38,803 bases of DNA from Chitinivibrionales bacterium. Its GTDB lineage: Bacteria > Fibrobacterota > Chitinivibrionia > Chitinivibrionales > WJKA01. Positions 1 through 38,803 of the stretch are shown here, one piece after another. The position numbers and the translations under genes are program-made. The DNA lies in assembly GCA_038247415.1 (NCBI GenBank), contig JBBRUX010000038.1:1-38803 (forward strand), read 5' to 3'. The notes under the pieces were generated by a model. It ran no database searches, was not told the DNA's origin, and worked only from the letters and a program-made list of their open reading frames with translations. Within the stretch, counting starts at the first letter, position 1. Every line of letters starts with the position of its first letter.

Positions 1-582
1 ATGCCTTACGGAAATAGCATTTCACTGCTCAATGGGAATACATTAGAACTTCACTATTGGTTTGGTGACGAATCGCATAATATCGACGCAGTGGTACAAA
101 ACAAATGTGAATGCGAATTCTTATGTGTCTTAAGAGAAATTGCATCTACCTTCAATGCTGAAATTCTTATTGAAACCGAGCCATTTGCTGACGGTGGCCT
201 CCGTAGATGGTTTAAAGTAATTACCAAAGAAGAAAATAAAAAAGGTGCGATTACGGCAGTAATTATCACAACTTTATTGACAGGGATATTCGTTACCCCG
301 CTGACGACAGCTGTAAGTACAGCTACCGGCAAGATTATCGAAAGCATTTTCGAGGACTAAGAACTTAAAAAATTGGAAAAAGAAAAACTGAAACTTTAAA
401 TTGACAAACTTAAACAAGAAATACAAAACAAGAATCAGATACTAAACCAAAGCAATGTGATAAAAAAGAGAAAATCCAATTTTTATGAAATATTGGATAA
501 ATACCCAAAGGTTAACAGGGTATCATTTGTTGTTGCAAACCCAGAAAAAACGCATTTGATTGCCGAACAAAGTGTTTACCCT
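1..582 (+). pseudogene. Hypothetical protein remnant with two in-frame TAA stops (358-360, 397-399), fused in frame to an HsdR C-terminus
   Basis: Frame 1 reads ...ESIFED*ELKKLEKEKLKL*IDKLKQEIQNKNQILNQSNVIKKRKSNFYE..., coherent helical sequence through both stops and into ORF 457-1428. Confidence 0.7.
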
Positions 583-1428
583 AAAGATTTTGAAACCCGA
601 TTTATGGGCTTGGTCAAACGCCTTAAAGCAGCGTATGATATTTGCGCCGGTAGTGAGAAACTGACACAAACCGAAAGAGATTTTACGCATTTTTATTTAG
701 CAGTCCGCTCCATCGTCTTCAAACTCACAAAAGGCAATGCCCCCGACACCGCCCAGATGAATGCTCGTGTTCGGGAAATGATAAAGGATGCTTTGCAGAG
801 TGATGGTGTGCAAGAAATTTTCAAATTAGGAAATGAACAAGGAACTGAACAAGATCTGTTTGATGAAGATTACTTGGCAAAGATTGACAAAATAAAGTTA
901 CCAAACACTAAAATAAAACTGCTTCAACAGTTACTGGCCAAAGTCATCGGAAAGATGAAAAAGGTCAATAGAGTCAAGGGAATTGACTTCACTAAAAAGA
1001 TACAAGCACTTGTCGAGCGTTACAACGAACGGGACGAAAACGATATTTTGAAAAGTGAAGTGTACGAGGAAATGGCCGAGCAATTAACCGAACTAATTTG
1101 GGAAGTACACAAAGAATTTTCTGCAGGTGACGCATTAGGAATTGACTTTGAAGAAAAAGCCTTTTACGATATTCTGAAAGAGCTTTGCATAAAATACGAC
1201 TTTGCCTATCCCGAAGATAAATTGATTGAATTAGCAAAAGCCGTAAAAGAACTTGTTGAGGGACAAGCAAAATTCCCTGACTGGAACAAACGCGATGACA
1301 TAAAATCAGCATTAAAAGTTGGTTTGATTTTATTGTTAGATGAATTCGGTTATCCGCCAGTTGAGCGAGACGAAGTGTATGTAGAAATATTCGAACAGGC
1401 AGAAAACTTTAAGAAGAACCAGACATAA
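583..1428 (+). pseudogene. hsdR: C-terminal fragment of type I restriction enzyme R subunit (DUF3387-like)
   Basis: ETRFMGLVKRLKAAYDIC...GIDFEEKAFYDIL...DWNKRDDIKSALKVGLILLLDEFGYPP...IFEQAENFKK resembles the HsdR C-terminus; nuclease and helicase motifs are absent. Confidence 0.85.
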
Positions 1429-1456
1429 AAGACAGAAGACAAAAGACAAAAGGCAA
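1429..1456 (+). repeat. Tandem heptamer repeat, 4 copies of AAGACAR-like unit
   Basis: aagacag aagacaa aagacaa aaggcaa directly after the hsdR stop. Confidence 0.6.
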
Positions 1457-1520
1457 TTAAAGAATGCGCCGCAGAAAAAGTAAGAGAACGGGTTGAAAGA
1501 CAAAGAAGAAAAGACAAAGC

Positions 1521-1640
1521 GCCGCCCCAAATTGCCGGTTTGATGCCTCCGTCGGTGTCCACTCAGTCGCAAAGCCTCCTTCGGGCACCGTCATGTCGCC
1601 AATGCGGCAACTTCGGCAGTGCGTGAAACGTTGGCGGAAA
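1521..1640 (+). repeat. Degenerate attC-like imperfect palindrome
   Basis: 3' end CAACTTCGGCAGT...AAACGTTGGCGG pairs imperfectly with 5' CCGCCCCAAATTGCCGGTTTG. Confidence 0.35.
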
Positions 1641-1654
1641 TACTACCCGTTTGA

Positions 1655-2323
1655 ATACAAGAAGAAAAGAGTGGGGCGGGAACAGTAAATGATGCGGATG
1701 GCAATGTTTACAATACCGTTAAAATAGGGAATCAAGTTTGGACTGTGGAGAATTTACGAACTATAACCTATAACGATGGCACGCAGATACCTCGCGTAAC
1801 AGATACTACCGAATGGGAACTTCTCACTACGCCTGGCTATTGTTTTTATGGAAACACCTCCAATACTAAAACTATTAAAAAGTACGGAGCGCTATATAAT
1901 TGGTATACTGTGGATACCAGAAAGCTTGCCCCAAAAGGCTGGCACGTACCGAGTGACGACGATTGGAAAATAGTGGAAAACTACCTATCCGGCAATGGTT
2001 ATACTTGGGATGGGCCAACGGCAGAAAACAAAATAGCAAAAGCCATGGCGGCGAAGACGGATTGGAAAAGAAGTCCGAAAACTGGAGCTATCGGCAATGA
2101 TTTAACAAAGAACAACAAGAGTGGTTTTTCGGCCCTTGGGGGCGGTTATCGTAGCGGCCATGGGGCTTTCTACGACGTTGGCAGCAGCGTTTACTGGTGG
2201 AGCGCTACGGCCATCGATGCGTCACACGCGTACAGCCGTTACCTCCTCTACGACTACGACACCCTTACCAGGTATAGCTACTACAAGAGTTGCGGTTTCT
2301 CGGTGAGGTTGGTTAGGGATTGA
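1655..2323 (+). CDS. Fibrobacter succinogenes major paralogous (FISUMP / Fib_succ_major) domain protein, 5'-truncated; likely DGR target gene
   Basis: GTVNDADGNVYNTVKIGNQVWTVENLR...YGALYNWY...APKGWHVPS...SGFSAL...YWWSAT...GFSVRLVRD. The domain begins upstream of the track's GTG at 1745 and runs back to TGA 1652-1654 with no ATG or signal peptide. Confidence 0.85.
   Translation: MQEEKSGAGTVNDADGNVYNTVKIGNQVWTVENLRTITYNDGTQIPRVTDTTEWELLTTPGYCFYGNTSNTKTIKKYGALYNWYTVDTRKLAPKGWHVPSDDDWKIVENYLSGNGYTWDGPTAENKIAKAMAAKTDWKRSPKTGAIGNDLTKNNKSGFSALGGGYRSGHGAFYDVGSSVYWWSATAIDASHAYSRYLLYDYDTLTRYSYYKSCGFSVRLVRD
2141..2323 (+). other. Putative DGR variable region (VR)
   Basis: Of 53 codons at 2141-2299, 30 end in C, 14 in T, 8 in G and 1 in A (many TAC/GAC/AGC/ACC/CTC/CAC), unlike the A-rich 5' part of the gene; expected from mutagenised AAC/AAT template codons. 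Confidence 0.7.
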
Positions 2324-2470
2324 CTATTCGCCTATTTGTCACTTCGTTCTGAGCCGTATGGAATTCCGACCTTCAGTCGAAACTATTGTGTCTTTTGCGG
2401 GTTGACTATTTTCTTTAGTCTTCCCGCGGCTTGCATTGAGGCTCTCGAAATGAGCGGGTCGCGATATTTT
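2321..2470 (+). promoter_or_regulatory. Putative DGR IMH / hairpin region downstream of the VR
   Basis: TGACTATT at 2321 and again at 2403; GC-rich stem CGCGGCTTGC (2425-2434) / GCGGGTCGCG (2454-2463) with G-T wobbles. Confidence 0.45.
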
Positions 2471-2476
2471 TAAACT

Positions 2477-2611
2477 ATGAGTACCTACAACGACCTTCCG
2501 GTTTACAAAGAGACATACGATTTGTTGCTTGAGATGTTTCAATTCACCAAAGATTTCAGTAAGGAGTACAAATACACCATCGGCGAAAGCCTGAAAAAAG
2601 AGACCATCGAA
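2477..2611 (+). pseudogene. avd: N-terminal fragment of Avd-like four-helix-bundle protein
   Basis: YNDLPVYKETYDLLLEMFQFTKDFSKEYKYTIGESLKKETIE matches the LPVY...F.KEYKYTIG pattern of Avd/IVP proteins; resemblance stops after about 45 aa. Confidence 0.7.
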
Positions 2612-2692
2612 GTGAAAACTGTTTCCAATTTGGAAATAGTTCAAAACGAAGGCGGCCGAGAGGTTAAGCGGAATGTTGAATTCTACAATCTC
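2612..2692 (+). pseudogene. Internal fragment of RhuM-family protein, fused in frame to the Avd fragment
   Basis: TVSNLEIVQNEGGREVKRNVEFYNL resembles the RhuM motif TVQ.EG.R.V.R.V.FYNL; the following DAIISVGYRV-type segment is missing. Confidence 0.7.
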
Positions 2693-2728
2693 TACCGTGA
2701 AATGCTGTTGAGCTTTCCCCGAACCACC

Positions 2729-2752
2729 GTAAGGGCAGACCTGCGTGTCTGC
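2729..2752 (+). repeat. REP-like hairpin next to a RAYT gene
   Basis: GTAAGGGCAGACCTGCGTGTCTGC: GTAG-like foot plus GCAGAC/GTCTGC stem, 16 nt before the RAYT ATG. Confidence 0.7.
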
Positions 2753-2768
2753 GTAAGTGACGGTTTAT

Positions 2769-3047
2769 ATGTTATTTAACCCTCATATCCATCACCGCCA
2801 TTCTATCCGATTAAAAGGATACGATTATTCACAAGCGGGTTTGTACTTTACTACCATCTGCGTGCAAAATCGGGAATGTTTATTTGGGGATATCGCCGAC
2901 AAAAACATGCGGTTAAATGATGCCGGACAAATGATTGTTCGATGGTATCGGGAATTGGAACACAAATTTCCCGATATTCAATGCGATGATTTTATATGCA
3001 TGCCCAACCCGTTAAATCCTAATTCATTGTCCGCAATAATCCGTTAG
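2769..3047 (+). pseudogene. REP-associated tyrosine transposase (RAYT / Y1_Tnp), truncated
   Basis: HHRHSIRLKGYDYSQAGLYFTTICVQNRECLFG...FICMPN; resemblance ends at 3008, just before the expected HxH motif. Confidence 0.85.
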
Positions 3048-3072
3048 TTTAAAGGCCGCACATCATTTGAAA

Positions 3073-3237
3073 TTAATAAAAAAAGTAATCCACCAAATCT
3101 TTAATGGTTTTTATTACTAATGTGCTGCCATTTCCAGCCTTCAAAGCTTTTTGCAGGCTTTTCAGTATAGAAAAAAGCTTCTGATGTTGTTCATCAATAC
3201 GCGGAATTCCGGTCGCATATGTTGAATTCCATTCCAT
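3073..3237 (-). pseudogene. Truncated bacteriohemerythrin
   Basis: RBS AAGGAG then MEWNSTYATGIPRIDEQHQKLF...LVDY; stops before the HFxxEE iron ligands. Confidence 0.8.
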
Positions 3238-3354
3238 CTTTTTCTCCTTGCATGGCGCTGATTTTTCTAGAATGAAGTATACCATGCTGCAATGGTTACT
3301 TCAAGCAATCCTAGGTATTGAGTGTGCCTTTTTTTTGAATACTGGCATGATTTA

Positions 3355-3810
3355 CTAGCAAGGAGAGGAGACTTGCACAGCTCGATGATAGAGCACTATC
3401 GATCCTGCAACGGCAACGTTCATGGAGTCTGTTCCGCGCAATTTGATAAGCGAATGGCATCGTTGTAGTGCATCCTGTGTAAGCCCATGGTCTTCGGCAC
3501 CTAAAAGATACACAGCTCTTTTGGGGTGCTTAAATGCTTCTAAGGGTATGGCAGTTTCTGTGAGTTCAACACCTACGAGCGGGCAATTGTACGGAAGATT
3601 ATTATAAAAATCATCGAATCCATCGTACGAATAGGTAGGAATGGAGCTCCACGAAATTGCGGTGTCGGAAGTTTGGCGTTTAAAGCGTTGGCCAATGAGA
3701 AAAAGAAAGCTCGCTCCTAAAATATGGGCAGTTCTAAACAAGGTTCCAAAATTAGATTCTCGTTTGCAGCATTGGATACCGATGCCAAAGTAGCCGAGTG
3801 AGTTTTCGAT
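3355..3810 (-). CDS. TrmH/SpoU family RNA methyltransferase; apparent ATC start at 3810
   Basis: GYFGIGI...NFGTLFRTAH...HPKRAVYLLGAEDHGL...SMNVAVAGSIVLY SPOUT motifs; conserved N-terminus lies upstream of the track's TTG at 3741. Confidence 0.88.
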   Translation of the reverse strand: MENSLGYFGIGIQCCKRESNFGTLFRTAHILGASFLFLIGQRFKRQTSDTAISWSSIPTYSYDGFDDFYNNLPYNCPLVGVELTETAIPLEAFKHPKRAVYLLGAEDHGLTQDALQRCHSLIKLRGTDSMNVAVAGSIVLYHRAVQVSSPC

Positions 3811-4019
3811 GAGAGTATCCTTTGCTGTAGCAATCGATACAGTTTATGAAGCTGGTTTGATTATAGAAAATAATCAATGTTTAGCCATAGTTAGGTTTAC
3901 CAGGGTAGTGATCCTCAATTTTGCCTATCATTTCAAACTATTAAAGGCATATCCGTGACCTATTTTAAAAATTAAGATTTTTGGTATCTTTTTATATTTT
4001 TTTCATGCAAAGCGAATGT

Positions 4020-6578
4020 ATGGATTATCCTTTATTTGATCTGATTGCAAAAACAGCGATAACCGACAACGATACCCTTTTAGGGTTGTTTTTAGAGTAT
4101 ATCGATACTAAAAAGATAACACTCTATCCTGCACAAGAAACAGCAATGTTAGAATTGTTTGAAGAAAAAAATGTGATTCTTAATACCCCTACGGGATCTG
4201 GTAAATCACTTGTGGCATTGGCAGCGCATTTTAAAGCTTTGGCGCAAGGTAAAAAGTCGGTGTACACCTGTCCAATTAAAGCTCTTGTCAATGAAAAGTG
4301 GATGTCTCTGTGCAAGGAATTTGGGCCAGAAAATGTCGGCTTAGCTACCGGCGACGCATCGGTCAATCGAGATGCCCCACTACTCTGTTGTACGGCCGAA
4401 ATTTTATCCAATATCGCACTGCGTGAGGGCGGATGGGCGAATGTGCAAGATGTAGTTATGGATGAATTTCATTATTATGCCGATCGGGATAGAGGATTTG
4501 CATGGCAAGTCCCTTTGTTAACCATGCCACAAGCGCGCTTTTTGCTGATGTCTGCAACGCTTGGTGAAACAACCTTTTTTGAAAAGGAATTGACACGCGT
4601 TAATAATCGTTCCTCAATAACGGTGAGATCGACCGATCGACCTGTTCCATTAGCCTTTGGGTATGTAGAAACGCCGCTCTCCGAAACCGTAGAAACGCTT
4701 ATTGCTGAGAATAAAGCGCCCGTGTATGTGGTTCATTTTACGCAGCTGGAGGCTTCGCAAAATGCACAAAGCTTTACTAGTGCAAATATTTGCACCCGCG
4801 AAGAAAAAGAGGCAATTGCAAAGGTTCTTATAGATTTTAAATTTAATAGTCCTCATGGGCCAGATATCAAGCGCTGGATACGGCAGGGGATTGGTATTCA
4901 TCATGCAGGATTGTTGCCTAAATATCGAATATTAGTGGAGCGGTTGGCACAGCAGGGTCTTTTAAAGGTCATTTGTGGTACCGATACCCTTGGAGTTGGG
5001 ATTAATGTTCCTATTCGTACAGTTCTCTTTACACAGCTGTGCAAATATGATGGGCAAAAAACAGGTATTTTAAGCGCTCGGGATTTTCATCAGATAAGCG
5101 GTAGGGCAGGGCGTAAGGGTTTTGATGATAAAGGTTTTGTTGTTGCCCAAGCACCCGAATATGTTATTGATAACAAAGCACTTACGCTTAAGCAACAAGG
5201 TGGAAAAAAAGTTGTAAAGCGTAAACCACCAGAGAGAAACTTTGTAAATTGGGATGCCGATACCTTTGGTAAGCTTTGTGTGGCCACTCCCGAAAGGCTT
5301 ATTTCTCGATTTAGTGTAACGCATGCTATGATTCTCAATGTGCTTAGCCGCAAAGATAACGGATGCAGAGCCATGAAAGAATTAATTGCTTCTTGTCATG
5401 AGTCGGTAAAAAGCAAGCGGCTTCTTCGACAGAGGGCATGGACGCTCTTTCGATCGCTTATCGAAAGGGGAATTGTTGAATTCACCTCTCCCACACCGCA
5501 AGGCTCAAATATCCGCGTAAATCTCGATTTACAAGAAGACTTCTCTATGGATCAAGCTTTATCGCTGTTTCTTTTGGATGCGATGCCATTGCTCGATTTA
5601 ACATCCGATGAGTATCCGCTTGAGGTACTAACTCTTGTCGAATCGATTATAGAGGATCCTCTGGTTATTCTTCGAAAACAATTAGACCGGCTTAAAACAA
5701 AAAAGATGATAGAGATGAAAATGGATGGGGTTCCCTACGAGGAGCGACTCGAAGAACTTGATAAGCTCGAATATCCTAAGCCTAATAGAGAATGGCTGTA
5801 TTCGAATTTTAATGACTTTTCGGACAAACATCCTTGGATTGGTCAGGAAAATATCAAGCCCAAGTCTATCTTTCGAGAAATGTACGAGACGTTCAGCTCT
5901 TTTAGTGATTATATTCGCGATTACGATTTGGAGCGAGCAGAAGGGCTTTTGCTTCGACATTTGAATAGTGTTTACAAAGTATTGTCCCAAACAGTGCCCG
6001 ATTCGGCAAAAACAGAGCCCGTACGCGAGATGGAAGTGTATCTTGGTGCCATGATTCTCCAGATAGATTCGAGCATACTTGACGAGTGGAACAAAATGCA
6101 GAATCCATCCTACCAGAGCGCAGAATCGAATGCTCCTGTGCAGCCTGGTGCAGAGGATATTACACGAAATGTAAAGGCGTTTACTGCACTTATTCGTACT
6201 CGTTTATTTGCATTTTTACAGGAGATCCAAAAGAAACGCTACGATTCCGCTTTGGGTGGGCTTATGGTTTCGGCGAGTGCCCAATCTGAATACGGAGCAA
6301 CCGGTTCAGAATCCGTCTTGACATCAATTGATCTTTTAGCGATCTTTGATGAATTTGCGCTTGAACACGGATCGTTTAGGCTCGATCCAGAGGCCCGCAA
6401 TAGTAAACATACGTACGTTGAAATTGCAGAAAACAAGCAATCGTGGCGCATTCAACAGATGCTTATCGATGCATCTGAACTCAACGATTGGGTTGTAGAA
6501 TTTAGTATCGATATTGTCAAATCTCGTCTTTGTGCAGAACCTGTTATAAAGCTTGTTAGGATTGGTCCTGTTGACTAG
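4020..6578 (+). CDS. Ski2-like DEAD/DEAH-box helicase (DUF3516 type)
   Basis: [35 protein letters not shown] and QISGRAGR helicase motifs. Confidence 0.92.
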
Positions 6579-6605
6579 TATTGAATATCGTTGAAAAGAG
6601 TAGCT

Positions 6606-6974
6606 TCAACCACCAAGGCACTCCCTGATAGCAGCTAAAAACCGTTTTGAGTCGAGTGGCTTGGTAAAAGTATAGTCGGCTCCCATTTTTTGTGCAAGCA
6701 TAAGGTAGTCATCGGGATGCATTGCGCCACCTCCTGAGATGGCAATAAGCGGAATTTTTTTTGTCGTGGAACGTATTGCCCGAATTGTCTCCAATCCTTC
6801 TTGCTCTGGCATGATAATATCGGTTATAATAAGGTCGAACGATCCTGTTTCGAGTAGCTGCTGCCCAATTTTTCCATTGGTTGCACAGGTCGCCTCATGT
6901 CCAGTAAGCGTTACCATTTGTTCCATCATTTCGCACAGCAATACGTCGTCATCTATTATAAGTATTTTAGCCAT
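6606..6974 (-). CDS. Single-domain response regulator receiver
   Basis: ILIIDDD, DLIITDIIMP, ISGG, KP motifs. Confidence 0.92.
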   Translation of the reverse strand: MAKILIIDDDVLLCEMMEQMVTLTGHEATCATNGKIGQQLLETGSFDLIITDIIMPEQEGLETIRAIRSTTKKIPLIAISGGGAMHPDDYLMLAQKMGADYTFTKPLDSKRFLAAIRECLGG

Positions 6975-9510
6975 GATGTGTATCCTTACGCAGGTCTAAA
7001 ATTTCACGGATCGATTTGGCCAGAGTGTTTTTAGTTATGGGTTTCATGAGAAGCTTGTTAATTCCCATAAGAGCAATGCGCTCTGGATTAATTTCGGTGC
7101 TATAGCCAGTGCAGACAATAATAGGAATATCCGGATTCAGTTTTTTGATTTCCTTGGCGAGCTCTATGCCGGTTAATTCGGGCATGGTTTGATCGGTTAT
7201 GATTAAATCGCAGTGAGTATCCTCTTGTTTAAAATAATCCAGAGCAGTTCTACTGCTAGAGAAAGCATGCACCGTATATCCCAAGCTTGCAAGCATTTCA
7301 TGCGTTAGTTCGGAGAGGACTTTTTCATCGTCAACAATAATTAGTTCTTCGGTGCCTCCAACAGTGGGTGTATCGTGCGTGGTCGTTGTATCGCACTCAA
7401 TACTGGCCACTACAGGAAGGAATATCCGAAATGTTGTCCCCTTGTGGGGAACAGAATCGATTTGGATATCGCCACCGTGTGATTTGACGATGCCATGCAC
7501 CACAGAGAGGCCCATGCCAGTGCCTTCGCCAACTGGTTTTGTTGTAAAAAAAGGATTGAAAATTTTGGCCAACGTTGCGCTATCCATGCCACACCCTGTA
7601 TCGGAAACTTCTAGTATGTTGTATACACCGCTCGAAAGAAGTCCCGATCGTCCGTAGGTTGGGGTAGTAATTTCTCCAAGATTAAGCTTTATTGTCAAAA
7701 CACCTTTTTGTTGCATTGCATATACAGCATTTGTAGCTAAATTAAGAATTGTTTCATGGAGGGCATTTGCATCGCCTAAAATGGGGCTTATGTCGTCGTT
7801 TAGAGACGATTCGATACGAACCGAAGACGGGATTGAAGCCGAAAGTAATTCTAGAACTTCTACTACGAGTGGGCGAAGAGCAAGGGCTATTTTTTGTGGA
7901 TTACTTTGACGGCTAAACATGAGAATCTGATGCACTAGATTTTTTGCGCGCATTGACGCCTGGAAAATCTTTTGTAAGTTTTTGTGGAGGCGAGAATCGG
8001 TTTCTGCTATATCCAGCGACATATCTGTGTACCCTAGTATGCCCGCCAAAATGTTGTTGAAGTCGTGGGCAATACCCCCTGCAAGTTGACCGATTGCTTC
8101 CATCTTCTCTGATTGACGAAGGCGTATTTGAATGGCATACATTTCGGTAACATCGAGGCAGTGGCCGATATAGCCAAGAAAAGTTCCTTGGCTGTCGTAG
8201 CGAGGGGTTCCTTTGTCCTGAATCCACCGATATTCACCAAGAGCATTTTTGAGCCGATATTCCATGCTGAAATGCTCTCTTTTGTCAAAGTTTGCGCAGT
8301 AATGATCAAGACAGCGCTGCAGATCATTGGGGTGAATGCCTTGAACCCATCCATCGCCGAGTTCCTGCTCTAATGATTTTCCGGTAAACGAAAGCCATGG
8401 CGCATTGAAATACGTACATTTTTTAGAAGTGTCTGATGTCCAGATGAGCGCTTGACCAGTGTCTGCCAGTGTACGGTATTTCAGTTCGCTTTCGCGCAGC
8501 TTCGTTTCTGCCTGAATTCTTTCCGTCGTTTTCCATACTGCATCCATAAGTAGCGTGAGTTGTAGGGCATCCGAGTCGTCGTAATCGGTTTCTTTGTTTG
8601 CCACGCCAGCAACTGCAACAATCTTTTTTTCGAAAAAAACAGGTATCGTCATGAACCGACAAAGTGCAACATGGCCAGTAGGGTAACCTTTTTTTAAAGA
8701 ATGCGGGGCAGCAAAATTGTTGTCGACAATGGCTTTTCTTTGACGCACCGCTTCGCCCCATAATCCGGTGTTCTTGAGCTGGTAGAGCGTTTTTTGATCC
8801 TTGATTGCGCACTCATTCATGACGCCACGGGACCATGAATTAAGGGTAAATTCCTGTGTTTCTTCATCGTAAAAGTAAATATACCCAAAAACACTTTCGA
8901 GTAAAATCAATGCTTGATTGAGCGCATAATCTAAAAAATCTTGAAGGTTTTTTGCTTCGTTGTACTGCAGAATTTTGGTAAGGCTTTCGAGCCGTTCCTT
9001 ATTGCGAATTATATGTGCTTGATCTTTTATTCTTGCTTCGAGCTCTTCACATAATTCTTTAGTTCGCTCTTGTATAATATATTCAAGCCGTTCCCGTTCA
9101 TTAAACTGAAGCCGTTGGGATTGCTTGAGCTTTATCATGGCTTTCATTAGAGCTGCTAGTTCACATTCGTCGATAGGCTTGTTTAAAAAACCTTCGGCTC
9201 CAACTTCCAAGGCTCGAATGCGTTGATTTTTATCACTCTTGAGGGCGGTAACAAAAACAATGGGAATGTCGCGGTGTGCCGCGTCGTTTTTAAGAGCTTC
9301 ACATACCGCAAAACCGTCGAGGCCTGGCATAAGAATGTCTAAAAGAATCACATCGGGATCGGATATTCTTGCAAGTGAGAGTCCTTCTTCGCCTGATGTT
9401 GCTGTAAAGATAGTGCTTTTAGGAAACGCCTCGAGCAGAAGCGCTTTTATGGTTATTAAGTTATCTGCATTATCATCGATGGCTAAAAAGGTATAGATGT
9501 TAGAGATCAT
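6967..9510 (-). CDS. Hybrid histidine kinase (REC-GAF-PAS-HisKA/HATPase-REC)
   Basis: N-terminal receiver LLDILMP, GAF (RFMTIPV), PAS (WVQGIHPND...YRW), GIAHDFNN, FFTTKPVGEGTGMGL, C-terminal receiver; ATG 9510 overlaps the upstream stop. Confidence 0.92.
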   Translation of the reverse strand: MISNIYTFLAIDDNADNLITIKALLLEAFPKSTIFTATSGEEGLSLARISDPDVILLDILMPGLDGFAVCEALKNDAAHRDIPIVFVTALKSDKNQRIRALEVGAEGFLNKPIDECELAALMKAMIKLKQSQRLQFNERERLEYIIQERTKELCEELEARIKDQAHIIRNKERLESLTKILQYNEAKNLQDFLDYALNQALILLESVFGYIYFYDEETQEFTLNSWSRGVMNECAIKDQKTLYQLKNTGLWGEAVRQRKAIVDNNFAAPHSLKKGYPTGHVALCRFMTIPVFFEKKIVAVAGVANKETDYDDSDALQLTLLMDAVWKTTERIQAETKLRESELKYRTLADTGQALIWTSDTSKKCTYFNAPWLSFTGKSLEQELGDGWVQGIHPNDLQRCLDHYCANFDKREHFSMEYRLKNALGEYRWIQDKGTPRYDSQGTFLGYIGHCLDVTEMYAIQIRLRQSEKMEAIGQLAGGIAHDFNNILAGILGYTDMSLDIAETDSRLHKNLQKIFQASMRAKNLVHQILMFSRQSNPQKIALALRPLVVEVLELLSASIPSSVRIESSLNDDISPILGDANALHETILNLATNAVYAMQQKGVLTIKLNLGEITTPTYGRSGLLSSGVYNILEVSDTGCGMDSATLAKIFNPFFTTKPVGEGTGMGLSVVHGIVKSHGGDIQIDSVPHKGTTFRIFLPVVASIECDTTTTHDTPTVGGTEELIIVDDEKVLSELTHEMLASLGYTVHAFSSSRTALDYFKQEDTHCDLIITDQTMPELTGIELAKEIKKLNPDIPIIVCTGYSTEINPERIALMGINKLLMKPITKNTLAKSIREILDLRKDTHHG

Positions 9511-12463
9511 ACAGCGCCTCTTGCAAGGTATCGAAAAGAGTAGTTGTTTCAATTGGTTTTGGAACATATCCGTCAAAGCCAAGTGCAAGAATCATCTCTT
9601 TATCGTGGAGCATTGCATTTGCAGTAACTGCAATTATGGGAATGTGTGCAGTATTCTGTTTACCGCGGATTGTTTTGAATGCGGTAATGCCATCCATGCC
9701 CCCGAGGCTAATATCCATAAGAATAATATCTGGTAATTTTTGTTCTGCGAGGTCTATTCCTTTTTGGCCATTGGTTGCTGTAATGAGCATAAAATTATCA
9801 GAAAGTAGTGCGTTCATGGTGAGCAGGTTGTCTGGATTATCCTCGACAATAAGAAGTGTGGGTTTAGATGAAAATAATCGTTGTTTCTTGATCGGCTTGG
9901 GCATTGGGATGCTCTGATGCGTCATTGATTGAATGGCTAAGCAAAGCTCTGTGCGATTGATATCCCCTTTTTGAATGAGCTGATGGATATTGTTGCGGGT
10001 GAGAAAGTTGAGTTCTTCTTGTGTGATTTGTTTTGCAGTAAGAATAAGCACAGGAACATGTGCAGTTCGGTCTGCTTCTCGAATGGTTCCAAGAACTTCA
10101 AAACCATCTATGTCTGGCATCATCAGATCTAATATAATGGCATGAGGAATTGTTTTTTCGATTATGGAAAGCGCTTCTTCTCCTCCGGTGGCAATAAGAA
10201 CCGTATAACCTTCTTCGGAGAGGATATCTTGCAATTGAATAAGGGCCGGGTTGCTATCGTCAACAACAAGTATCGTGGTTTCGGAAGGAGGGGAAGTAGG
10301 TTTTAAGCTTTGCGAAGGGATTCGGTTTTTTTGAGATGAGATTTGCACGTTTTGTTGAACACCAGGAGATATTGATTTAGGGAGAAATACACTAAACGTT
10401 GAGCCTTCTCCGAGGATGCTTGTTACCGAAATGTCGCCACCAACCAAGCATGCATATTTTTTTGCAATCGCTAGGCCTAATCCTGTACCCCCATAACGTC
10501 GTGACGTACTTCCATCGGCTTGACGAAATTCATCGAAGATAAAGCTAATATGGTCGGGATGGATGCCAATACCTGTGTCTTTGATCGAAATAATAATCTG
10601 TTCGCTCGTGGTAGTGATACTGCTGGTGATTGATCCTTTTTCTGTAAATTTGATTGCATTGGCCAAAATATTTTGAAGAATGTGTTGAATTTTGTGCGCA
10701 TCATTAACGAGGGTAAGAGGTTCCGTAGGAAATTCGGTTACCATTTCGATCGAATGCTCGTCTGCTTGCGGTTTAAGCATTTGAATTGTTTCGTTCACTA
10801 TTTCTTGTGCCGTAAAGGCATTGAGATCCAGCTCTTCTTTTCCCGATTCAATTCGTGAGAGATCGAGAATATCATTAATGAGTGCAAGGAGCATCCGACC
10901 GTTGCGTTCTATCACTTCGAGGTATGCGTACTCTTCCGGGGGAAGTTTTCCTCTACATTTCCGGTGTAGCACTCCCGAAAGTGCAATAACCGAATTGAGA
11001 GGCGTTCGAAGTTCATGGCTCATGTTGGATAAGAAGCTTGTTTTCAGCTTTCCGGCATCGTCAAGTTGCTTCTTTTGAGCTTCGAGTTCGCGATTTTGTT
11101 CGGCAAGTTCTGTGGATTGAGCGGTGAGTTCCGATTTTTGTGCAAGAAGTTCCATATTCTGAATTTTTAGTATGTTCGTAAGCGCTTGATTTTTTTTAGT
11201 GCTTAAAATGCTTATAAAACGCGCAGTTAGTGTGTTTAAAACCGCATTGATGAATGAAACTGCCTCTGTGCTATAAGTGTTAACGCATGCAAGCGAAATA
11301 ATTGCCACAACTTCTTTGCTTGCTACAACGGGAATGGTGATGATTCCGCTTGGCACAATGGTTCCATATACACTTTTATACATAAATCGAGTTGATTCTG
11401 GAATGGCAGAGAGAACGGTAACTGTTTGGGTTGCAAGAGCACACCCAAATTCACCTTCTTGTTCATGTGCAAGAAAAGAAACTGGTAACGTTTGGTCTAA
11501 TCCTATTGATGTGCACTGTTCAAAACATTTTTTATCTTCGGAAAGTAAGTAGAGGCTTGCCATTTGTGACGTGGTAATTTCCATGAGAGTTTTGAGCGTG
11601 CTATAAAAAAAATGATGCGGATCATCTTCATGGATCATCACCCCAGAAATTAATGCAATTTTTTCATTGAGTGTCAAGACTTCTTCTATTGTGGTGACAA
11701 GGGAGTTAAACGCTTCTGATAGTTCGCCAAATTCATTTCGAGAGGCATACTTGCTGCGGGCAGAATAATTTTTTTTTCGAAATGCTTTTGCTGCGCACAG
11801 TATTTCTGCGAGTGGCGTTCGCATACTGTTTAAAAGTCCATTATTAATGACGCTTGCGAGCACGAGAATGAAAAAAACAAGAGCTATAAGTTGTATAGCT
11901 AGCGTATCCCGCTCTCTTCTCGATTGATCAAATAATTGATAGGATTTCGCAAGTGCAAAATCGCTTATTTTTTTGATATGCGCCAACGTGTTTGCTGCAC
12001 CATTATATAAATGTGCTTCTTGGGATTGCACCAAATGGGGTGTGGATTGATTTTGGGCAAGCCCATCCCTGCTGCTTGACATTCCCTCTTCAATCCAATA
12101 GGTCAATGTTGCTTTTGCAGAATCTATATATGATTGGGGCCCTAGAAATGCAGAATAAAGGGTATCTATTTGACCACGTGCAACTACATTGTTATAGGTG
12201 AGGTTTTGGATTAAATTTTCGCGAGAGTGAGAATCGGTATTTCCAGAGAGCATTAAAAAGTCGATTTTCATTAAAAATATTGCCTGGGTGAGCTCTCCAA
12301 GAGCCCTGCGAACCTTAAGTGGATGTTCATACAATGTTTCTGTTTGTTGATGAATTTTGTATGTTTGATAATAAGCAACAAGCCCGAGCATTATAACTAG
12401 AATAAGAATGCTTATGGAACCAATTTTAATTCGCCTGCCGATGGTAATGTTTGTAAAATTCAC
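9500..12463 (-). CDS. Membrane hybrid histidine kinase (four-helix sensor-HAMP-GAF-HisKA/HATPase-REC-REC)
   Basis: Two TM helices, HAMP (NEFGELSEAFN), GAF, coiled coil, NMSHELRTPLN, YGGTGLGL, two receivers. Confidence 0.92.
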   Translation of the reverse strand: MNFTNITIGRRIKIGSISILILVIMLGLVAYYQTYKIHQQTETLYEHPLKVRRALGELTQAIFLMKIDFLMLSGNTDSHSRENLIQNLTYNNVVARGQIDTLYSAFLGPQSYIDSAKATLTYWIEEGMSSSRDGLAQNQSTPHLVQSQEAHLYNGAANTLAHIKKISDFALAKSYQLFDQSRRERDTLAIQLIALVFFILVLASVINNGLLNSMRTPLAEILCAAKAFRKKNYSARSKYASRNEFGELSEAFNSLVTTIEEVLTLNEKIALISGVMIHEDDPHHFFYSTLKTLMEITTSQMASLYLLSEDKKCFEQCTSIGLDQTLPVSFLAHEQEGEFGCALATQTVTVLSAIPESTRFMYKSVYGTIVPSGIITIPVVASKEVVAIISLACVNTYSTEAVSFINAVLNTLTARFISILSTKKNQALTNILKIQNMELLAQKSELTAQSTELAEQNRELEAQKKQLDDAGKLKTSFLSNMSHELRTPLNSVIALSGVLHRKCRGKLPPEEYAYLEVIERNGRMLLALINDILDLSRIESGKEELDLNAFTAQEIVNETIQMLKPQADEHSIEMVTEFPTEPLTLVNDAHKIQHILQNILANAIKFTEKGSITSSITTTSEQIIISIKDTGIGIHPDHISFIFDEFRQADGSTSRRYGGTGLGLAIAKKYACLVGGDISVTSILGEGSTFSVFLPKSISPGVQQNVQISSQKNRIPSQSLKPTSPPSETTILVVDDSNPALIQLQDILSEEGYTVLIATGGEEALSIIEKTIPHAIILDLMMPDIDGFEVLGTIREADRTAHVPVLILTAKQITQEELNFLTRNNIHQLIQKGDINRTELCLAIQSMTHQSIPMPKPIKKQRLFSSKPTLLIVEDNPDNLLTMNALLSDNFMLITATNGQKGIDLAEQKLPDIILMDISLGGMDGITAFKTIRGKQNTAHIPIIAVTANAMLHDKEMILALGFDGYVPKPIETTTLFDTLQEALYDL

Positions 12464-12475
12464 AAGATGCCCTTT

Positions 12476-13300
12476 TTAAAGGAATTTGGGTGTTTCAAAT
12501 CTTTTATGTACAGTATGCTTAAAAATGCCAGATTGAGCATAAACCTCAGTACAACCGAATTGCAATACTGTATTTCGTTCGGTTTCTCCGGTTATCAGGT
12601 ATCCCTGAGGTTTTAGGCTGTGGACAAGTTTTTTGAGAATAATTTCTTGGCATTCCGCTTGATAATAAATCAGGAGATTGCAGCACAAAACTAGGTCGAA
12701 TTCTCCAAAAATACTTGTTGGAGGACGATTAGTCAATCCAATCATGTCAAATGCTGAATATTCTATATGTCTGGTTAGTTCGTGGCTGATCGTGTACGAC
12801 AAGTCCCTTTGTGTAAACCATCGTGAAATTCGTGATTGGGTAAGGTTATTGAGTGCTATTAGGGAAAATGCATGCGTTGAAAGTGGATTGTCGTGACGAA
12901 CATATTTCTCTGTTGCGAAAATGGAATAATCGATTTTTTTTTGAGAGTTTTCGAGGTATTCTTCAATGAGCATGGCAATGCTAATGGGTTCTTGACCATC
13001 TGCACATCCTGCTGACCAAATGCGAACTTCTCGTTTCTTATGTTCAATTGCCTTTTGAATGATCGTGGGAATAATGTGATGCTCGAGATGTGCGAAGGTA
13101 AGAGAGTTTCTAAAAAAGGAGCTATACTTAACATGGAGCAAAGAAAAAAAGGCAGCTTGTTCTTCTGGAGAATTCTGAGCATACGAGAGGTATTCCGCCG
13201 TATTTACTAAATCAGTAGTAATCATTCGACTTTTAAGTGCCTGTGCAACAAAAGCATCGTTATGGCAGGAAATGTCTTGCGAGTCAAGAAATGAGCTCAT
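12476..13300 (-). CDS. cheR: CheR-type protein-glutamate methyltransferase
   Basis: SSFFRN, RIWSAGCADGQEPISIAM, FDLVLCCNLLIY, LKPQGYLITGETE. Confidence 0.88.
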   Translation of the reverse strand: MSSFLDSQDISCHNDAFVAQALKSRMITTDLVNTAEYLSYAQNSPEEQAAFFSLLHVKYSSFFRNSLTFAHLEHHIIPTIIQKAIEHKKREVRIWSAGCADGQEPISIAMLIEEYLENSQKKIDYSIFATEKYVRHDNPLSTHAFSLIALNNLTQSRISRWFTQRDLSYTISHELTRHIEYSAFDMIGLTNRPPTSIFGEFDLVLCCNLLIYYQAECQEIILKKLVHSLKPQGYLITGETERNTVLQFGCTEVYAQSGIFKHTVHKRFETPKFL

Positions 13301-13426
13301 TGATTGTTCGCTACTCTACAGTGTTACTCAAAATAGGCACCCTGATTAGCATACAATTGAAAGGAACTAGAGTCAATGTATTGTGATATTTTTCAGGGTG
13401 TTGCGCATCACTATCAAACTTTTTAA

Positions 13427-14134
13427 TCAGGTAGCTGCAGGTTGCCCATAATACGCCTGGGTGCTATGCTTTCGCAAATAATGTTTATCGAGAAGCACTT
13501 GGCTTATAGGCTGGATAGATTGATGCAAGAGTAATGTTGAGAGCGCCATTTTACAGATTTCTTCCATAATTTCTGCGTGATCCACTGCATCGAGCGCAGA
13601 ATTACCAAAAGCAAAAGGCCCATGGGAGGAGACCAAGACACCAGGCATGCTTTTAGGATCGAGGTTTTGGGTTTGAAAAGCGCGCACGATTACAACGCCT
13701 GTGGCTGTTTCATAACCGGATTCTATTTCTTGTTTAGTTACGTCGTCGGTAATAGGAATAGTTCCATAAAAGCTATCTGCATGGGTTGTACCGAGACAAA
13801 TGCAAGGACGTTTTGCTTGTGCAAAAATTGTAGAGTATGTCGCATGCGTATGAACAATGCCACTAAGCTGTGGAAAGGCACGATATAATACAAGGTGGGT
13901 TGGCGTGTCGGATGATGGCCGCATGGAGCCATCGATAGACTTTCCGTTGATATCTAGCACAACAATATCCTCGGGTTTAAGCTTAGCGTACTCAACACCG
14001 CTTGGCTTAATTGCTATAATACCGTGTTCGCGATCGTATTCCGAAACATTGCCAAATGTTTGTAGTACAAGCCCTCGCGTGACAAGGGCACAATTCGCTT
14101 CGTAAACGCGGGATCTCAATTCGTGATAGAGCAT
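13427..14134 (-). CDS. araD: L-ribulose-5-phosphate 4-epimerase
   Basis: GNVS, IKPSGV, PSSDTPTH, VHTH, GTTHAD, HGPF, LLDKHYLRKH...YYGQ. Confidence 0.93.
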   Translation of the reverse strand: MLYHELRSRVYEANCALVTRGLVLQTFGNVSEYDREHGIIAIKPSGVEYAKLKPEDIVVLDINGKSIDGSMRPSSDTPTHLVLYRAFPQLSGIVHTHATYSTIFAQAKRPCICLGTTHADSFYGTIPITDDVTKQEIESGYETATGVVIVRAFQTQNLDPKSMPGVLVSSHGPFAFGNSALDAVDHAEIMEEICKMALSTLLLHQSIQPISQVLLDKHYLRKHSTQAYYGQPAAT

Positions 14135-14135
14135 A

Positions 14136-15800
14136 TTAGGTAAGGGCTTTCTTTTTGATGCTCAAAAGCGATTTCATGCAGGAAAAGAGAGAATTCTTAG
14201 GTTGGTTTGTACCAAACGAATCGTGCAGGAGTGTATATATCTTGTAAAGCTCTGCATAGGTTTTCGTGTTTTCTTTGTTGGGAGTATAAGAAATTACAGA
14301 CTTAGGAACCATTGACTTTTGTGCATTCCCTGCTGATGTAAATACGTTGGCTACCAGTGCTCCGAAAATGGCACTTCCAAGAGCACACGTTTGTTCAGAT
14401 GCCGCAATTTCTATGGGTATCCCGAGAATATCAGCATAAATTTGCATAAAGAGAGCATTCTTTTGAGAAATTCCTCCGCAGGCAATGATCTTTTTTACAG
14501 GAATGCCATGTTCTTTAATTCTGTCGATGATCTTTTTTGCTCCAAATGCCGTAGCCTCAATAAGAGCACGGTATAATTCGGCTTGCGTTGTGTGAAGTGT
14601 TTGCCCTATCATTAATCCCGTAAGCTCTGCATCAACCAGAACAGTTCTGTTGCCATTATTCCAATCGAGTGCCATAAGTCCAGATTGTCCTGGTGTTAAT
14701 TTTTGTGCAGCGCGCGTGAGTGTTGCGTGATACGAGGCATCTTGCTTGCATACGTGTTCAACAAACCAATTAAGAATATCGCCAACCGCCGACTGGCCCG
14801 CTTCTATGCCCGTCATTTTAGGTATCACCGATTCGGGAACAACACCGCATACTCCGGGTAGAGAGCCAATGGTGTTTGCGCTCACACCGATATCACAGGT
14901 TGAGGTACCAATAATCTTGACAATAGTCCCAGGCCCAACGCCTGAACCGACCGCTCCACAATGAGCGTCAAATCCACCCACTGCAACAGGGATGGTATGG
15001 TGTAAACCAAATTTTTTTCTCAGTGCATCGGAAAGATATCCGGCACATTCATTAGATGCAAATGCCTTTTGAGGAAGTTTTTTGCGAAGTACAGATAACT
15101 GTGGGGAGAGCATTGTAAGAAATTCTGCGTCGGGGTAGCCACCCCATGAATCGTGGTAAAGCGCTTTGTGTCCGGCTGCACAAATAGAGCGTTTTATTTG
15201 GTGTGGGTTTATTATGCCGCATGCGTATGATGTTACCCAATCGCAACACTCTACCCACGAATGGGCTGCTGCATATACTTTCGGATCGATTTTTGCGCAC
15301 CGAAGAATTTTTGACCAGAACCATTCGGAAGAATAGGTGGTTCCGCACAGTGCGAGGTATGCAGGTCGCATCTTACGGCCCAAAGCGGTTATTTCGAGTG
15401 CCTCGTGTGTGCTTGTGTGATCTTTCCAGAGCCACGCCATTGCATTGAGATTGTTTTTAAAGGCTGGTAAATAAGCTAAGGGTGTATTATTCTTGTCAAC
15501 GGGTAGGGGAGTTGATCCTGTTGTGTCAACGCCTATGCCGCAAATTCGTGGGAGAGCAATTTTCTTTTTTTTAAGGTGGGCAATAAGCTCAAGCATAATG
15601 GTATCGAATGCATCGGCATAATCTTGCGGGTGTTGACGCGCGCACAGGTGGTCTTTTTTATCGAGCAGAATACCTTTTTCACCATGAGGATAATTAAACA
15701 CATGCGTAGCGAGAAGGGCACCATTTGAGGTGTCGACAACAATCCCGCGACATGAGTTTGTTCCGTAATCCAAACCTACAGAAAGTGGTGAAACAGACAT
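14136..15800 (-). CDS. araB: Ribulokinase
   Basis: GLDYGTNS, GIGVDTTGSTP, LWKDHT, YSSEWFWSK, CAAGHKA, IEAGQSAVGD, LDWNNGNR; RBS GAGGAG before ATG 15800. Confidence 0.92.
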   Translation of the reverse strand: MSVSPLSVGLDYGTNSCRGIVVDTSNGALLATHVFNYPHGEKGILLDKKDHLCARQHPQDYADAFDTIMLELIAHLKKKKIALPRICGIGVDTTGSTPLPVDKNNTPLAYLPAFKNNLNAMAWLWKDHTSTHEALEITALGRKMRPAYLALCGTTYSSEWFWSKILRCAKIDPKVYAAAHSWVECCDWVTSYACGIINPHQIKRSICAAGHKALYHDSWGGYPDAEFLTMLSPQLSVLRKKLPQKAFASNECAGYLSDALRKKFGLHHTIPVAVGGFDAHCGAVGSGVGPGTIVKIIGTSTCDIGVSANTIGSLPGVCGVVPESVIPKMTGIEAGQSAVGDILNWFVEHVCKQDASYHATLTRAAQKLTPGQSGLMALDWNNGNRTVLVDAELTGLMIGQTLHTTQAELYRALIEATAFGAKKIIDRIKEHGIPVKKIIACGGISQKNALFMQIYADILGIPIEIAASEQTCALGSAIFGALVANVFTSAGNAQKSMVPKSVISYTPNKENTKTYAELYKIYTLLHDSFGTNQPKNSLFSCMKSLLSIKKKALT

Positions 15801-15823
15801 TACTACGCTCCTCAAAAGAATTG

Positions 15824-16540
15824 TTAAATAGGTTTTATCTGCAAATGTTTACCATCACAAAATGGTTTATTGTGAGAGCTTCCGCATCTACATAGTGTCA
15901 TTCGTGCACGAGATTCGTAAACAGTTCCCGTGTGGCTCCGAATAGGAATGGTACCTTTAACTTGAATAGGGCCAGATGCAAAAGCACCTGGATCTTCTAT
16001 AAGGTAAATCTGGGGATCGCTTCTGGGTTCTATAATTTCTCCGGTTTCAGCATTAGCAACACGCAATCTGCCAGAAGGGCAATTGTGAGCTTCCTCGATA
16101 GCTTTTGCCTTTTTTTGAGGGTTATCCGATTCCTTGGTAAGATCCCAAATTCCTCCTGCTCTGCTACAAAATCTACCACCCGAACAGAACGATTTGGCAT
16201 CGTAGAGGCGCAGCGCTGGCCCCTCAAATAGTTCTGATTGCAGGTTTATATCAACGTTTGATGCAGTTTCGTCGCCGCAAAAGTCAATGGATATATGTGA
16301 TGTCCCGTCACAGATTGGCTTTGTGCTCGATGCCCCGCATCTGCACAAAGAATATGTTGACTGAGTAGAAATTGGCCGAGGCGCAGAATACTGTTCCGGC
16401 CGTGCCAATATATCCGATTGAATATCTATTTCTGCTAAAGGAACATTGCCGCGCACTACATACGGCCCATTTTTAAGAATTGTGATACTTGGCTTTTGAC
16501 TATGCAAAGTCATTGTGGATTCCCTGTTATCGTATTTCAT
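15824..16540 (-). CDS. CDGSH iron-sulfur domain protein (two CDGSH domains around a divergent 4Fe-4S domain)
   Basis: LCRCGASSTKPICDGTSH and LCRCGSSHNKPFCDGKH; central CxxxxxC...CPSG. Confidence 0.9.
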   Translation of the reverse strand: MKYDNRESTMTLHSQKPSITILKNGPYVVRGNVPLAEIDIQSDILARPEQYSAPRPISTQSTYSLCRCGASSTKPICDGTSHISIDFCGDETASNVDINLQSELFEGPALRLYDAKSFCSGGRFCSRAGGIWDLTKESDNPQKKAKAIEEAHNCPSGRLRVANAETGEIIEPRSDPQIYLIEDPGAFASGPIQVKGTIPIRSHTGTVYESRARMTLCRCGSSHNKPFCDGKHLQIKPI

Positions 16541-18029
16541 ATCCTAAGTCAAGTGCGAAGCCATATCCTTTATAGGAAATGGATGATTCTTTTTTGGTAA
16601 GCATGCTATATGCAGCGTCGAGGCGCACTTGGTTTGAAAAGAAAGATGCGCCAAGGCCTACGGTAAAATTGCCAATCCGTTGATCGGCGCCCGGTGCTGG
16701 AGCGTAAAGCGGCGTACTCCCCAGGGAGTTTGGAATTAAAGGGGTATTAAGAGAAAATTCATCCGATCTATATCCGTCATAAAGGCTGTTGATCCGCAGA
16801 TTTTCGTATGATAATCGACCAAATATTCCGATTGACGATGGAATGCGCAACGCCTTAATAGCGTGAATATTGCCTTGCGCACCAATTAAAACCCGCTCAT
16901 AGCCACGGGAGGTATCTTTGAAGGTAGGACCGTAGGCAGAGTCAACGTCGAGTGAAATTTTCGAATGGGAAAATTCAAAATACGTTGACCCATACGACAA
17001 AATTTCGGCAGATCCGCCTATGCCAAACGACAAATTTTTTATTGCCCAATTTTTCCCTACTTGTTTAGCACCAACTTCGAGGGTGTTGTTTTCGCCTTTT
17101 GGAAAGTAGAGTTGGTTGTTGCATCTCTGGAAATCAAGTGCGACTCCGGGATGGTAAATAATACCATTAATTGGAATAGTTCCAAGTGTTTTCCAATGCC
17201 ATGAGAGGCTATCGCCTATGACTGGAGGTCTGTTACCTATTTCTCCAGTGTTAAATTTGTACACATAAATCAAACGATTTGTTGCAGTTGATAAAATAAA
17301 ATCAGATTGCACAGGGAATCCTGGGTACCCAAAATCTATAAACCATCCGAGCATTGGTAAACTGCCTTCAAAATAGCGATCTTGCCAATTTGAATTCGTG
17401 GCTATTTTAAGTGTGTCAAGTCTTCCCGTAACGCCGCCTTCCATTCCAATACCTACAAGCTCATGCACTCTGCTCCCAATAGATCCTTTAAGCGTTTTAA
17501 AGCCCATTATAAGCCGCGTACTATCAGATTTGTTTTGAGTTTCCACTCCATAAAACCCTTCGGCAGCCACTCCAATTTGAAAAACCCCTTTGGGCATAGA
17601 GACCGCGCCTAACAGGCCAAATCGTTGCAAGGCGAGATCGTATTTAGTTTTGCCAGAAGCATCGTAAACTGCAATAAGATCGGGGGTGTAATGTAATTGG
17701 ATGTAGCCAACCCCATGTGCTCCGGCAGTAATTTTTGGGGCGTTGAAGCTTACTGCATGTTTTTTAAGAGAGTCGAGATTGCTTTTTTCCCAAAATCCAA
17801 AACTATGAGCACCCAGTTCAACAGAAACCGTCATGCTATCTGTTTGAAATATCCCCGTTGGGACACCTGCGAAATCGAGTTCGTTATACTGATTCCAATT
17901 AGTGAAAAGGGGAGAGCCATAGCCCTGGCAAGAGGCGCTAGATTCTATAGATAATGCGCTTTGCAGAGGCGCTTGCAGACTTAGTAGAAGTGCGCTACCG
18001 ATAATGAGAAGGGACTTTGATCTGAACAT
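16527..18029 (-). CDS. Secreted hypothetical protein, probable outer-membrane beta-barrel
   Basis: RBS AAGGAG; signal-like MFRSKSLLIIGSALLLSLQAP; alternating aromatic/Gly strands; C-terminal FALDLGY. Confidence 0.6.
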   Translation of the reverse strand: MFRSKSLLIIGSALLLSLQAPLQSALSIESSASCQGYGSPLFTNWNQYNELDFAGVPTGIFQTDSMTVSVELGAHSFGFWEKSNLDSLKKHAVSFNAPKITAGAHGVGYIQLHYTPDLIAVYDASGKTKYDLALQRFGLLGAVSMPKGVFQIGVAAEGFYGVETQNKSDSTRLIMGFKTLKGSIGSRVHELVGIGMEGGVTGRLDTLKIATNSNWQDRYFEGSLPMLGWFIDFGYPGFPVQSDFILSTATNRLIYVYKFNTGEIGNRPPVIGDSLSWHWKTLGTIPINGIIYHPGVALDFQRCNNQLYFPKGENNTLEVGAKQVGKNWAIKNLSFGIGGSAEILSYGSTYFEFSHSKISLDVDSAYGPTFKDTSRGYERVLIGAQGNIHAIKALRIPSSIGIFGRLSYENLRINSLYDGYRSDEFSLNTPLIPNSLGSTPLYAPAPGADQRIGNFTVGLGASFFSNQVRLDAAYSMLTKKESSISYKGYGFALDLGYEIR

Positions 18030-18227
18030 TATATCTCCTTTAATGGATAAAACCGCACGCAATCGGGTGTGGACATCATTGATTTGCGATCTATTAATAT
18101 AATCCTCACCAATTATCTTGGACAGTGTATGGATTGATTAAAGTAAGATTGCATATCAGCCGCTAATCACTCCGTAATAAAATAGCGGAGCGTTTTAAGG
18201 GCCAGTAGTTTTGTCCGTGATAAATCT

Positions 18228-20002
18228 CTACCGTTTTGGAGGTTGGATCACAAGCTTTTTGATGGGGCTTACATCAGATTGCAGCTCTCCGGTAGTAGGG
18301 TTTTTAGCTGAGGAGGCTATTCTGTAAAGGTAGATGTTTGGGCCAAGTTGGTTGCCGAATTGATCTGTTCCATCCCACACTTCGCCATTTGTTGCATTTG
18401 TAATACGCCGCAATAGCTTTCCACTCAGAGCGTAAATTTTTATGGTCGCATTAAGCTCAGATATCCGTTGTCGAATGAAGGCGTTGTGCCATAAAAAAAG
18501 AATCTGGTTGTTTGATTGACGCGCATGGGATTTGGGTAATTAAAGACGCGAGACAGATTAAAATTCTCCGAAGCTACGATAGTAAGGTTTATGGCGGCAA
18601 TTGAAGCGTGTCCCAGGAGGTCTCTTGCCGAAATACTCATGGAATATTCTCCTGGAGGAAGCTCGTCTTTTTTAAAGCTTATGATCGACGATCCTGTCCG
18701 ATAGTCCCCGTTGGTAAATTTAAAGGTGCTTTTTATGCTGTGCCGCGGAATAAAGTGCGGGATTTCCAAGGAAATTCCTTCGCCGGGACCATCATTGGAT
18801 GCATCGACGCCTGATGAATCGGAAACGAGAATTTCAAGCTCGCACGGAGTAGATGTTGTCAACTTATCGGTAAAAGATGCTTTGCTATTTCTTGTTTTGT
18901 CGTAATAGAGAGGGCGTACAGATATAGCAGGACCTGCTGAGTCGTTCGACTCAACAAGAATTGAACCATGAAACATAAGAGGTGTCGATCCTGCCGCGCT
19001 CACGGGTGCACCGCCTCGATATGCAAAGGCCGTTATTCGGGCGCCGGATTTATCGAATGCAACACTGCGGGGAAGTCGGATGAGCTGATCGAACGCATTG
19101 TTTACAACGGGTATTCGAAAAGGGTCATAGCGATGCAAATTAAATTTCCAAGACGACTCATTTGCTGTGTTCGACCAGACCCAGTCGGAACTTCCGGTCA
19201 CAGGTGCAAGACAATAGTCATTTCCATCAAAAAGGCCATTTTCATTGGTTGTGGTTTCGTTAAAGCCAGAATTGCCATCACCTATAGTAAAGTGGATAAG
19301 CGGTTTTGTGCGCGCTAGAGGAAAAGAGAGTGCTGCAGATTTACGTAACAAGGCTGTTTGCGGCGTCCATCCGGCAGCAATAGTCCCATTGAGCAATAAG
19401 GATTCCCGGGCTTTTTCCCATTCCGAGCGGGCCACCGTTGATTGTGCAGTAAAAGGAGCATTGGGAAAAAGAATCGTTACGGTAGCTCTTTTTAAAACAG
19501 TAATTTTTCTTGCACTAGCATCGTAGCTGAAAGGATTAATAACATACTGAAACACTCGCAGATTTCGCATAGAAGTTTGGTTTGGTTGGGAAATAAATGA
19601 TCCGGAAAAGTCTGGATTCCAGGTTGTTTGGATCCCCGTGCTTGTTGCCACCGGGTAGGGAAGTGATTGTGTGTAGGTTTCCTGTGCATCGAGAGAAACC
19701 AAAGGATGGGCAGTATTTGAAGGCGAGCCAACCATAAAAGCGTAAGCGGGAAGTAATGGTTCGTCCTTTTGGCCACATTGAAAATTTTGTTTGCTAAACG
19801 ATAGTGAAGTGGTTGCCTGATTGTTTTCTGTAAGCGCAATATCGCCAGTTGCAAATGTGAACCTCAGTCTTTGAGGAGTGATTTCCAGAATGGTAACTTG
19901 TGCAAAGATGGGCATGGTTCCAAATAAAAGTAGGTGAATTAACTGCATTTTCAGATTATACCTTATTGTATTCACGTACTGCTCCGCAAGAATGTGTGAC
20001 AA
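18228..20002 (-). pseudogene. PorU/gingipain(C25)-like T9SS protein, apparently internally deleted and frameshifted
   Basis: C25-propeptide-like N-terminus (GQKDEPLLP...YVINPFSYD); PorU-like C-terminus (VSDSSGVD...LPPGEY...ARDLLG...VFNYPNPM). After a frameshift near 18445-18470 the other frame reads ATIKIYALSGKLLRRI...WDGTDQFGNQLGPNIYLYRI (T9SS sorting domain). Confidence 0.7.
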
Positions 20003-20393
20003 AATGCTTTTAGAAGAAAATACGATGATGTGAAGATTTTAGCGCATGGGGAAAATAAAAAAGTTTCAAGCTCACCTGAAGCCACTATGCAATGCTTGAC
20101 GAAAAGAATTTTCATGCAGAGGGCGGGAAGATTTGCTTTTACAATGTATAAGTATAAAACCAAGAATTTCTTAAAGGATTCTTTTTAAAACGATCTATTG
20201 AAGCATGCAGAGGAAAGAATAAACTCTAGGCTAATATAACCCTTCCTATGGTAGTTTCAAAAAGGTTAATATCAATAGGTACTTAATATATCCCAAGATG
20301 TATTTTTTTTCGTATTTAAATATGCTTTCAAAGCATACAAATTAACATGGTATATAAACATTGTAGCACATTGTTTAAACTAAGGATCAATTA

Positions 20394-21776
20394 ATGGCAA
20401 AACAGCATACAATCGGTTCATCTGTTTCTCTCTCGGGTATTGGCTTGCACACTGGTGAAAAGGCTACTGTTACGTTAAATGCTGCTCCAGAAAATTATGG
20501 CATTCGTTTTGTACGAAGCGATGTGCCGAACTCTCCCGAAATCCCTGCTCTTCTCGATTATGTTGTGGATTTGGCTCGAGGAACAACTATCGGCATAAAC
20601 GAAGCTAAAGTATCTACTATAGAGCATCTTATGGCAGCGTTTGCTGGCATGGAAATCGATAACTGCCGCGTTGAAGTGAGTGCTTCAGAAATCCCCCTTA
20701 TGGACGGAAGTTCTTTGCCATTTATTGAGCTTTTGGAACATTCGGGTATTGTTGAACAAGATGCCGATCGTCAATTTATTGTTATCGATAAACCTATGAT
20801 GCTCTATCAGAAGGGCGAAGTTGCATACGGTGTATTTCCCTCAGATCATTTTTATATCACATTGCTCACAGACTATGGTCACAAACATCCTGCAGTTGGC
20901 GTTCAGCACACGACAATGTTCTCGCTTAAAGATTTTGCTAAAGAATTTGCCCCCTCAAGAACCTTTTGCTTTCTTTCGGAAATCGAAATGCTTCGGGAAA
21001 AAGGGCTTATTAAGGGTGGAAATCTGCATAGCGCCGTTGTTGTTCAGGATGTTGAGCTGTCTCAAGATCATATCGATTACATTAAGAGGCTTTTTCCCGA
21101 CGAAGGACCAATTACTCCCGGCACAGACGGCTTTCTTAATGGCACAAAACTGAGATTTCCTAATGAATTGTGTCGTCACAAAGCTCTCGATCTCATAGGC
21201 GATTTATATCTGCTTGGTAAACCAGTTCTTGGTTTAATTCAAGCTGCGCGCACAAGCCACGCTGCCAATCACGAAATGGCCAAAAAGATTCGTGAACACT
21301 TGCTTGCACGGGAAGAACTGGCTGCTCGCAAGAAAAACAGCTATGATGTTCAAGATATATTAACAGCGCTACCGCATCGGTATCCTTTTTTGCTTATTGA
21401 CAAAATAGTTGATGTTGTTCCCGATAAATCCGCAGTCTGTATTAAAAATGTGACATTCAACGAGCCTTTTTTTCAAGGGCATTTTCCCGGAAACCCCGTG
21501 ATGCCTGGTGTTTTACAAGTTGAAGCAATGGCCCAGGCTGGTGGTATTATGGGTACGTATGGTAAAGACTCTTCCGAAGAAAAAGTTATGTATTTCATGG
21601 CTGTCGATAAGGTTCGCTTTAGACAAATTGTCCGTCCTGGCGATTGCCTTCGTATTGAAGTAAAAATGCTTCAAAATCGTCGTGGAACGATAAAGTTCGC
21701 AGGAAAATGCTTCGTAGAAGATAAACTTGTATGTGAAGCAGAACTTATGGCAATGCTTGCCAAAAAGGAAGGGTAA
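20394..21776 (+). CDS. lpxC: Bifunctional LpxC / FabZ
   Basis: GIGLHTG, TIEHLMAA, PLMDGSS, RHKALDLIGDL (LpxC); LPHRYPFLLID, FFQGHFPGNPVMPGVL (FabZ). Confidence 0.96.
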   Translation: MAKQHTIGSSVSLSGIGLHTGEKATVTLNAAPENYGIRFVRSDVPNSPEIPALLDYVVDLARGTTIGINEAKVSTIEHLMAAFAGMEIDNCRVEVSASEIPLMDGSSLPFIELLEHSGIVEQDADRQFIVIDKPMMLYQKGEVAYGVFPSDHFYITLLTDYGHKHPAVGVQHTTMFSLKDFAKEFAPSRTFCFLSEIEMLREKGLIKGGNLHSAVVVQDVELSQDHIDYIKRLFPDEGPITPGTDGFLNGTKLRFPNELCRHKALDLIGDLYLLGKPVLGLIQAARTSHAANHEMAKKIREHLLAREELAARKKNSYDVQDILTALPHRYPFLLIDKIVDVVPDKSAVCIKNVTFNEPFFQGHFPGNPVMPGVLQVEAMAQAGGIMGTYGKDSSEEKVMYFMAVDKVRFRQIVRPGDCLRIEVKMLQNRRGTIKFAGKCFVEDKLVCEAELMAMLAKKEG

Positions 21777-21781
21777 GTGCT

Positions 21782-22579
21782 GTGGCTGTAACAATTCATC
21801 CAACCGCATTAGTTCATCCGAATGCAAAGTTTGGTGTCAATGTTTCCATTGGGCCATTTACTATAGTAGAAGACAATGTTGAAATAGGCGATAATTCGAC
21901 CATTTTTTCGCATGCGCTTATTGCCGATGGGGCTCGTATAGGAGCGTCATGCAGAATATTTCAAGGGGCGAGCATTTCGCAAATTCCCCAGGATCTTAAG
22001 TTTGGTGGCGAAAAAACGTTAACGCGCATTGGCGATAATACAACAATCCGAGAGTATGTAACCCTTAACAAGGGGACTGTTGCCCATGGGGAAACATCAA
22101 TTGGTTCCGATTGTCTTATCATGGCGTATGGTCATGTTGGACACGATTCTATCATTGGCAATAATGTAATTATTTCAAATGCCCTTGGAATGGCCGGACA
22201 TGTTGTTGTGGGGAACAATGTAACCATTAGCGGAATTACTGCAATACATCAATTTTGTCGTATTGGCGATCATGCTATGGTAAGTGCTCATTGCTATATT
22301 AATCAAGATATTGTTCCCTATGCAGTATGTGCCGATAATCCCTTGAGAATCGTTTCTATTAATAAAATTGGCTTAGAGCGCAGGGGGTTTTCTGAAGAAC
22401 GTCGTAGAAATATTAAGCGTGCTTACAAAACGATATTTCGTAGCGGGTTAACGCTTGCAATGGCAATCGCCGAATTAGAGCAAAGCTATCCAGCCGATCC
22501 CGATATCGAGGTACTCGTCAAATTCATTCGAGCAGATAGTCGTGGTCTTGTCCGTATGTCCGAAAACGAGCCAGAATAG
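21782..22579 (+). CDS. lpxA: UDP-N-acetylglucosamine O-acyltransferase
   Basis: Hexapeptide repeats, PQDLKF, IREYVT, HVGHD, IHQFCRIG, GLERRGF. Confidence 0.96.
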   Translation: MAVTIHPTALVHPNAKFGVNVSIGPFTIVEDNVEIGDNSTIFSHALIADGARIGASCRIFQGASISQIPQDLKFGGEKTLTRIGDNTTIREYVTLNKGTVAHGETSIGSDCLIMAYGHVGHDSIIGNNVIISNALGMAGHVVVGNNVTISGITAIHQFCRIGDHAMVSAHCYINQDIVPYAVCADNPLRIVSINKIGLERRGFSEERRRNIKRAYKTIFRSGLTLAMAIAELEQSYPADPDIEVLVKFIRADSRGLVRMSENEPE

Positions 22580-22600
22580 TCCAATGAAAGCAGGCTTTTT

Positions 22601-23455
22601 TTGAAGTTTTTGGTCCAAATTCATCGCGCGATTACCGACCCCTCCTATTATAATGATATTGTTGCGCTTCGTTTTAGAAGTGCATTCTGGTTTTTCATTC
22701 GCATTCTTTGTGTATTCGCTTTATTGGCCGCAGTCGTGCACACCTCATTGCTTACGCGAAAGGGGAGTGAGCTCTCCAAAACCCTTGCGGAAATATTTAC
22801 TGGCATAACTATTCAAAAAAATACTATGCAGCTTCCCGCTGTTCTTCCCTACATACCTCCAGCAAGAACAATTGCGACGATTATCGATGTAATTAATAAT
22901 ACTAACAGCAATGGTGCTGTTGTGCCCGAATCGTTGCTTGTATTTGATACCACGCATATTCCTTCACAATCGTCCCGTTTTATACAATTTGGAGCTACGG
23001 CAATTAGTATTCATTTTAGAGGCAAATCTAATGGAATTGAGTTCCCGTATAAACAGGTACTCGATTCTACAGGCAATGGAGATTTTTCTCAAACATCAAT
23101 CGAGCACTTTTTTGGGCGTTTATGGCCTTCTCTCTTTGTTGGAGCACTCATTCAAAATGTGATTGTTCTGTTTTCTGCTGCAATTGCAGCGCTCTTTTTC
23201 CTTTTTGGCATTGCGATCTTTTCGGGTGCCTATTTTAAAATAGGTTTTAAAGCGTTTATGAAAATTTCTTGTTTTGCACTCACGCCCTCGCTTATTGGGT
23301 GCATGCTTATGCTTGTTTCTGGTACGAGAGCAACGTTACCTTTTTCTGGCAATGCTGTTCCTTGGCTTTTTTATATTTTCGTTGGGATATCCGCATTTAG
23401 TATGTTAAGAGGACTTCGTTATGTAGTAACAAGCGCTCATCACGGTACTCATTAA
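22601..23455 (+). CDS. Membrane protein of unknown function (DUF1189-like topology)
   Basis: One N-terminal TM helix, a soluble loop, about 3 C-terminal TM helices; tight operon spacing. Confidence 0.6.
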   Translation: MKFLVQIHRAITDPSYYNDIVALRFRSAFWFFIRILCVFALLAAVVHTSLLTRKGSELSKTLAEIFTGITIQKNTMQLPAVLPYIPPARTIATIIDVINNTNSNGAVVPESLLVFDTTHIPSQSSRFIQFGATAISIHFRGKSNGIEFPYKQVLDSTGNGDFSQTSIEHFFGRLWPSLFVGALIQNVIVLFSAAIAALFFLFGIAIFSGAYFKIGFKAFMKISCFALTPSLIGCMLMLVSGTRATLPFSGNAVPWLFYIFVGISAFSMLRGLRYVVTSAHHGTH

Positions 23456-23467
23456 GGATCGATACAT

Positions 23468-24349
23468 ATGCTTCTTGGTATACAACAAATTCAAGGCGAT
23501 CCAAAAAACCTTCATGGGCACTTGACTGTCTATGCAAAAATCGATTTAGACCCAGCCGATTTGCTTCAGATGAAGCATCCCATTGCTTCGGTTATCCATA
23601 ATGGATTTCTTGTTGCTCAAGGAAATTTTAAAGAACAAACTAATCTCAAAGATTTTTTACAATCCGAGATGGGGCTTTCTCTTGAAGAAGGCTTGGAAGA
23701 AATCATCGATCGTCTTGACGGGTTAGAATCGGCGCTTGATCCTCAAAAATTGCGTGACAAAATCGAAAATATGAAAGATTTTGAAGATTTTATACCCACT
23801 CCTGCAAAAATTGTTCCATTTCATTCGGAATCTGAGATTCTGGCGCAGCCGGGAGATGTTTTTTTTGCTGGAACTTTCAAGAATATTGCAAATGCAAACC
23901 TGAGTGTCAACGCCTTTCCGATTTTGTATCAGGCTTACTATCGGGAATGTCAACTCGAAAAGGTTCGTGTAGAAATCGAATCGCTGATCCACCAGATCGA
24001 AAAAGGCGCTCAGGTCGATGAATCCCAACAATACACATCAACGAGCGTTAATACGCAGGACCGTTTACTTAAAGAGTTTATTCCAGGAATGATTTACAAT
24101 AGGAAAGATCCCAAGGAATTTGCAGAGGCAGAAGATCGTTTTCGTGTTTTTATGCAAGGTTACAACTTCCCCAATGATGTTGAAGCAATTCTTGTGTTGA
24201 TAAAGGTACCCGGAGATTTAACGCACACCCATTCAAGACTTCTTGAACTTTACGCAAAGAAAATATCAGCGATGCACGAAGAACGATTTGCAGAAGTTGA
24301 GCAAACACTCGAAGAAATAAAAAGGCTCAGCATGACTCTTAACCAATAA
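23468..24349 (+). CDS. Hypothetical acidic helical protein
   Basis: 293-aa ORF with RBS AAGGA; helical C-terminus loosely like a UVR motif. Confidence 0.65.
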   Translation: MLLGIQQIQGDPKNLHGHLTVYAKIDLDPADLLQMKHPIASVIHNGFLVAQGNFKEQTNLKDFLQSEMGLSLEEGLEEIIDRLDGLESALDPQKLRDKIENMKDFEDFIPTPAKIVPFHSESEILAQPGDVFFAGTFKNIANANLSVNAFPILYQAYYRECQLEKVRVEIESLIHQIEKGAQVDESQQYTSTSVNTQDRLLKEFIPGMIYNRKDPKEFAEAEDRFRVFMQGYNFPNDVEAILVLIKVPGDLTHTHSRLLELYAKKISAMHEERFAEVEQTLEEIKRLSMTLNQ

Positions 24350-24364
24350 CAACGGGACGCTGAC

Positions 24365-26029
24365 ATGGATACCGATATCTCGCTTCTTGCCTCAATTGTA
24401 GAAAACGCTCCACTGGGAGTAGTTGTTACAAGTATTGAAGGCACCATTATTTTTGTTAACCCTAACGCCGAAAAGCTTTTCTCAAGTGAAAATGCAGTGG
24501 TTATTGGCTCCTCAATCGATAAATTCCTTGTATTTTCAGACTCTTCCGACAATTTTCGTTCTATACATACGCAGCTAAAAGACTCGCGCCAGGTTCATGG
24601 CTCGGTGCATATTTCCCATGCAGGCGTAGATGATCGCATGTGCGGTTTCCAGGCTTTTCTTATTGCGCGTTCCGACGAAACTCCTTTGTGCGTCTTTACA
24701 CTTCTCGACTCTACCGAAGACATTCGCAAAACCGAAAAAATTGTTGCGCAAAACCTCGAAATTACTCGTATGAATTCCGAGTTGATCCGCAGTAATTCCG
24801 AATTACAAAAGGTAAGCGAGCTTAAATCAAATTTTTTAAGCATCGCCTCGCACGAGCTCAAAACACCGCTCACAACAATTAAGGGCTACTCCGATATCAT
24901 CATGGATTCCATGAAGGTCAAGATAGACCCAGGTGTTTTTCGCATGATAGAAAACATCAATCGAGCTGCCGACCGTCTTCACCATGTAGTAAACGATATC
25001 CTCGACATTACAAGAATAGAACAAAAACGGCTGCGCCTTCACATCGAACCAATTAATCTTGCGAATATCGTAAAAGAATCTATCGACGAAATATCAAATT
25101 TGGGTGCGCATCGTCATGTAACCTTTAATTGCACCGCTGATGGCCATCTCGATGATTTCTTTGGTGACCAAATGCGCATGCATCAAGCTCTTGTCAATAT
25201 TTTTTCTAATGCGGTAAAATTCTCTCCCGATAATTCTAGTGTAGACGTAGAAATTACCGAAGAGCATCAGAACCAATTTCATATTATCGTACGGGATAGG
25301 GGGATAGGCATCGATAAAGCGGATCAAAAAAGCATATTCGATCCTTTCTTCGAAATCGGGAATGCAAACAGGCATTCGAGTCAATACTCAAAATTTATGG
25401 GTGGCGGAACGGGTTTGGGATTATCGATCGTGCGTGGTATTGTGGAGTGCCACGGTGGGCGAATATGGGTTGAAAGCGATGGCATTGTGGCGGGAAGCTT
25501 TCCAGGATCAGAATTTCACATTGTTCTTCCGCTTAAATCTAAAAGTAGCTACGATGAAGAAACAAAAGTACTACTGATATCCCGAAGGAAAATGGTCCCG
25601 GTTGAAAATGATGAAGATGACTACATCGAGGAAGTGGATAAAAAGCCCGAAATTCTCATTATAGATTCCGATCGTGAAGCCACCGAAATCGTACTCATGA
25701 TTCTTGAACCAGTCTTTGATGTGTCTGTGGCAGAAAGTGGCGAAACCGGTTTACAGATTGCATTTGAGCGAAAGCCTTCCCTTATTTTGATGGATACCCG
25801 CCTCCCCGGACTTGACGGATATAGAATTTGTAGAATTTTAAGATCTCAAGACGAAACACGGGGGATTCCTATTGCGATTTTTTCTGCTCATGCCGACGAC
25901 GATGAAATTCAAAAAGGATTTTCTTGCGGAGCCGATGAATTTATTGTCAAGCCTTTTAGCGGAAAAGATCTTGTTGAAAAAGTGTGGCGTGTACTTATGA
26001 AGAAAAAAGAGGAAGCTACCTTTCGGTAA
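24365..26029 (+). CDS. PAS-domain hybrid histidine kinase (PAS-HisKA/HATPase-REC)
   Basis: IIFVNPNAEKLF, ASHELKTPLT, NAVKFS, GGTGLGL, LILMDTRLP...KPF. Confidence 0.92.
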   Translation: MDTDISLLASIVENAPLGVVVTSIEGTIIFVNPNAEKLFSSENAVVIGSSIDKFLVFSDSSDNFRSIHTQLKDSRQVHGSVHISHAGVDDRMCGFQAFLIARSDETPLCVFTLLDSTEDIRKTEKIVAQNLEITRMNSELIRSNSELQKVSELKSNFLSIASHELKTPLTTIKGYSDIIMDSMKVKIDPGVFRMIENINRAADRLHHVVNDILDITRIEQKRLRLHIEPINLANIVKESIDEISNLGAHRHVTFNCTADGHLDDFFGDQMRMHQALVNIFSNAVKFSPDNSSVDVEITEEHQNQFHIIVRDRGIGIDKADQKSIFDPFFEIGNANRHSSQYSKFMGGGTGLGLSIVRGIVECHGGRIWVESDGIVAGSFPGSEFHIVLPLKSKSSYDEETKVLLISRRKMVPVENDEDDYIEEVDKKPEILIIDSDREATEIVLMILEPVFDVSVAESGETGLQIAFERKPSLILMDTRLPGLDGYRICRILRSQDETRGIPIAIFSAHADDDEIQKGFSCGADEFIVKPFSGKDLVEKVWRVLMKKKEEATFR

Positions 26030-26083
26030 TGATACAATAAAGCTAACAACTGTTTTTAAACACTATTTACCCGAGGAGGAATC

Positions 26084-27037
26084 ATGTTTACTAATTTCCG
26101 AAAAGCTGCAATTGCAGGTCTCATACTAGGGGCTTTTTCTAGCGCTTTTGGTATTGCAGGTGTTGGTGTGCATTATGGGATAGATTTGTCGCTTAAAATG
26201 GACGACAAATTGAACGATGCCGCAGTTTTTGATAATCTAAAGCTTAATGTGAGTAGTTTTACCGGTACAACACCAGCTGGATACACCGCAACAACTATTT
26301 CGGGTGCCGATTTACCTATTTTTGTAAGTCGAGTTGATTGGCAGAGAACGGTTCTTAATTTGGGCGGAAAAGTGTATGTTGATGTTATCCCTTTTATTGA
26401 TGCGATCGAGATATCTTCTAACTTCGGGCTGTGGGAATACAAAGGTAGTATAAAATATCCTACCTCAATTGAGTTTAAGCCACAAAACGAGCAACCAACT
26501 GAACTAAACGCTCCTTTTATTAACCGAGTGAAGCCTGTAGTTTACGATTCTACGAGCTTAACACTTAAGGACTTAGGCCTGCCTAATTTCTGGATTATTC
26601 AAAATACTCCCTATGCAAAGTTGCAGCTTGATGCTACTATTCGTAAAAATATTTTTAAGCTGCCGCTTAACATCTTTAAACTGTACGGCGGTGGCGGATT
26701 TAGCGTTAATTTATCAACCCCGGCAATCAGCTCTAAATTGATTGAGGATGCAATTGGGACACAACTCAACAAAGCATTTGATGTGCCTGCATTAGGCACA
26801 AATGTACTTGGGAATGTAGATGTTATGCAAAAAGTTGGAAAAGAAATCATAGCGCAAATGTTTACACCACATTTCGGCGTTCATCTTGACGTTGGTGCAA
26901 TGGTTAAAATTCCCGTTGTGCCTATAGGGTTTTATGTTGATGGAAAATTCTTGATCCCATTAGCAAAACAGGATGCATCGGTTGATGTTGGGGGATTGGG
27001 ATTTCTTATTAACGCAGGTGTCGCGCTAGCTTTTTAA
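26084..27037 (+). CDS. Secreted hypothetical protein, probable outer-membrane beta-barrel
   Basis: RBS GAGGAG; signal peptide; YGGGG strand; C-terminal INAGVALAF beta-signal. Confidence 0.65.
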   Translation: MFTNFRKAAIAGLILGAFSSAFGIAGVGVHYGIDLSLKMDDKLNDAAVFDNLKLNVSSFTGTTPAGYTATTISGADLPIFVSRVDWQRTVLNLGGKVYVDVIPFIDAIEISSNFGLWEYKGSIKYPTSIEFKPQNEQPTELNAPFINRVKPVVYDSTSLTLKDLGLPNFWIIQNTPYAKLQLDATIRKNIFKLPLNIFKLYGGGGFSVNLSTPAISSKLIEDAIGTQLNKAFDVPALGTNVLGNVDVMQKVGKEIIAQMFTPHFGVHLDVGAMVKIPVVPIGFYVDGKFLIPLAKQDASVDVGGLGFLINAGVALAF

Positions 27038-27079
27038 AGGCTCGCTGCGCAATACAATGTAAGTAAATTGTCTGGACCA

Positions 27080-27165
27080 TTGATTTATGTGATTACTTTG
27101 ATAAAGATGATTTTTAATTCAAAGACAGAAGCATTTTCATTAGTCAATGTAATCGTATAAATCAA
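27080..27165. repeat. Imperfect GATT/AATC-periodic palindrome between convergent genes; possible bidirectional terminator
   Basis: TTGATTTATGTGATTAC (27080-27096) and GTAATCGTATAAATCAA (27149-27165) are 15/17 complementary; resembles 38697-38785. Confidence 0.65.
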
Positions 27166-27210
27166 GCTTGGAATGGGTTCCGGGATTAAAAATCAAGAAT
27201 AGTACGAAGC

Positions 27211-27528
27211 CTAGGCTAACAAATCGAGCAATTCTCCCACCATTTTATCCTTGGCCTTAATCACTTTTAGATTTGCAGTAAAAGTTTCTTTGCTAAGAAG
27301 TTCCTCTTTGGTTCCCTCTAAAAGATTATCTGTAGTACTTGATTCGTAAGAAGCGGCGGGCTTTGAAATAGAAGCTATCCGTGTACCTTCGGGTAGTGTT
27401 TCAACTTGGTTTACGGTAGCTGCGGAAAAGTTTGGGGTATTGAGGTTTGCTATCGTATGAGCAGCGTTATCCATTCGAAGGGAACTCGCAGTTACCCCGG
27501 ATATTGGTGCAGCATATGAAATACTCAT
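27211..27528 (-). CDS. Small flagellar basal-body rod/hook family protein
   Basis: SGV...MDNAAHTIANLNTPNF and FTANLKVIKAKDKMVGELLDL rod-protein end motifs. Confidence 0.8.
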   Translation of the reverse strand: MSISYAAPISGVTASSLRMDNAAHTIANLNTPNFSAATVNQVETLPEGTRIASISKPAASYESSTTDNLLEGTKEELLSKETFTANLKVIKAKDKMVGELLDLLA

Positions 27529-27660
27529 GATGTTCCTCGATAAAACACATAAAAAGTTTATTATTTGATATATTTATTATACCATGAAAAATGGTTTTTA
27601 GCTACCTCGATTATTCTGATGGTGGATGAATTTATTCTTTTTGAGTTAGAAGGAAATTTT

Positions 27661-29511
27661 ATGTTTGATTTTGAAGAGATTCCTAAAGCTACGACCTTTG
27701 ATGAAAAACGTCCGCTTTTTCCTACTTTTAAAGTATCATACCCTGCTGATGCAGGAATAATTGATGTGACTGCTGCACCCTATTGCGCACAAGGCGATGG
27801 AATTGCCGATGACACAAAGGCTATTCAAAATGCGCTTAACGATTACCCAAATTCACGAGCTGTCATTTTTCTACCATCTGGCACATACCGTATTACCGAC
27901 ACGCTTAGATGGCCCGATGGCGACGACGATGGCATGCAGAAAAATGTGATTTTGCAAGGTGCTTCGGTTTTGGATACTCGCATAATTTTGGCAGATTCTA
28001 CACCTGGATTTGAAGATGCCTACGAGCCCAAAGCAATGATCTGGACTGGACAAGCTCCTGCACAGCGTTTTAGGAATGCAATTCGTGACCTTACCATCTT
28101 TTCTGGGTCTGAAAACCCTGGAGCAATTGGAATACAGTTTATCGCTAATAACCAAGGTTGTTTGCGTAATATCGCCATTGTTTCGGGCGATAGCGTTGGG
28201 GCAATTGGTCTGGATATGTCTTATACCGATGAAATTGGTCCGCTTTTAGCTAAAAATGTGTATATAAACGGATTTGATATTGGTGTTAAAACACGATACT
28301 GGGTTGATAGTATAACATTTGAGCATCTGTGGCTAGAAAATCAGCATGATTGCGGTATTCTCAATGATGGCCAATGTATTGCAATTCGCGGATTAAAAAG
28401 TATCAATGCAGTACCAGTGCTTAAAAATATGTATGGAGCATCTTTTTGCACACTGATAGATAGTGTTTTAATCGGTACGCAGTCGGCAACGCATAAAACG
28501 GCCATCGTCAATGAGTCGTCACTATTCGCGCGATCTGTTAAAGTCACCGGATATAAAATGTCGATTGTTTCAACAGTTGGTCGCTGTGCCTCAGTATCAG
28601 ATGAGTGGATAGGCGAGTATGTATCTCATTTTCCCATGTCGCTTTTTGATGTTGAAAGAACATCGCTTTCGTTGCCAATCAACGAAACTCCAGAGGTTCC
28701 TTGGGATGCACTCGACCAGTGGGTAAGTCCCACGCATTTCGGAGCAGTTCCAGATTCTCTTCATGATGCCAGTGAGGCGATTCAGCGAGCTATCGACTCG
28801 GGCAAAACAACCGTTTACTTTCCTCGTGGCACGTATATTATTTCAAAACAAATTCTCATTAGAGGATCTGTTCGAAGAATTCTTGGATGTGAAGCACTTC
28901 TGGAAATCACTAAGTTGAATGTCCCAATTTTTAGGTTTGAAAACGGTGTGCATCCTGTGGTTGTTTTTGAACGGCTTCAAAGCAATTATGTTCCAAATGT
29001 TTTTATAGAGCATGCTTCTACGCGAAGTCTGGTTATACAGAGCTGCTGCGATGTGTCGTGCCATGGTCGAGAATGCGGTGACCTTTATGTAGAAGATACG
29101 TGTTCAAACCCATTTTCTAACTGGATTTTTGATCGCATGAACGTATGGGCTCGTCAGTTTAATATCGAAAATCAGGGAACCCATTTTATTAATAGTGGGT
29201 CTAAGGTTTGGATATTAGGATACAAAACAGAACGTGGAGGAGTTCTTGCCGAAACCACGCAAGATGGAAAAACAGAAATTATTGGGGGTTTCTTTTATGC
29301 AACAAATGGCCCCAAAGCTACCCCGGCCTTTTATGTGAATAATGCATCGCTTTCGGTGTCGATGGCTGAAGCGAGTTTTGACGATGCCTATTACCACGAT
29401 ATTATCGAAGAAACTCAATCCGATGACAAAAAACTTTTCAGACATGGAGATTTGCCTACGCGTACCCATGGCACAATGATTCCTTTATTTATATCCCGAA
29501 AACCTGCTTAA
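27661..29511 (+). CDS. Pectate_lyase_3 / GH55-like beta-helix carbohydrate-active protein
   Basis: Two repeats: AQGDGIADDTKAIQNAL...IFLPSGTY and FGAVPD...DASEAIQRAID...VYFPRGTY; RBS GAAGGA before ATG 27661. Confidence 0.85.
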   Translation: MFDFEEIPKATTFDEKRPLFPTFKVSYPADAGIIDVTAAPYCAQGDGIADDTKAIQNALNDYPNSRAVIFLPSGTYRITDTLRWPDGDDDGMQKNVILQGASVLDTRIILADSTPGFEDAYEPKAMIWTGQAPAQRFRNAIRDLTIFSGSENPGAIGIQFIANNQGCLRNIAIVSGDSVGAIGLDMSYTDEIGPLLAKNVYINGFDIGVKTRYWVDSITFEHLWLENQHDCGILNDGQCIAIRGLKSINAVPVLKNMYGASFCTLIDSVLIGTQSATHKTAIVNESSLFARSVKVTGYKMSIVSTVGRCASVSDEWIGEYVSHFPMSLFDVERTSLSLPINETPEVPWDALDQWVSPTHFGAVPDSLHDASEAIQRAIDSGKTTVYFPRGTYIISKQILIRGSVRRILGCEALLEITKLNVPIFRFENGVHPVVVFERLQSNYVPNVFIEHASTRSLVIQSCCDVSCHGRECGDLYVEDTCSNPFSNWIFDRMNVWARQFNIENQGTHFINSGSKVWILGYKTERGGVLAETTQDGKTEIIGGFFYATNGPKATPAFYVNNASLSVSMAEASFDDAYYHDIIEETQSDDKKLFRHGDLPTRTHGTMIPLFISRKPA

Positions 29512-30032
29512 TGGCTTTAGCACGAGAGCATAAAGGTATTCTTTATCACCGACGTGCGTCTGTTACCGTTACTGTGCAGGAGAATGATTCTGGTTATTCG
29601 ATGGTAACCAAATTAAGTATTTGTTGTAATAATTTATCAAATAACGAGTTGCAACAAACTTCGAACAAAATGCTTTCGAGTGCTTTGACGGTTTTAAAAA
29701 CTATTCTTGATGGAAATATCCCCAAAAACATTCATGACTTATCGCTTGATTTTAATGGGCTTACAGCATTTTCTCGCGAAGTCTTAGAATGCTTGCAAAC
29801 AATTCCTCGAGGAACAACAATTTCCTACTCCGAACTTGCGACGCTCAGCGGATACCCAAAGGCCATCCGAGCAGTAAGTTCTGTGGTGCGAAAAAATCGA
29901 TTTCCTCTCATAATTCCTTGTCACAGAGTGATTTGCAAGGATGGATCAATAGGGGGCTTTATGGGTGACCTAAAAGGGGCATCTATCGATCTGAAAAGGA
30001 TACTATTGCACTTAGAAGGCATTGAAAAATAG
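29511..30032 (+). CDS. ogt: Methylated-DNA--protein-cysteine methyltransferase
   Basis: IPRGTTISYSELA...AIRAV...IIPCHRVI; TAATG overlap with the upstream gene. Confidence 0.92.
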   Translation: MALAREHKGILYHRRASVTVTVQENDSGYSMVTKLSICCNNLSNNELQQTSNKMLSSALTVLKTILDGNIPKNIHDLSLDFNGLTAFSREVLECLQTIPRGTTISYSELATLSGYPKAIRAVSSVVRKNRFPLIIPCHRVICKDGSIGGFMGDLKGASIDLKRILLHLEGIEK

Positions 30033-30309
30033 CACGTTGAAGAGAAACCGGACACTGCGCGTGCCGAAGTAGTCGTTAGGGAAATCACTGCAGATAATTC
30101 ACCTAACTTACTATTAAACAAACACTTACGATGCAGCTTTGTCGGACTTATCCACGCCTTTGTAGGTATGAGCCAGTTCCATTGTATACATTTTGCAGCT
30201 ACCAAATAAATCGGTTCGAATTATTTTATATCAATGAGCAGAGGCAATTGCAAAACTTCTGGTCGATTCGGTATTTCGATTTCAGAACGCCACGTCAACA
30301 TATCTTTAC

Positions 30310-31545
30310 ATGATACCCGGAATAGGCCCACGTATGCCAGAACCACTTTATGATGTAATAATAGTTGGGGCTGGGCCAGTTGGTCTCCTTCTGGCAAATT
30401 TGCTCGGACACAAAGGGCTAAAATGCCTCCTTCTCGAAAAAAGATGCACTGTTTTTCAGCACTCAAAAGCAATTGGAATTACACCACCATCGCTGGATAT
30501 CCTTAAAAAACTTACTTTAATCGATCAATTTCTGAGCGCTGGAACTCCAATAAGCGCAGCAATCATTCACGGAACAAAGCAGACTCTTGGATCCATTTCT
30601 TTTGACGCTATCGCTTCTGAATTCCCCTACATTTTGTCTGTGCCACAGTGTGCCACTGAAACAATTTTAGAGAATAATCTTAAAAAATTTGAAACTATCA
30701 TGGTGCAAAGAAATTGCGAAGTGGTAGAAGTCAATGTGACTGCAGATGATAGGGTAGAGGTGATTACCGTGCAAGCCAGCGCTCAAACACATTTGTACTC
30801 AGCTCGCTTTGTGTGCGCGTGCGATGGCGGGGACAGTATTGTTCGCACTCACATGAATATTCGCAGTATTGGAGCCCCTTATAACGATGCTTTTTTAATG
30901 GGGGATTTTGAAGATGATACAAACTTTTGCAACGAAGCCCACCTCTTCTTTACAAAATATGGACCGGTAGAATCCTTTCCGTTGCCACATAAAATAAGAA
31001 GATGGATTGTTGATATCGAAATCAATAAAGACACCATTTTGGAAGGTTTGCTCGAAAGAAAAGTTTTGGAGCGAACAGGTATTGATATTAACAAATCAAA
31101 TAAATTAACCGAAAGTACCTTTGGAACCCAGCACTTTTTAAACACAGCATTTCATAAAAACCGAGTGCTCTTTTGCGGTGACAGCGCGCATCTTATGAGC
31201 CCGATTGGAGGTCAAGGGATGAATACCGGTTTTGCTGATGCAGAGCTTGCAGCCCATATTCTTGCAAAGACAATTGCACACAATTGCAATCATCAAGAGC
31301 TCTTTGCAGGCTACACAAAGCTTCGCAAAGCTGCTGCCAAAACGGCACTACAGCGAGCGTTTCTTTCGATGAGAATCGGAACTGCCAAAGGCTTAATTGT
31401 TTCTGCCATGCGAAATTTTATCATTCAAAAATATATCGCTTTCGCAAAAAATAAAATCCCCACAACGTTTGCGATGCTTGATATTCCGATTGGGAGTATT
31501 GAAAAGATTGAGGAGTTTAAGAAATTTACCAAGGTTGATTGCTAG
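30310..31545 (+). CDS. FAD-dependent monooxygenase (FAD_binding_3)
   Basis: VGAGPVGL, ACDGGDSIVR, GDSAHLMSPIGGQGMNTG; start may be ATG 30334. Confidence 0.9.
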   Translation: MIPGIGPRMPEPLYDVIIVGAGPVGLLLANLLGHKGLKCLLLEKRCTVFQHSKAIGITPPSLDILKKLTLIDQFLSAGTPISAAIIHGTKQTLGSISFDAIASEFPYILSVPQCATETILENNLKKFETIMVQRNCEVVEVNVTADDRVEVITVQASAQTHLYSARFVCACDGGDSIVRTHMNIRSIGAPYNDAFLMGDFEDDTNFCNEAHLFFTKYGPVESFPLPHKIRRWIVDIEINKDTILEGLLERKVLERTGIDINKSNKLTESTFGTQHFLNTAFHKNRVLFCGDSAHLMSPIGGQGMNTGFADAELAAHILAKTIAHNCNHQELFAGYTKLRKAAAKTALQRAFLSMRIGTAKGLIVSAMRNFIIQKYIAFAKNKIPTTFAMLDIPIGSIEKIEEFKKFTKVDC

Positions 31546-31810
31546 TAAATTATTTGGCCTACATGAAACGCAGATAACCATAGCAGAAGAAGCGAGTTTA
31601 TAATCGAAGACGAAACACCCTTGTTTAATACTAGTTTACATAATATATATTATGCGACATTAACCAGAAGGTGGTTGCTGAGCGGGGTCGAAGTACGTCT
31701 AAGGACCGGGCGATGAGGTTTTAATCTAGAGATTATCGCAGTACCAGGATTGAATCAAATAAGTAGGGTATTAAGAGAGGTAAAATGTATACAAGCTACT
31801 TCCCCACTCT

Positions 31811-31848
31811 AAAAACACAATGCAGAACAACTAAGCTCTGCATTGTGT
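31811..31848 (-). terminator. Rho-independent terminator of the glutamate-synthase-like gene
   Basis: Perfect 12-bp stem ACACAATGCAGA (31815-31826) / TCTGCATTGTGT (31837-31848) followed by a T-run on the minus strand, 14 nt after the stop. Confidence 0.8.
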
Positions 31849-31862
31849 GATAAGGAGCTGAT

Positions 31863-33506
31863 TTATTTCCCGTTAAGGATAGAAATCGCCTTCTCATTTT
31901 GAGCATCTGTCATAAATGGAATTCCAGAAACTTCTGCGGTTTCGCGATTTGAAGCCATAAGATCTGCACGATCTATGCTCGAAAGATTAAATTTGCGCGC
32001 ACCTGCCATAAATTGCTGAAGTCCGCAAGAAAGCTTATCTGCATATCCATACATTGCAATAGCACCAAAAGGAACTTTTTCCATTTCGGCTGCGCCAACC
32101 TTTGATTTAATTGTTTCCCAGCCAGAAAAAATTTCTTCTGGATAGGTCCCAATAGCCTTAACTGTTGGAGGCAATTCTTCCCAATGACCGTTAACAGTAG
32201 CTTTTCGTTCTGGTTTAAAAACACCTTCGATATTGCTCCCAAGGTAGCCAGGAATCATTGGTGCGCGACCCATACACACAAGTTTTGTGAACGGTGCACA
32301 CAGCGCAAGTGCTTTAAAAATATGGTCTTCACGAGCGAATCCTCCAGCAAGAGATAAATCGGGAACTCTCTTGCCTTGTTTCTGGAGTTGGACGCAATAT
32401 TCATATGTTTTCGCATGCAATGCCAAGCTAGGAACGCCCCAATGCTGCATCATGTTCCAAGGACTCATGCCAGTACCACCGCCCGAACCATCGATCGTAA
32501 GTAGATCTATGTTGTTGTCTGATGAGCACTTAAGCGCGAGGGCTAATCCTTCCATGCCATACGAGCCAGTTTTAAGCGTAATGCGTTTAAAACCAAGTTT
32601 GCGTAAACCAACAACTGCATCTGCAAACCCTTTCTGAACCTGTGCCGATGTATCCTGGTCGGTTCCACCTAACCTGCTGTGACGAGCGAAGGCCTTGATA
32701 GCGCGAGCTTTATATGCAGCTTCTACATCAGGCTCATAAGGATTTGGATCTACCACATAGCCACGATCTTTTAAGAATTTTGCATAAGCAATATCAGCTA
32801 CTTGAATTTCTCCGCCAATATCTTTTGCGCCTTGTCCCCATTTAAGTTCGATAATGACCTTATCACCATATTTATCAATAATATATTGAGCCACGCCATT
32901 GCGAGTATCTTCAACATTCATTTGAACTATTACTGCACCATTTCCATCGAAGTATTTGAGATACATATCGATACGACGATCAAGCTCTGGTGCGCTGCTT
33001 ATTTTTCCGTTGCCCATAACTGATTGTTTGTCTACACCAACAACATTTTCTCCAATAACAATTGGAATCCCACATAATGCAGCGCCCACAGCGAACGAGT
33101 CCCAATATTTGGCAGCAATAAAAGTAGAGCCAAGTGCACCGGTCATTATTGGCCGACTGCATGCTGTTTTAGTAGTCGTTCCAAAGCTTGTCGATATATC
33201 AACATTAGGGAAAATGCAGTCATCGGCGTTGTTCGTTAACCCTTTTGCGAGTCCATGTGCTCCATAAGGATATCCTTGAATTCGAAGGGCATTATATCCT
33301 ATGCCAACCGCAGTTACGTTAGAAGATCCAGAGGTAATATTGCCAAACTCTCGAGGATACAAAATTTTTCGCCCAACAAGCGACGACATCCATGTTTCAC
33401 ACTTGCCTTTACAGTCCGACATACAGAGTGTACATAGACCAGACTCGCAGGGGTTTCCACGATTAACTGTTCCCAAAGCATCGTTTTGCTTGTCCCATGA
33501 AATCAT
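31863..33506 (-). CDS. FMN-binding glutamate synthase family protein (stand-alone FMN domain)
   Basis: IELKWGQGAK, LTIDGSGGGTG, KALAL...MGRAPM; N-terminal Cys cluster CESGLCTLCMSDCKGKC; RBS AGGAG. Confidence 0.88.
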   Translation of the reverse strand: MISWDKQNDALGTVNRGNPCESGLCTLCMSDCKGKCETWMSSLVGRKILYPREFGNITSGSSNVTAVGIGYNALRIQGYPYGAHGLAKGLTNNADDCIFPNVDISTSFGTTTKTACSRPIMTGALGSTFIAAKYWDSFAVGAALCGIPIVIGENVVGVDKQSVMGNGKISSAPELDRRIDMYLKYFDGNGAVIVQMNVEDTRNGVAQYIIDKYGDKVIIELKWGQGAKDIGGEIQVADIAYAKFLKDRGYVVDPNPYEPDVEAAYKARAIKAFARHSRLGGTDQDTSAQVQKGFADAVVGLRKLGFKRITLKTGSYGMEGLALALKCSSDNNIDLLTIDGSGGGTGMSPWNMMQHWGVPSLALHAKTYEYCVQLQKQGKRVPDLSLAGGFAREDHIFKALALCAPFTKLVCMGRAPMIPGYLGSNIEGVFKPERKATVNGHWEELPPTVKAIGTYPEEIFSGWETIKSKVGAAEMEKVPFGAIAMYGYADKLSCGLQQFMAGARKFNLSSIDRADLMASNRETAEVSGIPFMTDAQNEKAISILNGK

Positions 33507-33625
33507 AGATGTCTCCTCTACAGAAAGAATGTGAGTTTGGCAACTTTTTGCCTTTAATTACATTTAATAAATGTTGTGGAAACTTGATAGGCAAGAGTGT
33601 TTTTAAATTAAATCGGGATATGTTC

Positions 33626-33794
33626 ATTTCCGGTAGAATTGCCATTGTATTGGAAAAATTAGGATATTAGCGCATTGCTGTAATGAAATAGATTCATTGC
33701 AATTTAATGTTCTTAGTGAAATTTGCTTGATAATTATATATATTAGTCATTAATCCAATAATAATTGTGCTGCCAATTTCCGGCAATTTTGCCA
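33626..33794. promoter_or_regulatory. Repeated candidate operator in the divergent promoter region
   Basis: ATTTCCGGTAGAATTGCCA (33626-33644) and ATTTCCGGCAATTTTGCCA (33776-33794), 15/19 identical; related palindrome GGCAACTTTTTGCC at 33539-33552. Confidence 0.5.
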
Positions 33795-33808
33795 ATTAAA
33801 AGGAATTC

Positions 33809-34825
33809 ATGAAAAAACGATCACGCCGCAAGACTGCCTTGATGCGACTCATCAAAGAATCCTCCCCTTCTTTGAGCTCCTCAGATTTAACAGCGTTACT
33901 CAATGAATCGGGCTATGAGTTTAGCGAGCGGAGCGTGCGGCTTTATCTGGTAGAATTGCTGGACGAAGGTTTTCTTGCCGTAAAAGGACGCAACCGTTTT
34001 TTATCCGAAAAAGGGATCGATTATTTGCGTGTTCAACAGCTCGCGAATGGGATTAATTACCTTTCTGCAAAAATAGACCAAATGACCTATAGAATGACCT
34101 TTGATCTCGAGCGAAAATCTGGGACTGTTGTGGTCAATATGTCGGTCGTTCCAAAAGAAATCTTTTTGCGCTATCTCGAACCTATGTGCCAGGTTTTCGA
34201 AAAAGGCTATGCAATGGGATTGCTTACTACGCTTATAGATTCTGGCGAATGCGTTGGGGAGACAATTGTACCCGATGGCATGGTTGGCTTTTGCACAGTA
34301 TGTTCCGTAACGCTCAATGGCGTTCTTTTAAAACATGCAATTCCTGTAACAAGCCGTTTTGGTGGACTCATGCAAATTGAAGATAACAAGCCTGTTCGTT
34401 TTGTTGAAATTATTCATTACGAAGCTACCAGTATCGACCCGCTTGAAGTTTTTATTAGGAGTGGTATGACCGATTACTGCGGAGCCATTCGAGACGGTAA
34501 CGGTCGCATTGGTGCTGGATTTAGAGAAATTCCAGCCGACGGTAAAAACCTAGTCGAATCACTTGCTGTGAGATTAAAAGAATGTGGATTGGGTGGTTTC
34601 ATGAAAATAGGCCTTAATGGGCAACCGTTACTAGATACGCCTGTTGGTGAAGGACGAATTGGTGCGATTGTTGTTGGAGGATTAAATCCTATTGCCATAA
34701 TCGAAGAAAATGGTCATCGCATTGCATCCCGCGCTATGTCGGGAATTATGGATTATTCACGATTATTTCCGTATTATGAACTCCCCGACCGTATGAAAAA
34801 ATTAAGTCAAAAACCCAGTGGTTAG
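33809..34825 (+). CDS. nrpR: NrpR-family nitrogen regulator (winged HTH plus one DUF128/NrpR domain)
   Basis: SERSVRLYL...LSEKG HTH; GTVVVN, TVCSVTLNGVLLKHAIP...FGG, SIDPLEVFI, VGGLNPIA. Confidence 0.85.
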   Translation: MKKRSRRKTALMRLIKESSPSLSSSDLTALLNESGYEFSERSVRLYLVELLDEGFLAVKGRNRFLSEKGIDYLRVQQLANGINYLSAKIDQMTYRMTFDLERKSGTVVVNMSVVPKEIFLRYLEPMCQVFEKGYAMGLLTTLIDSGECVGETIVPDGMVGFCTVCSVTLNGVLLKHAIPVTSRFGGLMQIEDNKPVRFVEIIHYEATSIDPLEVFIRSGMTDYCGAIRDGNGRIGAGFREIPADGKNLVESLAVRLKECGLGGFMKIGLNGQPLLDTPVGEGRIGAIVVGGLNPIAIIEENGHRIASRAMSGIMDYSRLFPYYELPDRMKKLSQKPSG

Positions 34826-34939
34826 TTTAAGCTCATTACAGCACCCACACATAACCGCAAATTATTTTCTTTTTATGCCTTCCCCCATAAAAGCGAATCC
34901 CTGTTTTCATCAGTAATCATCATCTAGAAAATAAGCACC

Positions 34940-36469
34940 ATGCTTGTTATATATGTATTGATAGCTATTTTCCTGCTTCTTTTGAATGCTTTCTTCGTGC
35001 TTGCAGAATTTGCTGCTGTTAAAGCTCGCCCCACCCAGATCGAAGCACTTGCAGAAAAAGGTAGTACTCGAGCCAAACGGGTTCAATATATCCAAACTCA
35101 CTTGGATCGTTTCCTTTCGGTATGTCAAATCGGAATTACCCTAGCAAGCATCGGCTTGGGGTTTGTTGGCGAACCAGCAATTGCGACTATCGTAAAACCT
35201 ATTGTTCACTTGATTGGAATCGGGAACGCCTCAACCATAACTATTCATGGAATATCTATCTTTATTGCGTATATCCTGGTTTCTTTTCTGCATATCGTGA
35301 TTGGCGAATTGGTTCCTAAATCTGTAGCGATTCGGAAAACGGTTAGTTCGGCACTTCTAACTGCGTACCCAATGATGTTCTTTTATTACTTTTTTATTGT
35401 GCCGCTTTGGATTCTTAATTCAACTTCAAATGCAATTTTGCGTATATTGCGTATCGCACCAGTACAAGGGCATGGCGCACACTCAGAGGATGAGATTAAA
35501 ATTATTCTCGACCAAGCCCAATCTACCGGTATGATGTCTTTTAGGAGATTATTATACATCGAAAATATTTTAGACCTTGGCGATTTGACGGCCCAAAACG
35601 CAATGCAAGGAATTGGTAAAACACAGTCGCTTCATTTGGATATGACGCAGGAACAGATTGATGGAATAACTGCGAAATATCATTATTCTCGATACCCATT
35701 ATTGAATAAAGAGTCTGGTATTCCCATTGGCTTTATTCATATCAAAGATTTATATGACGCATCCCGCACCGGAAAAACTGGGCTTAAACTTCACTCTCAT
35801 GTTCGTTATGGACTTAAAGTCACCGAAAATCAGCCGCTAGAATCTCTGTTGCCAGAAATGCAACAAAAAGGAAATCATATAGCATTTGTATACGATGACC
35901 AAGGCGAATGGACTGGTATTATCACCCTTGAGGATGTGCTCGAAGAAGTGGTTGGAACAATTGAAGAAGAGTATCCGATCGAACAAAATATTCGTCTTAT
36001 TAGCGTGTTAAAATCGGCAGATCAAATTGTTTTAGATGTTGAGGGAACTACTATCGTTTCTGCTACGAATTATGCTTTGTCAAAAATTAGTCCTTCAATT
36101 TTAGGGATGCCTCTTCAGGTGATTATGCCTCATATCGCAGAACGCGAGCGCATCGTGAGTACGTATGTGGGGCAAAAGTTGGCGATTCCTCACGCACGCT
36201 TTAAGGCACTTGCTAAACCTGTACTCATTATTGCGCGTCTTAAAAAACCCATCCAGGCCCCAACGCCAATTAGCAGCGAGAAGATCCATTTTCTTTTTGT
36301 TTTGCTAACGCCTGTCAGTTCTCCGCGAATGCATCAAATACTTTTAGGCCATATTGCCCGTCTGTTCGAAAGCGAGTTTTTAGAAGCTCGACTCGAAGAT
36401 GCTACAACATCCGAAGAATTATTTGAGGCTATTTCTGCTACCGAACAAGCAACCGATATGACGATCTAA
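34940..36469 (+). CDS. CNNM/DUF21-CBS (hemolysin family) membrane protein fused to a C-terminal PTS EIIA-2 domain
   Basis: LLNAFFVLAEFA, CQIGITLASIGLG, GELVPKS, YSRYP, GIITLEDVLEEVVG; then ERERIVSTYVGQKLAIPHAR. Confidence 0.88.
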   Translation: MLVIYVLIAIFLLLLNAFFVLAEFAAVKARPTQIEALAEKGSTRAKRVQYIQTHLDRFLSVCQIGITLASIGLGFVGEPAIATIVKPIVHLIGIGNASTITIHGISIFIAYILVSFLHIVIGELVPKSVAIRKTVSSALLTAYPMMFFYYFFIVPLWILNSTSNAILRILRIAPVQGHGAHSEDEIKIILDQAQSTGMMSFRRLLYIENILDLGDLTAQNAMQGIGKTQSLHLDMTQEQIDGITAKYHYSRYPLLNKESGIPIGFIHIKDLYDASRTGKTGLKLHSHVRYGLKVTENQPLESLLPEMQQKGNHIAFVYDDQGEWTGIITLEDVLEEVVGTIEEEYPIEQNIRLISVLKSADQIVLDVEGTTIVSATNYALSKISPSILGMPLQVIMPHIAERERIVSTYVGQKLAIPHARFKALAKPVLIIARLKKPIQAPTPISSEKIHFLFVLLTPVSSPRMHQILLGHIARLFESEFLEARLEDATTSEELFEAISATEQATDMTI

Positions 36470-36526
36470 GCAAAAATAACCTTTTAAGAAATTTGCCTTG
36501 GCTAACTAAACAGTCTTTGTATAAAT

Positions 36527-37480
36527 CTATACATCATACAAGAACACATCTGTATTGCCTTCGGCAGAAATGGGAGAATCGTTGATTGCCACATAGTTCA
36601 TGTCTGATAATCGTACAATGCGAGGCTGAGGCAAACCTTTTGCAAAAAAACCTTCTTTGTAAACCGACATGGTAAGATAATCGCGCTGTGGCATCCACCT
36701 AAGGCTTTCATGAAAGCAATCGGGATCTAAAACCTTCGGCACCAAACTTGTTCTCAGCAACTCTTTGTCGTGTTTGTCGACAATCCTAATCTGCTGATGC
36801 GCTTCGATATCGCCATTGGTATACAAAACATCATAGCTACCGTCTCGTGCTATGGTTGGCCAACACCCATTAATGGCAAATTTTGTAATAGATTTGCTTG
36901 CTACTTCCATAATGCCTAAATCGTTATAATTTGGAAACCCGCCAGCCATATATTTGCCATCAGGCGACATAGACGCCCAGCACGTAGATCCAGCCCACTC
37001 AGGACGAGCCCAGGTTACCTTGACAATTTCTATTTTTTCGCTTGGATTATCGATGTTTATTTGATACAGAGACGAAGGAGCATCAAGCGCATCTTTTGCT
37101 TCCGATGCAAAAACCCATTGTTTGCCATCGGGGGTTGCAAAGCAATGTCCATCGCCATCGAAACCCTCTGCAATACACCGTTTGTTTTTTCCATCAAAGT
37201 CAATAACATATATTTTCCGCTGGTCATTATCGGTAAAGGTAATGCGTTTTCCATCCCAGGTAAAGCTTGCTGCAGAAAAGTGGGATCCATCGGTTTTTGG
37301 AACAAGTTCACGTACTATACCGTCTGCCGAATCTAAAACTTTAAGCGAATTTGGCACTCCCCTATCAAAATTTGGCTTACGCCCATCTGCACCCTCTACT
37401 TGCCAAACAACCCGCGCACAGGTATGAGCTCCCAGTAGTGATTTGAACTCTGAAATCAGTTGCTCTGGCTTTTTTGCCAT
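36527..37480 (-). CDS. TolB-like beta-propeller (PD40-type) protein
   Basis: SFTWDGKRITF...IYVIDFDG and SMSPDGKYM repeats. Confidence 0.6.
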   Translation of the reverse strand: MAKKPEQLISEFKSLLGAHTCARVVWQVEGADGRKPNFDRGVPNSLKVLDSADGIVRELVPKTDGSHFSAASFTWDGKRITFTDNDQRKIYVIDFDGKNKRCIAEGFDGDGHCFATPDGKQWVFASEAKDALDAPSSLYQINIDNPSEKIEIVKVTWARPEWAGSTCWASMSPDGKYMAGGFPNYNDLGIMEVASKSITKFAINGCWPTIARDGSYDVLYTNGDIEAHQQIRIVDKHDKELLRTSLVPKVLDPDCFHESLRWMPQRDYLTMSVYKEGFFAKGLPQPRIVRLSDMNYVAINDSPISAEGNTDVFLYDV

Positions 37481-37643
37481 ACAAAAGGCCCCATATTTTA
37501 AAATGAGTTTGAAGTTTTCTTTTGAACGTAATGATTAAAAATACTCATCTGCAATTTAAATGGCTAAGCATTTTGGACTAAATTTATATAAACACAATCT
37601 TGGATCTGGATCTTACAAGTCCGATTCTGGGCGCCCAACGTAG

Positions 37644-37809
37644 GAATTAATTATGGTAATCGCATAATCCTTGTAATCATGTTCAGGCCCCTCTCATGTC
37701 AAGAGCATTAACCAGAACTCAAGCATGAAAGCAAAACGGAGTGAATCACTCAGTCTTGAATGCCTCAGGCACGAAGTACCGCAGGGCATGAAAGACCGGC
37801 AGGCAAAGC
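37644..37809 (+). repeat. Left copy of a ~165-bp structured non-coding repeat, inverted relative to 38574-38738
   Basis: First 76 nt are 71/76 identical to the reverse complement of 38663-38738; ungapped similarity continues over the next 80 nt (54/80). Confidence 0.9.
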
Positions 37810-37843
37810 CCCGTTCTTGTTTGTATTATATTTTTTTGATTCA

Positions 37844-38107
37844 TCACACTAATTCCCATCTCCCATTTTTCTCTATTTCCTTATACATTGCATCGGGAGC
37901 TAGATCCACTTCACCGGGCCACTCAACAAAACCATTTTCGCAATCGACTTGAGAGAATATTTCGGGTTTTTTTAGAACTTCAAAGACACCCTTTAAGTGG
38001 CTTTCCTTGAATATCACTTCGCCTTGAAGTCCATCACGAAACCTGATACTCAAACGTAAATGACCGACCGCTATTACTTGTACAACATCGTAATTCATAA
38101 GATTCAC
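37844..38107 (-). CDS. DUF2442-family protein (putative antitoxin)
   Basis: LSIRFRDG...VFEVLK.PEIF.QV...VEWPGEVDLAPDAMY; overlaps the DUF4160 stop (GTGA). Confidence 0.85.
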   Translation of the reverse strand: MNLMNYDVVQVIAVGHLRLSIRFRDGLQGEVIFKESHLKGVFEVLKKPEIFSQVDCENGFVEWPGEVDLAPDAMYKEIEKNGRWELV

Positions 38108-38364
38108 TCCAATGGGCTAATCCGTTTAGGCGGTTGCTTGCTGATGCACAATTCCCAATCTGCACGTAATTCATTCCGATGCATCGCAGCCCATTCAAAA
38201 ACCAGCCCAATGACACGATTAGGAAGGTGTCCCTCTACTATTTCGAGCGTATCAATGGCTATTTTTGCTTTGAATTCGCCATATTCCGCATGAAAATGCG
38301 GTGGCGCATGGTCATCATAAAACATGCGGATAAATATACCGAAAAACATAGAAATAGTTGGCAT
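38104..38364 (-). CDS. DUF4160-family protein (putative toxin)
   Basis: MPTISMFFGIFIRMFYDDHAPPHFHAEYG...EWAAMHRNELRADW; RBS AAGGA. Confidence 0.9.
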   Translation of the reverse strand: MPTISMFFGIFIRMFYDDHAPPHFHAEYGEFKAKIAIDTLEIVEGHLPNRVIGLVFEWAAMHRNELRADWELCISKQPPKRISPLE

Positions 38365-38573
38365 TTTACATCCTTAATTTAAACAGCGTTTATCTATAAA
38401 GATACAATAACTACGCTTGGAATATTTATATATTACGAATTGGAAATGTGCATACCCATATTTTAAAAAATAAATCTACACTACTTTCTGAATATGGGTG
38501 CCGAACTAATAAATTCATACAATCTGAATCTGGGCGCCACGGTTGCCACCGTCGGCCCTTCTTACGTGCTCTT

Positions 38574-38738
38574 GCTTTCCAACCTGTCTGTCAAGCCCTG
38601 CGGTGCTTTGCACCTTGGTCTTTCCAGACTGATAGACTCACGCTGTTCATCCATCACACTCCAGTCCTGGCTAATGCTCTTGACATGAAAGGGGCCTGAA
38701 CATGATTACAAGGATTATGCAATTACCATGATTAATTC
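38574..38738 (-). repeat. Right copy of the ~165-bp structured non-coding repeat
   Basis: Reverse complement aligns to 37644-37809; its outer part is also the left arm of a GATT/AATC palindrome extending to about 38785. Confidence 0.9.
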
Positions 38739-38803
38739 GGACAGAAATCAAGATCATAAAGGTAATCATGTGAATCAAGGTTCAAATAGTTGACTTTTGC
38801 GCC

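Follow-up and report, generated by a model that had tools for sequence, protein, structure and literature searches.

The hairpin flagged at positions 37753-37796 of the window (the whole stretch of DNA that was analysed, 38,803 nucleotides long) is helix P4 of a dispersed, proliferating family of intergenic elements. The folded element measures about 150-210 bases and comprises eight helices (P1a, P1b, P2, P3, P4, P4b, P5, and P7). The genomes that carry it belong to an uncultured, little-studied order of the Fibrobacterota and have dozens of copies each. Its copies share one fold, which is more stable on one strand than on the other, and they differ in occupancy between orthologous loci. The reading that we prefer, and in which we place about as much belief as doubt, is that of a proliferating non-autonomous element whose sense strand must fold and which is probably transcribed into a structured RNA.

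The window locus and the architecture of the element

The two hairpins described in the earlier note, at 37753-37796 on the plus strand and at 38629-38586 on the minus strand, read exactly as given there, and both lie inside a 163-nt inverted repeat (37644-37806 and 38576-38738) whose arms are 79% complementary. In the pairwise alignment of the arms, the three compensatory changes that had been listed are found again (T37757-A37792 to G-C, T37761-A37788 to A-T, and A37771-T37777 to G-C), as is the broken pair of the left copy, C37770.A37778. At the column of 37778, the family as a whole has G as its consensus, and most other metagenome contigs show an A>G change at this position. The tandem G.A mismatch, on the other hand, is not invariant as had been supposed: one subfamily has G.A at alignment columns 65-66/98-99, and in most other subfamilies the unpaired G.A-type positions are columns 69-70/94-95 (non-standard in 20 and 25 of the 37 copies). 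Similarly, the C(GAA/AAA)G triloop is constant within the window's own genome in its closing C-G pair but variable in its loop, where GAA, GCA, TTT, AAA, and others are found. Nor is the hairpin free-standing; it is one arm of the eight-helix fold.

The fold was derived with RNAalifold and by inspection of an alignment (A2) of the 37 full-length copies from the window's own genome (G000; 99 contigs, 3.84 Mb, 96% complete). The element consists of a short leader, a core of ~155 nt (~210 nt with an optional domain), and a T-rich tail of ~25 nt. In P1a, five bases near the 5′ end pair with the five bases just before a near-invariant CCA, the end reading GCCCA. The 3-bp P1b comes next and is separated from P2 by a conserved, purine-rich internal loop, AGGAC.G.A opposite G.AAGGAGG. 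P2, with 4 bp and a conserved U.G among them, is the closing helix of the four-way junction that it forms with P3, P4/P4b, and P5; P3 has 6 bp and, in the own genome, a loop of 11-13 nt (AAACGGAGUGA), and P5 has 5 bp and a GAA triloop. The P7 hairpin is placed between the 3′ strands of P1b and P1a. The optional domain adds ~55 nt in 11 of the 37 copies, at a single defined point between P2 and P1b.

The lengths of P3, P4b, and P7 differ among genera, and several unpaired segments are conserved across them, namely AGG..GGAC.G.A opposite G.AAGGAGG, ACCGG, GAGC, and GCCCA. The ~25-nt tail past GCCCA (RAWTCTTATGCATTTATTCTT) belongs to the element, with TCTTAT being 31-fold enriched there. The covariance model of the family, R1, has 154 model positions and 42 base pairs in the eight helices. 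At one locus of a relative (L067:1300-1460, genome G023), a 3′ module of ~45 nt, made up of P7, the 3′ strand of P1a, CCA, and a 20-nt tail, stands three times in tandem.

In the window, the left copy (37697-37810, plus strand; nhmmer positions 2-114 of 136) is a decayed, 3′-truncated fragment. It ends after P5, is devoid of P7 and of the 3′ strands of P2, P1b, and P1a, and has a decayed P3; contigs of other copies part from the window sequence at 37800-37810, and the covariance-model match at 37699-37858 scores 76 bits vs 134 bits for the right copy. Its flagged hairpin combines P4, the outer stem with the tandem G.A pairs, and P4b, a 5-bp stem with a GAA triloop. The leader of this copy (37644-37696, plus strand), itself cut on the 5′ side, is ~95% identical to the leader of the right copy, represents half of the central region, a conserved stretch of ~110 nt found between the partners of head-to-head pairs elsewhere, and matches positions 110-276 of a composite unit on another contig of the same genome (C24:27040-27530). 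It is abutted by an isolated 3′-end remnant in the opposite orientation (GGGCGCCCAGAATCGGAC, 37617-37640, minus strand, a direct repeat), and comparable inverted remnants lie upstream of copies on C79, C13, C23, and C9.

The right copy (38531-38683, minus strand) has a complete core, from the 5′ strand of P1a to GCCCA, and is matched over model positions 1-154 with 134.4 bits (E 9.2e-29). Its P4/P4b constitutes the second flagged hairpin (38586-38629, minus strand). The conserved T-rich 3′ tail, GATTCAGATTGTATGAATTTATT..., follows at 38505-38530 (minus strand), where unrelated contigs diverge at 38504-38527, and an isolated second 3′-end remnant (GGCACCCATATTCAGA, 38487-38502, minus strand, a direct repeat) is located downstream of it. 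On the other side of the copy, 38684-38803, to which no strand is assigned, holds the central region of a head-to-head pair and the first bases of a plus-strand partner copy, which is cut off by the contig end at the right edge of the window. Accordingly, window positions 38562-38795 match positions 99-333 of the composite unit on C24. The two genes of the toxin-antitoxin (TA) pair are neighbors outside the element, both on the minus strand: a DUF2442 gene of 87 aa at 37844-38107 (PF10387, E 1.8e-9) and a DUF4160 gene of 86 aa at 38104-38364 (PF13711, E 4.7e-21).

Two further features of the window can be mentioned here. A lone fragment of ~50 nt at 27062-27113, between two ORFs, is ~81% identical to part of the central region, and a 317-aa ORF at 36527-37480 (minus strand) has no Pfam match at E ≤ 0.001.

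Covariation and strand specificity

Support for the fold comes from A2 and from a second alignment, A4, which contains 49 distinct sequences from other genomes of different genera and was fitted to the model, a procedure that favours the structure. Standard pairs account for 90.0% of the cells in A2 and for 94.1% in the model-fitted A4. When the 3′ partners are slid by 1-3 columns, the paired fraction is 32.1-41.8% in A2 and 36.4-42.6% in A4 (model-fitted). The number of cells with a double change is 262 in A2 vs 18-46 with slid partners, and 411 vs 37-85 in A4, again as fitted to the model. Compensatory changes are found in 23 of the 42 pairs in A2 and in 35 of 42 in the model-fitted A4, and the observed score was attained by none of 500 shuffles in A2 and by none of 500 in A4. 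The covariation of the hairpin, which the earlier note had proposed from two copies, is thereby confirmed with 37 own-genome copies, where the pairing lies far above both the slid-partner and the shuffled controls.

For the flagged hairpin itself, the helix at columns 60-71/93-104 of A2 is 83.7% paired, with both sides changed in 6 of 10 pairs, and the helix at 75-79/84-88 is 98.4% paired, with both sides changed in 2 of 5. In A4, with its sequences fitted to the model, the three helices of the hairpin are 97.4%, 78.0%, and 96.1% paired, and all 15 of the 15 pairs have changed on both sides. The variation is of the same type elsewhere in the fold: P1a occurs as GCAUU/AAUGC, GCGUC/GGCGC, GCACG/CGUGC, and GCGUA/UACGC, P2 occurs as GG/CC, GU/AC, AU/AU, and AG/CU, and several pair types are present in each of P1a, P2, P4, P5, and P7 in A4.

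The sense strand is the more stable of the two with RNA parameters in 35 of 37 own copies and 45 of 50 relatives, and with DNA parameters in 36 of 37 and 48 of 50, respectively. The U.G wobble of P2 is retained in 34 of 37 own copies and in 40 of 49 relatives. Both results agree with the earlier proposal that selection acts on the structure and does so on one strand. The eight-helix covarying fold thus has comparative support on par with that of many accepted RNA classes, yet it stands outside Rfam.

Copies, arrangement, and turnover

A BLAST search with the left arm gives 23 matches in the own assembly, an iterated nhmmer profile gives 59, and the covariance model gives 66 at E ≤ 0.01. All own-genome copies are intergenic, lie in either orientation, and are spread over dozens of contigs. 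Contigs often end within copies; C15, C69, and C81 stop at the identical base, and no continuation past this shared endpoint is present among the assembly contigs. In the source sediment metagenomes, the contig depth summed across the copies exceeds that of the flanks, from several-fold up to about 30-fold. The element accounts in this way for many of the contig breaks of its own assembly.

At least 10 head-to-head pairs are present in the own genome, with gaps of 59-162 nt and the conserved ~110-nt central region, along with one tandem pair. The layout seen in the window is found again on C24, C16, C65, C28, and C39, and it recurs in the relatives G034 and G032 and on one metagenome contig. 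Such a head-to-head arrangement is what would be expected for divergent transcription units. Next to one of the pairs (C28:50000-50290 of the own genome), an adjoining ORF contains an extended stretch of CTTCAATCTTCCC-type repeats.

A second, isolated 3′ end is located 25-50 nt after 6 of the 37 own copies, and several copies of G034 have the same arrangement. The nhmmer profile finds truncated copies of both kinds in the own genome, that is, ~10 copies truncated at the 5′ side together with small 3′-end remnants, as well as copies truncated at the 3′ side. Within subfamilies, stem deviations from the cluster consensus have kept the pair in 68 cases and broken it in 69, and positions have changed at a rate of 6.15% where paired and 8.04% where unpaired. 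Single copies thus decay almost freely, and it is the subfamily-founding lineages that have kept the fold. From this near-neutral decay, it seems that the majority of copies are dispensable as individuals.

The family is found only in a single order of the Fibrobacterota, where its distribution is patchy. Model R1 matches 12 of 41 genomes including the own one, and hence 11 of 40 relatives; the element is present in none of the six genomes of the same family and in five of the six of the genus g8. In a sample of the phylum, 15 of 151 genomes (the own one included) carry it, all of them belonging to this order. G034 has 67 model matches, and three further genomes have at least 20 each; in total, ~400 copies can be located with R1. 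When one genome per species was scanned for an exact pattern, 15 loci emerged, of which the model confirms four, all in Fibrobacterota/Fibrobacteres records. One of these coincides exactly with a locus of G012, which is from the same order as the window, and the window is thereby placed in the Fibrobacterota. A match in a Chloroflexus record (16.5 bits, E 0.0057) was taken as chance. The same type of scan gave one locus in viral contigs, which the model does not confirm, and 30 loci in metagenome contigs, of which five are confirmed, all on contigs too short to reveal a partner gene.

Turnover of the element can be followed in genus g8, where occupancy differs at both of the two orthologous loci examined. 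At the first, G034 has an intact copy, G016 and G027 have degenerate ones, and G008 has none; at the second, the copy of G034 is again intact, while G016 and G008 lack one. At one locus, an isolated 3′ remnant corresponds to the 3′ terminus of an older copy, degenerate but still present in a sister species. In the case of the window locus, no empty form was found among the contigs of four metagenome DNA runs.

Relation to known families and nature of the folding molecule

Rfam 15 gives no match for the whole window and only two irrelevant ones for 37300-38803 at E ≤ 10. For eight loci with copies from five genera, a single sub-threshold match was obtained at E ≤ 0.5, to the Twister-sister ribozyme (RF02681), with 25.5 bits vs a cut-off of 34 and at one of the eight loci (about ten copies). 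Twister-sister is likewise a four-way-junction RNA, and the ...GGCGCCCA of one copy aligns to its GGCGCUCA; however, the alignment deletes P3 and leaves the SL4 loop unmatched, and we regard it as a partial resemblance of a single copy. ARAGORN predicts neither tRNA nor tmRNA genes at 37000-38803. The accessible parts of the literature searched contain no description of such a repeat or RNA in Fibrobacter or the Fibrobacterota, and the word "undescribed" in the earlier note thus holds as far as Rfam 15 and this literature reach. A dispersed, folding, non-autonomous intergenic repeat is a known kind of element, whereas its 155-210-nt, eight-helix form with ~60 copies is new to both.

The closest parallels are found among the bacterial repeats. 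REP, BIME, and REPIN repeats, which are thought to be moved in trans by RAYT transposases, are also dispersed between genes in tens of copies, fold on one strand, form inverted doublets, and are patchy among relatives. However, REPs are single hairpins of 20-40 nt, whereas the present element is a closed eight-helix fold of 155-210 nt, the doublets of which are head-to-head with a conserved spacer of ~100 nt. An assignment to the REP/REPIN-RAYT systems was rejected, as unit length and shape differ, no link to a RAYT is seen, and the inverted doublets are the one diagnostic trait that is found. Bacterial MITEs such as Correia/NEMIS, ERIC, RUP, and BOX fold as RNA mainly through their terminal inverted repeats. 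Like them, the element is non-autonomous, multi-copy, intergenic, present in either orientation, and turned over between strains, but its fold is internal and multi-branched, with long-range helices that covary. As to the terminal inverted repeats and target-site duplications expected of a DDE-type MITE, TTGGCGC in the g8 leader by eye resembles the reverse complement of the GCGCCCAA end, in a comparison of species that are only 70-83% identical.

With integron attC sites, the element has in common that structure is conserved more than sequence; attC sites also fold as DNA on one strand, often measure ~60-140 nt, and often lie near TA cassettes. They are single imperfect hairpins with RYYYAAC/GTTRRRY core sites, set in one-orientation arrays beside an integrase. 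This assignment was discarded, since the element ends in GC(N)3 ... GCCCA and its copies are on dozens of contigs and on both strands. IS200/IS605 ends, PATEs, and the TnpB omega-RNA are similar in having strand-specific subterminal structures and in being multi-copy and ~150-250 nt long. IS200/IS605 elements depend on the lagging strand. Of the 33 solo copies of our element, 13 have their sense strand on the G-rich strand, a proportion no different from chance; orientation does not follow GC skew, and there is no sign of such a lagging-strand dependence.

The co-occurrence of an HUH or recombinase partner, suggested in the earlier note, was checked for hand-picked protein families with a negative outcome. 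The own genome has no match to the TnpB domain (PF07282) and a single Y1_Tnp gene (327 aa, C19:51846-52826), which is far from every copy. This family has no match in G034, with its 67 copies of the element, while the protein is present in all six of the same-family genomes that are without the element. Considering also that no match to the Rfam families IS605-orfB and HEARO was obtained, we do not classify the element as IS200/IS605-derived (PATE). The Y1_Tnp protein is expanded in some relatives, e.g., with 15 matches in G035.

A SINE-like retroposon would call for an intact reverse transcriptase in the genome. The only RVT_1 match in the own genome (C5:47318-47725) covers profile positions 97-205 in a 182-aa frame and is a degenerate fragment with the C-terminal half of the domain only. 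With no intact reverse transcriptase seen in this genome, whose 96% completeness may still hide one, an RNA-mediated spread would have to proceed without a visible enzyme. The 5′-truncated copies that this route would leave are seen alongside 3′-truncated ones.

Concerning regulatory roles, the downstream gene has the same sense as the copy in 26 cases and the opposite sense in 29 in the own genome (20 vs 22 in relatives). An all-against-all comparison of the ORFs flanking about 100 copies yields no recurrent neighbor protein, only spurious frames across the element. A riboswitch or cis-regulatory leader, one form of the regulatory RNA put forward earlier, is therefore unlikely. Annotators might nevertheless mistake the element for regulatory hairpins of a neighboring gene, as with the TA pair here. 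The best sigma-70-type promoter candidate, located in the central region, agrees at 9 of 12 positions; none better is assignable to the copies, and a scan for intrinsic terminators gave none that fits them. In several subfamilies and genera, AT-rich, -10-like hexamers can be made out by eye at 8-16 nt upstream of P1a, the signal being weak.

Most hairpin loops are C(GNA)G triloops, frequently within the exact heptamer GCGAAGC, in P5, P7, and P4b and across genera. In P5, C(GAA)G is found in 26 of 37 own copies and in 19 of 50 relatives, and in P7, GCGAAGC is found in 12 of 50 relatives; GNRA tetraloops are rare. According to a 2026 review (PMC13037366), GCGNAGC is an extraordinarily stable DNA mini-hairpin, the RNA version of which is much less stable, and such mini-hairpins are known from the plasmid ssiA signal and from the single-strand origins of phages. 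In the same review, single-strand initiation signals and G4-type origins appear as multi-hairpin folds of ~100-150 nt with C(GAA)G mini-hairpins (PMC13037366), which the element resembles; those, however, are single phage or plasmid sites, while the element has ~60 chromosomal copies in both orientations.

The dominance of these triloops in three separate hairpins makes a role as single-stranded DNA a serious rival to an RNA. The fold would in that case serve as the site recognized by a DNA enzyme acting in trans, be it a transposase or a recombinase, that mobilizes or uses the element, or as a priming signal of the primase type, and the element would be a structured MITE/REPIN-like DNA repeat that needs no transcript, both of which we consider possible but on the doubtful side. 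Such a role is consistent with the tandem G.A pairs, with the greater stability of the sense strand under DNA parameters too, and with a behavior that is mobile-like (presence or absence at orthologous loci, truncated and nested copies, inverted doublets), and it would account for the decay of single copies, the missing gene-orientation bias, and the failure to recognize a promoter or terminator. What makes us hesitate is that the searches described above found no partner enzyme and no sign of lagging-strand dependence, and that known transposon ends, REPs, and attC sites are all far simpler than this closed junction of eight helices with its optional domain. The closed multi-branched architecture, the modular inserted domain, the length-variable peripheral helices, and the conserved U.G are RNA-like traits, and we hold an RNA to be about as likely as not. 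An alternative in which each copy is under selection and works as a small RNA gene in its own right, with a regulatory or catalytic role, the family having been enlarged by duplication, appears quite unlikely to us. The products could be protein-sponging RNAs, tRNA-like RNAs with a 3′-CCA, or self-cleaving ribozymes. The conserved unpaired segments and the slightly lower change rate of paired positions would fit, P7 with the 3′ strand of P1a and CCA resembles, in our own reading, an acceptor/T-arm minihelix, and the sub-threshold Twister-sister match aligns GCCCA to the 3′ internal loop of the ribozyme. Individual selection is, however, difficult to reconcile with the numbers of broken and kept stem pairs within subfamilies, with the many truncated copies, and with the differing occupancy of orthologous loci and the absence of the element from all genomes of the same family; the tRNA and ribozyme forms are further disfavored by the ARAGORN result and by the score and missing parts of the Twister-sister match.

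The proposal that the arms are a local feature of the TA cassette, either as repeats that invert or mobilize it or as the cis-regulatory leader or terminator of the DUF4160/DUF2442 pair, is highly improbable. In its favor, the two copies converge on the gene pair from either side, at a distance of 769 nt from each other, and the right copy does lie upstream of the operon in the same sense. Yet about 57 other copies are beside unrelated genes, only one of the four DUF4160 loci in the own genome has copies nearby, the left copy is a truncated fragment, and no inverted form of the window occurs among metagenome contigs, which can drop rare variants. The TA pair is thus a bystander, and the inward orientation of the hairpins stressed in the earlier note is incidental.

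Returning to the preferred reading of a transcribed, non-autonomous element, we infer that the folding molecule is RNA, that the copies are transcribed, and that the fold serves propagation. The element would be transcribed as a small structured RNA from candidate signals in the leader or in the shared region of the head-to-head pairs, the fold would be needed for whatever lets the element persist and multiply, and the individual copies may afterwards decay almost neutrally. If RNA, it would add a large and abundant structured class; if the fold is one of DNA, it would point to a mobilizing enzyme that is missed by the usual searches. It is also conceivable, albeit unlikely, that the element represents a new class of self-propagating structured nucleic acid, with a ~160-nt four-way junction and a tRNA-like closing helix ending in CCA, that either has a catalysis of its own (self-cleavage at GCCC/A) or is the substrate of an unrecognized enzyme. 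If so, its activity would have spread it to ~60 copies per genome, with the truncated copies and the remnants as by-products, and it would be a bacterial counterpart of SINEs or retrozymes or, alternatively, a case of ssDNA transposition that operates without an HUH enzyme.

Other repeats adjoin the element at a number of sites. Microsatellite-like repeats of 7-11 nt lie beside many copies (ATTCTTATTTT eight times, TTCTTG five times, and GTTGAAN eight times upstream in g8), for example just below 78491 on C3, just below 94326 on C9, and below 8401 on C81 of the own genome, and at L085 and L095:1700-1800. We considered such 3′ tails as a mark of reverse transcription and set this aside, because similar heptamers are present in an empty orthologous site (G008). 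A second, unrelated GC-rich repeat family (GGGGGAAGTTTCCCCC...) adjoins the element at two loci of G034 (L091:1247-1400 and L095:1798-1942) and has many copies in the g8 genomes G008, G016, and G037.
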